From: Bacteroidales bacterium
GTDB lineage: Bacteria > Bacteroidota > Bacteroidia > Bacteroidales > UBA932
Direction: 5' to 3'
Length of the DNA stretch: 64,000 nt
Assembly: GCA_017960545.1 (NCBI GenBank)
Contig: JAGCYZ010000051.1
Coordinates: 19,784-83,783 of the forward strand
The notes under the pieces were generated by a model. It did no database searches. It was not told where the DNA came from and saw only the letters and a list, made by a program, of their open reading frames with translations. A program made the translations under genes and the position numbers. Position 1 is the stretch's first letter. Every line of letters begins with the position of its first letter. This document shows, piece after piece, positions 1 through 64,000 of this stretch.

Positions 1-187
1 TTACCTTCTTGACATAGAAAACCACACCTCCCGGCCTGTTACCGGTATCCACCAGTCCCAGTTTGTCGCACCGCTCTATGATTGCCGGCGGATAATTGAA
101 GATGGTCTTGACAGGATTCCTGGACATCAGGAACACAAAGAGCGTGAACACCCCGCACGCTACAACGGACTCAATAATAAAGGTCAT
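1..187 (-). CDS. Hypothetical membrane protein, 3'-truncated by the window edge
   Basis: Read by hand from ATG at 187: MTFIIESVVACGVFTLFVFLMSRNPVKTIFNYPPAIIERCDKLGLVD...; open to position 1; hydrophobic N-terminus. Confidence 0.7.
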   Translation of the reverse strand, partial: MTFIIESVVACGVFTLFVFLMSRNPVKTIFNYPPAIIERCDKLGLVDTGNRPGGVVFYVKKV

Positions 188-230
188 ACTAAGAAGCTTT
201 TCCAATGTTAAATGTAAGCAAAATGGCCGT

Positions 231-345
231 AAAAGAAAAATCGGCACATCTCCCGACGTGCCGATCCAAACCTTTTGAGATATCTTTACAAACAACAAAG
301 GTAAGTTATGAAACGATTACATCACATTCATTCAATCATTCAACT
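231..345 (-). ncRNA. Candidate small RNA (~110 nt) ending in a GGGA-tetraloop terminator
   Basis: Degenerate -7 box (TGCCTTTG) at ~350-357, AU-rich body, hairpin GATCGGCACGTC-GGGA-GATGTGCCGATT followed by a U-tract. Confidence 0.45.
239..266 (-). terminator. Intrinsic terminator, copy 1 of a 28-bp direct repeat
   Basis: Plus strand AATCGGCACATCTCCCGACGTGCCGATC; minus-strand hairpin followed by TTTCTTTT. Confidence 0.75.
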
Positions 346-488
346 GTTGCAAAGGCACTGCCCCCAATTGTCAACTTTTGACACACCTCAAAAAAGATTC
401 TCATTTCTCACGAAAAAAAGAAAGACCAATGCCTCCGCCGATGCGCCGCGGTTTCCTTCCCACCGCAACCTCCTACTTCACCTTTCAC

Positions 489-644
489 CCAAAACGAAAT
501 TCGGAGGGATATGCAATGTGCCTCCCACTACGTTCTATGGCACTTAGCGCATCCCGCCGAGCCCAAATCCCCTCAGAGGGATCACCATAAGCCCCCACAG
601 GCCACTCAAATGCCTATACTTCATCCTTCCGAATTTCATCTTGG
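489..644. repeat. 22-bp imperfect inverted repeat enclosing 112 bp (MITE-like or structured RNA)
   Basis: CCAAAACGAAATTCGGAGGGAT (489-510) matches the reverse complement of 623-644 at 19/22. Confidence 0.45.
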
Positions 645-732
645 CCAAAACCAACCCCAAAGAATTCTTTCTCTACCCGATGGCGCCCCACACCCCGCAA
701 GCGCTGAACCTCCACTCAAAGTTATCAATAAC

Positions 733-760
733 AATCGGCACATCTCCCGACGTGCCGATC
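733..760 (-). terminator. Terminator hairpin after the DUF262 pair, copy 2 of the 28-bp repeat
   Basis: Identical to 239-266; 13 bp downstream of the DUF262/DUF1524 stop codon. Confidence 0.7.
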
Positions 761-773
761 TCTTTATTTAATA

Positions 774-2714
774 CTAATCTATAACTTCAACTGAGTTCTC
801 GCTAATGATGTTTCGGTGATTCTCAACATCAAAGGAGGCCTTCAGAACCCTTATCATCTCTTTCTCTCTTTGTATGACTTGCTCTTCACCCCAACGCTCA
901 TTATTTGAATAAAGGAGCATCATGGAAAGACTATCCAACGGCTCTTTTTTCTCAAGACAATCTTTAATATAACCCATCTTGACCTGATATTCGCTTCTGC
1001 TCAATCTTGAATTCATACTTGAAGAGATCATAACAAGATTCCCAAAACTGTCCAGGTTCTGGATTGGATCTTTATCTTCCGGATGCTGGGGAGAAACATG
1101 CTCAATGGATCTGTTTCTCTTAAACGTATAATCATCTACCAGAGAACTTAGTTCTTTGAAGTTCCTGAAATAATTGTCCTTATCAAAAAGATCCTTTCGA
1201 TTCTTCCATATATAGAAATCAAGCCTCCAAAACCAGTATCGGTCAATATGATCATACGTCATTCTTTCCTGGGGATTATCAAGGTCCGCCCTGTTTGCAT
1301 TACCTTTTGGCGAGTTCTCCCTGATATTATCGTCTTTTATTCTTAGCCACTCAAAGAGGTCAGAATAATTATAATCCGTCTTACGAGACACTTCCTCCAG
1401 AAGATCCGGAATCCATAAGTAGTATGATTTGGAACCTGATGCCACATACATCAAAGATTCATACATTATGAGCTCTTCTTTGCTATCCTGTAGTCCTTCG
1501 ACAAACATCTCTAAAGAATAATTCTCAGATTTGTCTGCTATACGAATCAAGTAATAATCATATAGCAGCCTGTAATGAAGCAGATTCCTTATAAAAACGT
1601 CCGAATCAGGCTTTAAACAATTATCAAACGTTGCGAGCAGTTTGTTCACGTCAAAGAAATCCGTAATGTTTATTACAGAAGAGTCCGGTTTGTTTGTAAT
1701 GTACAAGATCTGAAGCAGGAATTCAGAGAAAGAAAGAATTGAGCGATAGCCCTCGAATCCTCTATCTTCTTTAGGCTCTTTTAATTGATCCTCAGGCGGC
1801 TCCTGAATCTCCCTTATTTTAATTGACTCGGTATCCTCTCCGTATATTTCATCTCCTTTGAAATCATTTACATAATCCTTCTTAAAGAAAGAATCCAGGT
1901 CATAATCATTACCATCTTTGGTCAACCTTATTGCATTCTTGAACCTATCTCTAAAGGCTTCAACTGTCTCATATTTAGTCCTCTGATGGACGAGTTTTCT
2001 ATCCATATCAGAGACGGCATTCCATACCCGGGTATAGTATTCTTTATTACAGTTTTTCGGCAGTTTCGAAAGCAACTTGACCTTTAGTATTTCATGGTTT
2101 TCCAGGTTTTTCCCGGTGGAATTCATAGCCTCGAAGTATTTATTAAGCTCCTTTGGTTGGTAATTGTCCGGAAGTCTCGAAATGAACAAAGAAGTCTTTT
2201 CAAATATGTATTTGATATAAGAATCATACTCCTCTGAAGGAATATCATTTTTCATCACTTTCTGAATCTCATCAAGCCCATCCTCCATCCTTTGGTTGAT
2301 ATAATCTGATGGATTAATGCCTTTTATTTTATCAGTTAAATAGTCATTGTCCTCATCCCGTGCTTCATAGTGAATACGTGGCTTTTCATTAACCAACAGA
2401 AACGACTCCCATCCCGCCTTGACCTCCGCATCTGAACATAAGTCCTTAAACTGTATTCCTAGCAGCATCAAGACCGAGAATCTCTGTTGTCCATCAACAA
2501 GCTCATTCTTTGCAGTGGATGTCACCATCCCAATATAATAGCGCTCGGTTCCTTCTCTTTTCTTATAGCTGTTATAAAGGTCTATCATCAACCCCCTTAC
2601 AGCATCTCTTCGCCACTCAAAAAGACGCTGGTACATTGGAATCGAGTACTTAGTTGGAGTATTTGCTATGCTTTGCGGTGTTACGCAATCTGTCGCTGTT
2701 ATCTTTTGAACCAT
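774..2714 (-). CDS. DUF262 + DUF1524 protein (GmrSD-like type IV restriction enzyme)
   Basis: 646 aa; DUF262 motifs IPMYQRLFEW, LVDGQQR, FEAMNSTGKNL; C-terminal HNH-like SIEHVSPQ...GNLVMISSSMNS. Confidence 0.85.
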   Translation of the reverse strand: MVQKITATDCVTPQSIANTPTKYSIPMYQRLFEWRRDAVRGLMIDLYNSYKKREGTERYYIGMVTSTAKNELVDGQQRFSVLMLLGIQFKDLCSDAEVKAGWESFLLVNEKPRIHYEARDEDNDYLTDKIKGINPSDYINQRMEDGLDEIQKVMKNDIPSEEYDSYIKYIFEKTSLFISRLPDNYQPKELNKYFEAMNSTGKNLENHEILKVKLLSKLPKNCNKEYYTRVWNAVSDMDRKLVHQRTKYETVEAFRDRFKNAIRLTKDGNDYDLDSFFKKDYVNDFKGDEIYGEDTESIKIREIQEPPEDQLKEPKEDRGFEGYRSILSFSEFLLQILYITNKPDSSVINITDFFDVNKLLATFDNCLKPDSDVFIRNLLHYRLLYDYYLIRIADKSENYSLEMFVEGLQDSKEELIMYESLMYVASGSKSYYLWIPDLLEEVSRKTDYNYSDLFEWLRIKDDNIRENSPKGNANRADLDNPQERMTYDHIDRYWFWRLDFYIWKNRKDLFDKDNYFRNFKELSSLVDDYTFKRNRSIEHVSPQHPEDKDPIQNLDSFGNLVMISSSMNSRLSRSEYQVKMGYIKDCLEKKEPLDSLSMMLLYSNNERWGEEQVIQREKEMIRVLKASFDVENHRNIISENSVEVID

Positions 2715-4459
2715 GTCTTTACATTTTTAATGGATTGGATATCGGAGTCGATTTTATCAAAGACCGAACGAAGTCTTCTACAATAATCCGCCCGGATATA
2801 TTGGGGATTTGGATCAATGGACAACTCCCTGTTGACGTCAAGAAGCTCCTTGAAAAAGAAAGTTGGAGAAGTAGCCTGATCTATCATTTGCACTATCTCT
2901 GTATCTCCTGCCTTCTCCAAAAGCTTTGGATAATTCACCCTGGAGGTCTCGAGTCTAAACTGAGATATCCTGGCACTGATCAGAATCAATGCTTCATTGA
3001 AATAGATATTGCCGAACTTTAAGTAATAAGCAAATAATAAGGCTTCAATAATATCCCTGAACATCCAATGCGATTTGCATTGCATTCCTTCGTGAAGCAG
3101 TTTATACTGTTCCAATGAGGCAAACTGACGGAATCTGTCCACAAAGACATCCACGTAATTGAAGAAATGGGCTCCGCCTTGAATGGGTTCATAAAAATTA
3201 AAGGCTTCGCCGAAAGCAGGTATATCCTCAATTATCCTGGCTGCCTCATACTCGTTCTTCACCCTGTACTTTTCCTTTTCATTCCAGGTGTTCTTACGCA
3301 TCCACCTCCTGAGACGGAAAATATACAGGTCCAGAGTCCTGACGTGAGGCTTTTCAGATTCAGTGTCTCCAGACAGAATCAACATTTGATTCCATCTCTT
3401 TGCCAGATTTTTCGTCTGCGCCTCAGTCTCCACATAACGCAGATGATGTGCTTTCAAGAGGTCGAAATCTGTCAGTACCTGTCCTCTTGAGTTCTCGTTG
3501 GAGAAGAAAGTATAAGCCAGATCAAGAGCGTTATTATTAAGTACGAGGGCGTAGAATTCAAGATTCTTAAGGATTTTGTTCCTTAATTCTTCTGTGACCG
3601 ACGATGAGTTCTTAGTCAGGTATTGCCTTATGATATATCTATTGTACGATATGTACTTGATAGCCATAGTATCTTTAAATTCCTCAGAAAGAAGAGGGAT
3701 ATCCTGCACCCCCATTATTTGAAGGATGAGTGCAAGGGTAATCAATCGTTGCTGTCCATCAATGATATCATACTTCCCTTCTTTTCTCTGAAGAATAATT
3801 GCGCCTAACATATAAGTGCCGCCAAGGCTGAAGATGTCATCAAGCAGTCTGGTCACATTCTTTTTTTGCCAACAGTAAATCCGCTGATAGGGCGGAATTT
3901 TCAGACTGAGATTCAGCAAATCAGAAAGGTTGATTCTGAACAGGCTTACATCTTCTCCAGTATCAGAATCGAATTCATTTTCAGCCTCAGGAAGGGGACG
4001 TTCTTCCAAATCGATATATTCGCTTGGAGACTGAAAGACCTGAATATGCTTGTCAAACAGTTCTTTCATATATAGAAGACCTTCTGCCGCATCATCCTTA
4101 CTTTGGCAACCTTTTGTTAGCCTACAGGCATTAATCCTCTCTTTCGTTTGGTTCTCAGTGTTTCTCGTAAACCATTCAAGTTCTCCTTTCTGAACCAATG
4201 CAGATGTTTTCTTCTGGAGATAGTCAATAAGTGGAGCTTCTTTCTCTGCCGTATCGCCTTCAAAATGAAGTTCTATATAACCGTTTATTACTTCATAATG
4301 AATATTGTCCTTCTCTTCCGATTCTCCCTCAAATTTAGTCCAGAACTGTATATAGCGGTATTTGTTCTCCATGTATCTCAAATTCCTGGTCTTATAACCG
4401 CCTACTTTCTGCTGAAGAAAAACGACTGCTGAATAATCTAGATTAATAATATCCATCAC
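2699..4459 (-). CDS. DUF262 protein with extra N-terminal domain and no recognisable HNH motif
   Basis: 586 aa; IPPYQRIYCW, IIDGQQRLITL, NENSRGQVLTDFDLLKAHHL; overlaps the next gene by 16 bp. Confidence 0.85.
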   Translation of the reverse strand: MMDIINLDYSAVVFLQQKVGGYKTRNLRYMENKYRYIQFWTKFEGESEEKDNIHYEVINGYIELHFEGDTAEKEAPLIDYLQKKTSALVQKGELEWFTRNTENQTKERINACRLTKGCQSKDDAAEGLLYMKELFDKHIQVFQSPSEYIDLEERPLPEAENEFDSDTGEDVSLFRINLSDLLNLSLKIPPYQRIYCWQKKNVTRLLDDIFSLGGTYMLGAIILQRKEGKYDIIDGQQRLITLALILQIMGVQDIPLLSEEFKDTMAIKYISYNRYIIRQYLTKNSSSVTEELRNKILKNLEFYALVLNNNALDLAYTFFSNENSRGQVLTDFDLLKAHHLRYVETEAQTKNLAKRWNQMLILSGDTESEKPHVRTLDLYIFRLRRWMRKNTWNEKEKYRVKNEYEAARIIEDIPAFGEAFNFYEPIQGGAHFFNYVDVFVDRFRQFASLEQYKLLHEGMQCKSHWMFRDIIEALLFAYYLKFGNIYFNEALILISARISQFRLETSRVNYPKLLEKAGDTEIVQMIDQATSPTFFFKELLDVNRELSIDPNPQYIRADYCRRLRSVFDKIDSDIQSIKNVKTWFKR

Positions 4460-4481
4460 TATGACTACTAATATTCATTTT

Positions 4482-4510
4482 CAAATTTAGCATAATTAAT
4501 CGATACAAAA
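4482..4510 (-). promoter_or_regulatory. Bacteroidetes-type sigma70 promoter for the DUF262 pair
   Basis: -7 box TAAATTTG (4489-4482) and upstream TTTTG (4510-4506). Confidence 0.55.
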
Positions 4511-4619
4511 TTGGAAAGTATGTTTCAGTTCCATCCTTGTCAACTTTATGTTCTATGGAACTGATGTAATTGGGTAGGATTTCCAGGATGATAATATTCC
4601 TTTTTGCCATAGGGTTCTG

Positions 4620-5012
4620 TTAATCTACCATATAGATGCTGACGTTGATGCGGGGCCGGGAGGGGTCCTGGCGGTTTATTGAGACCACTTTGCAGTTGAA
4701 GAGTTTGCCAGCGTCCATCAGGCGGGCTATGACCAGGTTGTCTTTCATTGGGACCCAGCCTATGCGGGTTTGGTTGAAGTAGATGCCTATGGCGTATTGG
4801 TCCACTTCGTTTTCCGGCTGGCGGCGCATTGTGAGGTGGGTGGTGTCGGTGATCTGGTCCTGGATCTGCGCTATGGTCTTGCAGTATTGGATACCGGCGA
4901 CATATACGTTTATGACGAATATCTCCCTGCCGAAGGGAATTATGTCCTGTCCTCCATTGTTGTGGAGGAGTGACATCAGCTGGGGGTTTAACTTGATGAG
5001 TCCGGATTCCAT
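4620..5012 (-). CDS. Stand-alone HIRAN domain protein
   Basis: Probable start MESGLIKL at 5012; VAGIQY...MRRQPENEVDQYAIGIY...IGWVP...IARLMDAG matches the HIRAN pattern. Confidence 0.85.
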   Translation of the reverse strand: MESGLIKLNPQLMSLLHNNGGQDIIPFGREIFVINVYVAGIQYCKTIAQIQDQITDTTHLTMRRQPENEVDQYAIGIYFNQTRIGWVPMKDNLVIARLMDAGKLFNCKVVSINRQDPSRPRINVSIYMVD

Positions 5013-5821
5013 AATTTGAGCATCATTAAATAGTCTTGGAGTTCTTTGAGGCGGGATTGGGCCTTGGCGATGCGTTCTTTCAGTTCTTGCTGCTGTTCCT
5101 TGATCCATTGGGGGTCGAGGATCCTGTCGCGGTATATAAAGGGGAACTGGGAGTTCATCAGGTCTATGCGTTCCTGGAAGATGGCTATGGACTCTCTGGC
5201 CTTTTCTATCAGGGTGAGGAGGTCTTCGTTGGGAAGGCCGTTGAGGGCGTCAAGGTTGTTGGTCTGGATGAGAAGGGCTATCTGGCGGAGGGTCTGGACA
5301 TCTCCTTTGCGGTAGGCGCTGGCGGCCTTGATGAAAAGGTCGCACTCTTCCCTGCCCTGGTCCGGATGGAGGTCTGGGTGAAGGGCCTTGGCAATCATCC
5401 GGTAGAGGTCCCGGAGTTCTTTGGTTTCCTCCTTGCTGAGGCAAGGGGCGTTGAGGTATTCCTCCGCCTGCTTGAGTTCGGCCTCCTTTTGCTCTATGCG
5501 GGCCTGGTATTCCCTTCTGGCGGCTTTGACCTGTTCTTCGATGCGATAGTGGTCTATGGGGGCGTTGTGGTTGATGTACGCCTGGGTAAGGCTGATCTCC
5601 AACTGGGTGAGCTTGATCTGGATACCAAGCTTGAACTCCTCAAAGAGGAGGACGCCCACGGAGGCTTCGTACAGGGAGTTGAGCATTGGACGCTCTTCGA
5701 ACTGCATGTACTCCGCCCTGGCGAAGAGCCGGGCGGACTGCTCGCGCAGTTCTTTCAATTGGGCCTGGAGGGCCGCCACCTGCGGATGCAGGGTGATGGA
5801 TTGAGCTGTAGAAATAATCAT
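4988..5821 (-). CDS. Coiled-coil protein with internal J-domain (DnaJ-like)
   Basis: 277 aa; LRDLYRMIAKALHPD...FIKAASAY J-domain helices with HPD motif; overlaps the HIRAN gene start by 25 bp. Confidence 0.8.
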   Translation of the reverse strand: MIISTAQSITLHPQVAALQAQLKELREQSARLFARAEYMQFEERPMLNSLYEASVGVLLFEEFKLGIQIKLTQLEISLTQAYINHNAPIDHYRIEEQVKAARREYQARIEQKEAELKQAEEYLNAPCLSKEETKELRDLYRMIAKALHPDLHPDQGREECDLFIKAASAYRKGDVQTLRQIALLIQTNNLDALNGLPNEDLLTLIEKARESIAIFQERIDLMNSQFPFIYRDRILDPQWIKEQQQELKERIAKAQSRLKELQDYLMMLKLWNPDSSS

Positions 5822-5867
5822 GTCCTGTATCTTTAACTGCTAATTACGGCAGCGAAGATACAGGACA
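5821..5867. promoter_or_regulatory. Perfect 13-bp inverted repeat (21-bp spacer) over the promoter and start of the J-domain gene
   Basis: TGTCCTGTATCTT (5821-5833) / AAGATACAGGACA (5855-5867); overlaps a minus-strand TATCTTCG -7-like box. Confidence 0.6.
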
Positions 5868-5892
5868 GGAATGTCAAGTTTTGACAAATAAA

Positions 5893-7128
5893 TTATTTGT
5901 TCTTCTTGAAGTCGCGGACGGTGTAGTAAACGGGCTTGCGCTGATAGTTGCTGTCGAAGAGCAGCGGGTAGTTGTTGGCACCGAGCCAGGAGTCGCGGTC
6001 GCTGACGTTCCAGAAGGTTACGCAGGAGATGTTCTTGCTGTACTTGCGCATAATCTCAAAGAGGTCCTTGTACTTCTTGTCCTGCATCTGCTGGATTTCC
6101 TCTGTGTACTGCTGGCCCTCGCCACGGCTGAACTGGAGTCCGCCGCCGGCCTCTTCGTTGATGCGGATGTCAAACTCGGTGATCTGGATGTCATCTACGA
6201 GCTCAAGGTACATCTTGATGGCTGTCTCGAAATCTTCAAGGGTGGGGTTGTCAAAGATGTTGTAGTGGCCCTGCATACCGATTCCGGTGATAGGGGCGCC
6301 CTCTGACTGGAGTTTCTTGACCATATTGTAGATGTAGGTCCTCTTTGCGGGAGTCCAAGCGCTGTAGTCATTGTAGAACAGGCCGCAGTTGGGATCGGCC
6401 TCGTGGGCCCAGATGAAGGCGTTCTTGATGAACTCGTCGCCGCAGAGCTGGTATGCCTGGGACTTGCGGAAGGAATCCTCGTATGGTGCATCGGGGTTGT
6501 TGGCGTCGCTCATTGCCTCGTTGACTACGTCCCAGCAGTAGATGACGTCCTTGTAGCGGTTGACAACGGTCTGGATATGAACCTTGAGGGAGTCGTAGAA
6601 CTCCTGCTTGCTGGCTGCCACGTACTTGGGAACCTTGGTCATTTCCATCTGGGGGGCTCCGCCGGGGCCGCCTGCGGGACGCTGTCCGCCCGGGCGGAAA
6701 CGGCCGAATGCGGGCCTTTCTACCCATACGGTGTCGCCCTTTTCGTCAAGCTCGACCACAGGGTTGCCGTTCTCGTCGTGTTTTGTGAACATCCAGGAAG
6801 CGAACTGGCTATGCCATACAAGGTTATGGCCACGCATCTTGATGCCGTGCTCGCGGCAGAAGTTTGCAATGATATCGGCCTTTTCAAAGTTCCATACGCC
6901 GGCTTCGGGATGGAGCTCGCCGGGTTTCATACAGTTCTCAGCGGTGATGCTGTTGTACTCCTTGAGGATGATGGATGCGATGAGGGAGTCAGCTACGTTA
7001 CGCTCGGTTACGGCAACTCCAATCTTGAAATACTTCTTGTACGCGTCCTTGAGGCCCGGATCCTTGGGGCCGCAAGCGCTCATCATTACTACGGATACGA
7101 TGAGAGCGAGAATTGAATACTTTTTCAT
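5893..7128 (-). CDS. GH10 endo-1,4-beta-xylanase, lipoprotein
   Basis: Lipobox MSAC; ENCMKP, RGHNLVWHSQ, WDVVNE (acid/base), ITEFD (nucleophile). Confidence 0.92.
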   Translation of the reverse strand: MKKYSILALIVSVVMMSACGPKDPGLKDAYKKYFKIGVAVTERNVADSLIASIILKEYNSITAENCMKPGELHPEAGVWNFEKADIIANFCREHGIKMRGHNLVWHSQFASWMFTKHDENGNPVVELDEKGDTVWVERPAFGRFRPGGQRPAGGPGGAPQMEMTKVPKYVAASKQEFYDSLKVHIQTVVNRYKDVIYCWDVVNEAMSDANNPDAPYEDSFRKSQAYQLCGDEFIKNAFIWAHEADPNCGLFYNDYSAWTPAKRTYIYNMVKKLQSEGAPITGIGMQGHYNIFDNPTLEDFETAIKMYLELVDDIQITEFDIRINEEAGGGLQFSRGEGQQYTEEIQQMQDKKYKDLFEIMRKYSKNISCVTFWNVSDRDSWLGANNYPLLFDSNYQRKPVYYTVRDFKKNK

Positions 7129-7255
7129 TGATATAAAATATGGTGAATTTGCTGTAAGTACACGTTTGTTCAGTTTTCAAAGTTAAGCAATTATCTTGTA
7201 TGAATAACGAAAATAAATTAATAATTTTGATTTGAAGAAATGTGTGACAACGATT

Positions 7256-7492
7256 ATGAAAGCTAAGTATTCCAGAGGGGCCTGCATTACCATCGTGGCT
7301 TTGATATATGCCGTGGCTTTGTTTTGGGGGGTGATGTATGCTTCTGTGTTCGGAGTTGACCTGCTGGTGCTGGCACCGGTGGCAATGACGGCCCTGTTCC
7401 TGTTCATAAGCATCCCTATGATGGAGAAGCGCCAGATGAGGAACAAGCCGGGATATGCGGAATACCGGGAAAGTACCAGGATACTTATCTGA
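7256..7492 (+). pseudogene. Internally deleted DUF1295-like membrane protein remnant
   Basis: 78 aa; C-terminus LFLFISIPMMEKRQMRNKPGYAEYRESTRILI resembles DUF1295 ends, but the core is missing. Confidence 0.55.
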
Positions 7493-7804
7493 TCAGCGTC
7501 TGGTGAGGTCTCTAAGGGAGTCTATGAGGCCTGAGGCGTCCTGGAGGAGGTCATAGAGCCCGTCCTGGGAAAGGACTCCCCTCTTGAGGTCCTGCGGGAG
7601 CCCGCCTTTTTCGTCCACCTCATAGTCTTTCAGCCATTTGCCGGAATCCATATACTTTTTGAGAGCCTTGTAGTTGTCCCGGAAGTCCTGGGACAGGTTC
7701 AGGGCGTCTTCAAGGGCGCGGACGGACTGCTGCAGGGAGTCGAATCTCTCCTCCATCTCGGCAACCCTCTTTACGGAGCGGGAGTTGGATTTATTGAAGA
7801 TCAT
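7493..7804 (-). CDS. DUF4298 family protein
   Basis: W(L)KDYEVDEKGGLPQDLKRGVLSQDGLYDLL family signature. Confidence 0.8.
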   Translation of the reverse strand: MIFNKSNSRSVKRVAEMEERFDSLQQSVRALEDALNLSQDFRDNYKALKKYMDSGKWLKDYEVDEKGGLPQDLKRGVLSQDGLYDLLQDASGLIDSLRDLTRR

Positions 7805-7821
7805 AGGCGGTTATCTGCGGA

Positions 7822-8415
7822 TTAATGGATGTGCTGGGCCGGCCATCCGTAGTCCTTGTAGTACTTGGCGGAAATGCCGTTTGAGCGCACGTATTTGAAT
7901 ACGGCCTTGCGGCGGATTTCCTGCTTCTGGGGACTGTTGCCGTAGAGATCCATGAATTCCTTTGACTTGCGTCCGAAGATTCTGTTTACGCTGGGAATGA
8001 AGTTGGATCCGTCCTCAACGGCATCAAAGGCATCGACCTGATAGTTGCCCTGGGAGTCTTTGGACAGGTGCAACTTGCCGGGATGGTTGCCTCCGGCGAT
8101 AAACATCAGAGTATCTGCCTGTAGGTTGTATTTTTCTACCCAGAAGTCTCCAAGCATCTGGATGTCTTCCGGATTGGATTCATCCACATAGGTGTAGTTG
8201 CTGTAGGTGATGCAGTATTGGGCCTCCGGGTAGTTGGAGCCTATTTCTTCTGCGAGATATTTATCTGCGGCGGCAAGGCAGAGGTCTGCCGTGGCGGGCT
8301 GCGGAGCGGGCTCCGGCGAAGCCTCCTGTGAGGCTTTGCGCTGCCCGCACGCGGCTGCGGCAACTGTAAGCGCGGCCGCCAGGATAATCTTAGTTATAAG
8401 TTTGATCGGTTTCAT
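7822..8415 (-). CDS. Hypothetical lipoprotein
   Basis: Start MKPIKL at 8415, signal peptide ending AAAC, -7 box 4 nt upstream. Confidence 0.75.
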   Translation of the reverse strand: MKPIKLITKIILAAALTVAAAACGQRKASQEASPEPAPQPATADLCLAAADKYLAEEIGSNYPEAQYCITYSNYTYVDESNPEDIQMLGDFWVEKYNLQADTLMFIAGGNHPGKLHLSKDSQGNYQVDAFDAVEDGSNFIPSVNRIFGRKSKEFMDLYGNSPQKQEIRRKAVFKYVRSNGISAKYYKDYGWPAQHIH

Positions 8416-8441
8416 ATCACAAATATACCTATTTTTGCAAT
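8416..8441. promoter_or_regulatory. Back-to-back divergent -7 boxes
   Basis: TATATTTG on minus (8427-8420) and TATTTTTG on plus (8430-8437), each 4 nt from an ATG. Confidence 0.65.
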
Positions 8442-9146
8442 ATGGAGAATTTGAAGAGCGCAATATTTGCGGCGGCGGATCCGGCCCAGGTGCCGGGACT
8501 GTCAAGGTTTTTCAAGACCGGGCCCGGAGAGTACGGCTTCGGCGACAAATTCCTGGGAATCAAGGTGCCGGTGACGCGCAGCATAGTGAAACGGTGCTGG
8601 CAAGGCACAAGCTTCCAGGAACTGGAAGAGTGCATTGCCAGCGAGTATCACGAGCTGCGGCTTGCCGCGCTGCTGGCGCTGGTCCAGATCTTCGCTCACG
8701 CGAAGAAGGACCCTGCGCTGCAGCGCCGCTGCATAGACTTCTACCTATCCCACACGGACCGCATAAACAACTGGGACCTGGTGGATCTGTCCTGCTACCC
8801 GCTCCTTGGTGAATGGCTCCTTGACAAGGACCGCACCCTGCTCTATGACTTTGCCCGAAACGGTAAAACCATCTGGGAGCAGCGCATCGGCATTGTCAGC
8901 ACTATGACATTTGTCCGCCACGGCCAGCTGGACGACACCTTTGCAATTGCCGACATCCTCCTTCACCACCCTCACGACCTCATCCAGAAGGCCGTGGGCT
9001 GGCTGCTCAGGGAAGCCGGAAAGCGGGACAAGGCGGCCTTGACGGCCTTCCTTGAGTCCCGCTTCCGTTCTATGCCCCGCACCGCCCTCCGCTACGCCAT
9101 AGAGCGTTTCCCGGAGGCCGAGCGCCAGGCCTACCTGAAAGGTTGA
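8442..9146 (+). CDS. DNA alkylation repair protein, AlkD family
   Basis: FFKTGPGEYG, NNWDLVD, WEQRIGIV, DLIQKAVGWLLRE, MPRTALRYAIE. Confidence 0.9.
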   Translation: MENLKSAIFAAADPAQVPGLSRFFKTGPGEYGFGDKFLGIKVPVTRSIVKRCWQGTSFQELEECIASEYHELRLAALLALVQIFAHAKKDPALQRRCIDFYLSHTDRINNWDLVDLSCYPLLGEWLLDKDRTLLYDFARNGKTIWEQRIGIVSTMTFVRHGQLDDTFAIADILLHHPHDLIQKAVGWLLREAGKRDKAALTAFLESRFRSMPRTALRYAIERFPEAERQAYLKG

Positions 9147-9149
9147 TAA

Positions 9150-10523
9150 CTACAAAGTGTCCTGCTTGAGGGATTCTACGTAGTGGTCTATGCGCTGGAG
9201 TTCGTTGGGGATCTGGATGCTCTGGGGGCAATGCGGCATACACTGGCGGCAGGCGATACAGTGGTCTGCCTGGCGGAGCGTAGGGATTGCCTTGTCATAG
9301 TTGCGCAGATACTCCTTGCGAAGCTTCCTGTAGTTGTCCTGTTCCCTGCTCTGAGGGTATTTCTCCTCCGTAACGCACTTGTTGTAGAATGCGAAGATCT
9401 CCGGAATGTTGATTCCGTAAGGGCAAGGCATACAGTACTTGCAGCCGGTACAGTTGATCATAGGGAACTCAGAGTACAGGACAGCCTGCTCGTTCATAAA
9501 CTCAAGCTCTTCTTCCGTCATAGGATGGAATCCGCGGAAAGTCTTGAGGTTGTCCTCAAGGTGCTCCATATATGTCATACCGCTGAGGGCGGTGAGCACG
9601 CGCGGATGGGATCCCACGAAACGGAATGCCCAGGACGGGATTGAGGCGTCCGGGTCACGCTCCTTGAACCTCTTTGCAACGTTCTCAGGAACGGTGGAAA
9701 GGCGTCCTCCAAGGAGCGGCTCCATAACGGTTATAGGGAGCTCGAGCTTGTCAAGCTGTTCGTACAGGTACTCCGCATTGGTGTTGCTGGCGTTTGCGTG
9801 ACGCCAGTCTATGTAGTTCATCTCAATCTGGACAAAATCCCAGTGATACTGGTCGTTCGTCTTGATGAGCTCGTCAAACTCGTCCTGCCTTCCGTGGAAG
9901 GAGAAGCCCATATTGCGAATGCGTCCGGCCTCGCGCTCCTTGAGCAGGAAGTCCATCATCCCGTTATCTACATAGCGCTGGCTGAAAGCCCTGTATCCAC
10001 CGCTTCCGATGCTGTGCATCAGGTAATAGTCAAAGTAATCCGTCTGCAGCTGGTCAAAGGAATCAAAGTACATTTCCTTTGATGCCTCCGGAGTGGCGTT
10101 GTTGAAGTTGGAAAGCTTGGTTGCAATGTAGTATGACTTGCGCGGATAGCGGCTGAGGGCTATACCGGCGGCCTTTTCGCTCTGTCCCTGGAGATATGCG
10201 GGTGAGGTGTCATAGTAGTTCACTCCCCCTTCCATAGCCCTGGATACCAAGGCGTTTACGGAATCCTGGTCAATTATCTGGCGGCCGGTGGATTCGTCCC
10301 GTTTCATCTGCCAGCGCATACAACCGTATCCAAGCAGGGAGACTTTGTCTCCGTTCCTGTTGTTGATGTGGTATTCCATTTCGCCGTCACCGGTCTGGTG
10401 GGCCGATGCGGTTACCACAGGGGCCTTGCCCTTGGGCGCGCAGGCGGCTGCTCCAACAGCCAGTGCGCCGGCTCCGGCCACCTTCATGAAATCTCTTCTG
10501 CTTATGTTTTTCTTGTCTTCCAT
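9150..10523 (-). CDS. Aldo/keto reductase with Tat signal and C-terminal 4Fe-4S dicluster
   Basis: SRRDFMK; LGYGCMR, DTSPAY; CTGCKYCMPCP and CIACRQCMPHCP. Confidence 0.9.
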   Translation of the reverse strand: MEDKKNISRRDFMKVAGAGALAVGAAACAPKGKAPVVTASAHQTGDGEMEYHINNRNGDKVSLLGYGCMRWQMKRDESTGRQIIDQDSVNALVSRAMEGGVNYYDTSPAYLQGQSEKAAGIALSRYPRKSYYIATKLSNFNNATPEASKEMYFDSFDQLQTDYFDYYLMHSIGSGGYRAFSQRYVDNGMMDFLLKEREAGRIRNMGFSFHGRQDEFDELIKTNDQYHWDFVQIEMNYIDWRHANASNTNAEYLYEQLDKLELPITVMEPLLGGRLSTVPENVAKRFKERDPDASIPSWAFRFVGSHPRVLTALSGMTYMEHLEDNLKTFRGFHPMTEEELEFMNEQAVLYSEFPMINCTGCKYCMPCPYGINIPEIFAFYNKCVTEEKYPQSREQDNYRKLRKEYLRNYDKAIPTLRQADHCIACRQCMPHCPQSIQIPNELQRIDHYVESLKQDTL

Positions 10524-10531
10524 TGCTCTTT

Positions 10532-12034
10532 CTAGTCTTTAATGTGTACCTGAAGTCCGTTTACGTGGATTGCGCTGAACGGGCGTGAAGGGCAGAGGTT
10601 CTCGCAGGCGCCGCAACCTATGCACTTGGCCTCGTCCACTGAAGGGATCATTGGAGAACGCCTGTCCTGAGGGTCTTTGCGTACCATCATTATGGCGCCT
10701 ACAGGGCAGTGGCGGGCGCAGTTTCCGCAGGTTACGCCGTCACGCTCCACAACGCAGAGGCTGCGGTCAACGGTGGCGGTACCAATGTGGAACTGGGTCT
10801 TCTCCTGGGGGGTGATGGGCTTGATTGCGCCCGCAGGACATACCTGCGAGCACTTGGTGCACTCTGGACGGCAATAGCCGTTCTCATAGCTCATAACCGG
10901 CTGCATGAAGTGCTCGAGGTCCGTGGAAGGACGCAGCACGTGGTTAGGGCAGTTGGCCACGCATAGCTGGCAGGCGGTGCAATGGCGATAGAAGTCCTTG
11001 ATGCTGTCAGACCCGAAAGGGGTCAGGGGGGCGGTGCGCTCCGGAGCCTGCTTGTCTATGATCTCCGCCAGACCGCCGTCAAGTTTCTTCTCCTGGGCGC
11101 CCAGCGTAGCGGCCGTCACGGCGATAGCCGAAGACGCTATGAACGCGCGGCGGCCCTCGTTGATGTCATCCTGAACCTTGTTAATGTCATCCTGAGACTT
11201 GTTAATGTCATCCTGAGGCTTGTTAATGTCATCCTGAGGCTTGCCGAAGGATCTAGATTCTTCGCTTTGCTCAGAATGACACTTGGCGGCCTTTCCCCAG
11301 GCCTTGCCGTAGGTGAGGGCACCGAACTTGCAGTTCTCGACGCAGTTGAAGCAGTCAACGCAGCGGCTGTAGTCAATCTTCTTGTTGGCTATGTCAATGC
11401 AGGAAGCCTTGCACTGCTTCTCGCAGGCGCGGCAGCCTTTGCACTTGTCAGCATCAATGATGGGGCGGAACATTGCGAAGCGGGAGAAGAAGCTGAGCGT
11501 CGTTCCCACAGGGCACACGGTGTTGCAATATGTGCGGCCGCCAATCCAGGCAAGGATTGTGACAACAAGGAAGGTAACTATAGCAATGATGATGGTTCCG
11601 GTGGAAGCCGGGGCTACAAGGGTGCGGAGCATCCTTCCGTAGGCGCTGTACGGTGCCAGAAGGGCTACGAACACCTGGATGCCGGCTATGAGGGCCACTA
11701 CAAAGAGAACCCAGATCCCATAGCGGAGCCATTTGATTTCTTTCTTATAGGAGAAACGCATCTTTTTGCCTTTGCGCTTGCCGCTGAGCCAGGACACGAT
11801 GTCCTGATATACGCCCATAGGGCATACGATTGAGCAGTAACAACGGCCGAACAGGAGGGCTACCAGCACAAGGAGTACTATCACGCCCACATTTACGGCC
11901 AGCACTGCAGGAAGGAACTGGAACTTTGGCATCCATCCGAACCATTTGGTCAATTCTCCGCTGATTCCAAGGAACAGCAGGGAAATTGCGATGAAAAAGA
12001 TGGCAGCCAAAGCTATACGGGATTTCTTTAGCAT
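10532..12034 (-). CDS. Membrane 4Fe-4S polyferredoxin (NapH/NapF-like), carrying a repeat insertion
   Basis: GRCYCSIVCP, multiple CxxCxxCxxxC motifs, transmembrane helices; linker contains CHSEQSEESRSFGKPQDD... Confidence 0.88.
   Translation of the reverse strand: MLKKSRIALAAIFFIAISLLFLGISGELTKWFGWMPKFQFLPAVLAVNVGVIVLLVLVALLFGRCYCSIVCPMGVYQDIVSWLSGKRKGKKMRFSYKKEIKWLRYGIWVLFVVALIAGIQVFVALLAPYSAYGRMLRTLVAPASTGTIIIAIVTFLVVTILAWIGGRTYCNTVCPVGTTLSFFSRFAMFRPIIDADKCKGCRACEKQCKASCIDIANKKIDYSRCVDCFNCVENCKFGALTYGKAWGKAAKCHSEQSEESRSFGKPQDDINKPQDDINKSQDDINKVQDDINEGRRAFIASSAIAVTAATLGAQEKKLDGGLAEIIDKQAPERTAPLTPFGSDSIKDFYRHCTACQLCVANCPNHVLRPSTDLEHFMQPVMSYENGYCRPECTKCSQVCPAGAIKPITPQEKTQFHIGTATVDRSLCVVERDGVTCGNCARHCPVGAIMMVRKDPQDRRSPMIPSVDEAKCIGCGACENLCPSRPFSAIHVNGLQVHIKD
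11164..11281. repeat. Intragenic palindromic element copy 1: 55-bp core plus three 21-bp tandem units
   Basis: Core 11227-11281 TGTCATCCTGAGGCTTGCCGAAGGATCTAGATTCTTCGCTTTGCTCAGAATGACA; unit TGTCATCCTGAGGCTTGTTAA. Confidence 0.92.
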
Positions 12035-12141
12035 TTTATATACAGGATTAGTTGTTAGTTTCTTGAAATACGCATAGTTAGCAATATGCTCAAATATAAT
12101 TATTTTTTAATAATCAGCAAAAGAGAGTATCTTTGTTTTGT

Positions 12142-13095
12142 ATGGATTTAAAGGAACTGGGAGAATTCGGCCTCATAGAGCGCATCAAGGAGGCGCTGGG
12201 GGGCCCTATGCCGGACGGAGTCCTTGGCATAGGGGACGACTGCGCCGTACTGCCGCAGGCCGGCGGGATGGAGACCCTGGTGAGCACCGATATGCTCCTG
12301 GAAGGCACCCACTTCCTCAGGGGCGACATCCCCGCCCGCCTGCTGGGCTGGAAGAGCGCCGCCGTGAACTTCAGCGACATAGCCGCGATGGGCGGCCGGC
12401 CCGTGGGGTCGTTCCTGTCGCTGGGCCTGCCTGCAGGCCTGGACAGCGACTGGATGGACGCCTTCCTGGCCGGCTACAAGGAGTGCTCGCAGTACTGCGG
12501 CGCTCCCCTGCTGGGCGGTGACACCACCACCTCGCAGGACGGCATAGCCATAAACGTCACCGTGGTGGGACAGTGCCAAAGCGGCCGGTCACGCCAGCGC
12601 AGCTTTGCCGTTCCCGGAGACCTGATCTGCGTGACCGGCCCGCTTGGCGACTCCGCCGCAGGCCTGCAGGTCATCCTACAGGGCGCACGCGGCTCGGAGG
12701 CGGCGGAGGCGCTGGTGCAGCGGCACTACAGGCCGGTGCCTCGCATCTGCGAGGGCCAGGCCCTGGCCGCCACCCCCGGCGTCCACGCAATGATGGACAT
12801 ATCGGACGGCGTCGCTTCGGATTTGCGGCATATCCTAAAGGCCTCGGACGTTGGCGCCGTGGTACGGACGGAGAAGCTGCCTCTTTCCGCCGGGATGCGC
12901 CAGGTGTGCGCCCGGCAGGGCTGGGACGCCACCACCCTGGCCCTCACCGGCGGCGAGGACTACGAACTCCTCTTCACAATGGCCCCCGGCACGGAGCCTC
13001 CAGTGGAGTACTATGCAATAGGTACCGTAACAGAAGAAAAAAACCTGGTCTGGGAAGGATCCAGCCAGGATTTTATAGGATTCAGGCATTTCTAG
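12142..13095 (+). CDS. thiL: Thiamine-monophosphate kinase
   Basis: GEFGLI, GIGDDCA, NFSDIAAMG, GGDT, MDISDG, GGEDYELLF; ATG 6 nt after TATCTTTG. Confidence 0.93.
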   Translation: MDLKELGEFGLIERIKEALGGPMPDGVLGIGDDCAVLPQAGGMETLVSTDMLLEGTHFLRGDIPARLLGWKSAAVNFSDIAAMGGRPVGSFLSLGLPAGLDSDWMDAFLAGYKECSQYCGAPLLGGDTTTSQDGIAINVTVVGQCQSGRSRQRSFAVPGDLICVTGPLGDSAAGLQVILQGARGSEAAEALVQRHYRPVPRICEGQALAATPGVHAMMDISDGVASDLRHILKASDVGAVVRTEKLPLSAGMRQVCARQGWDATTLALTGGEDYELLFTMAPGTEPPVEYYAIGTVTEEKNLVWEGSSQDFIGFRHF

Positions 13096-13111
13096 CCTGA
13101 TTGTCTTTCCC

Positions 13112-14983
13112 TTAATTTGAGATTGAAACGCCTCCCAGTATGGTAATGCCGGGCTCGGGGTATCCAAGCATTGTCTGGTAGTCCTTGTTCAGGAGGTTCA
13201 GTCCGCGTACGAACAGCTGCAGCCAGTCATTTACCTGATAGCTTACACGGGCCTTCAGATCTACGTAATTGCTCTTGACGGCATTGTCTCCGGTGGACAG
13301 ATACAGGTCCCTGATGGCCATCGCGCCCACGCTGGCGCCAAAGCGTCCGGGGGTCCAGTCGAGGCCGGCGTATGCCTTGTGTACAGGGGCTCCGGTATAG
13401 ATGGTGTCCATATGCAGATAGCTGTAGTTGGCGTTGAATGCCAGCGAAGGAGCAATGCGCCAGTCTGCGGCAAACTCTACGCCCTTGTTGGCAAAAGCGC
13501 CCACGTTGCGGTTTTGCGGACGTCCGTTCTCACGGACCACCTCGATGATATTGGTACCCTTGGTATAGAACACGCTCAGTTCGGTATTCAGAGCCCCGTC
13601 AAAGAAGTGGTTGCCCAGTGTGAGGTCATAGCTCCAGGCCTCCTCCGGAAGGAGCTCGGCATTGGCGGAAGCATACATATAGAGCTCGCGCATATTTGGC
13701 ATCCTGAAGCCCTTTGAGGCCGATGCCTTGATGGTGGTGTGTGAAGCCGGCATAAAGGATACGCCAAACTGGGGAATCCACTCTGCGCCATACGCGCTGT
13801 GGTAGTCGAAACGGATTCCGGCATTGAACATAAACTTGCCAATGGTCTGCTGGTCAAATACATACACAGCTTCCTCGTTCAGCCTTTTATGGTCAGCATA
13901 GATCTCGGTAACAGGGTTGCGGTACGCATTTCCTCCGTAGTAGATCACGTCCGTTCCAACGGTCAGGGAGTTTCCGGTAAAGATATTCACAATCTGATAG
14001 GCGGAAAGTCCGGCGGTGAAATCTGTTCCGTGGAACATATATAACTGGGGAGCATTGGCGGCGGTGTGGCCGTCGTTAATGGTGTGGTCTCCGTAGTTGA
14101 AATAGAGATCGACGTTACCGGAGGTTTTCTCATATTTGTTCTCCAGGGAAAGGGTTCCCATTCCGCGGATGATGTCGGACCAGGCGTCAAACATAGGAGC
14201 GTCAACGGTGCCGGGATTCTCTGAATAGGCGTTCATCAGGCTTACCCTTGCTCCGGCCTTCCAGGCATCGCTCAGCTGATATCCAAGGTTGACCATTCCG
14301 TTTGTGGAACGGAAAGCGGAGTTGTCCCTGTGTCCGTTGGTGCTGTCGTGGCCAACTGTAACGGAAGAGGTGAAACGGCCTTTCTTGTAATTGTCCGAGA
14401 AATTGATCCTGTATGTTCCGTAAGAGCCAATCATCTCCTTGAAATCCAGATGGTTGCCATCTGTTGTAGGCTTCAGGGTTATGATGTTGATGGCACCTCC
14501 CATAGCGTTTGAGCCGTAAAGCACAGAAGCGGCGCCCCTGGACACCTCAACCCTCTGGGCGCCGGTTGCCATATACTCGTCCGCAACCGGATGGCCGTAG
14601 ATGGATTCGAACTGCGGATGGCCGTCAATGAGGATGATCACGCGGCCGGCCCCGGCGGCGAAACCGCGGAGGGAGATGGCTCCGGCAGCTCCTCCGGAGA
14701 CGCCGTATCCGGTTACTCCGCGGGAGGTGACGAACAGGCCGGGAACCTGCTCCATTACGGAGGTCATAACCGCATTTTCATCGCTGAGGGCGATGGCTGC
14801 GCGTCCTACGATGGATACAGGTGCCGGGAGAGCGTCCCTGAGCACGGAGAGACGGGTCCCGGTAACGACGGAAGCCGCAAGGGTGTCTGTCCTTTCCTGT
14901 GTATCATTGTCAGCGTAGAGGCTGGCGGTTGAAACTGTAGCGGCTAAGAGTATGGCAGCCGCAAGCCTTAATTTGTTTGTCAT
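13112..14983 (-). CDS. TonB-dependent receptor (short, non-SusC type)
   Basis: Signal peptide, TonB-box-like DTLAASVVTG, plug motif VEVSRGAASVLYGSNAMGGAINI, beta-barrel C-terminus. Confidence 0.88.
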   Translation of the reverse strand: MTNKLRLAAAILLAATVSTASLYADNDTQERTDTLAASVVTGTRLSVLRDALPAPVSIVGRAAIALSDENAVMTSVMEQVPGLFVTSRGVTGYGVSGGAAGAISLRGFAAGAGRVIILIDGHPQFESIYGHPVADEYMATGAQRVEVSRGAASVLYGSNAMGGAINIITLKPTTDGNHLDFKEMIGSYGTYRINFSDNYKKGRFTSSVTVGHDSTNGHRDNSAFRSTNGMVNLGYQLSDAWKAGARVSLMNAYSENPGTVDAPMFDAWSDIIRGMGTLSLENKYEKTSGNVDLYFNYGDHTINDGHTAANAPQLYMFHGTDFTAGLSAYQIVNIFTGNSLTVGTDVIYYGGNAYRNPVTEIYADHKRLNEEAVYVFDQQTIGKFMFNAGIRFDYHSAYGAEWIPQFGVSFMPASHTTIKASASKGFRMPNMRELYMYASANAELLPEEAWSYDLTLGNHFFDGALNTELSVFYTKGTNIIEVVRENGRPQNRNVGAFANKGVEFAADWRIAPSLAFNANYSYLHMDTIYTGAPVHKAYAGLDWTPGRFGASVGAMAIRDLYLSTGDNAVKSNYVDLKARVSYQVNDWLQLFVRGLNLLNKDYQTMLGYPEPGITILGGVSISN

Positions 14984-14986
14984 TCC

Positions 14987-15006
14987 TTGTATGATTAATC
15001 ATACAA
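14987..15006. promoter_or_regulatory. Perfect 20-bp palindromic operator at the TonB-receptor promoter
   Basis: TTGTATGATTAATCATACAA; overlaps the minus-strand TATATTTG box and ends 3 nt before the ATG. Confidence 0.75.
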
Positions 15007-15162
15007 ATATACCCCGATAATGGCGCATTAACGGTTATTTTGCACATAAAGGCAAAAATGTATAATTAATTATTTGCCATAATAGTATGTTTTTCAAATA
15101 ATTAGAGGTAAATTCGCAGTTAGCGGCACTTTGACGTCAAACATCTAATTGTATTATTTATA

Positions 15163-16785
15163 ATGGCCAGGAAATCACGCCCGGACAGCATCTACAGGGT
15201 TTCTGTCCACAGGAACGGAGGACATACGTACGCAGCCACGCACCCATATACCATTGACAAGGATGGCAACAGGAAGTACCGCGTGGAGCATTGGGGAACG
15301 GTTACGGATGAGTTGCGGTTCATCCCGGGGAAGCGGTTCTTCCAGGCGCCGGAAGAGGTCAGGCGGAGCCTGATTTTTCCGGAAGGCTGGGACCTCTCCG
15401 CAATTGAAGGCAGCGCCGCGCACGCTCTCCCCTTCCGTGAAGGGGATGCGGGCAAGGCGTTCGGCGCCGTTTGGCTGCTGGAGCGCATCGGGGAGAAATT
15501 CGCGCTGAGGGAGGACTTGGAAGAGGCCTTCGGGCCTTTGGCCGATGACCTTCTGACGCTGGCCTACTTCCCTTTCCTGACAGGGTTGTCATTCCAGCGT
15601 TTCGGCAGGTGGCAGGAAGCCACAAAGGTCCCTTCAGAAAGGCCTCTGGAGGAGATGGTACAGTCGCTGGCTGCTGTCAGCCGGGCATCGGTACATAAGT
15701 TTATGGATCTGCGCAAGGAAAGGTACGCCAAAGAGAGGCTTTGTGCGGTGGATTCCGTGTTAAGGCATTCTATGGGCTCTCTGGTATCTGACCGCCGATG
15801 GGGGCAGAAGACGGAACGCATCCATTTCCACACCACGGTGCAGGCGGTTGCGTATTCGCTTGACAGCCATATTCCAGTGGCATGCTCTTCGTTTCCGGAA
15901 GCGGTTTCGGACGCAAGGGGCCTTGAGATATTCTGGTCCGAACTGGAAAAGACCGGGCTGGGAGGCATAGCGGTTGTGACTGACCGCGGGTACGACTCCC
16001 TGCAGGGACTGGAACCGTATTATGGCAAGGGACCGCTGGTGATGTGCGTGGACGTGAAGCAGCCGGCGGTGATGGAGCGCATTGAGGCCTTCGGCCGGTT
16101 CCGCTCCCACCCCGCCGGAATGCGCTACCACGCGGAATCACGCCGCTGGTACCGCCAGTACAAACTTGACGATAAAGGGCTCAGGCTCAATCTTTTCTTC
16201 AATCCGGAACGCCGTGCGGCGGAGCTGGCGCAGATAGATGCCGGCATAGCATCCCAGTTTGACGCCCTGAAGGAAATAAAGGAATACGGCGTTACCATAA
16301 GCGACAGGAAGAAACTCCGCCAGGATTTCTTCTTCTTCAATACGGTGTATGACAGGGAAAGGCAGACGGTTGTGGATTTCTCCCCGGACAAGAACAGGAT
16401 TGTAATATCCAGGGCGGCATCCGGTTTCTATGCCAACATCACTTCCGGACTGGACATTGGACCGCTGGAGGCAGTTTCCATCTACAGCCTGAAATATGAC
16501 CAGGAGAAATTCCTGCGCCAGTTCCTGTCCCTGATGGAGTTCCCCGTGAAGATGCCGGTGACGCACAGTCTCAGTTTTGGGATGCTGGTACTGCAGTACA
16601 TAGGCCTGTTGCTGAACACCTGGCTCAGGTACTCGTCAGGGAAAGCGCTTCCTTACCGCAAATATATGGAGATTCTGGACGACTTCCACACCATTCCCTG
16701 CACCAATTCCGGCAACGGTACCTGCGCCCCCGCCTCTTTCTCAGAATCTCATAAAACAGTCCTTTCAGCTTTAGGTCTGGGATAG
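15163..16785 (+). mobile_element. IS4-superfamily (IS1634-like) DDE transposase-derived gene
   Basis: 540 aa; AVDS, VVTDRGY, YSLKYDQEK (degenerate YREK motif); no terminal inverted repeats found. Confidence 0.7.
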
Positions 16786-16794
16786 CACTCTACG

Positions 16795-17715
16795 TCATTT
16801 CCGACCATAAAGGCGGGCCACGATGGCACCGCTGATGTTGTGCCAGACGCTGAAGACGGCACCGGGGATGGTTGCCATCGGGTAGGCGGCAAAGTGGAGT
16901 GTGGCCAGCGAAGAGGCAAGGCCGCTGTTCTGCATACCAACCTCCACGCTGATGGCACGACGCTTTGCCGGCGTCAGCTTGAGGAGATATCCTATCAGAT
17001 AGCCGATGGCAAGGCCGCAGACATTGTGGAGGATCACTACCAGGACAATGACAAGGCCTCCTGAAAGAAGCTTGTGGGCGTTGGCGGCGATGACTATCAT
17101 CACTATAAGGCAGATGGCCACTGAGGAGAGTGCAGGCAGATAGCTGGTGGCGCGGTCAGTGGCCTTGGGCCACAGGCGCTTCACCAACAGTCCCAGCGCG
17201 ATTGGCAGTATCACCACCCACAGTATGCTCAGGAGCATTCCCCACACGTTGACATCTACGGTCTCACCCGCAAAGAGCCATACCAGGAGCGGGGTCAGCA
17301 CCGGGGCCAGGAGGGTGGACGTGGCCGTCATCCCCACGGACAAGGCCAGGTCTCCCTTGGCCAGGTAGGTGATGACGTTGGATGCCGTGCCGCCCGGGCA
17401 GCATCCTACAAGGATGACGCCCACGGTCAGGGCATCGTCAAGTGAGAATATACGCGAAAGCGCGAAGGCCAGGAGCGGCATTACGGTGAACTGCGCCAGG
17501 CAGCCGATGAGTACGTCCCGCGGGCGGCTGAACACCACGCGGAAATCCTCCGCCCTGAGCGTCAGGCCCATCCCGAACATAATCACCCCGAGCAACGGAT
17601 TGATGAGCGTGGGCTTAAGCCGCCCTATCGCCTCCGGCCACAGCAGCGCCGACACCGCTGACAGCAGCACCAGCACTCCCAGATAATCCGATATCCATTT
17701 GCAAAGCCGTTTCAT
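16795..17715 (-). CDS. Bile acid:sodium symporter (BASS) family transporter
   Basis: MFGMGLTL, GCCPGGTASNV, EVGMQNSGLA, FSVWHNISG. Confidence 0.92.
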   Translation of the reverse strand: MKRLCKWISDYLGVLVLLSAVSALLWPEAIGRLKPTLINPLLGVIMFGMGLTLRAEDFRVVFSRPRDVLIGCLAQFTVMPLLAFALSRIFSLDDALTVGVILVGCCPGGTASNVITYLAKGDLALSVGMTATSTLLAPVLTPLLVWLFAGETVDVNVWGMLLSILWVVILPIALGLLVKRLWPKATDRATSYLPALSSVAICLIVMIVIAANAHKLLSGGLVIVLVVILHNVCGLAIGYLIGYLLKLTPAKRRAISVEVGMQNSGLASSLATLHFAAYPMATIPGAVFSVWHNISGAIVARLYGRK

Positions 17716-17794
17716 ATATGACCCTCTGATCTGTACAGGCAAAGGTAACCATAATCTTTTGCAGGTAGGCCGGTATTTAGATATATTTGCACGG

Positions 17795-18301
17795 ATGGAT
17801 TACGTTCAGCATTACGCTTCCCCGCTAGGCGGGATCACCCTCTCCAGCGACGGAGAGGCACTTACCGGCTTATGGTTCGATGGCCAGAAGCACTTTGGCT
17901 CCACCCTTTCAGCCGGATTCCAGGAGGCAGACCTGCCGGTCTTTGACCTGGCCCGCCAATGGCTGGACATCTATTTCAGCGGCCGGGAACCGGACTTCAC
18001 TCCCCCTCTGCACCTGATTGGGTCTCCTTTCCGCAAGGCAGTCTGGGATGTCCTCAGGACCATTCCATACGGCTGCACGGTGACCTATGGGGAAATTGCC
18101 GCACGGTTAAGCACCGGCTCCGCTACGGACTCCGGGCCGTCCTGCCGGACCCTGGCCCGTGCCGTCGGCTCCGCCGTCGGTCACAACCCCGTCTCCCTGA
18201 TCATACCCTGCCACCGTGTAGTGGGCGCCGGCGGCCGCCTGACCGGCTACGCCTCCGGCCTCCCCAACAAATCCTACCTCCTCAACCTCGAATCCCGCTA
18301 G
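17795..18301 (+). CDS. ogt: Methylated-DNA-protein-cysteine methyltransferase
   Basis: IPYG, YGEIA, NPVSLIIPCHRVVG active site. Confidence 0.92.
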   Translation: MDYVQHYASPLGGITLSSDGEALTGLWFDGQKHFGSTLSAGFQEADLPVFDLARQWLDIYFSGREPDFTPPLHLIGSPFRKAVWDVLRTIPYGCTVTYGEIAARLSTGSATDSGPSCRTLARAVGSAVGHNPVSLIIPCHRVVGAGGRLTGYASGLPNKSYLLNLESR

Positions 18302-18342
18302 CGCCGTTCCTACTGCCTCCCGGCCAGGTTATACCCCACGGA

Positions 18343-18873
18343 CTATTTCTCGTTAGGGTGAAGTTTCTGGTAGAACCCGGCAGAATTTACCAGGCCGTTG
18401 AAATCGCTCCTCCTGATATGGACAGCGCGGATATAACCGTCCCTCTCCAGGCTGAATTCCAGCATTTTGGTGAACAGGAACTGCCTGGTGGTCACCTTTA
18501 CCGTTTCCCATTGGTCGTTGGGATACGCCAGGCTCAGGCATCCCTGAACCTCAATGGTCTGGCCTGCCGGCTGTTTAAGGTGTTCTTTCAACTGGTTGAG
18601 GGTAACCATAGATTCTGCGAGGGTTTCCCCGAGGGGGATGAACAGCTCAAAAACGGGATCCACCTGGAACTGGATGATATCGTCACCAATCCCAAGATGT
18701 CCTACTGAAAGGTAATACCGGCCGTTGTCTTCCATCTGGAGAACCTCCAGCTGGGTTTCGCCGTCATTAATTTCAAGTTCTACAATTTCAAGCCTCTGGC
18801 GCAGTGCGGAATTCTGGGCAAAAGAGAACAGCGTCACGCACGCTAGGCAAAGTGATATAAAATACTTTTTCAT
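18343..18873 (-). CDS. Hypothetical exported protein
   Basis: 176 aa with a Sec signal peptide ending SFA-Q. Confidence 0.7.
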   Translation of the reverse strand: MKKYFISLCLACVTLFSFAQNSALRQRLEIVELEINDGETQLEVLQMEDNGRYYLSVGHLGIGDDIIQFQVDPVFELFIPLGETLAESMVTLNQLKEHLKQPAGQTIEVQGCLSLAYPNDQWETVKVTTRQFLFTKMLEFSLERDGYIRAVHIRRSDFNGLVNSAGFYQKLHPNEK

Positions 18874-18986
18874 ATTCTGAATAATGTGTTAATTCCTAAT
18901 TACCTGGCAAATATACATATTTCCAAAGAGCATACCACGATGAAAACGAAAAATGCCCTGGGGGGATTAGCTCCAGGACATTTATG

Positions 18987-19057
18987 AGGTGCGTAGCGGA
19001 ATCGAACCACTGTGACAGGTTTTGCAGACCTGCGCCTAGCCACTCGGCCAACGCACC
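18987..19057 (-). tRNA. tRNA-Cys (GCA), CCA end not encoded
   Basis: GGTGCGTTGGCCGAGTGGCTAGGCGCAGGTCTGCAAAACCTGTCACAGTGGTTCGATTCCGCTACGCACCT folds as a cloverleaf; upstream TATATTTG box and downstream hairpin with U-tract. Confidence 0.95.
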
Positions 19058-19099
19058 GTTGGGACTGCAAATATAAGGGATTTTGATCTAATTGCAAAT

Positions 19100-20596
19100 T
19101 TATTTTAAGGGGGATTCAAAGAGGAGCGGCTCACCCGTCACAGGGTGACGGAATTCCAGGCGCGAGGCGTGGAGGGCGAGCGGAGCGTCCAGCGTGGAGG
19201 GATCGCCGCCGTAGAGCCGGTCACCGGCGATGGGGCGGCCCAGGCCCAAAGCGTGGGCAGCGTGGACGCGGAGCTGATGGGTCCGGCCCGTGAGCGGCTC
19301 GAACTCGATGTCGGTGCTGCCGTCACGCCTGTGACGGAGCACCCGATAGCGCGTAAGCGCCGGCTTGCCGGACTCCCAATCCGCCATCTGGCGGGGACGG
19401 TCGTAGTAATCCGGCGACAGCGGGATGCTGATCTCGCCCTGGTCTGCCGGAAGTTCGCGGCCGGGCTGGAGGCGCGCCTGGTAGCGCTTGCGCACTTCCC
19501 CATCCGCGAACTGACGGTGGAGTGCGGCCTGCCCGGCGGCGCTCCTGGCAAAGACCATCAGGCCTGATGTGTCCATATCCAGCCTATGGCAGGAGAAGAC
19601 CTCCGCCCCGGTCAGTTTCTCCAGGGCGCTGACCATGGAATGCGATACGTAGCGCCCCGGGGCTGCGAGCATCCCGGAGGGCTTTTCCGCCACAATGATA
19701 TGATCGTCCTGGAAGACTATGCGGGGCTCGCGCGAGCAGAGCTTGTTCAGAGGGTTTTCTTCGACATCCAACCCTTGGAGCATGAACTCCAGGAGCGGGC
19801 CGCACTTGCCGGTGCAGGAGGGGTAGAAGCGCCCCTGCGCGCGGACTTCTCGGCGCGGGGATGCTCCGTACCAGAACTCCCCCATCGCCAGCGGCTTCAA
19901 TCCGTGCGAGTAAGCATACTGGAGCAGCTTTGGCGCTGCGCAGTCCCCCGTTCCACCCGGCGGCACCAGGCCTCGGCGTGCGAAAACCTCCTTTATGGAA
20001 ATGGTCTCCCCCAGTGCGTTGGATACCATATAATGTTCGAATATCCAGTCCTGCAGCTCCACCGACAATGCGTGCCGCTCCCGCTCCAGCGCCTCGCAGA
20101 TATCCCCCTTAGGCTCATTGTCATCCTGAGGCTCATTGTCATCCTGAGGCTCATTGTCATCCTGAGGCTCATTGTCATCCTGAGGCTTGCCGAAGGATCT
20201 AGATTCTTCGCTTCGCTCAGAATGACAAGCGGCGGAGCCTGCTTTGAGGCAATTTTCAACAGACGCCTCTGTCCGGAGCGATTCAAGCCGTTCATTGATA
20301 TCAGTAATCCTGGCCTCGACGGCGCGGTAATACCCTCCCGGCTCCGTCAGGTCAAAGATAGGTGGAACGAAACCCTCCACCAGGGCGCTGCCTCCGGCCA
20401 CGCCGGAAAAGCCGTAGAGCACCTGGGTGCTCCCGGCGGCATCCTGCACCAGCAGGGCGCCCATCATCTTGCCTTCAGAGAACAGCCCCCGCAGGTAATC
20501 GGAGGCGTCAATGCGCTCAATGAGCGCAGCCGCCGCCTCCCGGATAAGCGGGTGCGGGACATAGCAGAACGGATATGTGAACTTCTCCGGAAGCAC
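19100..20596 (-). CDS. RluA-family pseudouridine synthase, carrying a repeat insertion
   Basis: KPSGML, HRLDMDTSG, TGRTHQLRVH, LHA; N-terminal GKMMG...GDCAAPKLLQYA extension. Confidence 0.92.
   Translation of the reverse strand: MLPEKFTYPFCYVPHPLIREAAAALIERIDASDYLRGLFSEGKMMGALLVQDAAGSTQVLYGFSGVAGGSALVEGFVPPIFDLTEPGGYYRAVEARITDINERLESLRTEASVENCLKAGSAACHSERSEESRSFGKPQDDNEPQDDNEPQDDNEPQDDNEPKGDICEALERERHALSVELQDWIFEHYMVSNALGETISIKEVFARRGLVPPGGTGDCAAPKLLQYAYSHGLKPLAMGEFWYGASPRREVRAQGRFYPSCTGKCGPLLEFMLQGLDVEENPLNKLCSREPRIVFQDDHIIVAEKPSGMLAAPGRYVSHSMVSALEKLTGAEVFSCHRLDMDTSGLMVFARSAAGQAALHRQFADGEVRKRYQARLQPGRELPADQGEISIPLSPDYYDRPRQMADWESGKPALTRYRVLRHRRDGSTDIEFEPLTGRTHQLRVHAAHALGLGRPIAGDRLYGGDPSTLDAPLALHASRLEFRHPVTGEPLLFESPLK
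20111..20280. repeat. Intragenic palindromic element copy 2: three 18-bp units, 55-bp core and half of a second module
   Basis: Core 20173-20227; unit TGTCATCCTGAGGCTCAT; 20230-20280 is similar to 21690-21740. Confidence 0.92.
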
Positions 20597-20598
20597 GG

Positions 20599-22017
20599 CT
20601 ATTCCACGTAAAGCAGAAGCCCCTTCAGATACTCCCCTTCCGGATGATAGATATTGACTGCATGGTCTGCCGGCTGGTTGAGCCGGTCAAGGATACGGAC
20701 GCGCCGGCCTGTCTGCGCCGCGGCTGAGAACACCGCCAGCGCAAAGTCCTCTTTGGTAACCACCTGCGAGCAGCTGAAGCAGAACACCAGCCCGCCGGGC
20801 GCCACCTTGGCGATAGCGGCCGCGTTGAGCCTCTGGTATGCCCTGAGGGCATTCCCCAGGGCTCCGCGGTGCTTGGCAAAAGCCGGCGGATCCACAATTA
20901 TCAGATCGTATTTATCCTGCGGCGAATTGCGCAGGAACTCTATGGCGTCCGTGCAGAAACTCTCGTTCATGGAGGCATCGAAGCCATTCAGCTCCACGTT
21001 CCTGTCCACCAGCGCCAGCGCACGGGCCGAACTGTCCACAGAATCCACGTGAAGGGCGCCGCCGGCCAGCGCGTAAATGGAGAATCCTCCGGTATAGCAG
21101 AACAGGTTCAGCACGCGCCTTCCGGCGGCCATCCTGCCCACCAGGGCCCTGTTCTCCCTCTGATCCAGGAAGAATCCTGTCTTCTGCCCTTCCGTCCAGT
21201 TGACGATGAACTTATGCCCGTTCTCCAGCACCACCTGGCTCTGGTCCTCGAAGCCCTGAGCCTTGTAAAGATAACCGTCCACGAGTTCCAGCCCCGCCTT
21301 GAACGGCGCCGTCCCGGAACTCTTGTCGTACACTGCCTTCAGGGCATCGCCATACACCGCTTTCAGCGCATCGCAAATCTGCTTCTTTGCCCGGAACATC
21401 CCCACCGAATGCGCCTGCATCACGCACACCCCGTCATAATAATCAATGATCAGCCCCGGCAGATTATCTCCCTCCCCGTGCACCAGCCTGTAGCAATTGG
21501 TCACCTCTTTGCCAGTCCTGTCATCCTGAGGCTCTTTGTCATCCTGAGGCTCTTTGTCATCCTGAGGCTCTTTGTCATCCTGAGGCTTGCCGAAGGATCT
21601 AGATTCTTCGCTCCGCTCAGAATGACAAGCGGCGTAACCAGCTTTGTCGGTACTGTCGGAGGACAGAGATGTCTGTTGGAAAGTGCTTTCGGCGGAGCCT
21701 GCTTTGTGGCACTTTCCAACAGACATCTCTGTCCGGAGCGCCAACCCAGCAGCAACTCGCACAGAAAGAGCACGACGAAGCGAAGTCTCCCAGAAATCTG
21801 CCGGAAGGGTGTCATACTCAAAACTGAGGACACGTACGGCGATAGAGCCTATCTGGTAGTGCCCGATGGCCAGGAAAGAGCCGTCGGCGGCATAGACGGC
21901 AACGACGTCGCCTTCCGCCGGAGAGCCCTGGATTTGGGCGATGGCTCCGGAGAAGACCCAGGGGTGGAAACGCAGCAGCGATTCTTCCCTATTTCTTTTT
22001 AGGATGATTCTTACCAT
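20599..22017 (-). CDS. rlmI: 23S rRNA m5C1962 methyltransferase, RlmI family, carrying a repeat insertion
   Basis: HPWVFSG, YRLVHGEGD, GQKTGFFLDQRENR, VLNLFCYTGGF, DPPAF. Confidence 0.9.
   Translation of the reverse strand: MVRIILKRNREESLLRFHPWVFSGAIAQIQGSPAEGDVVAVYAADGSFLAIGHYQIGSIAVRVLSFEYDTLPADFWETSLRRALSVRVAAGLALRTEMSVGKCHKAGSAESTFQQTSLSSDSTDKAGYAACHSERSEESRSFGKPQDDKEPQDDKEPQDDKEPQDDRTGKEVTNCYRLVHGEGDNLPGLIIDYYDGVCVMQAHSVGMFRAKKQICDALKAVYGDALKAVYDKSSGTAPFKAGLELVDGYLYKAQGFEDQSQVVLENGHKFIVNWTEGQKTGFFLDQRENRALVGRMAAGRRVLNLFCYTGGFSIYALAGGALHVDSVDSSARALALVDRNVELNGFDASMNESFCTDAIEFLRNSPQDKYDLIIVDPPAFAKHRGALGNALRAYQRLNAAAIAKVAPGGLVFCFSCSQVVTKEDFALAVFSAAAQTGRRVRILDRLNQPADHAVNIYHPEGEYLKGLLLYVE
21519..21740. 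repeat. Intragenic palindromic element copy 3 (222 bp, 74 codons): three 18-bp units, core and a 26-bp-arm hairpin
   Basis: Core 21573-21627; unit TGTCATCCTGAGGCTCTT; perfect inverted repeat 21661-21686 / 21709-21734. Confidence 0.92.
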
Positions 22018-22666
22018 TTGTCTCAGGATTGGCCTCAGGGGCAGTCTGTGGCGGCGGCATCAGTTCCTCCGCATCAAGCGGATTCTTCTCACTTGCCAGA
22101 AGCTTGAGATACATCTCCCGGCAGACCCAGGCGTCAGTGGCGGCATAGCGCTTCTGGGCTTCGGACAGAGTCTCCGCCTCCCAGTTGGAAAGCTGCTGGG
22201 TCTTGGAAATGCGGAAGCCCAGGATTATGCACGCCATCTTCTTGACGCTCTTGTCCTTGATGCCGTACTCCCACACAATCTTCTGGAGGTCGATGAAAGC
22301 GGCCGGATGGAACTTTGAGTACCTTTGGAGGCCGCGGACGTCATCGGAAGTAGCCGCGCCAACCTTGGCAATCTTCTCATTGGCCAGGAGACGGCACAGC
22401 TTGGGAGTCATTCCCAGCAACTTGATCCTGAAAAGGAAAGCCTTGTCAGGGCCAGACAACTGCAGCAGCGACACTCCGTTGCTCTTCTGCGTCGGGGAGA
22501 AGGTGGGACGGGTCTCCGTATCAAAACCTATTACCTGCTGCCTGTTTAGGTAATCCAGGGCCCTGAGATATTTCAGGCCCTTCTTATCTATCACCTGTAT
22601 TTCACCCTGGAAACCTGCCATTGGCAGTTTTTCCATTTCTTCAGGCTTGATGCTGACTTTAAACAT
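21989..22666 (-). CDS. 3'-5' exonuclease (DEDDy, RNase D/WRN-like)
   Basis: GFDTET, LLQLS, SNWE...YAATDA. Confidence 0.9.
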   Translation of the reverse strand: MFKVSIKPEEMEKLPMAGFQGEIQVIDKKGLKYLRALDYLNRQQVIGFDTETRPTFSPTQKSNGVSLLQLSGPDKAFLFRIKLLGMTPKLCRLLANEKIAKVGAATSDDVRGLQRYSKFHPAAFIDLQKIVWEYGIKDKSVKKMACIILGFRISKTQQLSNWEAETLSEAQKRYAATDAWVCREMYLKLLASEKNPLDAEELMPPPQTAPEANPETNGKNHPKKK

Positions 22667-22737
22667 TTAAATTGCTGAGTACAGATGCAAAGATACATAA
22701 AAATCCATTATCTTTGTTTTTAATAGCATATAGTAAT

Positions 22738-23937
22738 ATGGTTGAAATATCATCAAGGACTCAGCAATTACCTGCTTCCGCAATCAGAAAGTTAGTTCCC
22801 TTCGCCGACGCCGCAAAGGCCTCCGGCGTAAAAGTGTATCACCTGAACGTAGGCGCCCCGGACATCAAGTCCCCTGACTGCGCCCTGGATGCCATTAAGG
22901 CAATCAATCTCCATCACGTATCCTATACCAACTCCGCAGGCCTCATTGAACTGCGCAGGGATATGATAGAGAAATACTACAAGAAAATAGGCATCGATGT
23001 TGGAATTGATGAGATTGTCATCAACGTAGCCGGCAGCGAGAGCGTAGAATTCGCCATCCAGATCACCTGCGACCCCGGAGACGAGATCCTCCTCATTGAG
23101 CCTTATTACACCAATTACTACACCCTGGCCTTCAAGTACGGCGTAGGCGTGAACGTAGTCCGCACCAACATCCGCGAAGGCTTCCGGGTACCGGGAATCG
23201 AGGAATTCGAGAAAGCCCTCACACCCCGTACCAAGGCCCTGATGATCAGCAATCCGGGCAACCCCACCGGCGTGGTTTACTCAAAGCAGGAGATGGAAAT
23301 CCTGGGAGAGTTCTGCCGCAGGCACAACCTCTTCCTCATCTCCGACGAGGTTTACCGCGAGTTCTGCTACACAGACGAGCCCCACTACTCCGCAATGAAT
23401 CTCAAGGGACTGGAGCAGAACGTCATCCTGGTAGATTCCGTATCAAAGCGTTACAACCTGTGCGGATGCCGTATAGGATGTACCATATCCCATAACAAAG
23501 ACGTGATGGCCGCAGTGGTCAAGCTGGCGCAGGCGCGCCTCTGCCCTCCTGTTCTGGGCCAGTACACTGCGCTGGGCGCCCTTGACGCCCCGCAGGAGTA
23601 CTTTGACCAGACAAAGGAGGAGTACATAGCCCGCAGGGACTGCGCCATTGAATGCCTCAACAAGATCCCAGGCGTGTTCACGCCAAAGCCGGACGGAGCC
23701 TTCTACACCATCGCGGAACTCCCCGTCGATGATGCCGAGGCCTTTGCCAAATGGCTCCTCACCGAGTTCCGCCTCGATGGAGAAACCGTAATGGTAACCC
23801 CCGCCGCATCGTTCTATCTTGACAAGAGTCTGGGCAAGCGGCACGTGAGGGTGGCCTACGTGCTTGAGGTTCCAAAACTCAAGCGCGCCCTTCACATCCT
23901 GGAGAAAGCGTTGGAAGCATATCCCAACAAATTGTGA
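22738..23937 (+). CDS. Class I/II PLP-dependent aminotransferase
   Basis: NPGNPTG, SDEVY, SVSKRY...GCRIG. Confidence 0.92.
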   Translation: MVEISSRTQQLPASAIRKLVPFADAAKASGVKVYHLNVGAPDIKSPDCALDAIKAINLHHVSYTNSAGLIELRRDMIEKYYKKIGIDVGIDEIVINVAGSESVEFAIQITCDPGDEILLIEPYYTNYYTLAFKYGVGVNVVRTNIREGFRVPGIEEFEKALTPRTKALMISNPGNPTGVVYSKQEMEILGEFCRRHNLFLISDEVYREFCYTDEPHYSAMNLKGLEQNVILVDSVSKRYNLCGCRIGCTISHNKDVMAAVVKLAQARLCPPVLGQYTALGALDAPQEYFDQTKEEYIARRDCAIECLNKIPGVFTPKPDGAFYTIAELPVDDAEAFAKWLLTEFRLDGETVMVTPAASFYLDKSLGKRHVRVAYVLEVPKLKRALHILEKALEAYPNKL

Positions 23938-23945
23938 TTGACTGA

Positions 23946-23977
23946 TAACGGAAACAAGCCTACCTTTGTTTCCGTTA
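23946..23977. promoter_or_regulatory. 12-bp inverted repeat overlapping a -7 box (operator or terminator)
   Basis: TAACGGAAACAA-N8-TTGTTTCCGTTA; contains TACCTTTG. Confidence 0.55.
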
Positions 23978-23990
23978 ATTGTTTAAAGCC

Positions 23991-24947
23991 ATGTCAGAAC
24001 ATCATCATCACCACGACCACGCGCACGTCCACCAGCTGGAGTCGCTGAACGGTGTTTACATATTTTCCATCGTCCTCAATTTATTGTTCGTAGCCGTGGA
24101 GGTTACGATGGGTTTCTTTAGCAATTCCCTGGGTCTCATTTCGGACGCAGGTCACAACTTGGGCGATGTTTTCAGCCTGCTGTTGGCAATGATAGCCTTC
24201 AAGCTGTCCACCAGCCATTCCACCAGGAGGTACACCTATGGATATAAGAAAAGCTCCGTTCTCATATCCCTGCTGAATGCCATAATACTCCTGGTGGCGG
24301 TAGGCGCCATTATCATTGAAAGTATCCACAAATTCTCCAATCTGGACGCCGCCGCCGTAAACGGCGCCGCAGTATCCTGGACCGCCGGCGTGGGAATCAT
24401 CATCAACGGCCTCACCGCTTGGTTGCTGTCGCGCAATTCCAAGCACGACATCAACACACGCGGGGCCTTCCTGCATATGCTGGCCGACACTCTGGTTTCA
24501 GTTGGCGTCGTGATTTCCGGAATAGCCATCACCCTTACCGGCTGGAATATCATCGACCCCATAGTCAGCCTAATCATCGCAGCCGTAATCTTGGTGAGCA
24601 CCTGGAAACTCCTTTCCGAAAGCCTCAGGATGAGCATTGACGCCGTGCCTGAAGAAATCGACCCCGACCAGATCAACCAGGCCATCTGCGCGTGCGAGGG
24701 CGTAAGCGACGTGCACCACGTGCACATCTGGCCCATCAGCACCACGGAAAACGCGCTCACCGCCCACCTGGTGATAAGCGACGTAGCCCGTATGCACGAG
24801 ATCGTAGAGACGGTAAAAGAAGAGCTGACCCACAGGGGGATCAGCCATTCTACTCTGGAAACTGAACTCGAAGGTTCAGAATGTGAAGACCGTGAATGCG
24901 GCGCGGTTCATCACCACCACCATCACCACGACCACGACGAGGACTAA
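23991..24947 (+). CDS. Cation diffusion facilitator (CzcD/ZitB-like)
   Basis: SDAGHNLGD, LHMLAD, HHVHIW; His-rich termini. Confidence 0.92.
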   Translation: MSEHHHHHDHAHVHQLESLNGVYIFSIVLNLLFVAVEVTMGFFSNSLGLISDAGHNLGDVFSLLLAMIAFKLSTSHSTRRYTYGYKKSSVLISLLNAIILLVAVGAIIIESIHKFSNLDAAAVNGAAVSWTAGVGIIINGLTAWLLSRNSKHDINTRGAFLHMLADTLVSVGVVISGIAITLTGWNIIDPIVSLIIAAVILVSTWKLLSESLRMSIDAVPEEIDPDQINQAICACEGVSDVHHVHIWPISTTENALTAHLVISDVARMHEIVETVKEELTHRGISHSTLETELEGSECEDRECGAVHHHHHHHDHDED

Positions 24948-25663
24948 ACCTTAAGCGCCGCCAGAATCAGATTCATAATTACGTAGGTTACAAGGCCCAG
25001 CAGGATCACCATTGACCAGTTGAGCCCGGTTGCGGCCACTATGGCCACTATCAGGACAAGGTCCACCGCAAAGGCGATGCGCTTGCGGTTTACGCTCACA
25101 GGGTCCTTCAGGGAGAACTTTGCGCTGAACATTGGCACCCTGCTCACCAAAAGGGCGCATAGGACCGCCGTCAGCACGGGGATGAACCAGTCGTTAAGGA
25201 CCCAGAGGGACAGGAATGATGCCGGCTCATAGGAAATGAAATAGCACAGCGAGCCGCAGATCAGTCCGCAAGAAGGCGCCGGCAAACCGGCAAAGTACTG
25301 CGGCCCTGATTCTTCCGTATTGTACCTGGCAAGGCGCAGAGCCGTAAAGAGCACAAGGACCGCGGGGATCCAGGCTATGGGCGGAAAGCCGAAGCTCACT
25401 GCCGCTTTCAGGTTCACCAGCATCATTGCCGGCAGAACGCCGAAACTCACCAGGTCCGCCAGCGAATCCAGCTCCTTGCCCATATTGGAATAAGCCTGAA
25501 GCAGACGGGCGGCAAAGCCGTCCAGGAAGTCGCAGGCCGCCGCCGCCAGCATAAGGTAGAAGGCCCTGTCAAGCCTTCCAGAAAAAGCGAAAATAACCCC
25601 CGCCGCCCCGCAAAGGAGGCTGACGGAGGTGATTATGTTTGGAATATGCTTCCGCAGACTCAT
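24944..25663 (-). CDS. pssA: CDP-alcohol phosphatidyltransferase (PssA-like)
   Basis: DFLDGFAAR...GKELDSLADLVSFG. Confidence 0.85.
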   Translation of the reverse strand: MSLRKHIPNIITSVSLLCGAAGVIFAFSGRLDRAFYLMLAAAACDFLDGFAARLLQAYSNMGKELDSLADLVSFGVLPAMMLVNLKAAVSFGFPPIAWIPAVLVLFTALRLARYNTEESGPQYFAGLPAPSCGLICGSLCYFISYEPASFLSLWVLNDWFIPVLTAVLCALLVSRVPMFSAKFSLKDPVSVNRKRIAFAVDLVLIVAIVAATGLNWSMVILLGLVTYVIMNLILAALKV

Positions 25664-26853
25664 TACCTGATTCCAAGTTTAGCCTTGATAGCTGCAGGGA
25701 CAGCATCCTTGTGGAATACAAGGTCCAGGGTCTGAGCCCTTACGTAGGCCTCGGATGCGTACCAGATTCCGTCGTATTTGCCGGTGATGCCCCAGGAATT
25801 CTTGACCATATAGTACTTGTTGCCCCACTGGTCCTTTGCGATTCCAAAGATCTGCATTCCGTGGTCGTCAGTCATTGTCTTGTTGTCGAAGTCAATCTGG
25901 CGGGTCTCCTGGGTTACCTTCTTCTCTACGGGAACGATGACAGGCTGGTTGCTGTTGTCAACGCCCACCCAGTGTGCCTGGTCTGATCCGGCGGCAGCGG
26001 TTGCCTGTGCATCCACCCATATTGCAAGGCCGTCGCGGGTGAATCCGGCATCGGAAACGTCAGCACCCCAAGCGGCGGTGTAGCCGGCCTCGAGGGCTGC
26101 GTCAAGGGCCTGCATAAGCTCGTCGATTGGAACGTTGTATGCCTTGTCCCAGCGCCAGTTGTCGCAGATCTCAATTGCGAACTGGGTGTAGAACGGGTGA
26201 TGGGAGAAGGAAGTAATGGAAACGTAGTCGTCCGGGTTGATCTTGAGGGCGTCGCGGTAAGACTCCGGAGTGTAGGTCTTTCCGTCAACGGTGAAGGTCT
26301 CCGGCCAAGCGCCCAGATATTCGTCCAGAATGGCCTTGAAACCGCGCTTCCAGGCGGTTGAAAGGGTGTTGTTGGGGTTGCGCACCACTGCGCCCACATA
26401 GGCCTTGAGAACGGCGTCAAGCTCGGACTGGCGGGGCAGTTCGGTTCCGTAGTTCATTCCGGTCATGGCTGCGTTGGGAACGATACCGTAGTCCCTGATA
26501 ACGTGAAGCACGTCGTCGGCCTCGCTGCCTGCACCAAAGGTGAGGTTGCCGTCCAGGCGGATGTACTTGTCCGCCCTGTCAAGGTATGAGTGGCTGACCA
26601 CGAAGAACTCGGAGAGGTCAGGATACTTAGCCTGGTCCTTGATTCCGTTGATGCGGATAACCTCTGACTCAAGGAATCCAATTGCGGAGAAAGCCCAGCA
26701 GGTTCCGCTGCTGGCCTGGTTCTTCACTGAAGTGATAGGGTTGGCCTTTACAGTCTCGAACTTGTAGTCCGGCCAGGCGATCCTGGCCTGCTGCGCATAC
26801 AGCGATGCGCTGAGGCAGAGCGCTGCGGCAAGGATAAAGAGTACTTTCTTCAT
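25663..26853 (-). CDS. C1 family cysteine aminopeptidase (PepC-like), exported
   Basis: QASSGTCW, DDHGM, KNSWG. Confidence 0.92.
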   Translation of the reverse strand: MKKVLFILAAALCLSASLYAQQARIAWPDYKFETVKANPITSVKNQASSGTCWAFSAIGFLESEVIRINGIKDQAKYPDLSEFFVVSHSYLDRADKYIRLDGNLTFGAGSEADDVLHVIRDYGIVPNAAMTGMNYGTELPRQSELDAVLKAYVGAVVRNPNNTLSTAWKRGFKAILDEYLGAWPETFTVDGKTYTPESYRDALKINPDDYVSITSFSHHPFYTQFAIEICDNWRWDKAYNVPIDELMQALDAALEAGYTAAWGADVSDAGFTRDGLAIWVDAQATAAAGSDQAHWVGVDNSNQPVIVPVEKKVTQETRQIDFDNKTMTDDHGMQIFGIAKDQWGNKYYMVKNSWGITGKYDGIWYASEAYVRAQTLDLVFHKDAVPAAIKAKLGIR

Positions 26854-26874
26854 ATGGTATTGTTCTAATAATAA

Positions 26875-26907
26875 CGGAGGGTGGCTCTAGGCAGAACTCA
26901 CCCTCCG
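26875..26907 (-). terminator. Probable terminator of gap
   Basis: CGGAGGGTG...CACCCTCCG stem followed by TTATTATT on minus. Confidence 0.6.
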
Positions 26908-26925
26908 ATATAAAGTGGTTTCAAA

Positions 26926-27942
<1,017 letters not shown>

Positions 27943-28056
27943 TTAAAAAATATTGAATAATAATTGTTTATCACTACTAAAGGGACTCGTCCCTAAATCC
28001 TCGCAAAATTAGAAAAAAATATACTAATTTCATATATTTGCATAAACAAATCTTCT

Positions 28057-28890
28057 ATGAAAATACTTATTACCAACGACGACGGTTACAAGGCACGCGG
28101 ACTGGAGGCCCTGATTGAGATAATGCGCCCCTTCGGGGACATTACCGTAGTGGCCCCCAAGTACCACCAGTCCGGTATGTCAATGGCTATTTCTTTGGGA
28201 TTCAAGCGCATAGCGGTCAAGCAGATCGCGCCAGACCGCTGGTACCTTGACGGTACTCCGGCTAGTTGCGTAAAGTTTGGGATAGACAACATCCTGCTTG
28301 GCGACAAGCGCCCCGACGTGGTGGTGTGCGGCATCAACCACGGCTCAAACGCGGCCACCGCCTCGCTATATTCCGGAACGCTGGGCGCCGCGCAGGAAGC
28401 GGCCGTCAACGGCATCGTGGGCATAGGCGTCTCCCTGGACGACTTCAGCCCCGAGGGGGACTTCACCGCAATCAAGGCCCTCTTCCCCGGCATCTTCAGG
28501 AAGATTATGGAGAACAACCCCCGCAAGAAAGGGGTTTTCTACAACATTAATTTCCCCAAGGCTTCACTTGCCGATATCAAAGGCATAAAGGTTGCCGGGC
28601 TGGGAAGCATCCACTGGGAAGAGGAGTACCAGGCCTTCGACCCTGACATTTATAGGAAAAGGGGCATCTACCTGCAGGATATGGGCATCTTCAATGTGGA
28701 GGAGCCAGAAGAGGGAGAGGAACTCTATATGATGACGGGTTACCCCGTTGAGAACGCCGGCAACGACGACACCAGCGACCACCGCCTCCTCAAGGACGGC
28801 TACGTTGCCATAGTGGCCCACAACATCCTCAATATGGATGCAGAAGAAAGCGAAAGGCTCAGATCGCTGCAGCTTGACGAGCTGCTCTGA
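28057..28890 (+). CDS. surE: 5'/3'-nucleotidase SurE
   Basis: ILITNDDG, GTPA, GINHGSN, YSGT. Confidence 0.92.
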   Translation: MKILITNDDGYKARGLEALIEIMRPFGDITVVAPKYHQSGMSMAISLGFKRIAVKQIAPDRWYLDGTPASCVKFGIDNILLGDKRPDVVVCGINHGSNAATASLYSGTLGAAQEAAVNGIVGIGVSLDDFSPEGDFTAIKALFPGIFRKIMENNPRKKGVFYNINFPKASLADIKGIKVAGLGSIHWEEEYQAFDPDIYRKRGIYLQDMGIFNVEEPEEGEELYMMTGYPVENAGNDDTSDHRLLKDGYVAIVAHNILNMDAEESERLRSLQLDELL

Positions 28891-28897
28891 CAATGAT

Positions 28898-30004
28898 ATG
28901 AAGTACTACATCATAGCGGGCGAGGCTTCCGGCGACCTTCACGGAAGCAATCTCATAAAAGGCCTCGTGGCCTGCGATCCGGGGGCGGAGTTCCGCTTCT
29001 GGGGCGGAGACCTTATGAGCGCGGCCTGCGGGGAGCGTCCGGTGCGCCATTACGCCGATACGGCGGTAATGGGCCTCACGGACGTCCTGGGCAAGGCCGG
29101 CAAGCTGCTGGGCAACCTGCGCTTCTGCAAAAACGACATCCTGGCCTGGAAGCCCGACGTAGTAATCCTCATAGACTATCCGGGTTTCAATTTCAAGATC
29201 GCGGAATTCGCCCACGGAAAGGGCTTCAAGGTGTATTACTACATAGCGCCCAAGACCTGGGCGTCGCGCGAGGGCCGCAACCGCAAGCTCAAGAAGTACG
29301 TGGATAAGCTATACATAGTCTTCCCCTTCGAGATACCCTATTTCCAGAAGGCCGGAGTGGACTTCATCTACAAGGGCAATCCCCTTCTGGACGCCGTTGA
29401 CGGCCACCGCTACTCCCCTGCCAGCCACACTCCGTACGTGGCCCTTCTGCCCGGCTCGCGCAAGGGCGAAATCAAGCGTATGATGCCCATTTGCATGGAA
29501 GTGGCTGACAAGCTGGGATGCAAGATGGTAATTGCGGGCGCCCCGTCGCGCTCTGCGGAAGACTATGCGCAATACATAGGCTCGCGCAGCAATGTTGAGC
29601 TCATTTTCGGCCGTACTTACGATATCCTCAAATACGCTCAGGCTGCCATCATAAACTCCGGGACAGCCTCGCTCGAGGCCGCTCTCATCGGCACACCGCA
29701 GGTGGTTTGCTGGAGCACTTCGGCAATTACCGCCTTTGTGGCAAGGCACCTGTTCAGGGTGATGGACCACATCTCCTACATCTCCCTGGGCAACCTTATT
29801 ATGAACAAGGAAGTCTTCAAGGAACTGATCCAAGAAGACTTCACCTGCGATAATGTAGTTGCTGAAATCCAGGCCATTTCAGCGCCCGGCGAGCGCCGCA
29901 GCCGGATGCTGGCGGACTACGCCGCCATCCGCTCTGCCCTGGGCGGCTCCGGCGCCTCAAAGGCTATAGCCGAATCTATTTACAATTCACTCCTTCAAGA
30001 GTAA
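28898..30004 (+). CDS. lpxB: Lipid-A-disaccharide synthase
   Basis: AGEASGD, IDYPGFN, LLPGSR, SGTASLE. Confidence 0.95.
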   Translation: MKYYIIAGEASGDLHGSNLIKGLVACDPGAEFRFWGGDLMSAACGERPVRHYADTAVMGLTDVLGKAGKLLGNLRFCKNDILAWKPDVVILIDYPGFNFKIAEFAHGKGFKVYYYIAPKTWASREGRNRKLKKYVDKLYIVFPFEIPYFQKAGVDFIYKGNPLLDAVDGHRYSPASHTPYVALLPGSRKGEIKRMMPICMEVADKLGCKMVIAGAPSRSAEDYAQYIGSRSNVELIFGRTYDILKYAQAAIINSGTASLEAALIGTPQVVCWSTSAITAFVARHLFRVMDHISYISLGNLIMNKEVFKELIQEDFTCDNVVAEIQAISAPGERRSRMLADYAAIRSALGGSGASKAIAESIYNSLLQE

Positions 30005-31502
30005 CGGAAGAGTTGGACGTCGAGCCCACAAGTTCCATTTTCAAATTGTCTCCGTCAAAGGTAAAGCGGAAGCTTTCGGTAGTGCCTGCGTTGAAGAACG
30101 ACAGGGACTGGGCTGACAGCTGGTCCTTTGCCGTCCAGGAGCATATTCCCGCTGAATAATAAGGCGTTACATCCTGGGTGTTGGGATAGGAAGAGCGCAC
30201 AAGCGCCATCTTGCGGTCCGTCTGGCGAATCTTCCAGTCGCCAAGGCCGAAGTCGAGGTTGGTGTTGCTGGCGGCGGTCTCCAGCGTAAGCTGGCAGTTG
30301 CCGTCCGCATCGAAGCGGAAGCATACCTTCTCTATTCCGTACTGGTTCTGGAACATACGGTACTTGCGCGTCTGGGCCTTGGCCTGAGCCACTGAAGGCT
30401 CGAAAGGCTTCTTGAGGGCGTAGCCGGAAATGGCCTGCTCCAGGTTTATCTTGGAGGCCTTGAGCTTCTTGTCGCCCACGGCAGGAAGCATCTTGTAAAC
30501 CATATTGTTGAAGCCGGTCTCGTCGCGTACCACGCCGGTGGAAATAACCGCGAAATCTTTGTCGGGGAACACCAGCATAACCTGGTTCATTCCTCCGATG
30601 GCCCTGTAGGAGCCGCAGCGGCCCATCCAGCACTGGTAGCCGTATCCCTGGCCTCCGTCATCGGTAGCGTCCTTCTCGGGGCCGTTGGGGTCTTTCTGGT
30701 AGATGTGCGGCCTTGTGGCTGTCTCTATCCACTCTGAATTGAGCAGCTGCTTGCCGTTGTACTTGCCCTTGTTCATCATAAAGATGCAGAACTTGGCCAT
30801 ATCGGAGGTGCGCAGATGCGATCCGCCGTTACCCATATTGTGGCCGTCGTCGTCCATCTCCCAGGCAATGTCCTTTATCCCCAGGGGCTCGAAGAGTCTG
30901 GGCTCAAGGTACTCCCTGATTGAGAGGCCTGTCACGCGGGTGATGATGTTGGACAGCATATGCGATGCGGTGATATTGTATGCGAAGTGGGTGCCCGGAT
31001 GGAACTCGAACTCGGCCGCAAGGAAAGACTTCACCTGCGGAAGTCCTGACCCCGCGTATGAGGTTGACTTATGGCCTACGGACATAGTGAGCAGGTGCTC
31101 TACAGTAAGGTTTGCAAGGTCCTCTGAGATTACGTTCGGCAGGAGGTCCGGGAAGAATGAGGTCACCTTGTCGCTTACCTTGAGCAGGCCCTCCTGCACG
31201 GCAAAGCCTACGGCCGCCTGGGTCATAGTCTTTGTAAACGAGTACATAGCGTGGGTGTACTCAGGGCCGTAAGGGGCCCACCAGTGCTCGGCAATCACCT
31301 TTCCGTGGCGGAGAATCATTATGCTGTGGATCTCAAGGCCGCTCTGATCAAGGTCCGAGAAGAACTGAACTATGGCCTGGGGGTCCACGCCTTCGGCCTC
31401 GGGTGTGCTGCGCGGAAGCCCGTCGTTGTATGCGTATGCACTAGCAAAAGCTGTCAGCAGCACCGCTGCCGACAGCATTAATTTCTTTATACGAAGCGTC
31501 AT
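29976..31502 (-). CDS. Exported serine hydrolase, beta-lactamase fold
   Basis: SFTK (SxxK), HLLTMSVG, FAYN, YGYQCW. Confidence 0.85.
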   Translation of the reverse strand: MTLRIKKLMLSAAVLLTAFASAYAYNDGLPRSTPEAEGVDPQAIVQFFSDLDQSGLEIHSIMILRHGKVIAEHWWAPYGPEYTHAMYSFTKTMTQAAVGFAVQEGLLKVSDKVTSFFPDLLPNVISEDLANLTVEHLLTMSVGHKSTSYAGSGLPQVKSFLAAEFEFHPGTHFAYNITASHMLSNIITRVTGLSIREYLEPRLFEPLGIKDIAWEMDDDGHNMGNGGSHLRTSDMAKFCIFMMNKGKYNGKQLLNSEWIETATRPHIYQKDPNGPEKDATDDGGQGYGYQCWMGRCGSYRAIGGMNQVMLVFPDKDFAVISTGVVRDETGFNNMVYKMLPAVGDKKLKASKINLEQAISGYALKKPFEPSVAQAKAQTRKYRMFQNQYGIEKVCFRFDADGNCQLTLETAASNTNLDFGLGDWKIRQTDRKMALVRSSYPNTQDVTPYYSAGICSWTAKDQLSAQSLSFFNAGTTESFRFTFDGDNLKMELVGSTSNSSVTLEGVNCK

Positions 31503-31507
31503 ATCCG

Positions 31508-33067
31508 TTATTTAACTTTGCCCTTGAGCATTGTGATGGAGTGAGCCGGGAAGGAGTACCTGAGGTTGGCGTTGCCGGGGTTCTTGAGGTCGGCCTTCTT
31601 CTGGGTGGTCACGGTGGTCGTGCTTACGGTGTTCTCGGCCTTGATGTCAGGTCCGTTGATCTCGTAAACCTCTACCGGGCCGCTGAACTTGGCCTGCTGG
31701 CAGATGATGTCGGTGGCGATAGCCTTGTCCTTGTTGCGGTTTACGACGCATACGATAAGCTCGTCGCCGTCGAGGGCTGCGGTTACGTCAAGATAAGGAA
31801 CGTCCTTTACAGAAGCGTTGACCTCGTTGCGTCCCAGAGAGAAGTCGGGTGAAGTGTCGTACTTGTCGCAATCTACGAATACGTCCAGGGCCTCTCCCTT
31901 CATATTGTTGGCGAACAGCTGAAGTGGATAGTAGATTGTCTGGAGATACATCTTGTCGTCCTCTACGAAGATGGGGGCGATAACGTTCACGAGCTGCGCC
32001 ATATTGGCCATCTTAACTATATCGGCATTGCGGACGAAGCAGTTGAGGAAGCCTGCGATTACCAGAGCGTCCTCGAGGTTATAGTGCTCCTCAAGGGCGT
32101 GGATTCCCACGGAGCTTGCGTCATCGCGTGCGCGGTACCATACATTATACTCGTCCCAGGCTATCTTAATGGGACGGTCGCTCTTGTTGTACTCGCGGAT
32201 CATTCCCCTTACAAGCTGAGTGCGCTGGTCCATGATGATAGGAGTTGCCAGGAAATCGTAGTAATTGTTGTTGGCGTTTCCTACGTACATATGCAGGGCG
32301 ATATAATCCACAAATCCGTCAAGGTAATCAAGCACGGTGCGGTTCCACTCGTCGGGATCGGCTCCCGGGGTGTAGTTGGAAGAACCCGATGCGATGAGCT
32401 TGATGGTAGGATCGGTATAGGTCATGATCTTGGCGGCCTCGCGGGCTTTCTTGGCGTAGTCCATAGGTGAGAGCTGGCCCATCTGCCAGTCGCCGTCCAT
32501 CTCGTTGCCAAGGCCCCAGTACTTGATGTTGTAGGGCTCGTCGTGGCCATATTTGCGGCGTAGTTCGGCGTAGTAAGGGCCTTCTTTGATATTGCAGTAC
32601 TCCACCCACCACTGGGCTTCCTCAATGGTTCCTGTTCCCAGGTTGATGGCGAAATAGGGCTCGGTGCCCACCTTGCGGGCGAAGTCCATGAATTCGTCGG
32701 TTCCGAACTCGTTGCTCTCCATCCTCTGCCAGGCAAGTTCCAGGCGGGGCTTGCGGTTGGGGCCTACGCCGTCCAGCCAGTGATAGTTGGACACGAAGTT
32801 GCCTCCCGGATAGCGGGTGATGGATACGTTAAGGTCCCTGATGGCCTGGAGTACGTCCTTGCGGAGGCCGGCTTCGTCGGCCTGTGAAGACTCGGGGTCG
32901 TAAAGTCCGCCGTAGATGCAACGGCCGAGGTGCTCGGTGAAATTGCTGTAGAGGTTCTTGTCAATCTCCCCTATCTTGCGGTCAGTGTCAATCTTGATCC
33001 TTGCAGTCTGGGCAAAGGCTGGCAGTGCCAGGAATGCAGTCAAGAGGATTACATAAAGCCTTTTCAT
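31508..33067 (-). CDS. GH51 alpha-L-arabinofuranosidase
   Basis: EHLGRCIYGG, RYPGGNF, LGNEMDG, DEYNVW, AQLVNVI. Confidence 0.95.
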   Translation of the reverse strand: MKRLYVILLTAFLALPAFAQTARIKIDTDRKIGEIDKNLYSNFTEHLGRCIYGGLYDPESSQADEAGLRKDVLQAIRDLNVSITRYPGGNFVSNYHWLDGVGPNRKPRLELAWQRMESNEFGTDEFMDFARKVGTEPYFAINLGTGTIEEAQWWVEYCNIKEGPYYAELRRKYGHDEPYNIKYWGLGNEMDGDWQMGQLSPMDYAKKAREAAKIMTYTDPTIKLIASGSSNYTPGADPDEWNRTVLDYLDGFVDYIALHMYVGNANNNYYDFLATPIIMDQRTQLVRGMIREYNKSDRPIKIAWDEYNVWYRARDDASSVGIHALEEHYNLEDALVIAGFLNCFVRNADIVKMANMAQLVNVIAPIFVEDDKMYLQTIYYPLQLFANNMKGEALDVFVDCDKYDTSPDFSLGRNEVNASVKDVPYLDVTAALDGDELIVCVVNRNKDKAIATDIICQQAKFSGPVEVYEINGPDIKAENTVSTTTVTTQKKADLKNPGNANLRYSFPAHSITMLKGKVK

Positions 33068-33093
33068 ATTATCAGTGTTTTAATTAGTGGTTG

Positions 33094-33741
33094 TCATTCA
33101 GCGAATATGGCCGTACCAATACGCACCATTGTAGCTCCGTGGCGAAGGGCAATCTTATAGTCTCCGGACATTCCTATGGAAAGCTGGTCAAATGCTTCCA
33201 ACTCAGGGAAAAGGTCCTTGACATAGGCCATGAAGGTGTCTATGCGGGCGAAGTCAGCGTCTATGACGCTCTCGTCGTCAGTGTTGGTGGCCATAGCCAT
33301 AAGGCCGCGAAAGCGCACGTGAGGGAACTTGTCGGCGCCAAAAAGGATTTCGAGCGCCTCCTCCTCCGCAAAGCCCTGCTTTGTCTGCTCCGCGCCTATG
33401 TGAATTTCCAGAAGGATGTCAGTGACGCGGTCGTTGGCCTTGCCCCATTTCTCAATCTCGTCCAGCAGGTGGCGGGTATCCACGCTCTGGACCAGGGAGG
33501 CATACGGAAGGACCAGCTTGAGCTTGTTGGTCTGCAGGTGGCCTATGAAGTGCCATTCGATGTCTTTGGGGAGGATCTCAACCTTTGCGGCAAAGTCCTG
33601 GGGGCGGCTCTCGGCAAACACCTTCTGGCCCGCGTCGTAGGCTCTTTTGATGGCTTCGGCAGGGTAATATTTGGAAACTGCCACCAATTTGACATCCGGC
33701 GGCAGTTCCTTCCAAAGATTATTTAAATTACTCTCTATCAA
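33094..33741 (-). CDS. yggS: YggS-family PLP-binding protein
   Basis: LVAVSK, WHFIGHLQTNK, LSIGMSGD, VRIGTAIF. Confidence 0.93.
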   Translation of the reverse strand: MIESNLNNLWKELPPDVKLVAVSKYYPAEAIKRAYDAGQKVFAESRPQDFAAKVEILPKDIEWHFIGHLQTNKLKLVLPYASLVQSVDTRHLLDEIEKWGKANDRVTDILLEIHIGAEQTKQGFAEEEALEILFGADKFPHVRFRGLMAMATNTDDESVIDADFARIDTFMAYVKDLFPELEAFDQLSIGMSGDYKIALRHGATMVRIGTAIFAE

Positions 33742-35610
33742 TTATTTCTTCTTGTTGTTCTGTTGTGCGCGCATTTGCTGCTGCTGCATCCTCTGGGCCT
33801 CTTCCAGCCTCTGCTGGAACTTGGACTTGGGAACCGGCTTGCCTTCTGAAGCCTTCACCTTCTCTACCACAGCCTCGGGCTTTACGATGAACTTGCGGAT
33901 TATCCAAATCTCAAGCATTGCTATGAGCTGGGAAAGCAGGTAATAATAACTGAGGGCTGATGACAGGTTGTTACAGATGAAGAACATCATTATAGGCATC
34001 ATCCACAGGCTCATGAAGCGCATGCTTGCAGCGCTGGGATCGTCGGAATTGGGCTGGCTGGAGAGGGTGTACTTGGAGTAAACCCACATTACAACCGCCA
34101 TAAGAAGGGCGAACAGCGACAGGTGGTCTCCCAGCAGGGGTATCCTGCGGCCGAACTCTACTATTGAGTCGTATGCGGAAAGGTCCTTGGCCCACAGGAA
34201 AGGCTGCTGGCGCAGCTCGATGGAAGCCGGGAAGAAGCGGAACATTGCCCAGAGTATAGGGAATGTAAGAAGCGTGGGGAGGCATCCTCCCATTGGACTC
34301 ACTCCCGCCCGTTTATACAGGTCCATGGTTGCCTGCTGCTTTTTCATTGCATCTTCCTGCTTGGGATACTTGGCGTTGATCTTGTCCATGAAGGGCCTCA
34401 GGGCGGCCATCTTGGCAGAAGATGCGAACGACTTGTATGTGAACGGCAGTACCACCAGCTTGATGACCAGGGTCATCAGGAGGATGATGAGGCCGTAGCT
34501 TGCTATGAAGCGGTGGAAGAAGTTGAACATAGGGATGATTACGAACCTTGTGAACCATCCTACCAGCCATCCTCCCAGAGGGATTATCTTTTCGTACTTC
34601 TGGTCATAGGTCTGAAGCGTCTGGTAATGGTTGGGGCCAAGGTACATGTCAAAGCCCATCTCAATCTTCTGAGGGTCCTTGCGCTGGAGTTCCATACGCA
34701 TCTCGGCCTTGCAGGTCATAAGGTTGCGTGAAGGGTCGTCCTGGGAGAAGAACTCTATTGAAACGTCTCCGGAGGAGAATTCGTCCTTGGCGCGCACTAT
34801 GTAGCTGAAGAACTGCTGCTGGAACGCGAACCAGGAGAGCTTGGAATCGATCCTCTTGTTTCCGTTGCGGCCGCGGCCCAGTTCGGAAGGCTTCTTCTCG
34901 CCGTTGAAGTAGTAGTCCAGCTTGGAGTACTGGGATTCGTTCTTGAAGCCCTTTTCCATACGGGGAACTACGGTGGCGAAGTCTATGTCTATGTTGGATA
35001 CGTTCTGGGGGATGACGGAGCCCAGTCCTACAAACGAGAGGGTGTTGTCCATCATATAGGAGTCCTGGGGAAGCTCGTAGCGCTGCTCTATGTATCCGCC
35101 GCCGTCAAAGAAAAGGCGGAACACGAGCTTGGTGTTGGAGCTTTCGGCCAGGGTGAAGTTGAAGTCCGATGTCTTGATGGCCTCACCGGCATAGACGCTC
35201 ACGTCATACTTGTTGCCTCCGTCCTTGAACAGATAGAGGTCCGTTTTGTCATAGTTTGTATAGTCCTTGATACGGGCAGAGTAGAGCTGCGCTCCCTTGG
35301 TGGTGAAAGTGAGCTTGAGCAGGTTGTTCTCCAGTGTATAGAACTGCTCCTGCCCCATAGCGGCCATTGTGAGCGAGGTGTCTTTGTAAATAGTTACCTG
35401 CTGAGCGTTCTGCTGTACGTCCTGGCCTGCCTGCGCGATGTCAGTCTGAGGGGTAACCTGGGTAAGGCCCGGATCACCGCCCTGGCGCGTATCGTCCACC
35501 ATCTCCTGGGACTGGGCCATCTGCTGCTCGTATTTCCTTCTCTGGACATAGGTGAATCCGAAAAGGACCATAGCGATCAGTATGAGTCCTACTATAGAGT
35601 TTTTATCCAT
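33742..35610 (-). CDS. yidC: Membrane protein insertase YidC
   Basis: N-terminal TM, periplasmic domain, YGLIILLMT, PMGGCLP, FLWAKDLS. Confidence 0.95.
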   Translation of the reverse strand: MDKNSIVGLILIAMVLFGFTYVQRRKYEQQMAQSQEMVDDTRQGGDPGLTQVTPQTDIAQAGQDVQQNAQQVTIYKDTSLTMAAMGQEQFYTLENNLLKLTFTTKGAQLYSARIKDYTNYDKTDLYLFKDGGNKYDVSVYAGEAIKTSDFNFTLAESSNTKLVFRLFFDGGGYIEQRYELPQDSYMMDNTLSFVGLGSVIPQNVSNIDIDFATVVPRMEKGFKNESQYSKLDYYFNGEKKPSELGRGRNGNKRIDSKLSWFAFQQQFFSYIVRAKDEFSSGDVSIEFFSQDDPSRNLMTCKAEMRMELQRKDPQKIEMGFDMYLGPNHYQTLQTYDQKYEKIIPLGGWLVGWFTRFVIIPMFNFFHRFIASYGLIILLMTLVIKLVVLPFTYKSFASSAKMAALRPFMDKINAKYPKQEDAMKKQQATMDLYKRAGVSPMGGCLPTLLTFPILWAMFRFFPASIELRQQPFLWAKDLSAYDSIVEFGRRIPLLGDHLSLFALLMAVVMWVYSKYTLSSQPNSDDPSAASMRFMSLWMMPIMMFFICNNLSSALSYYYLLSQLIAMLEIWIIRKFIVKPEAVVEKVKASEGKPVPKSKFQQRLEEAQRMQQQQMRAQQNNKKK

Positions 35611-35616
35611 ACGCCG

Positions 35617-37368
35617 CTACTCCTGTTCGTTTGCCGCCTCGGCCTCTTCCATCTGGCGGATCTTGTCCTGAAGGGCCTTGAGTTCTCCCTTGGCCACCTC
35701 TATCTTGTCCCTCATCTGCTTGATGAGCGGCTCGGAGTTCTTGGACATTGCAAAGAAGCCTATGTTGTTCTCGTAGGTGTCAATATCCTGCTGAAGGGCG
35801 TTGTACTGCTGGATGAGGATGTCCTTCTCTGACCTTGGAGCCTTCTGGAAACTCCTGCCGGAGCCTCTCTGGCCTCCCCTTGTGTTCATTCCGGGGAACT
35901 TGGCCTGGAAGGCTTCCTTGTATGCGGCGGCAATCTTCTCCTTCTCCTTGAATGGAACGAATCCAATAGCCTGCCACTTCTGGATGAACTCCTTTGCAGC
36001 CTCTTCGTTGGCTGCGGCGTCATCGGAAGGAACGTATGCGTTGATCTCCTCTATGATCTTCTTCTTTGCCTTAAGGTTGAAATGATAGTCGTTCTCCGGC
36101 TTGGCGTTCTTGTCCCTTTCTGCGAAGAACTCATCGCAGGCGGCGCGGAAGCGCTTCCACAGCTGGTCACCCTTCTTGTGGGCTACGGGACCTATCTCCT
36201 TCCACTGCTTCTGCAGCTGGATGAACTGGTCGGTGGCCTTCTTCCATTCGGTGCTGGCCTTGAGGGCCTCTGCCTGCTCAACTATCTTGACCTTCTTTGC
36301 AAGGTTCTCAACCATGCTGCCCTTGTAATCTACATAGAAGTCACGCTTCTTGAGATAGAAGCGGTCGCAGGCGGCGCGGAAGCGGTCGTAAATCTTCTGG
36401 TTGTCTTTCTTTGAAGCGAAGCCGATGGCTTTCCACTCTTTCTGGATACCCTCGATCTGGCTTGCAAGGACATTCCACTCGTTGGAGGCCACTTCTCCGG
36501 CCTCGGCCTTGGCGGCAATCTCCTCCACCCTCTCGCAGAGCTTGGACTTGGCGGCAAGGTTCTCAGCCTGCTCACCCTTGAGTTCCTCGAAGTGAGCCTG
36601 GTACTTCTTGTTGATTACTGCGGTGGCAGCCTTGAAGCGCTCCCAGATGGACTCGCGGTGCTCCTTGTCAACGGGGCCGTACTCCTTCCACTGCTCGTGC
36701 AGTTTCTGAAGCTCGCGGAAGGCCTCCACCACGTTGGGGTTCTCCGCCAGTTTCTCGGCAGCCTCGCAGAACTTCTCCTTTACCTCGAGGTTCTTCTTGA
36801 AATCAAGGTCGCGGAGTTCGTGGTTGATCTTGACCATATCGTAGAACTTGACCACGTAGTACTGGTAGGTGTCGTTGATGTCGCGGAAGTTTGCGGCGGG
36901 AACCGGGCCTATCTCTTTCCAGCGGGCCTGGATGTCACGGAATGCGGGGAAGGTGGCGTTGATGTCTTCCTGGGTCTCAACGAGGGCCTTGAGGTCCTCA
37001 AGGACGGCCTTTTTCTTTTCAAGGTTCTCTCCCCTTTCCTTGTCCAGCGTCTTGTTGTATTCTGCGCGCTCAGCCTTGAATTGTTCGTATAATGATTTGA
37101 AGGACTCCTCTATATCCGTCAGAGGGTTCTCTTCTGTCTTTTCCTTGTTCAGTTTCTTGTAGAATGCGGTCCTGATGGCCTCCAGCTCCTTCTGTCTCTT
37201 CATTTTCTGCTCGTCGCTGAAAATTTCCCTGAAGGATGCAATAAGCTCCTCGAAGGACTTCTCCGCTGCGCCGGTTGCCGTTTCAACTGTCTGTTCTACT
37301 GCCGCTTCTACGGTTTCAAGTACATCTGATGTCTGGTTGATAACATCAGGAATAATATTCTCACTCAT
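35617..37368 (-). CDS. DUF349 domain protein
   Basis: Repeated WKEIGPV...W-RFRAACD units. Confidence 0.9.
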   Translation of the reverse strand: MSENIIPDVINQTSDVLETVEAAVEQTVETATGAAEKSFEELIASFREIFSDEQKMKRQKELEAIRTAFYKKLNKEKTEENPLTDIEESFKSLYEQFKAERAEYNKTLDKERGENLEKKKAVLEDLKALVETQEDINATFPAFRDIQARWKEIGPVPAANFRDINDTYQYYVVKFYDMVKINHELRDLDFKKNLEVKEKFCEAAEKLAENPNVVEAFRELQKLHEQWKEYGPVDKEHRESIWERFKAATAVINKKYQAHFEELKGEQAENLAAKSKLCERVEEIAAKAEAGEVASNEWNVLASQIEGIQKEWKAIGFASKKDNQKIYDRFRAACDRFYLKKRDFYVDYKGSMVENLAKKVKIVEQAEALKASTEWKKATDQFIQLQKQWKEIGPVAHKKGDQLWKRFRAACDEFFAERDKNAKPENDYHFNLKAKKKIIEEINAYVPSDDAAANEEAAKEFIQKWQAIGFVPFKEKEKIAAAYKEAFQAKFPGMNTRGGQRGSGRSFQKAPRSEKDILIQQYNALQQDIDTYENNIGFFAMSKNSEPLIKQMRDKIEVAKGELKALQDKIRQMEEAEAANEQE

Positions 37369-37457
37369 AATAGATGATAATTAAGTATTAGCTTACAAAT
37401 ATACCATAATTTTTGAAGTATTTGCTATTTTTGCTACGCAAAAGGAATTATGTCAAA

Positions 37458-38141
37458 ATGAGAATAGATATACTTACCGTAGTGCCTGAACTGCTGGAGA
37501 GTCCGCTCAGCCATTCCATAGTGGGAAGGGCCATCAAAAAAGGCCTTGTGGAGATACACGTACACAATATCCGCAAGTACGGCCTGGGCCCCCACAAGTC
37601 AGTGGACGACTACTGCTACGGTGGCGACGCCGGTATGGTGATGATGGTGGAACCGGTGTTCAAGATGATCAACGAACTCACCGGGCAGCGCCATTACGAC
37701 GAGATTATCTATATGTCCCCTGACGGAGAACTCCTGAGCCAGGGAATCGCAAACGAACTGTCGCTCAAGGAAAACATAATTATCCTCTGCGGCCATTACA
37801 AGGGAATAGACCACCGCATACGCGAGCATCTCATAACCCGTGAGATATCCATCGGGGACTATGTCCTCAGCGGAGGGGAAATCCCGGCCGCCGTAGTGGC
37901 GGACTCCATAGTCCGCCTTATCCCCGGCGCCCTGACGGATGAGACCTCCGCCCTGAGCGATTCCTTCCAGGACGACCTTCTCTCCCCTCCCGTTTACACC
38001 CGCCCCGCAGAATTCAACGGCTGGAAAGTACCTGACGTGCTTTTGAGCGGCAATCCCAAACTGATCCAGGCCTGGCAGGACGAGCAGGCGCTGGAGCGGA
38101 CAAAGGAACTCAGGCCTCATCTACTTTCTAAAAAATTTTAA
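37458..38141 (+). CDS. trmD: tRNA (guanine37-N1)-methyltransferase
   Basis: [23 protein letters not shown]. Confidence 0.96.
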
Positions 38142-38214
38142 ATTCAAAATACAATTTTTATTGTTTTTTTTGATTTTTGTGTTGCAGAATTCGGAAATAG
38201 GTGTATCTTTGCAA

Positions 38215-38333
38215 TAGACTTAAAACGATTAAGTCCTAGCTGATAATTCTAACCAACATAATTAGCCTTCTTTAAGGTAATACACTACTAACTAACCATT
38301 AAAGCCCGCTGTGAAGCGGGCTTTAAATCTTTT
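38215..38333 (+). ncRNA. Candidate small RNA between trmD and xylA
   Basis: TATCTTTG at 38204-38211; 5' hairpin GACTTAA/TTAAGTC; no ATG in the body; 12-bp stem with GUGA loop at 38299-38326. Confidence 0.6.
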
Positions 38334-38351
38334 GTTATGTAAGCCTGAGGC

Positions 38352-39665
38352 TTAGATGTACAGGCTGATGATTGCCTCGTAAAGCTCCTGCTTGCCTGAG
38401 GTCTGCTTGGGCTCGCCGGCTTTCTTTGCGTATGCAACTGCATCCTCGAGGGTGAGCTTGCCGTCCTCGAAGTCCTTGCCGATACCAGCGTCGTAAGAAG
38501 CGTAACGCTCCTTGCGCATCTGCTCGATAGGAGAATTTGCAAGAACGTCAGCTGCGATCTCAAGGGCGCGGGCCATTACGTCCATACCGGATACATGTGC
38601 GAGAACGATGTCCTCAAGGTCTGTAGAGTTGCGGCGTGTCTTAGCGTCGAAGTTGCTTCCTCCAACGAGTCCGCCGTTGCGGATGATAACCATCATAGCC
38701 TGAACGAGCTCGTACAGGTCGATAGGGAACTGGTCGGTATCCCATCCGTTCTGGTAGTCTCCCCTGTTGGCGTCGATGCTTCCAAGAAGGCCTGCGTCAG
38801 AAGCAGCCTGGAGCTCGTGCTCGAAGGTGTGGCCTGCCAGTGTGGCGTGGTTAACCTCGATGTTAACCTTGAAGTCCTTGTCAAGTCCGTTTGCGCGGAG
38901 GAATCCGATAACGGTCTCGGTGTCAACATCGTACTGGTGCTTTGTAGGCTCCATAGGCTTGGGCTCGATGAGGAATGTGCCCTTGAATCCCTTTGCACGT
39001 GCATAGTCGCGGGCCATCTTGAGCATTGTTGCCATATGCTCTTTCTCACGCTTCATATCGGTGTTCAGGAGGCTCATGTAACCCTCGCGGCCACCCCAGA
39101 ATACGTAGCACTCGCCACCCAGCTCGATTGTTGCATCGATAGCGTTCTTGATCTGAACCATAGCGCGGGCTGCAACGTCAAAGTCAGGGTTGGTGGAAGC
39201 GCCGTTCATATAACGCTTGTGTCCAAATACGTTGGCTGTTCCCCAAAGGAGCTTGATGCCGGTCTCTGCCTGTTTCTGCTTGAGGTATGCGACAACCTCC
39301 TTGAGGTTCTTCTCGTACTCCTCGATTGTGTCAGCCTCTGCTACGAGGTCAACATCGTGGAAGCAGTAATAGCCGATTCCGAGTTTCTGCATGAGCTCGA
39401 AGCCTGCGTCAACTTTGTTCTTAGCTGCCTGTACAGGATCCGGATCTCCGTTCCAAGGGAAGCACTTTGTGCCGGGACCGAACTGGTCGCTGCCCTCTGC
39501 GCACAGTGTGTGCCACCAAGCCATAGCGAACTTGAGCCAGTCCTTCATCTTCTTTCCACATACTTCCTTCTCAGGATCATAGTAATGGAAGGCCATAGGG
39601 TTCTTTGAAGCCTTGCCTTCGAAAGGGATTTTCCCTACCATAGGGAAATATTCTTTGTTAGCCAT
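38352..39665 (-). CDS. xylA: Xylose isomerase (class II)
   Basis: [37 protein letters not shown]. Confidence 0.98.
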
Positions 39666-39680
39666 AAATGTAATTGATTA

Positions 39681-41156
39681 TTAAAGTGATTTATTAAGAT
39701 ATTCTTTCCATTTTCCATAAGCTTCCTCAAGAGGCTGCTTCCACTCTGCCACAGGGTTGACCTCGCCTTCTTTCTGGAGGTTTGCGAAGGCCTCCTTGGA
39801 GTTCTTGTAGAACTTGCATCCGAGAGCCGCTCCGCGGGCTGCGCCAAGGGCGCCGTCAGTGCTGAGGATCTCGATGGTGGAGTCGCAAAGGGTGGCCAGT
39901 GTGCGGCGGAAGATAGGGCTGAGGAACAGGTTTGCCTTTCCTGCGTGGATCACCTTTGTGGCCATACCCAGTTCCTTGATTACGTCAAGGCCGTAGCGGA
40001 ATGAGAATGCTATTCCCTCCTGGGCGGCCCTGATGATGTGTGCGGATGAGTGGCGCACCAGGTCTATTCCGGCAATTCCGGCGCCTACCTGGCGGTTTCC
40101 AAGGACTCTTTCGGCTCCGTTTCCGAACGGGAGCATAAGCAGGCCGTCGGATCCTACAGGGATGCTGTCGGCAATGATGTTCATCTGGCTGTATGTCATA
40201 TCCGGGGCGATGTTGCGCCTTACCCAGGAATTGAGGATTCCGGTACCGTTGATGCACAGCAGCACTCCGTAACGGTTCTGCTCTGCAGTATGGTTCACGT
40301 GCAGGAAGCTGTTCACGCGGAACTGAGGGTCAGGGAGACGCTTGTCGGTAACTGCGTAAACGACTCCGCTGGTACCGCCGGTGGCTGCAACCTCGCCGGG
40401 GTTGAGGACGTCAAGGGAGAAAGCGTTGTTGGGCTGGTCTCCCGCACGGTAGGAAACAGGTGTTCCCTGAGGAATGCCCAGAAGGCCCTCGATCTTGGCG
40501 GTTGTCTTTCCTGAAATGCCTATTGAAGGGGCGATGTCGGGAATCATTGCGGTATCTATTCCGTAATAGTTGGCTACGAAGTCAGCCCTTTCGTTTTTCT
40601 TGAAGTCCCAGAGGATCTGCTCTGAAAGACCGGTTTCCGTTGTGGTGATTTCTCCGGTGAGGAGATAGTTGATATAGTCTCCGGGAAGCATGAAGCGGTA
40701 GATCTTCTCATAGGTCTCCGGCTCGTTGCGCTTTACCCAGGCAAGCTTGGAAGCGGTGAAGTTACCGGGAGAGTTGAGCAGATGTGCTACGCATTTGTCG
40801 TGGCCGATGGCCTCCAGGGCCTCCTCTCCAATTCCCACGGCGCGTGAATCGCACCAGATGATGGCGTCGCGTACCGGATGGATGTCCTTGTCAACGGCAA
40901 CCAGGCCGTGCATCTGGTAGGTGATACCAATGCAGGCGACCTGCTTGAGGTCATACTGGAGTCCGATGTCCTGGACACCGTCGCAGATATACTTCCACCA
41001 GAGCATAGGGTCCTGTTCGGCCCAGCCTTTTACCGGTGAAGATATTTTCATTTCTGCCGTAGGGTTAGTAGATGAAGCGAGGCACAAGCCTTTGTCAATA
41101 TCCAATAAAGAAACTTTTATGGATGAAGAACCTATATCAATACCTAATGAATACAT
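39681..41156 (-). CDS. xylB: Xylulokinase, FGGY family
   Basis: GIDIGSSS, YQMHG, IIWCD, AGDQ; adjacent to xylA. Confidence 0.93.
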   Translation of the reverse strand: MYSLGIDIGSSSIKVSLLDIDKGLCLASSTNPTAEMKISSPVKGWAEQDPMLWWKYICDGVQDIGLQYDLKQVACIGITYQMHGLVAVDKDIHPVRDAIIWCDSRAVGIGEEALEAIGHDKCVAHLLNSPGNFTASKLAWVKRNEPETYEKIYRFMLPGDYINYLLTGEITTTETGLSEQILWDFKKNERADFVANYYGIDTAMIPDIAPSIGISGKTTAKIEGLLGIPQGTPVSYRAGDQPNNAFSLDVLNPGEVAATGGTSGVVYAVTDKRLPDPQFRVNSFLHVNHTAEQNRYGVLLCINGTGILNSWVRRNIAPDMTYSQMNIIADSIPVGSDGLLMLPFGNGAERVLGNRQVGAGIAGIDLVRHSSAHIIRAAQEGIAFSFRYGLDVIKELGMATKVIHAGKANLFLSPIFRRTLATLCDSTIEILSTDGALGAARGAALGCKFYKNSKEAFANLQKEGEVNPVAEWKQPLEEAYGKWKEYLNKSL

Positions 41157-41227
41157 GTTATTAACTTATTGGTTAATCTTGACAAAGATATCTAAAATTA
41201 TTCATATATCAAGGGAGAAAATTATAA

Positions 41228-42283
41228 TTATTGCCCGTTTCCCAAAACAAATTCCGTGATGGCCTGGATGCCGGGGAGGCCGTAGTAGGACGCCACTATG
41301 TTCCCTTTCAGAAATACCTGGCGCCCAAGGAGTTGCGGGTTATCTACAAGGTTGAGGGCATCCCTGGTGTCCCCCTGCTGGAGCTGTACGGACACGCATC
41401 CGTCCCTGCCGTTGACCGGGAATTTGGGGCTGAGCAGCAGATTTGTCTTGGAAGTGAAAGGGCCCTGATACGATGCTTTTGAAGAGGTCAGGTCTCCCCC
41501 GGCAATGTACCCGTAAACCCAGACCTCCCTTGCCCCTACGTTCTGCCTTGCCTCCCAGACACCCATTGCGTTTCCAAGGTCCGTCCCGGATTCCTGTCCC
41601 TGATCCCCTATCACGTAATCTTCATTTATCCACGTGCAGGTGGTATCCAACTGGATGCTGAGTCCCCCGCCCTGCTGAGCAGCAAAGTTCAGCGTAAGGT
41701 TTTCCCGTGCCCTGAGGCTCCTGGTCATAAGTGGTGACAGTTCGTCCCCCTGCTTGAGCTGGAAGGACACTATGCCCGGTTGGAAATAAGCCGTGCGGGT
41801 CTCCGCCTGGGCAAAGGCCAGAGTCCCCTCCTGGGCGGTGATCAAGATCCCTGCCCCGGGATACCTTTGCCGGAACGAATTGTCAAAGGTCAGTTTTACA
41901 CCGCAATTCAATTGTGTACAGAATAAGTTTACATTTGACAACCCTCCCATTTCAACCAGAACCAGCTGCTCGTCTCCATACAAGGGAGCATCAAATGCGG
42001 GCGCTCCGGGACGTGCTGAAACCGCCTTGACGGTATATGTTCCGGGCACGGTTCCGATGGGCTGCGGTGCGGCTCCATAGGGGCCTTCATACACCACTTT
42101 CCCTTTGTCTGAAACTACGGAAAGTATGAAACTATTGGTGTCAGGCAGGTTTTTTGACGCCTTGGTATTCAGATAGATCTCTTTGGAGAACGAGATGGAA
42201 AGCTCCCCGTTTTCCACGGGAAAGAAGTAATCGCACGAGCACAGAAGGGCGGCCGCGGCCACCAATAAAAAAAAGTTTTTCAT
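41228..42283 (-). CDS. DUF4493-like lipoprotein with C-terminal DUF6359-like domain
   Basis: Lipobox LCSC; PAFDAPLYG; VWVYGYI...RDALNLVDNP. Confidence 0.7.
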   Translation of the reverse strand: MKNFFLLVAAAALLCSCDYFFPVENGELSISFSKEIYLNTKASKNLPDTNSFILSVVSDKGKVVYEGPYGAAPQPIGTVPGTYTVKAVSARPGAPAFDAPLYGDEQLVLVEMGGLSNVNLFCTQLNCGVKLTFDNSFRQRYPGAGILITAQEGTLAFAQAETRTAYFQPGIVSFQLKQGDELSPLMTRSLRARENLTLNFAAQQGGGLSIQLDTTCTWINEDYVIGDQGQESGTDLGNAMGVWEARQNVGAREVWVYGYIAGGDLTSSKASYQGPFTSKTNLLLSPKFPVNGRDGCVSVQLQQGDTRDALNLVDNPQLLGRQVFLKGNIVASYYGLPGIQAITEFVLGNGQ

Positions 42284-42299
42284 ATAGTTTGTCATTTAG

Positions 42300-42393
42300 G
42301 TTTGCCTTAAAATTTCACGAGGTAGCCGCATCTCTGCGGCTGCCTCGCTACTTAACCTAAACTTAAACTATGAAAAACTTCGTCACAAATATA
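42300..42393 (-). promoter_or_regulatory. Promoter and structured 5' leader (possible attenuator or sRNA)
   Basis: TTTG...TATATTTG (42393-42386); hairpin CGAGGCAGCCGCA-GAGA-TGCGGCTACCTCG at 42347-42318. Confidence 0.6.
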
Positions 42394-42575
42394 GGAATAA
42401 TCTTTCATTTGCCAAATTTTTCTTGATAATTATTATCATCCCCATTGATGCGGCATTCAAAAAAATAAGAAAACAGAGTTACCATAAGCCTTTTTTCCGT
42501 ATATTTGGATTACAGATTATTACCCACGAACACTAATTAATACATTTTTATAACCAAACATTTTTAATTTATACT

Positions 42576-45500
42576 ATGAAATTATCGAAAGCGAGCCTCA
42601 AAAGGGCTCTTTTGACCGTTTTGTTTGCCGTCACGGCATTCGGATCTCACGCTTTCGCCCAGACCGTTACCGCTAACGGAAAGGTCATAGACGCAAACGG
42701 AGAGCCTCTGATAGGCGTTGGAGTCCTTGTCAAGGGCACAACTGCCGGTACCGTTACTGATATGGACGGTATCTTCTCCATTCCGGTAGCTTCAGGAGCT
42801 ACCCTGGAATTCTCCTCAATCGGATACGCCACCCAGTCCGTAGTGGTTACAAACAGCAATCCAATGACCATTACGCTGGCAGAGGACAACGAGGCACTGG
42901 AAGAGGCTGTCGTGGTGGGATACGGTACCCAGAAGAAAGGACTCGTAACGGGATCCGTGGTTACCGTAAACAGCGATGAAATACAGAAACAGGCCACAAC
43001 CAACGTCCTGTCCTCCCTGTACAGCACCACGCCGGGCGTAAACATCACCCGTACCAGCGGTATGTCCTGGGGCACCCCCAAGATCACCATCCGAGGCCTG
43101 AACACCACGGGAGACTCCTCCCCTCTGTACGTAATCGACGGTATAGCTGGCGGTTCAATCGAGCACCTCAATTCCTCCGACATCGAGTCCATCAGCATCC
43201 TCAAGGATGCCGCTTCGGCCGCCATCTACGGAGCACGTGCCGCCGCGGGAGTTATCTTCGTGACCACCCGCCAGGGCAAGAAGGACAAGGTGACAGTAAC
43301 CTTCGATTCCTACTATGGAATCCAGCGCCCCAATATGAATGGCGTTTCCACAGTAGGAGCAAAGGAGTACATAGACCTTGTTGACCGCGCAATGCTTGAC
43401 GAAGGCGCCATCCAGCCCGGCGAGCACTATTACGACTATCCTAACGTAATGCCAGTCCAGTGGGCCCAGATCCAGAACGGAACCTGGGACGGAACCAACT
43501 GGGTAAAGGAAATGATCAACCAGAACGCCCCTATGTACGGCACGTCCGTAGGTATCACCGGCGGTTCCGACATGATTCGTTTCTCAATGGGATACTCCAA
43601 CTCTTATTCCGAGTCCTCATTCGGATATCCTAAAGGCAAGTACTTCTACAAGAGGAACACTTTCCGCATCAACAGCGACGTCTCCCTGTGGAAGAGCAGC
43701 ACGGGCCGCGACATTATCACCTTTGGAGAGAACCTGGTTATAAGCCAGTACTTCAACCACAACTACAGTTCCGAGCTCCGAAGCCTGATGCAGTATGACC
43801 CTCTCCTCCCCGCCTACGACACCGACGGAACCCTCTATACCTATGAGGACCAGATCCGCGACGGATGGTACCAGGAAGAGAACATCTCCAACCCCCTGGA
43901 GGCCAACACCCACACACAGTATCAAGGAAGCAACTACAGCGTCCAGGCAAATGCGTTCCTGACTATCGCGCCCACACCTGACTGGACCTTCAAGACCCAG
44001 CTTGGCTATCGCGTAAACACAGGAGCCAGCAGGCAATACACTCCTACATACCAGCTTGCAGGAAACAATTTCAACGAGTATGATGATGTCAACCAGGCAT
44101 TGAGCCTGAGCCAGAACTGGACCTGGGAGAACACCCTCCAGTACAACCACAACTTTGGCCAGCACCACTTTGACGCCCTCATCGGACAGTCCATAGAAGG
44201 AACCAACTGGGGCACCAGCCTTTCCACGACCCGCCAGCAGACCCTGTTCGGCACCTGGGAGTCAGCCACCATCGACAACTGCGACAGCGACATCAACTCC
44301 ACCATGGTTACGGTAAGGGGCGGCAACCAGCTTCCTTACAACAACCTGTTCTCACTGTTCGGACGTCTGAACTGGAACTACAATGAGACCTATATGGCTA
44401 CAGCTATCCTCCGTGCGGACGGTTCTTCCAACTTTGCACGCGGGCACAGGTACGGCTACTTCCCTTCATTCTCCGCAGGATGGGTAATCACCAACATGGA
44501 CTTCATGGACTTCTCCAAGGGATGGCTCGACTTCCTCAAGCTCCGTGCAAGCTGGGGCCGCAACGGTAACTCCCGTATCAAGGCGTTCCAGTACCTTGGA
44601 ACTGTAGCATTCATCACCGGATACGACTTCACCTACGACCAGTCCACCACCTCCACAGGAGCATATCCTGACATCATCCCCAACACGGAACTCACCTGGG
44701 AGGCTACCGAGCAGACGGACATAGGCTTTGACGCCAACTTCTTCGACTACCGCATGAACTTGACGTTCGACCTGTACAGGAAGGACACCAAGGATTGGCT
44801 GGTTGACGCCCCCGCGCTCAATTCCTATGGAACCGGAGCTCCTACCATCAACGGCGGAGCCGTGCGCAACGAGGGATTCGAGATCGCCCTTGGCTGGAAC
44901 GACCGCATAGGAGACTTCAGGTACAACGCTTCCGTAAGCCTTTCACACAACCGCAACAAGGTTCTCTACATCAACAACGCTGACGGAATCATCCACGGAG
45001 GATACAACGTCATTTCCAACAACGTAAACGTTTACAACGCATTCGAGGCACGCCCGGGCAAGCCTATCGGCTACTTCACCGGTATTGCCAGCGAGGGTAT
45101 CTTCCAGAACCAGGCACAGATCGACCAGTACCGTGACAACGGCTACACCTTCATGAACGGATACGAGAACACCCAGCCGGGTGACGTTATCTGGACAGAG
45201 CAGGTTGTCGACGGCGTATATGACAACAACGACGTCACTGAGATAGGTAACCCTCATCCGGACTACACCGTAGGCTTCAACATCGGTTTCAACTGGAAGG
45301 GCCTTGACGTATCCATCAACGGATCCGGAGACTTTGGCCAGCAGAACTACCTGACCTACCACGAGTTCGGTTGGAAGAACACTGACAACTACGCCAACAA
45401 CTTCGTGAAGAGGCTCTGGACCGGAGAAGGCTCAACCAATTCCTTCCCCCGCTTCTCCTCCGGAAAGCACAACAACTTCTACTGCAAGGGCTATCAGGGA

Positions 45501-45761
45501 GACATCTGGGTATTTGACTCGGATTATCTCAAAGTCCGCAACATCACCATCGGCTACGACCTTAAGTCCGCATTCAAGAAACTCCCTTGCGAGCAGCTCA
45601 GGATATTCTTCACCGGACAGAACCTGATAACCTTCACAAAGTACGACGGTATGGACCCGGAGGTCGGTTACGGCGCAGGCTACAGCTGGACTTCCGGTAT
45701 CGACCGCGGTTTCTATCCAAACCCCAAGGTATTCCAGGCCGGTATCAGCATCAGATTTTAA
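42576..45761 (+). CDS. SusC/RagA TonB-dependent transporter
   Basis: VVVGYG, PLYVIDG, LKDAASAAIYGARAAAGVI, DPE...YP, terminal F. Confidence 0.96.
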   Translation: MKLSKASLKRALLTVLFAVTAFGSHAFAQTVTANGKVIDANGEPLIGVGVLVKGTTAGTVTDMDGIFSIPVASGATLEFSSIGYATQSVVVTNSNPMTITLAEDNEALEEAVVVGYGTQKKGLVTGSVVTVNSDEIQKQATTNVLSSLYSTTPGVNITRTSGMSWGTPKITIRGLNTTGDSSPLYVIDGIAGGSIEHLNSSDIESISILKDAASAAIYGARAAAGVIFVTTRQGKKDKVTVTFDSYYGIQRPNMNGVSTVGAKEYIDLVDRAMLDEGAIQPGEHYYDYPNVMPVQWAQIQNGTWDGTNWVKEMINQNAPMYGTSVGITGGSDMIRFSMGYSNSYSESSFGYPKGKYFYKRNTFRINSDVSLWKSSTGRDIITFGENLVISQYFNHNYSSELRSLMQYDPLLPAYDTDGTLYTYEDQIRDGWYQEENISNPLEANTHTQYQGSNYSVQANAFLTIAPTPDWTFKTQLGYRVNTGASRQYTPTYQLAGNNFNEYDDVNQALSLSQNWTWENTLQYNHNFGQHHFDALIGQSIEGTNWGTSLSTTRQQTLFGTWESATIDNCDSDINSTMVTVRGGNQLPYNNLFSLFGRLNWNYNETYMATAILRADGSSNFARGHRYGYFPSFSAGWVITNMDFMDFSKGWLDFLKLRASWGRNGNSRIKAFQYLGTVAFITGYDFTYDQSTTSTGAYPDIIPNTELTWEATEQTDIGFDANFFDYRMNLTFDLYRKDTKDWLVDAPALNSYGTGAPTINGGAVRNEGFEIALGWNDRIGDFRYNASVSLSHNRNKVLYINNADGIIHGGYNVISNNVNVYNAFEARPGKPIGYFTGIASEGIFQNQAQIDQYRDNGYTFMNGYENTQPGDVIWTEQVVDGVYDNNDVTEIGNPHPDYTVGFNIGFNWKGLDVSINGSGDFGQQNYLTYHEFGWKNTDNYANNFVKRLWTGEGSTNSFPRFSSGKHNNFYCKGYQGDIWVFDSDYLKVRNITIGYDLKSAFKKLPCEQLRIFFTGQNLITFTKYDGMDPEVGYGAGYSWTSGIDRGFYPNPKVFQAGISIRF

Positions 45762-45779
45762 TTAAAGGAGGAATTGAAT

Positions 45780-47630
45780 ATGAAAAAGATATTTACATAT
45801 ATAGTATTTGCCCTGGCGTTCTTGACAGCCGGTTGCGATATGGATTCTATCCTCGACTCTACCAACTATGACAAGAAAGACACGGGCAACTTCCCGCAGA
45901 CGGCCGCTGACGCGGACCAGATCCTGACCGGCGTTTACAACCGTCTTCCAAGGATGTACCAGGAGAGCTATGCCTGGCAGAGCTCCATCTTCATTGCAAA
46001 CGCCGCCAGCGATGACTGCTTTGGCGCCGGCTCCACTTCTTCCGTATGGGCGCAGGCCTATGACAGGTTCCTCATCCAGAGGCAGGAGAGCATCACCGAT
46101 GCCTGGAAGACATACTACGAGGGCATCTTCAGGTCCAACTACGGCCTTCAGACCATTCCCGAACTGGACGACAGCCTGTTCGGCAGTTCCAAGGAAAAGA
46201 ACTACATCCTTGGACAGCTGTACTTCCTCCGCGCCTGGTATGACTGGGAACTGGCACAGAACTTTGGAACCTTCCCGCTCCTTGACAGTCCGGAGCCTGT
46301 GAACAAGGAAAAGGCCAGCGTAGAAGAGATATATGCTTCCATAGCTGGCGATCTCAAGCAGGCCATCAGCCTGATGCCTTCCGAGTACGGCTACACCCAG
46401 GCCGCAGGAATGGTCGGACGCGCAACCAAATACGCCGCCGAAGCCCTTATGGGAAGGATCTGGTTGTTCTACACCGGATTCTACGGCAAGAGCGACATGG
46501 CTGGCGTAACCAAGGCCGATGTTATCAACTATCTCAGGGACGTACGCGACAACTCAGGCTTCGGCCTTGTCGCAGACCAGCGCGAGATATGGTGCTACAC
46601 AAACGACTACACCACCGGTTACGCATACGGAACCCAGGACCAACTTGGAACCTATGCCGGCAAGGAAGGCCTCCACTGGGTGGGCAACCACTGCAAGGAA
46701 ACCATCTGGGGAGCACACTTCAGCCTTGTGGAGAACCTTAACGGCAACGGAAACTGCCTTGGCCTGCGCCAGGGCCTGAGGGATCTTTCCAACAACGTTT
46801 CCAAGTCTATGTTCCCTTACGGAGGCGCTTACAACGAGAACTCCGTGAACCCCAGGTTTGCAAGGGAATGGGCGGAAGATCCTGACTATGGCCTTGCGGA
46901 CAAGCGTTTCTTCGGAACCATACTGGCAACCGGAGACGCAGCCCAGGTTTATTCTGACGGCACTGCCGGAACCTGGTGGCCGGAAGGCGAGACGGCGGAG
47001 ATGGACTATTACGAAGGAGCTCCCACCAAGGAGGTGGAGAAGACTTTCCTGTACAACAAGAAGTACATAAACGTTTCCGCCCTTGAGGGAGGAAAGATGG
47101 ATGGAAACATCTACCGCACCTTCTTCCGCTGCTATCCAAACTTTGACACCAACTCCAATTCAAGCGGTATGCGCAACGACGTCATCTACATCCGCTTCGC
47201 AGATGTCCTCCTTATGCTTGACGAGCTTGAAGAGACAGTCACCGGAATGAACCAGATCCGCGCCCGCGCAGGCCTGGAACCGTACCCTTCCTACACGTTC
47301 GAGCGCCTGCAGAAGGAGCGCCGCTATGAATTCTGCTTCGAGGGTATCCGTTTCAACGACCTCAGGCGCTGGTATCCGGAAACCGCAGGAGACATCATCG
47401 AGAATAACCAGCTGGGCGAGTACAACACCTACCGCGGAACCATTGTCCAGGGTGGTTACAGGAACTGGGACGGCCCCGGCATCGCAGCGCGTTACAAGGC
47501 TTCACACGGCTTTATGAGGATCCCTTCTACAGAAGTATCCCTGTCCAACGGCGTACTTGAGCAGACCCCGGGATTCCTTGACGAAAACGTTAACGATTGG
47601 CTTTACAGCAACGGCAAATTACCTCATTAA
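45780..47630 (+). CDS. SusD/RagB lipoprotein
   Basis: Lipobox TAGC, FLRAW, GRATKYAA, IRFADVLL, ERRYEFCFEG-RFNDLRRW. Confidence 0.95.
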   Translation: MKKIFTYIVFALAFLTAGCDMDSILDSTNYDKKDTGNFPQTAADADQILTGVYNRLPRMYQESYAWQSSIFIANAASDDCFGAGSTSSVWAQAYDRFLIQRQESITDAWKTYYEGIFRSNYGLQTIPELDDSLFGSSKEKNYILGQLYFLRAWYDWELAQNFGTFPLLDSPEPVNKEKASVEEIYASIAGDLKQAISLMPSEYGYTQAAGMVGRATKYAAEALMGRIWLFYTGFYGKSDMAGVTKADVINYLRDVRDNSGFGLVADQREIWCYTNDYTTGYAYGTQDQLGTYAGKEGLHWVGNHCKETIWGAHFSLVENLNGNGNCLGLRQGLRDLSNNVSKSMFPYGGAYNENSVNPRFAREWAEDPDYGLADKRFFGTILATGDAAQVYSDGTAGTWWPEGETAEMDYYEGAPTKEVEKTFLYNKKYINVSALEGGKMDGNIYRTFFRCYPNFDTNSNSSGMRNDVIYIRFADVLLMLDELEETVTGMNQIRARAGLEPYPSYTFERLQKERRYEFCFEGIRFNDLRRWYPETAGDIIENNQLGEYNTYRGTIVQGGYRNWDGPGIAARYKASHGFMRIPSTEVSLSNGVLEQTPGFLDENVNDWLYSNGKLPH

Positions 47631-47707
47631 AATTTTTGAACAACTCTCTGATATTTTTTATAACTTTGAGGGAATTTTAGCCAATCTTTCGTTAATCATA
47701 TAGAATT

Positions 47708-49264
47708 ATGAAGAAACTTTTAATCCTAGCCGGTTTACTGACTCTTCTGGTAGGCTGCCAGAAGTCCGCTCAGGAACAGCTCAGCCCGGTCCTCACAATT
47801 GAGGGTGGCCAGGTTCAGGGTGTGTCAGTAGACAATGTTAAAGACGTGTTCGTATTCCGTGGAATTCCTTACGCAGCACCTCCAATCAGGGAGAACCGCT
47901 GGAAGGCTCCACAGCCGGTAGTTCCTTGGACAGGCGTTTATCTGGCCAACAGGTTCGGTAACCCAAGTTATCAGCACATCCAGTACAAGGGTGGATACTA
48001 CACTGAGTGGGGTTACGGAGACGAGGCTCCTTTCAGCGAGGACTGCCTCTATCTGAACGTATGGACAAAGAAGCCCGGACAGACAAATGCAAAACTCCCT
48101 GTTGCAATGTGGATTCACGGTGGCGGATACCGCGAGGGATTCGGAACCGAGCCTGAGTTCGACGCACAGGAGTGGGCAGGCAAGGACGTGATCCTTGTTT
48201 CCATCAACTACCGCCTTGGCGTTTTCGGATTCCTTGCACATCCTGACCTTTGCGCAGAAGGCCCCAACGGTGCAGCCGGAAACTATGGTATCATGGATAT
48301 GATAGCCGCTCTCAAGTGGATCAAGAACAACATCACCCAGTTTGGCGGAGATCCTGACAACGTTATGATCTTTGGCCAGAGCGCAGGTGGCGGCGCAGTC
48401 AGGACCCTTTGCGAGTCCCCTCTCGCCCGCGGTCTCTTCCACAAGGCTGTCATTATGAGTGCCGGTGGACTTACCGTTCCCGCACAGGGTGGTGCAACAA
48501 GGGCGGCAGCTCCCCGCGGAGGCTTCCCTGGAATGGGTGCAGCCCCTCAGGCAGCTCCCAAGCTTGCAGCTTACAAGGCTCCCGTTGCTCCCGAAGGACT
48601 CAACGCTCTCCAGAGGGCTGCCTTCAACACCAAGGTCGTTTACGACTGGGCAGGATATGACACCATCGAGAAGATGCGTGCAGCCGACACCGAGGTCATC
48701 TACGCAGCAGGTCCTCTCTACAACAACGCTACCGGAAACTATGGCAGCGTTAACGGAGCTCCTATCGTTGACGGTTACGTTTCACTCAAGAGCTTTGACG
48801 AGGCAGCCATCGACGGATCGCTTGCAGACGTTCCTTATATGATCGGTTACACCATGAACGATATGGGCAACCTCTCCGCCGGAATCGCAGCATTCTGCCA
48901 GAACCGCCAGGAGAAGGGAGCAAAGGCCTGGGCTTACGAGTTCGCCCGTCCTCTCCCTGACGATGGATCTCATCCTGAGGTTACCGTAAGGCTCAAGGGT
49001 GCATTCCACTCTTCTGACCTCTGGTTCGTATTCAAGTCCCTGCAGCACTGCTGGAGGCCTTGGACACAGGGTGACTGGGATCTTTCAGAGAAGATGCTCA
49101 CCGCTTGGACCAACTTCGCAAAATACAGCGATCCCAACGGCCCTAACGGCGGCGACTGGGCTCCTTGCACCAAGGAGAATCCTGGATTCATGGTATTCAA
49201 ACTTGACGCTCAGGACAAAGAGGCTTCCGCATTCGGCCAGCCTGTAACAGAGCTCGGTTACTAG
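47708..49264 (+). CDS. Type-B carboxylesterase lipoprotein, paralog 1
   Basis: Lipobox LVGC, SEDCLYLN, HGGG, GQSAG, GAFH. Confidence 0.92.
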   Translation: MKKLLILAGLLTLLVGCQKSAQEQLSPVLTIEGGQVQGVSVDNVKDVFVFRGIPYAAPPIRENRWKAPQPVVPWTGVYLANRFGNPSYQHIQYKGGYYTEWGYGDEAPFSEDCLYLNVWTKKPGQTNAKLPVAMWIHGGGYREGFGTEPEFDAQEWAGKDVILVSINYRLGVFGFLAHPDLCAEGPNGAAGNYGIMDMIAALKWIKNNITQFGGDPDNVMIFGQSAGGGAVRTLCESPLARGLFHKAVIMSAGGLTVPAQGGATRAAAPRGGFPGMGAAPQAAPKLAAYKAPVAPEGLNALQRAAFNTKVVYDWAGYDTIEKMRAADTEVIYAAGPLYNNATGNYGSVNGAPIVDGYVSLKSFDEAAIDGSLADVPYMIGYTMNDMGNLSAGIAAFCQNRQEKGAKAWAYEFARPLPDDGSHPEVTVRLKGAFHSSDLWFVFKSLQHCWRPWTQGDWDLSEKMLTAWTNFAKYSDPNGPNGGDWAPCTKENPGFMVFKLDAQDKEASAFGQPVTELGY

Positions 49265-49280
49265 AATCTCATATCCGTAC

Positions 49281-49318
49281 AATAAAAAAGGCGACCGGGT
49301 CCGGTCGCCTTTTTTATT
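49281..49318 (+). terminator. Intrinsic terminator
   Basis: AAAAAAGGCGACCGG-GT-CCGGTCGCCTTTTTT. Confidence 0.9.
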
Positions 49319-49379
49319 TAAACTATTATTACCTTTACAAAGATTCGGACTTAATTCTTATTCATCTATAATTTTCATT

Positions 49380-50852
49380 ATGAAAAAACTATTGATTTTA
49401 GCCAGTTTGCTGGCCCTTCTGGTAGGCTGCCAGAAGTCCGCTCAGGAACAACAGCTCAGCCCGGTCCTCTCCATTGAGGGAGGCCAGGTCCAGGGCGTGT
49501 CAGCAGACAATGTCAAAGACGTGTTCGTATTCCGCGGAATCCCTTATGCAGCAGCTCCAATCAGGGAGAACCGCTGGAAAGCTCCTCAGCCTGTACAGCC
49601 TTGGAAGGGTGTCTATCTCGCCAAGAGATTCGGTAACCCCAGTTACCAGCACATCCAGTACAAGGGCGGCTACTACACCGAGTGGGGTTACGGTGACGAG
49701 GCCCCGTTCAGCGAGGACTGCCTCTACCTCAATGTCTGGACAAAGAAACCCGGACAGACCAACGCCAAGCTTCCTGTAGCAATGTGGATTCACGGTGGCG
49801 GATACCGCGAGGGATTTGGAACCGAACCCGAGTTTGACGCCCAGGAGTGGGCAGGCAAGGACGTGATCCTCGTTTCCATCAACTACCGTCTTGGAGTGTT
49901 CGGATTCCTTACACACCCCGACCTCTGCAAGGAAGGCCCCAACGGCGCTTCTGGAAACTACGGCATAATGGATATGATCGCAGCCCTCAAGTGGATCAGG
50001 AACAACATCGCCCAGTTTGGCGGAGATCCTGACAATGTCATGATCTTTGGCCAGAGCGCAGGAGGCGGCGCCGTAAAGACCCTTTGCGAGTCCCCTCTCG
50101 CCCGTGGCCTCTTCCACAAGGCTGTCATTATGAGTTCAGGTGGCCTTACAGTGCCTCAGGCCGGTGGACAGTCTGCTCCTGCAGGACTCAATGCCCTCCA
50201 GGTTGCCGCATCCAACACCAAGGCCGTTTACGACTGGGCTGGATATGACACAATAGAGAAGATGCGCGCAGCCGACACCGAGGTCATCTACGCAGCAGGT
50301 CCCCTCTACAACAACGCTACAGGAAATGCAGGAAGCGTTACCGCCCGTCCTATCGTCGATGGTTACGTATCTCTCAAGAGCTTCGATGATGCCGCACTTG
50401 ACGGATCTCTGGCCGATATTCCTTATATGATCGGTTTCACGATGAACGATTCCAGGGACATGACCGAGGGAATCGTCGCTTTCGGCCAGAACCGCAAGGA
50501 TAAAGGCGGCAAGGCCTGGGCTTACGAATTCGCCCGTCCTCTCCCTGATGACGGATCCCATCCCGAGGTCACCGTAAGGCTCAAGGGAGCATTCCACTCC
50601 TCAGACCTTTGGTTCGTATTCAAGTCCCTGCAGCACTGCTGGAGGCCTTGGACACAGGGCGACTGGGATCTTTCAGAGAAGATGCTCACCTACTGGACCA
50701 ACTTCGCAAAATACAGCGACCCCAACGGCCCTGACGGCGGAGTATGGCAGCCTTGCTCAAATGATAATCCCAACTTTATGGTGTTCAAGCTTGATGCTCA
50801 GGACAACGAGGCCTCCGAGTACGGCAAAACCGTCAGGGAACTCGGCTACTAG
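49380..50852 (+). CDS. Type-B carboxylesterase lipoprotein, paralog 2
   Basis: Closely similar to 47708-49264 along its length; same catalytic motifs. Confidence 0.92.
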   Translation: MKKLLILASLLALLVGCQKSAQEQQLSPVLSIEGGQVQGVSADNVKDVFVFRGIPYAAAPIRENRWKAPQPVQPWKGVYLAKRFGNPSYQHIQYKGGYYTEWGYGDEAPFSEDCLYLNVWTKKPGQTNAKLPVAMWIHGGGYREGFGTEPEFDAQEWAGKDVILVSINYRLGVFGFLTHPDLCKEGPNGASGNYGIMDMIAALKWIRNNIAQFGGDPDNVMIFGQSAGGGAVKTLCESPLARGLFHKAVIMSSGGLTVPQAGGQSAPAGLNALQVAASNTKAVYDWAGYDTIEKMRAADTEVIYAAGPLYNNATGNAGSVTARPIVDGYVSLKSFDDAALDGSLADIPYMIGFTMNDSRDMTEGIVAFGQNRKDKGGKAWAYEFARPLPDDGSHPEVTVRLKGAFHSSDLWFVFKSLQHCWRPWTQGDWDLSEKMLTYWTNFAKYSDPNGPDGGVWQPCSNDNPNFMVFKLDAQDNEASEYGKTVRELGY

Positions 50853-50862
50853 AATCTTACGT

Positions 50863-50905
50863 CAAATAAAAAAGGCGGCTGGAATCCAGCCGCCTTTTTT
50901 ATTTG
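50863..50905. terminator. Bidirectional intrinsic terminator
   Basis: AAAAAAGGCGGCTGGA-A-TCCAGCCGCCTTTTTT between convergent genes. Confidence 0.9.
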
Positions 50906-50913
50906 GTCATATC

Positions 50914-53817
50914 CTAATATCCGAAGATATCTTCAAGGGTAAGGAGGGTTACAGGGCCGAGGGTCTTGAGGAAGTCCATATCAAGGTCATCAGGGTCTCC
51001 CAGTATGCCGTAAACGTAGGTGCGGTCCTTGACCCATTTCTGCTGGGTAGAAACCAGGCTGTTGATATCCAGCGTGCCCAGAGACTCATATACTGACTTG
51101 GCGAGAGGCTCGGAAAGACCGAGATCCCTGGAGCTGAGATAGCTGTTAAGGGCACGTACGCCAACGGAACGCTGGGTGCGGAGCGTGGACTCTATGTTGC
51201 TCTTGGCAATGTCAAAGGCGGACTCCGATACAGGCATATCGTTGATAATCTCGTCAAAAGCCTCTACAGCCTGCACAAGCTTGTCATTCTGTGAGCCTAT
51301 CCTGGCGTAGAAGGAATAGTCGTCCTTGAGGGTGGCAGGTGATGAGAGGTATGCGCTGGCGCTGTATGCCAGGGCGCGGGCCTCGCGCATCTCCTGGAAG
51401 ACGATGGTATTCATACCTCCGCCAAAATATGCGTTGAACACCTGGATCTTGCCTGCCTCGTTCTTGTCGAAGGCCTCTCCCCTGTTGGAGAACTGGATGT
51501 AGTTGAACTGGCGGGAGTCATAAGGAGCCACATAGACTGCAGGCTCGCTGACCCTGCGCATAGTCTCATACTTGCGTTCCAGCTTTACAGGGCTGTCGGC
51601 AGATATGTGAACGTCGTCGAGAATCTCCTTGACCGTGGCTTCTGTCTCCGGGCCGTAATAGAGAACCTCCTGGGCATAGCCGAGGAATTCTTTCACCTTG
51701 GCAAGCAGTTCATCGGATGTGACAGACATTACCTGGCCGTTGGTCAGGGTTACGTCCTTCACATACTGGGGGCCGTTGATGATATAGTTGGTGAGTGCGG
51801 ACTCGCAGGAGCTCTGGGTCTGCTTTGCAACCATACGGGACTGGATTTCGTCAAACTTGAGGCTCTCAAGGATATCCTCGTCACCTACTGCGTTGGCCAT
51901 AAGGTCCTCAACTATCTCAAGGCACTTGCCTATGTTCTCGGACAGTCCTGAGATTGAATATGAAGTATAAGTTGAAGTGACGTTGAAAGAGTGGCTGCAG
52001 GCCAGGGCGTATTCCTCCTTGGCAATCTCCTCTGCGCTGCGGCTTGGAGTTCCCAGATAACTCAGGTAATTGAAAGCGAGCGAGAGGGCCGGATCTGAAA
52101 GGAGGCCCTTGTAGAAACGGAATACCAGCTGAGCAATGTCATTGGTCTCGTTCTTCTTGTAAACCACGTCAACTCCATCCTTGAGGGTGAATGTAGAAAG
52201 GTCCTTGCTGAAATCCAGGAAAACAGGCTCGATAGGAGGAACCGCGGTGTTCTGGACCTCTGTGAGGAAGTCGCTCTGCTTGTCACGGTTTGTTGCTATT
52301 GCGGTAATCTTGGGAGCCTCTATCTTGTTGCTCTTGGGGTTGACGCCCTGGCGCTTGTATGCGAGCGCATAACTGTTTCCGCCAAGATACTTCTGAGCCC
52401 AGGCAACAACATCATCCTTGGTGAGCTTGGAAATACGGTCGAAACTCTGGATGTAGTCTTTCCATTCCAGACCGGAGATGAAGGAATTCATGAACATGCT
52501 TACGCGGCTCTGGTTCCTTTCAAGGGACTGCATATACTGGAGCTTGAGGTTAGCCTTTACGGCCTCCACAAGGTCGTCGTCAAAGTTGCCGGAACGAAGG
52601 GCGGCAACCTCTCCTAGGAGTATGTTCCGCACATCCTCCAGGGTCTGTCCCTCCTTTGGATATCCCAGCAGGATGAACTCGCCGTAATCTGTCCTGTCAT
52701 AGGTCATCGCACCGGCCATAAGGGTCTTCTGCTGCTGGTTCACGTCCATATCTATGAGGCCTGCCTGGCCGTTGTAGAGAACTTCTGAAACCAGGCTTGA
52801 AGGCTCGCTCTCAAGGATGTCCTTGTCTCCGGGATAGCGCCAGCTGATCATCACGAACTCGGCCTCCGTTCCATATACGTCCTTCTCTACGGGAGAAGTT
52901 ATGGGAGCCTCGGGAGCGTATGAGAATTTGGGAACATCCGGATTTGGCTGCCAGTCTCCGAAATACTGCTCTATAATCTTGACCATGTTGTCGGGGTCGA
53001 AGTCTCCGGAAAGGCATATGGCCACGTTGTTAGGAACATAATATGTGGCCTTCTGTTTCTTGATTGCCGTGATTGAAGGGTTCTTCAGGTGCTCCTGGGT
53101 GCCTATCACGGTCTGCTTTCCGTAAGGATGGTTCTTGAACAGGACGGAATCGATAGCTATCATTGCATTCTCCTGGTCGTCGTTCAGGTACATGTTGAAC
53201 TCCTCATAGACTGCCTCCAGCTCGGTGTGGAATCCGCGCACCACGAGGTTCTTGAAACGGTCGCTCTGCACCTTGGCCCAGTTCTCTATCTGGTTGGAAG
53301 GGATGTTCTCCGTATAGCAGGTAACGTCATTTGAAGTGAATGCGTTGGAACCTGACGCACCTATGACTGACATCAATTTGTCATACTCGTTAGGTATTGC
53401 AATCTGGGATGCCAGGTAACTCAGGGAATCTATCCTGTGATAGATCTCAGTACGCTGGTCAGGATCCGTAGTGCCTTTATAGACGTTGAAGAGTTCCTCT
53501 ATCTGGTCCAGATATACTTTCTCTGAAGCGTAATCGGATGTCCCAACCTGCTCTGTTCCCTTGAACATTATGTGCTCCAGGTAGTGGGCGAGGCCGGTGT
53601 TGTCCGCCGGGTCGTTCTTTCCGCCCACCCTAACCGCAATATAAGTCTGGATGCGGGGTTCTTCCTTGTTTACGGACATATAGACCTTGAGGCCGTTGTC
53701 CAGGGTGTAGATCTTGGTCTTGAGGGGGTCTCCCTTGACGGTCTGGTACTTGCCGGAGCAGCCAGCCAGACCCAGCAGCATCAGCAGCGACGCTGCGATC
53801 AGTGCTAATTTCTTCAT
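50914..53817 (-). CDS. M16 (insulinase-family) zinc peptidase lipoprotein
   Basis: Lipobox LAGC, GLAHYLEHIMFKG (HxxEH), NAFT. Confidence 0.92.
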   Translation of the reverse strand: MKKLALIAASLLMLLGLAGCSGKYQTVKGDPLKTKIYTLDNGLKVYMSVNKEEPRIQTYIAVRVGGKNDPADNTGLAHYLEHIMFKGTEQVGTSDYASEKVYLDQIEELFNVYKGTTDPDQRTEIYHRIDSLSYLASQIAIPNEYDKLMSVIGASGSNAFTSNDVTCYTENIPSNQIENWAKVQSDRFKNLVVRGFHTELEAVYEEFNMYLNDDQENAMIAIDSVLFKNHPYGKQTVIGTQEHLKNPSITAIKKQKATYYVPNNVAICLSGDFDPDNMVKIIEQYFGDWQPNPDVPKFSYAPEAPITSPVEKDVYGTEAEFVMISWRYPGDKDILESEPSSLVSEVLYNGQAGLIDMDVNQQQKTLMAGAMTYDRTDYGEFILLGYPKEGQTLEDVRNILLGEVAALRSGNFDDDLVEAVKANLKLQYMQSLERNQSRVSMFMNSFISGLEWKDYIQSFDRISKLTKDDVVAWAQKYLGGNSYALAYKRQGVNPKSNKIEAPKITAIATNRDKQSDFLTEVQNTAVPPIEPVFLDFSKDLSTFTLKDGVDVVYKKNETNDIAQLVFRFYKGLLSDPALSLAFNYLSYLGTPSRSAEEIAKEEYALACSHSFNVTSTYTSYSISGLSENIGKCLEIVEDLMANAVGDEDILESLKFDEIQSRMVAKQTQSSCESALTNYIINGPQYVKDVTLTNGQVMSVTSDELLAKVKEFLGYAQEVLYYGPETEATVKEILDDVHISADSPVKLERKYETMRRVSEPAVYVAPYDSRQFNYIQFSNRGEAFDKNEAGKIQVFNAYFGGGMNTIVFQEMREARALAYSASAYLSSPATLKDDYSFYARIGSQNDKLVQAVEAFDEIINDMPVSESAFDIAKSNIESTLRTQRSVGVRALNSYLSSRDLGLSEPLAKSVYESLGTLDINSLVSTQQKWVKDRTYVYGILGDPDDLDMDFLKTLGPVTLLTLEDIFGY

Positions 53818-56078
53818 TTTTCTATTCTAAGTTTTGCGTATTTCAACATAATGTATTTCTCTCCATAGTCGTCAAAGGATATCTTGGCCTTGAGGTCCGG
53901 GAAGGTGCCGGTAATCTCCGTTATGAGCCCTGCGCCGAAGCGGTTGTGCTCCACCCTCCTGCCAACCTTCAGTTCGGATATCGGCGAAGGCACAAAGTCA
54001 GGGTCGATTATCTCAGGCTTGGTCTGGACCGGAGCGCGCTTCACGGCGGTGTTGTCGCGCGGGGCGAAGCGTTCCGCGGGCCTTTCCGCGCGGGGCGTGA
54101 ATGAGAACGGGCGCTGCTGCTCCATCCGCTCCTTTGGCAGCGGATGGTCCAGGTAGATATCGTCAATCTCACGCACGAAGCGGCTCACGGGATTGCTCTC
54201 GTGGCGGCCGTTGCGCATACGGGTGTCGGCGTAGGACAGGCTCACGTTCTTCTTTGCCCTGGTGATGGCCACGTAGAACAGGCGCCTCTCCTCCTCTATG
54301 TCACTGGGCGATGCCATCATCCCCCCGCTGGGGAAAAGGTTCTCCTCCAGCCCGGCTATGAACACGTACGGGAACTCCAGGCCCTTGGCGGAATGCACCG
54401 TCATAAGGGCTATCTTGTTGGCGCCGTCCTCATCGTCCGAGACGTCCACGTTGCTCAGCAGGGATACGTTCTCAAGGTACATGTCAAGGCGGCAGGGCTC
54501 CCCTTCTTCAAGCTCTTCGGCATACTGGGCAACGCTGTTGAGCAATTCCTCCACGTTGGCCGTGCGCGAGAGGCCTTCGATGCTGGTGTCTGACTTGTAA
54601 TATGCGTACAGGCCTGAGACTTCGGCAATCTTCACGGCCAGTTCCTGGCCTTCCATTGTCTGCTCAAGCGCCGAGAGCGTGAGGATCATATCGGTGAAAG
54701 CCTTGAGCTTGGGATGCTGGAGGGCGGCCTGGAACAGGCTGACGCCCTGCGCGGAGGCAATGTCGGACACCGCTGCAAGCGTTGTCCCGCCAATGCCGCG
54801 CGCCGGCTTGTTCACAATCCGGCGGAAAGCTTCGTCGTCATTGTTGTTGACCACGAGCTTGAAGTAAGCCATCATATCCTTGACCTCCGCCCTTTCAAAG
54901 AAGGCGTTGCCAGAATAGACCAGGTACGGCAGGTTGCGGCGGCGGAGGGCTTCCTCTATGCTGCGGGACTGCGCGTTTGTGCGGTAAAGCACCGCGAAAT
55001 CGCGGTACTGGGCGCCCGAATCGCGCAGGATGCGCTGGATGCCGCCCGCTATGAGCAGCGCTTCCTCCTGCTCCGTGAAGGCGCGCACAAGGGCAATCTT
55101 GTCGCCTTTGTCCCCGCTGGAGAAGCATTCCTTGCGGATTCGCCCGGTGTTGTGAGCGATGAGCGAATTGGCCGCGCTCACGATGGTTCGCGTGGAGCGG
55201 TAATTCTCTTCCAGGCGGAAGATGCTGCACTGCGGATAGTCTTTCTTGAAATTGAGGATGTTCTCTATCTTGGCGCCCCTGAAGGCGTAGATCGACTGGG
55301 AGTCGTCGCCCACCACGCATATGTTGTGATGCGCATAGGCAAGTTTCTTGAGGATGATGTACTGGGCGTAGTTGGTGTCCTGGTACTCGTCCACAAGGAT
55401 ATAGCGGAAATGCGCGGCTATGTTCTCCAGGGCCTGCGGGTTGTCCCTGAGGAGGATGTTCATCTGCAGGAGGATATCGTCAAAGTCCATCACCCCGCTT
55501 GCCTTGCATTTCTTGGTGTACAGGGCGTAGATGTCGCAGATGCGGGGCTTGCGGGCCTGGGTGTCGCGGGTTATGGCGTTGGTGTTGGCAGCGTATGCCG
55601 ATGCCGTAACAAGGTTGTTCTTTGCTATGGAAATGCGTGAGAGCACTTCCTTGGGCTTATAGACCTTATCGTCAAGCTGGAGCTCCTTGATGCAGTTCTT
55701 GATGGCGCTTACGGAGTCCGAAGTGTCATAAATGGTGAAATTCTTGGGATAGCCCAGGAAGTCAGAGTACTCCCTCAGGAAACGGATGAAGATGGAATGG
55801 AAGGTGCCCATCCACAGCCAGCGGGCGCAGTCCCCGCCCACCAGGGAGGCAATCCTCTCCTTCATTTCCCCGGCGGCTTTCTTTGTAAAGGTAAGCGCCA
55901 GGATCTCCGATGGCCTGGCCGCTCCCTGCGCCAGAATATATGCAATTCTGCGGGTCAGGACGCGGGTTTTGCCGGACCCCGCGCCGGCTACTATCAAAAC
56001 CGGCCCTTCTATGCACTGGACAGCCCTGGACTGCTCAGGATTCAACCCCTCAAGGATAGTACCTACATTGTTTGTCAT
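53814..56078 (-). CDS. uvrD: UvrD/PcrA ATP-dependent DNA helicase
   Basis: AGAGSGKT, VDEYQD, GDDSQSIY, MTVHSAKGLEF, EERRLFYVAITRA, C-terminal Tudor-like domain. Confidence 0.95.
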   Translation of the reverse strand: MTNNVGTILEGLNPEQSRAVQCIEGPVLIVAGAGSGKTRVLTRRIAYILAQGAARPSEILALTFTKKAAGEMKERIASLVGGDCARWLWMGTFHSIFIRFLREYSDFLGYPKNFTIYDTSDSVSAIKNCIKELQLDDKVYKPKEVLSRISIAKNNLVTASAYAANTNAITRDTQARKPRICDIYALYTKKCKASGVMDFDDILLQMNILLRDNPQALENIAAHFRYILVDEYQDTNYAQYIILKKLAYAHHNICVVGDDSQSIYAFRGAKIENILNFKKDYPQCSIFRLEENYRSTRTIVSAANSLIAHNTGRIRKECFSSGDKGDKIALVRAFTEQEEALLIAGGIQRILRDSGAQYRDFAVLYRTNAQSRSIEEALRRRNLPYLVYSGNAFFERAEVKDMMAYFKLVVNNNDDEAFRRIVNKPARGIGGTTLAAVSDIASAQGVSLFQAALQHPKLKAFTDMILTLSALEQTMEGQELAVKIAEVSGLYAYYKSDTSIEGLSRTANVEELLNSVAQYAEELEEGEPCRLDMYLENVSLLSNVDVSDDEDGANKIALMTVHSAKGLEFPYVFIAGLEENLFPSGGMMASPSDIEEERRLFYVAITRAKKNVSLSYADTRMRNGRHESNPVSRFVREIDDIYLDHPLPKERMEQQRPFSFTPRAERPAERFAPRDNTAVKRAPVQTKPEIIDPDFVPSPISELKVGRRVEHNRFGAGLITEITGTFPDLKAKISFDDYGEKYIMLKYAKLRIEK

Positions 56079-56118
56079 ATGGCTGCGAAATTAAGAAAAA
56101 AATGAGTAATTTAGCATT

Positions 56119-57492
56119 ATGCCTGACATCTATAAAATAAAGCGGGGACTGGAAATACCGTTGTGCGGTATTGCCGCGACTTCCGTAAGGAAAGTGCCGG
56201 GCATTTCCGCAGCGGTGTGTCCTGACCACTTCAAAGGCCTGGTTCCCAGGCTGTTGGTCAAGGAAGGAGACCCTGTCCTGGCCGGAAGTCCCGTCATTTC
56301 TGACAAGAACAATCCATCCATCCTGCTTGTTTCGCCAGTCTCCGGAACAGTCCGGAGCATTGTCAGGGGCGACAAGCGCAAGCTGCTTGCCGTAGAGATT
56401 AATCCCGATGGCAAAGACGGTGCGGCATCTTTTCCCCAGAGGGACCCTTCCGCCCTTGACGGGACGCAGGTGCGCGAGGCGCTGCTTGAAAGCGGCCTCT
56501 GGCCGTTCCTGGTGCAGCGCCCGTTCGGCGTGGTCGCGGACCCATCCGTGACCCCCAAGGCAATCTTCGTTTCCGCGTTCAGCACCGCTCCCCTGGCGGC
56601 CGACACTGAATTCACCCTCGCTTCCGATATCAAATACGTTCAGGCAGCCGTCACGGCACTTGGCCGTATTGCTCCCGTACACCTGTCCGTAAAGGGCGTT
56701 GAGTCCGTCTTTGCCGGAATCCGGGGCGCCATATTACATATATTTGAAGGAAAGCATCCCACAGGCAACGTAGGGGTGCAGATCAGCCATATCAGCCCCA
56801 TACTCAAAGGCGATACCGTCTGGACCGTATGTCCGGAAGGCCTGGCCGCCATAGGACGGCTGTTCCTTGAGGGACGCTATGACGTAAGGCGCAAGGTAGC
56901 CGTCTGCGGCCCGGCCGCCAAGGATCCCGCATACATCGAGGCGCTCCCCGGAATGAGCCTTGACGCAGTTGCAGGCTTCTGCGGAGACGTGGAAGGCCTG
57001 CGCATAATCAGCGGCGACATCCTCTCCGGAACGGATGCCCGGTCTATGCAGGGCATTACGTCTTCGAGCGGGTACCTGGGATTCTTCCACAACCAGATCA
57101 CCATAGTCAAGGAAGGGACTGAAAAGGAGCTCCTTGGCTGGATGCGCCCGCTGCGCCTGAACCGGTTCAGTGCGGACCGCACTTACTTCCACTGGTGTCT
57201 GGCTCCCCTGCTCAAAGGGCGGAAGTATGATATAGACACCAACTTGCACGGAGGTCCGCGCGCGTTTGTAATGCCGGACCCCTACTACTCTAAAGTTCTC
57301 CCTATGGATATTTATCCGGTTTACCTGGCCAAGGCGTGCCTTGCCGGAGACATTGACAAAATGGAGAAATTTGGCATCTACGAAGTTCTGCCGGAGGATC
57401 TGGCCCTATGCGAGTTCATAGACCCCTCCAAGAACGACATCCAGGATATCATTGCAAAGGGCATTGACCTGATGCTTAAGGAAATGGCTTGA
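56119..57492 (+). CDS. nqrA: Na+-translocating NADH:quinone reductase subunit A
   Basis: IKRGLEIPL, HPTGNVG, EDLALCEF; first gene of the operon. Confidence 0.92.
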   Translation: MPDIYKIKRGLEIPLCGIAATSVRKVPGISAAVCPDHFKGLVPRLLVKEGDPVLAGSPVISDKNNPSILLVSPVSGTVRSIVRGDKRKLLAVEINPDGKDGAASFPQRDPSALDGTQVREALLESGLWPFLVQRPFGVVADPSVTPKAIFVSAFSTAPLAADTEFTLASDIKYVQAAVTALGRIAPVHLSVKGVESVFAGIRGAILHIFEGKHPTGNVGVQISHISPILKGDTVWTVCPEGLAAIGRLFLEGRYDVRRKVAVCGPAAKDPAYIEALPGMSLDAVAGFCGDVEGLRIISGDILSGTDARSMQGITSSSGYLGFFHNQITIVKEGTEKELLGWMRPLRLNRFSADRTYFHWCLAPLLKGRKYDIDTNLHGGPRAFVMPDPYYSKVLPMDIYPVYLAKACLAGDIDKMEKFGIYEVLPEDLALCEFIDPSKNDIQDIIAKGIDLMLKEMA

Positions 57493-57496
57493 GGAA

Positions 57497-58633
57497 ATGG
57501 ACGGAAGATTTGAAAAAGGCGGAAAGCTGTACTGGCTGCACTCTACCGTGGAGGCCTTCGAGTCCTTCCTTCACGTTCCGGGAACCGTAACAAGGAAAGG
57601 TTCCCACGTGCGCGATGCCGTGGACCTCAAGCGCGTAATGATAGTGGCGCTTGCAGCCGCCGTTCCCTGCGCGCTTTTCGGAATGTGGAACGTGGGTTAC
57701 CAGCACGCCCTGGCCACGGGCGCCGCGCCTTCGTTCTGGGCGGACTTTTGGTTCGGGTTCCTTAAAGTGCTTCCGCTCTACGTGGTTTCCTATGCCGTGG
57801 GTCTGGCCATAGAATTCGCTTCGGCCCAGATAAGGGGTGAAGAAGTGAACGAGGGATATCTGGTCACAGGATTCTTCATCCCGCTCATAATGCCGGTGGA
57901 CGTGCCTCTGTGGATGCTGGCGGTTGCGGTGGCTTTCTCGGTAATCTTCGCAAAGGAGGTTTTCGGAGGCACCGGAATGAATATATGGAATCCGGCCCTG
58001 GTGGCGCGCGCATTCCTTTTCTTCTCGTACCCTGCCTGTATGACAGGATCCGGCACGTGGATAGCCCTCCGCAAAGGCGAAGCCTTGATAGACGCGGCCA
58101 CGGGCGCCACGCCGCTTTCGCTGGCGGGCGACGGCCTTGCCGCCCTTGAAGGCGCCGGGGCGCAGTACGGCACCGGCTTCTGGGACCTTTTCCTGGGAAC
58201 GGTCCCGGGAGCGGTGGGAGAAACCTGCGTGGCCGCCGTCCTGCTGGGCGCCTTCGTCCTTGTCTGGACAGGCATAGCCAGCTGGAAAATAATGGCCTCC
58301 AGCGTTGCAGGAGCCTTGTTGGTGGGCATTGCAGCCAATGCGGCGGGCATATCGGACATCCCTGCATACTGGCATCTGGTGATGGGCGGATTCGCCTTCG
58401 GAACCGTATTCATGGCAACGGACCCCGTAACTTCCGCTCAGACGGAGACGGGAAAATGGATATACGGATTCCTCATAGGAGTCCTGTGCGTGACAATACG
58501 CCTCTTCAATCCCGGTTATCCGGAGGGGATGATGCTGGCCATCCTGCTGGGCAACACCTTTGCCCCGCTCATAGACCACGTGGTAACAGACCGGCACATT
58601 GCAAGGAAACTTAAAAAGGCAAGGAAAGGATGA
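57497..58633 (+). CDS. nqrB: Na+-NQR subunit B
   Basis: HVRDAVDLKRVM, KEVFGGTG, TGATPL (FMN-carrying Thr), MATDPV. Confidence 0.93.
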   Translation: MDGRFEKGGKLYWLHSTVEAFESFLHVPGTVTRKGSHVRDAVDLKRVMIVALAAAVPCALFGMWNVGYQHALATGAAPSFWADFWFGFLKVLPLYVVSYAVGLAIEFASAQIRGEEVNEGYLVTGFFIPLIMPVDVPLWMLAVAVAFSVIFAKEVFGGTGMNIWNPALVARAFLFFSYPACMTGSGTWIALRKGEALIDAATGATPLSLAGDGLAALEGAGAQYGTGFWDLFLGTVPGAVGETCVAAVLLGAFVLVWTGIASWKIMASSVAGALLVGIAANAAGISDIPAYWHLVMGGFAFGTVFMATDPVTSAQTETGKWIYGFLIGVLCVTIRLFNPGYPEGMMLAILLGNTFAPLIDHVVTDRHIARKLKKARKG

Positions 58634-59250
58634 ACACCAACGGCAATACATACACGGTAGTCTATACCTCCCTGGTATGCGTGCTGGTGGCGGCCGTCCT
58701 GGCCGTTGCCTCACAGGCGCTCAAGCCTCGGCAGGCCGCCAACGAGAAAGCGGAGACCATAAGCCAGATCCTGGTCGCTGCCGGCTACGGAGAAATGGAG
58801 GGATGGAGGAAAGCCGGCAACGCAGCCGTCCTGCAGTGCTTCAGGGACAACGTAGAGGGAGAACCTCAGGTTTACACTCCTTCCCAGCTCAAGGCGCAGA
58901 ACTACAACATTAAGCACGGGAAACAGCTCTCGCTGCCTGTTTACAGGTTCAAGAACGGAGTTACAGTGCTGGCAGTTTACGGAGCAGGCCTGTGGGGCCC
59001 CGTTTGGGGCTACATAGCCCTTGAACCCGATATGGCCACCATTGCCGGCGCATACTTCGACCACGAATCCGAGACCCCCGGCCTCGGAGGCAAGATAAAG
59101 GATGACCCTTCCTTCCGAGACTCTTTCAAGGGCAAGGTGATAGGCGGGGACAACACGGTGGAATTCGACGCCATCAGCGGCGCCACTATGACCTCCAGGG
59201 GCCTCAAAACGGCTATTGACACCTGGATGAAAGCATATAGGGAGAATTGA
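58630..59250 (+). CDS. nqrC: Na+-NQR subunit C
   Basis: GAGLWG, ETPGLG, DAISGAT. Confidence 0.9.
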   Translation: MNTNGNTYTVVYTSLVCVLVAAVLAVASQALKPRQAANEKAETISQILVAAGYGEMEGWRKAGNAAVLQCFRDNVEGEPQVYTPSQLKAQNYNIKHGKQLSLPVYRFKNGVTVLAVYGAGLWGPVWGYIALEPDMATIAGAYFDHESETPGLGGKIKDDPSFRDSFKGKVIGGDNTVEFDAISGATMTSRGLKTAIDTWMKAYREN

Positions 59251-59253
59251 TAT

Positions 59254-59862
59254 ATGGGAAAGCTCAGGGAAACGATACTCAATCCGCTGTTCAAGAACAA
59301 TCCCGTGACTGTCCTTGTGCTGGGAATATGCTCTTCGCTGGCCGTTACCGTAGAGATGAAGGGCGCCCTGGTGATGGCCCTGTCCGTCACCGTGGTCACA
59401 GGTCTTTCCAGCCTCATCCTCTCACTTATCCGCAAGACCATCCCCAACCGGGTACGGATCATCGTCCAGCTGGTGGTGGTGGCACTGCTGGTCATCCTGG
59501 TGGACCAGATCCTCCGCTCATTTGAAGCCACATATGCCATTGACAAGCAATTGTCCGTGTATATGGGCCTGATAATAACAAACTGCATAGTTATGGGAAG
59601 GATAGAGGCCTTCGCCCTGGGAAACAAGCCGTTGCCTGCGCTCATTGACGGGCTCGCCAACGGCCTCGGCTACGGGCTCATCCTCCTCACAGTGGCATTC
59701 TTCCGGGAGCTCCTGGGCTCCGGAACCCTGTTCGGAATCCCCGTGCTCAAGGCCCTGGGATATCCGGGCAACGGCCTTGTGATACTGCCGCCAATGGCGC
59801 TTATCATCCTGGGCTGCATAATTTGGATACAGAGAAGCATTGACAAGGAACTTCAGGAATAG
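59254..59862 (+). CDS. nqrD: Na+-NQR subunit D
   Basis: [21 protein letters not shown]. Confidence 0.93.
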
Positions 59863-60476
59863 TGGAATACATCAGCCTTTTCATAAAGTCCATATTCGTT
59901 GACAATATGATTTTCGCATACTTCCTGGGTATGTGTTCCTACCTTGCCGTATCCAGGAACGTCAAGACTGCAAACGGCCTGGGAATAGCAGTGGTGCTGG
60001 TGCTGGCCATAACCGTTCCAGTCAACTATCTCCTGAACAGGTTCGTCCTCCAGCCAGGCGCCCTTAGCTGGCTCGGCCCCGGGTTCGCCTCCGTGGACCT
60101 CAGTTTCCTCAGTTACATCCTTTTCATAGCGGTGATAGCCGCAATGGTGCAGATAGTGGAGATGATCGTGGAGAAGTACCTCCCTTCGCTCTACTCTTCG
60201 CTTGGAATATTCCTCCCCCTGATAGCCGTGAACTGCGCAATCCTTGGAGGATCGCTGTTTATGCAGCAGAGGGAGTTCGGGAACATACTTGAAGCCATAG
60301 TGTATGCCCTGGGATCAGGTATCGGCTGGTACCTGGCCATAGTAACCCTGGCCGCGATCAGGGAGAAGATGGCCTACTCCAACGTACCGGCGGGCCTCAG
60401 GGGCATTGGCATAACCTTCATAACCGTAGGCCTTATGGGCATTGCGTTTATGGCTTTTATGGGAATAGCGCTATGA
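59862..60476 (+). CDS. nqrE: Na+-NQR subunit E
   Basis: [24 protein letters not shown]. Confidence 0.93.
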
Positions 60477-61747
60477 GTTACACCCTGATTGCCGCAATAG
60501 CCGTCGCACTCATAGTCACCCTCCTGCTGGTGGCCCTCCTTCTCTTTGTAAAGAAGAAGGTAACCCCTTCGGGAACGGTTAAGATAGACATCAACGACGG
60601 GCGCAGGGTCCTGGAAGTGAAGCCGGGATCCAGCCTTATGTCCACGCTGGCGCAGGAGAACATTTTCCTGGCTTCCGCCTGCGGTGGCAAGGCTAACTGC
60701 GGGCAGTGCAAGGTGCAGGTGCCGGAAGGCGGCGGGGAGATCCTGCCAACTGAGACCGGCTATTTCAACCGCAGGCAGATCAAGGAAAAGATGCGCCTGG
60801 GCTGCCAGGTCAAGGTAAGGGACAACCTCAGGATTAAAGTGGCCGAGAGCGCGCTCAGCGCCAGGAAATTCCAGTGCCAGGTCATCTCAAACCGCAACGT
60901 GGCCACCTATATCAAGGAGTTCACGGTCCGCCTGCCGGAAGGCTGTGACATGGATTTCAGGAGCGGGCAGTACATACAGGTGGACGTCCCTGCCTTCCAA
61001 GTGTATTTCAAGGATTTTGACGTAGGAGAGGAGTACCGCGCGGAATGGGAGAAATATGGATTCACCGCCCTTGAATGCGTCAATGCCGAGCCCACAGTGC
61101 GCGCATATTCAATGGCTTCCTATCCGGCCGAAGGCAACGTCATAAAACTCAACGTGCGCATCGCCACTCCTCCGTTCGACCGCAGCGTTCCCCGCGGCCA
61201 GGAGCCCCGGCTGCTGCCGGTAAGCCCCGGCATAGCGTCTTCATACATATTCAGCCGCAAGCCGGGTGACACCGTCACGCTCAGCGGCCCCTTCGGGGAG
61301 TTCCTGCTCCCGCAGGACGACCCCCAAAGCGTAGAATACATCTTCGTGGGCGGAGGTGCCGGAATGGCCCCCCTGCGCAGCCATATAATGCATCTTTTCA
61401 GGACGCTCCACACCGGTCGCAAGGTCTCCTTCTTCTACGGCGCCAGGGCCCTGAAGGAAGCCTTCTATCTTGAAGACTTCGCCAAGTTGGAGAAGGATTT
61501 CCCCAATTTCTCCTTCCACCTGGCACTGGACCGTCCGGATCCCGCCGCGGACGCGGCCGGAGTTCCGTACACCGCAGGATTCGTCCACAACGTGATGTAC
61601 GAAACCTGCCTCAAGGCACACGGAACCCCTGAAGACATTAAATACTTTATGTGCGGCCCTCCTATGATGGTTTCTTCCGTGAACGGCCTCCTGGACTCCC
61701 TGGGAGTGCCCCCGGAGAACATCCTTTACGACGATTTCGGAAACTGA
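60473..61747 (+). CDS. nqrF: Na+-NQR subunit F
   Basis: [12 protein letters not shown] (2Fe-2S), [23 protein letters not shown]. Confidence 0.95.
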
Positions 61748-61777
61748 GAAATAACTGAAACCACAAATCCATATAGT

Positions 61778-63853
61778 ATGAAACACAGGTTACTGATTTG
61801 CTGCCTTGCCGCACTGGCGTTAGGGCAGGTTTGCATCCCCCTGACTGCTTCAGCCAAGGACAATGCTCCAAAGATAGAGGCCACCGTCCATCTGGACCAG
61901 GAAGGCGCGCCCATCCATCCATTCGTACACGGTATGTTCACGGAGTTGCTGAGCAATATGTTCGAGAACGGTATCTGGGCGGAGATGCTCTCTGACCGCA
62001 AGTTCTTCTACCCCGTTGACAATTCGGAAGCCCTGTTCCCGGAAAACACCAAGAGGCACCAGCTGCGCTGGCGTCCCGTAGGTCCTGAATCCTCTGTCCA
62101 GATGGACACCCGGGATCCGTACGTGGGCAAGCAGGCACCGCTGGTCAGCCTTGAGTCCGGCAAGGCCGGCATACGCCAGTCAGGCCTTTGGCTCCAGAAG
62201 GGCCGCAGCTACACGGGTCGCGTAGTCCTCAAGGGCGACGCTTCCGCCAAGATCTCCGTCAGCCTTGTATGGGCAGCCGGGACCTCGGGCCGCCAGACCG
62301 TTGTCTTAGACGGCATTACAAACAAGTACAAGAAGTATTACTTCACCTTTACTGCGGGAGCCGACGTTCAGGATGCGCTGCTGGAGATAGTTGGCGAAGG
62401 ATCAGGCAGCTTTGAGATAGGTGCGGTATCGCTTATGCCTGCTGACAATGTGGAAGGGTTCCGCGCCGATATGGTATCCATCCTCAAGGAGATAGGCGCC
62501 ACCATCTACCGCTGGCCAGGCGGAAATTTCCTCTCCGGATATGAATGGAGGGACGGCATCGGAGACCCGGACCAGCGCCCCCCGCGCTATGACTATGCCT
62601 GGGACACCGTGGAGTCCAACGATATGGGAACCGACGAGTATATGACCTGGTGCAGGCTCATAGGCTGCGAGCCGTTCCTGGTGGTCAACACCGGATTCGG
62701 AGACGCATATTCCGCAGGACAGTGGGTGGAATATGTCAACGGCTCGGAAAACTCCCCTATGGGCAGTCTCCGCGCCAAGAACGGGCATCCCGCCCCTTAC
62801 GGCGTAATTTACTGGGGAGTAGGCAACGAAGCCTACGGAGAGTGGCAGCTGGGTCATATGTCCAGCAAGCACTATATCTGGAAACACAACTATTTTGGCG
62901 AGGAGATGCTCAGCAAGGACCCCGGCATCAAGCTCATCGGCTCAGGAGCCTCAGTGCCTGAGCAGAGCAGTCAGTACCGCAATTACCGCAGGCCTTACCA
63001 GACTTCCCTCCCCGTTCCCTTCCTGAGCGATTTCGACTGGACAGGACAACTTCTCAAGGGCTCCCTGGAATACATAGACTATATGTCAGACCATATCTAT
63101 CCAAACTACAACGGGTACTTTGACGGAGCTACCGAGAGCTGGGTGCAGCATCCATACGAATTCATAGACCAGATCCGCGTGACCTCCAACAGGGTCAAGA
63201 ACTCCGCGGAGGCTATGGACAAGTATGAAGAACTGATCCCCGCCCTCAAGGAGAAACACGTGCCCTACTGGATTGACGAATGGGCTCCACCGCGCGGAAG
63301 AGGCTTCGCCTCCACCATAGGCGTGGCCGCCACCCTGCACGAGATGTACCGCAACAGTTACTACGTGATGATGGCCGGACTTACCAGTTTCGCCAGCCTT
63401 TATACGTACAACGACGTAACTGCCACCATCAGTGCAACCGGTCTGCTGTTCAAGCTCTATATTGAGCACCAGGGAGACATTCCGCTGGGACTTACCGGCA
63501 ACTCCCCCACTCAGACGCTTCCGGGAACACCGTTCGTCGATATTCCCGTTGAACCGTCCGGCAGTCCTACATATCCCCTGGACATAGTGGCCACAAAGGA
63601 CAGCAAGTCCGGCAAGGTTATGGTTTCAGTGGCCAATCCCACTGAAGAACAGCAGAGTTTCGCACTCAGGTTCGATGGCGGCAAGCCGGATTCCAAGGTA
63701 TCCGTCTATGCACTGGAGCCGTTGCTGATGGCAGACCAGAACACCGTTGACAATCCGGACCTCATCACTGTCAAGACACGGACGGAGAAGCTGGGCACCA
63801 ACATCACAGTTCCCGCCCACAGTGTAATTATGTACGAATTCACAATTAAATAA
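61778..63853 (+). CDS. Long-form GH51 alpha-L-arabinofuranosidase-like enzyme, exported
   Basis: Signal peptide, RWPGGNF, WGVGNE, IDEW. Confidence 0.85.
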   Translation: MKHRLLICCLAALALGQVCIPLTASAKDNAPKIEATVHLDQEGAPIHPFVHGMFTELLSNMFENGIWAEMLSDRKFFYPVDNSEALFPENTKRHQLRWRPVGPESSVQMDTRDPYVGKQAPLVSLESGKAGIRQSGLWLQKGRSYTGRVVLKGDASAKISVSLVWAAGTSGRQTVVLDGITNKYKKYYFTFTAGADVQDALLEIVGEGSGSFEIGAVSLMPADNVEGFRADMVSILKEIGATIYRWPGGNFLSGYEWRDGIGDPDQRPPRYDYAWDTVESNDMGTDEYMTWCRLIGCEPFLVVNTGFGDAYSAGQWVEYVNGSENSPMGSLRAKNGHPAPYGVIYWGVGNEAYGEWQLGHMSSKHYIWKHNYFGEEMLSKDPGIKLIGSGASVPEQSSQYRNYRRPYQTSLPVPFLSDFDWTGQLLKGSLEYIDYMSDHIYPNYNGYFDGATESWVQHPYEFIDQIRVTSNRVKNSAEAMDKYEELIPALKEKHVPYWIDEWAPPRGRGFASTIGVAATLHEMYRNSYYVMMAGLTSFASLYTYNDVTATISATGLLFKLYIEHQGDIPLGLTGNSPTQTLPGTPFVDIPVEPSGSPTYPLDIVATKDSKSGKVMVSVANPTEEQQSFALRFDGGKPDSKVSVYALEPLLMADQNTVDNPDLITVKTRTEKLGTNITVPAHSVIMYEFTIK

Positions 63854-63903
63854 ACCGTACGTAAGCTGTTTTTGTAAATTACCATCCTAAATATTCAGAA
63901 ACT

Positions 63904-63939
63904 ACTGGCAAGCAAATCTTTATTTTGCTTGCCAGTTTT
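63904..63939 (+). terminator. Intrinsic terminator
   Basis: ACTGGCAAGCAAA-N7-TTTGCTTGCCAGT followed by TTT. Confidence 0.8.
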
Positions 63940-64000
63940 GCGCTGGCCCGCTAGGTTTGCCGCTGAAAACCTGTTATACTATGCAAAAACAATCCGGGAA

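Follow-up and report, generated by a model that had tools for sequence, protein, structure and literature searches.

Three genes share a palindromic insert

The window, a 64-kb stretch of DNA from a rumen Bacteroidales bacterium, contains three housekeeping genes that each carry a copy of the same 55-bp palindrome (Table 1). An exact search of the window returned three matches to a 38-nt core, with 0 expected from 100 shuffles, and the full copies are 96-98% identical in pairwise comparison. As the first-pass annotation had reported, the near-identical copies all lie inside ORFs, here three minus-strand ORFs, in one orientation and frame, and encode one peptide, CHSE(Q/R)SEESRSFGKPQDD. The insert peptide consists of 18 aa plus short repeats and has no Pfam match inside the insert. 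The Pfam domains of all three hosts are full length, in agreement with the earlier view that the host ORFs stay open. The suggestion that the copies occupy tolerant loops is borne out for RlmI, where the composite insert of ~75 aa separates the PUA domain from the domain that follows. In the AlphaFold2 model this segment (residues 97-170) has a pLDDT below 35 and zero secondary structure, and the insert is predicted to be a disordered interdomain linker.

Table 1. Coordinates of the host genes, palindromes and arm arrays in the window
Feature	Position	Strand	Details
Host gene 1, membrane polyferredoxin, 500 aa	10532-12034	-	Fer4 clusters; insert in linker after residue ~250
Array at copy 1	11155-11243	-	Tag-side arm of unit B + TTAAC spacer; period 21, 4.2 copies
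Copy 1, head-to-head REP dimer	11227-11281	-	TGTC tags outward; spanned by two independent ENA assemblies
Copy 1 unit A	11256-11281	-	Stem ATTCTGAGC, loop AAA
Copy 1 unit B	11227-11253	+	Stem ATCCTGAGG, loop CTTG
Host gene 2, RluA-family pseudouridine synthase with N-terminal extension, 498 aa	19100-20596	-	PseudoU_synth_2; insert at residues ~118-165
Array at copy 2	20107-20187	-	CCTCAGGATGACA + ATGAG; period 18, 4.5 copies; encodes PQDDNE x4
Copy 2, REP dimer	20173-20227	-	Units 20202-20227 (-) and 20173-20199 (+)
Partial family-2 loop	20228-20250	-	Gene sense CCTCAAAGCAGGCTCCGCCGCT; abuts TGTC tag of copy 2; in block common to copy 3
Host gene 3, RlmI-type rRNA methyltransferase, 472 aa	20599-22017	-	PUA_3 + Methyltrans_SAM (Pfam)
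Array at copy 3	21519-21587	-	Spacer AAGAG; period 18, 3.8 copies; encodes PQDDKE x3-4
Copy 3, REP dimer	21573-21627	-	Units 21602-21627 (-) and 21573-21599 (+)
Partial family-2 loop, degenerate	21628-21650	-	Gene sense GACAAAGCTGGTTACGCCGCT; abuts tag of copy 3
Complete family-2 palindrome in RlmI insert	21657-21736	-	Perfect 26-bp stem, conserved apical loop CCACAAAGCAGGCTCCGCCGAAAGC
38-nt core GTCATCCTGAGGCTTGCCGAAGGATCTAGATTCTTCGC, identical in all three copies	11228-11265, 20174-20211, 21574-21611		

The palindrome is a dimer of a TGTC-tagged REP hairpin

Within its 55 bp, two TGTC-tagged hairpins that belong to the CGTC/TGTC REP superfamily are joined head to head. A basic unit starts with the TGTC tag, which stays unpaired, and continues through the 9-bp stem AT[C/T]CTGAG[C/G] and a loop of 3-5 nt to a short tail, C-T-(A/C/G); this gives the consensus TGTC-AT[C/T]CTGAG[C/G]-loop-[C/G]CGAAG[G/A]AT-C. 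The nine stem positions are made up of seven Watson-Crick pairs and a conserved tandem G.A pair. GAA and GCA are the commonest loops (GCCA, GTCA and CTTG also occur), and GAA, the most frequent, produces a GCGAAGC mini-hairpin. Among 50 units in the genome the tag is TGTC in 47, CGTC in two and AGTC in one. The GAGC/GCG to GAGG/CCG stem change is compensatory, and the variable third stem pair covaries in all 198 units compared from many phyla and viral contigs (86 C-G, 112 T-A, no mismatch or wobble). As a single strand, the copy 2 dimer is computed to fold into one long hairpin (-24.9 kcal/mol, z -3.2). Four of the six reading frames of the unit lack a stop codon. The earlier description is supported in so far as the repeat is of the REP/RPE type, small, palindromic and non-autonomous.

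Every window copy then runs into a tandem array of about four copies of its right arm, with periods of 21, 18 and 18. At copy 1 the array encodes (K/S/V)PQDDIN repeats whose divergence rises toward the outer units, and one independent assembly has exactly one 21-nt unit fewer, which could be an assembly collapse. Array periods are a multiple of 3 in 8/8 genic cases versus 4/11 intergenic ones (Fisher 0.013), and arrays lie upstream, on the tag side, in 18 cases versus two downstream. We read these arrays as tandem duplications whose repeated segment is the loop end, the tag-side arm, the tag and 2-8 further nt, with hairpin-promoted replication slippage as their likely cause; slippage leaves the recurrent total of four arms and the near-exclusive tag-side placement unexplained. 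Such arrays would behave as VNTRs and, inside genes, survive only with periods that are multiples of 3.

The window copies appear to derive from one composite

A second palindrome family, traced via spurious miRNA-like Rfam matches, adjoins copies 2 and 3. It has at least 16 copies in the genome, each with a copy-specific stem, and REP units abut its loops repeatedly. The complete member in the RlmI insert has a computed folding energy of -54.8 kcal/mol (z -8.5), and its left arm and loop have a diverged counterpart in the orthologue of genome G001. The genes of copies 2 and 3 are neighbours with the same orientation, and the copies are separated by 1.4 kb. Over 116-127 bp they are 94-96% identical, and this block takes in the arm array as well as flanking sequence outside the REP. 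We propose that the composite was made up of the dimer, its arm array and part of a second-family loop, and that one of these two copies derives from the other, with ectopic conversion or local copying as the most likely route. The single frame of all three window copies reflects their nature as near-identical copies of one composite. The copy 3 array differs from that of copy 2 by the same base in every unit, so that array homogenisation, at least, took place after copying.

A stronger version of this idea holds that the window copies, above all those in the adjacent rluA and rlmI genes, go back to a ~120-bp composite that was spread by ectopic gene conversion or copied as a segment, and not to independent insertions, and that the family as a whole may have lost its mobility here. 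The long shared block of the two neighbouring genes favors it, as do the near confinement of the CTTG-loop subtype to a single contig (C102) and the fact that no target-site duplication was identified at the three inserts, where boundaries are blurred by arm arrays and adjoining family-2 sequence. Copy 1, however, is 9 kb distant, its host gene is unrelated, and it has only the dimer and array architecture in common with the others; ~47 further units are scattered over more than 30 contigs, the patchy presence of the family in related genomes (below) calls for gain or spread, and array homogenisation postdates the copying. We consider this version possible and hold it only tentatively.

Units are depleted from coding DNA

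The genome is a fragmented MAG of 112 contigs, 78% complete, in which we found at least 50 main-family units. According to gene calls from a simple custom codon-usage caller, 22 of the 50 are genic and 28 intergenic, a strong depletion from coding DNA given that 91.6% of the sequence is predicted to be coding (binomial 1e-17). Intergenic units mostly lie just downstream of genes, 2-70 nt from their 3' ends. When the search was relaxed to hairpins of any kind with a GTCAT tag, it returned 75 matches versus 10 in a reversed-genome control. Genic units use all four stop-free frames and both orientations, and Pfam confirms internal positions in polyferredoxin, RluA, RlmI, a POR/TPP enzyme, a CapD-like enzyme, a P-type ATPase, FeSOD, a Mur ligase and an RsmE-like protein. 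Head-to-head dimers occur on contigs C102 (three), C65, C89 and C79. The first-pass annotation had seen no intergenic copy, which is correct within the window and does not extend to the genome; its proposal of a dedicated protein-coding element is contradicted by the intergenic majority and by the varied frames and orientations of the genic units. The pattern that it had named as contrary evidence, mostly intergenic copies in random frame, is thus partly present.

We suggest that a unit escapes purifying selection when it lands in, or is copied into, a linker that tolerates it, at the surface or between domains, because the host enzyme then goes on working. Most other genic insertions would be purged by selection, which would produce the strong depletion of units from coding DNA. 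To the account as a whole (REP dimers, survival in permissive linkers, origin of the window copies from one composite and arrays formed by slippage) we assign a probability of roughly 80%.

Insertion sites are empty or differently occupied in related species

At the RlmI insert site most congeneric orthologues have a linker of 5-8 aa (empty), and the occupants of this linker differ between genomes G000 and G001. The FeSOD site differs among G000, G001 and G007 and is empty in four others. In the orthologue alignment the polyferredoxin linker is hypervariable and holds different REP families in other species; G001 and G007 share one arrangement there, unlike G000, though G001 is the closest to G000. 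The RluA orthologue of G001 is without the insert, and a CGTC REP of another kind sits elsewhere in it. These comparisons uphold the earlier claim of in-frame insertion at sites that are empty in orthologues, and the same peptide at the same site was absent from the orthologues examined.

Among the three or four sites examined, the linkers of polyferredoxin, SOD and RlmI are thus occupied at the same positions by CGTC/TGTC REP families that differ between sister species. This occupancy could reflect targeted homing with turnover, in which integration favors existing REP or hairpin sites, a few linker positions in genes persist as landing pads where one family gives way to another over time, and arm arrays are by-products of Y1-HUH nick-and-recopy at the TGTC tag. 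Arrays of the same polarity, often with four arms in total, recur in other REP families and other phyla, and the repeated abutment of REP units on family-2 loops points the same way. Yet high insertion pressure, combined with strong selection for a few permissive sites, would look no different, the sites are few, and identical spacers within an array suit tandem duplication better than repeated insertion. We regard homing as unlikely.

Inserts at domain boundaries, with strong hairpins and with frame kept in their arrays, might also have been domesticated, either as hairpins in the mRNA, which could make it more stable or halt ribosomes briefly between domains, or as acidic PQDD-repeat flexible linkers. 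However, the inserts are species-specific and absent in most orthologues, their different frames give different peptides in different hosts, array copy number varies, and purifying selection on the host alone already predicts frame maintenance. A domesticated function is improbable.

Finally, the fragmented state of the MAG and the breaking of short-read graphs by repeats leave room for an assembly or binning artefact, and the inserts might be spliced out as intron- or intein-like sequences. Copy 1 is nevertheless spanned in two independent ENA assemblies, and both junctions of copies 2 and 3 are crossed by Logan contigs of 3-4 studies, which at copy 2 enter the insert from unique gene sequence on either side. 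Within four metagenome runs no contig joined across an empty site and no empty-site allele of the three inserts was seen. Insert length varies by array units, the peptide is without intein motifs, and a search of 19900-21900 gave no Rfam match above noise, introns and ribozymes included; these results speak against an intron or intein. Artefact and splicing are already largely refuted and we give them very little weight.

Spread among phyla and candidate mobilisers

Exact matches to the 26-nt unit were found in at least 120 contigs of many phyla and also in 50 viral contigs, so that the first-pass attribution to this Bacteroidales lineage does not hold. Among congeners the family is patchy (25 of 60 genomes), and this patchy presence requires gain or spread. 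Mobilisation in trans, as first proposed, fits the data in that any mobiliser must act in trans. Likewise, the window contains no candidate mobiliser, as had been noted, and four RAYT-like Y1-HUH genes with NH[VI]H and Tyr motifs are encoded elsewhere in the genome (contigs C60, C12, C80 and C79). They score 31-47 bits against NF047646 (cut-off 80) and 17-26 against PF01797 (cut-off 23). The main-family unit is absent from the 1.5-kb flanks of these four genes and of five congeneric homologues, so the proposed search for a RAYT/HUH gene flanked by the repeat found the genes without the flanking repeat; near two of them there are only unrelated CGTC hairpins. Across the 60 congeners, Y1 gene copy number correlates with REP matches (Spearman 0.64, a value uncorrected for phylogeny or general mobile-element load), and a close C60-type homologue is present in 12/14 REP-positive genomes versus 13/46. 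A Y1 subclass resembling these genes has been reported not to be REP-associated (PMC6006769). We infer that the units may have spread as single-stranded DNA hairpins through trans-acting RAYT-like Y1-HUH enzymes; there is no direct sign of recent mobility. The sole transposase-like ORF in the window, a DDE transposase-like ORF (DDE_Tnp_1, 15163-16785), has no further 38-nt core match near it and shows no relation to the repeat.

Comparison with known systems

According to Di Nocera, De Gregorio & Rocco 2013 (PMC3733652), CGTC/TGTC REPs occur in Bacteroidetes, Chlorobi and other phyla, have no dedicated transposase and include RPE-4 and RPE-6; in-frame GTAG/CGTC REPs, mostly dimers or groups, encode 20-82 aa. 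The unit described here shares with them, on the same source, the unpaired (C/T)GTC tag, an 8-9 bp stem starting A-T, T-A, a short loop, predominantly head-to-head dimers, intergenic copies just 3' of genes, in-frame intragenic copies and the lack of a transposase gene flanked by the repeat. It departs from the published consensus (loop 4-5 nt, with exceptions noted, and tail CCA) in its conserved tandem G.A pair, its commonest loop of 3 nt and its CT(A/C/G) tail. The text of that paper describes no arrays of tag-side half-units (arms), and our unit, compared with its families by text description, may be one of its four families. Since TGTC/CGTC REPs are found in many phyla and were already known inside genes, this is a well-documented new example of a known REP group and not a new kind of element. 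In-frame REPs and RPEs have both been published before.

Rickettsia palindromic elements provide another parallel, in that the repeat has entered functional genes of unrelated kinds in frame, at sites that orthologues leave empty. RPE-1, at about 100-150 bp, is the longer element. Judged from the descriptions in PMC3733652, PMC10969869 and PMC1779305, RPEs (Ogata et al. 2000) are likewise in-frame palindromes in unrelated housekeeping genes, tolerated at surface positions and without a linked transposase. Their hosts are obligate intracellular alphaproteobacteria, in contrast to the free-living, gut-associated Bacteroidales host here, in which most copies are intergenic.

REPIN/RAYT systems (Bertels & Rainey 2011; Ton-Hoang et al. 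2012; PMC8049555, PMC6006769) also have inverted REP doublets that form one long hairpin, and here too Y1-HUH relatives are present and REP load correlates with Y1 gene number. This identity was rejected: the tag is TGTC and not GTAG, and the Y1 genes, which are multi-copy and encode ~290 aa, are unflanked by the repeat and below the RAYT cut-off, and hence form no REPtron. Compared with bacterial MITEs, the unit (26 nt, 55 nt as a dimer) is below the usual size, and neither IS terminal inverted repeats nor a target-site duplication were identified; like the MITEs found in frame in genes (PMC10969869), it is small, non-autonomous, palindromic and predicted to be translated on occasion within host proteins.

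In-frame hairpin inserts in three genes

A 38-nt core occurs exactly three times in the window (0 occurrences expected by chance), and the three 55-bp palindromes to which it belongs are 96-98% identical. All three lie within minus-strand ORFs (see table), in the same orientation and frame, and contribute the peptide CHSE(Q/R)SEESRSFGKPQDD; the first-pass annotation, which had reported a near-identical repeat inside three genes in one orientation and frame, is confirmed on both counts. Copies 2 and 3 have a block of 116-127 bp in common, extending beyond the palindrome, and a second kind of palindrome adjoins these two.

Alignments and structure prediction indicate that the copies are insertions at tolerant sites. 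The RlmI linker measures 75 residues in the source genome (G000) versus 5-8 aa (…AAGLADAEATNCYRLVHGEGD) in most congeneric orthologues. In an AlphaFold2 model based on an alignment of 12 RlmI orthologues, residues 97-170 have pLDDT <35 and no secondary structure, and make up a predicted disordered linker from the confidently modelled PUA domain to the domain that follows. Superoxide dismutase (SOD) has about 27 extra residues between its two domains compared with Porphyromonas gingivalis SOD (1UES); four congeners have an empty site there. Both alignments and the model agree with the earlier placement of the inserts in tolerant loops. RluA of the sister species G001, the closest relative of G000 (protein identity 86-94%), is without the palindrome and instead carries another CGTC REP and an arm duplicate, at a site empty in G000 (locus L002).

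An assembly artefact, one of the outcomes that would have undone the earlier interpretation, is largely ruled out by independent data. The polyferredoxin insert is covered end to end in two independent ENA assemblies: one is identical to it, and in the other a stretch of exactly one 21-nt arm unit is missing. At copies 2 and 3, Logan contigs (runs from three to four different studies) cross from unique gene into array and from palindrome into gene, and none joins across an empty site; these k-mer contigs break inside repeats and bear on the junctions of copies 2 and 3 only, being silent on array number. The runs that contain the window come from 8 studies of bovine or gut metagenomes.

Positions of repeat copies, host genes and associated features (window coordinates unless a contig of G000 is named)
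Feature	Position	Strand of ORF	Host gene or context	Observation
55-bp copy 1	11227-11281	minus	ORF 10532-12034, Fer4 polyferredoxin	array of period 21, PQDDINK repeats
55-bp copy 2	20173-20227	minus	ORF 19100-20596, RluA-family pseudouridine synthase	array of period 18, PQDDNE repeats
55-bp copy 3	21573-21627	minus	ORF 20599-22017, RlmI-type methyltransferase	array of period 18, PQDDKE repeats
Complete family-2 palindrome	21657-21736		RlmI	translated inside the gene
DDE_Tnp_1 ORF	15163-16785	plus	between copy 1 and copies 2/3	540 aa; weak match (24 bits)
Internal in-frame insert	C9		POR/TPP enzyme	Pfam-confirmed
Internal in-frame insert	C10		CapD-like Polysacc_synt_2 protein	Pfam-confirmed
Internal in-frame insert	C56		P-type ATPase	Pfam-confirmed
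Internal in-frame insert	C67		FeSOD	Pfam-confirmed; two units and an arm
Internal in-frame insert	C65		RsmE-like methyltransferase	Pfam-confirmed; dimer
Two single in-frame units, separate sites	C79:12800-14164 (L049:5804-7228)		Mur-ligase protein	Pfam-confirmed; both units in VILSEAKDL frame; family-2 loop also inside; second unit inside Mur_ligase_C match, no obvious length gain
Unit with 19-nt arm repeat	C61:11873-12172 (L044:2874-3173)		3' end of rimP, immediately before nusA	rimP of 99 aa, N-terminal domain only
Dimer with tags inward	C88:28000-28150 (L053)		intergenic	six-fold tandem 3' arm (AAGTGAAGAATCTAAC), period 16, not a multiple of 3

The hairpin unit and its occurrence across phyla

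Genome-wide scans by BLAST and Hamming distance define a 26-nt REP unit of the form TGTC + AT[C/T]CTGAG[C/G] + 3-5 nt loop + [C/G]CGAAG[G/A]AT + C, whose stem consists of seven Watson-Crick pairs together with a conserved tandem G.A. The commonest loop is GAA, with which the apex becomes GCGAAGC, an unusually stable DNA mini-hairpin. Each window copy contains one unit per strand, the two meeting at their tails so that the TGTC tags point outward; in single-stranded form this dimer is predicted to fold into one hairpin (-24.9 kcal/mol, z -3.2). G000 holds 50 units of this main family; a looser search for any GTCAT-tagged hairpin returned 75 matches versus 10 in the reversed-genome control.

An exact search for the 26-mer, with Y and R free at the variable stem pair, found it in at least 120 contigs of a species-representative genome collection (loci L057-L176) and in 50 IMG/VR contigs (L193-L242). 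At least ten phyla are represented among the matches listed (Acidobacteriota, Nitrospirota, Chloroflexota, Bacillota, Cyanobacteria and Patescibacteria (CPR), and further Verrucomicrobiota, Gemmatimonadota, Planctomycetota, Proteobacteria and Bacteroidota), so the element is not specific to a Bacteroidales lineage as first proposed. The free stem pair is C-G in 86 and T-A in 112 of the 198 units from the listed genome matches and IMG/VR, with 0 mismatches and 0 T/G wobbles. Because this pair is Watson-Crick in 198/198 units, the hairpin itself is constrained, the covariation being clean evidence, and the lack of wobble pairs points to a DNA rather than an RNA substrate. Rfam has no family matching the repeat, and a full-text literature search gave no match for the unit sequence or its peptides.

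Distribution and host genes in the genome

G000, whose contig C102 contains the window at 19784-83783, is a MAG of 2.01 Mb (112 contigs, 78% complete) in which our own simple codon-usage caller finds 1641 genes (91.6% coding). On these calls, 22 of the 50 units are genic and 28 intergenic, the latter mostly 2-70 nt past a gene 3' end. Units are strongly depleted from coding DNA (22/50 versus 91.6% coding, binomial 1e-17), and despite this depletion many coding copies persist. The unit has four stop-free frames out of six and the dimer three; all four open frames are in use (CHSERSEES, VILSEAKNL, ILRFAQ(D/N)D and SFASLRMT), and the single frame in the window is not a family property. Neither the mainly genic character nor the one-frame coding that had been read from the window survives this census of the genome.

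At least nine Pfam-confirmed enzymes with internal inserts are present in this one 2-Mb genome, including FeSOD, a P-type ATPase and three RNA-modifying enzymes; several long ORFs that overlap units and have no Pfam match were left out of the confirmed hosts. A class II aminoacyl-tRNA synthetase and RimP have C-terminal tails that end in units, and rimP may be truncated or re-terminated by the repeat. Units upstream of the RidA, SufBD and SpoU genes are probably located 5' of the true starts. Many units lie close to a contig end, at most a few hundred bases away (C50, C54, C57, C62, C67, C79, C87, C112), which indicates that the repeats break the assembly and that the true copy number exceeds 50.

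Relation to known REP elements

Di Nocera et al. (2013, PMC3733652) define CGTC/TGTC REPs by their tag, by stems of 8-9 bp that begin with AT, and by short loops, HH dimers and a site just downstream of genes, and record them in five phyla, Bacteroidetes among them. Intragenic in-frame copies are described there as common, often dimers or groups, encoding 20-82 aa; Rickettsia RPE-4 and RPE-6 are counted as CGTC REPs, and CGTC REPs are said to be without a dedicated transposase. Judged by these criteria, our element is best filed with the CGTC/TGTC-tagged REPs: it agrees in tag, stem, dimer (the window arrangement is their 'HH dimer') and distribution, and differs in loop length, tail and G.A pair. 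The label REPIN/RAYT fails on tag, REPtron arrangement and RAYT score. The first-pass annotation was right about the kind of element, a selfish hairpin of REP type that linkers of proteins tolerate, but not about its scope (lineage-specific, mostly genic, one frame).

Knowledge of in-frame palindromic inserts goes back to the work on Rickettsia RPEs (cited in PMC3733652, PMC10969869 and PMC1779305), and the central phenomenon of in-frame REP hairpins in genes is already published, which makes the novelty moderate. Our data take in-frame REP colonisation of housekeeping enzymes beyond Rickettsia and a few cultured species, to an abundant, uncultured rumen Bacteroidales genus in which it is extensive. 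For annotation, they account for the CHSERSEES, VILSEAKNL and ILRFAQDD peptides and for odd length variation among many predicted proteins. Of note for specialists are the extent of coding colonisation, the polar arm arrays, REP replacement at fixed linkers, the Y1 correlation and the strict cross-phylum covariation.

Arm arrays on the tag side

In gene sense, about four tandem right-arm copies with a locus-specific spacer are found downstream of each window copy. Genome-wide, 18/50 units have one to three extra arms on the tag side, in unit orientation, and repeats on the other side are seen in 2 units only; just one clear array lies there, at the intergenic C88 dimer, whose arrangement is opposite. 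The repeated segment comprises the tag, the 5' stem, the loop start and a spacer of 2-8 nt that is constant inside a locus and different from locus to locus. Spacer and loop usually have their last 2-4 nt in common (CAAG, TGC, AG), a pattern that fits tandem duplication by microhomology. In the array of copy 1, divergence grows toward the outer units.

Array periods are multiples of 3 for 8/8 arrays in confident genes (and for three more in G001 and the more distant sister species G007), versus only 4/11 intergenic arrays (Fisher 0.013), the outcome expected from purifying selection on the host frame. The same architecture is seen around 14/139 identical units in other phyla and, in G001, with CGTC families other than this one. 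Arrays that bring the total to four arms recur in the three window copies, at C9 and C65:478, and in the polyferredoxin and SOD genes of G001, which is more than slippage alone accounts for.

Re-use of linker sites among sister species

In each of the three linkers compared across species, the position is taken by REP families that differ from one species to another. The polyferredoxin linker holds the TGTC dimer in G000, main-family variants in the congeners G006 and G012, and a ATTGCCGG unit plus a ATGCCCGA unit common to G001 (L184) and G007 (L186). In the SOD linker, the main family of G000 corresponds to a ATCCCCGA unit with four arms in G001 (L249) and a ATTCCCGG unit in G007 (L250). The RlmI linker has the G000 unit or, in G001 (L002), a ATTCCCGG unit, both after a shared second-family loop. 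These sister-species CGTC REPs are in frame and are accompanied by arrays of the tag-side arm (18 or 24 nt), in G001 twice with four arms in total.

The polyferredoxin arrangement of G001 recurs in the more distant G007 and not in the closer G000; replacement of the occupant in the lineage of G000 is therefore probable. Such re-use fits a situation in which insertion pressure is high and permissive sites are very few; it equally fits homing to hairpins already in place.

A possible route of spread

No mobiliser is present in the window; the first-pass annotation had found no candidate beside any copy. The DDE_Tnp_1 ORF was considered and set aside: its surroundings in the window contain no further match to the 38-nt core, and it looks unrelated to the REP family. 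Elsewhere in G000 (contigs C60, C12, C80 and C79), four proteins of about 290 aa have a Y1-HUH core with an NHVH or NHIH motif and a Tyr motif (YVQMNS, YDY[YM]NP). They score 31-47 bits against the REP-associated tyrosine transposase model, below its threshold of 80, and near threshold against PF01797; a PDB sequence search with a Y1 protein gave marginal IS200-family matches only (E 0.14), around the HUH motif. For the RAYT/HUH gene that had been recommended as a target of search, the genome offers these four candidates, none of them flanked by the 26-nt unit. The proteins look like the C-terminally extended Y1 subclass reported by Quentin et al. (PMC6006769) not to be REP-associated.

The REP family is present in 25 of 60 congeneric genomes. 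Across the 60, Y1-HUH gene number correlates with REP matches (Spearman 0.64, related genomes counted as independent), with means of 4.8 genes in REP-positive and 1.7 in REP-negative genomes. Close homologues of the C60 gene are found in 12/14 REP-positive genomes versus 13/46 others (Fisher 3e-4, kinship ignored). Because related genomes are non-independent and mobile-element load confounds the correlation, it makes the Y1-HUH genes a lead as REP mobilisers, not proof.

These observations suggest a tentative model, to which we assign a probability of slightly under one in five: TGTC/CGTC hairpins may spread by tag-directed nick-and-recopy and homing, probably via Y1-HUH enzymes, with linkers as landing pads. 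Nick-and-recopy would reiterate the tag-side arm, typically up to four copies, and its machinery would home to hairpin sites already present. A small number of interdomain linkers of essential genes would serve as lasting landing pads, their resident REP family being overwritten by sweeping new ones, and a widely shared enzyme would have as its ssDNA substrate the 26-nt hairpin, identical across phyla and strictly Watson-Crick. Arm arrays, linker REP-family replacement and the Y1-HUH correlation offer points on which ideas about the spread of CGTC REPs, which have no known transposase, could be tested.

A second palindrome family

At least 16 copies of the second palindrome (family-2) were found in the window and on contigs C21, C31, C55, C65, C78, C79, C84, C105, C111 and C112. 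Their stems are perfect, of 15-26 bp, and copy-specific, with both arms changed; the conserved part is the apical loop, about 22-25 nt long and reading CCACAAAGCAGGCT(CC|TGAC)GCCGAAAGC, flanked by AAAGTGC and GCACTTT. Searching Rfam with this palindrome gave only chance, miRNA-like matches. The family may represent a structured RNA or else a further ssDNA element, and its copies often adjoin REP units.
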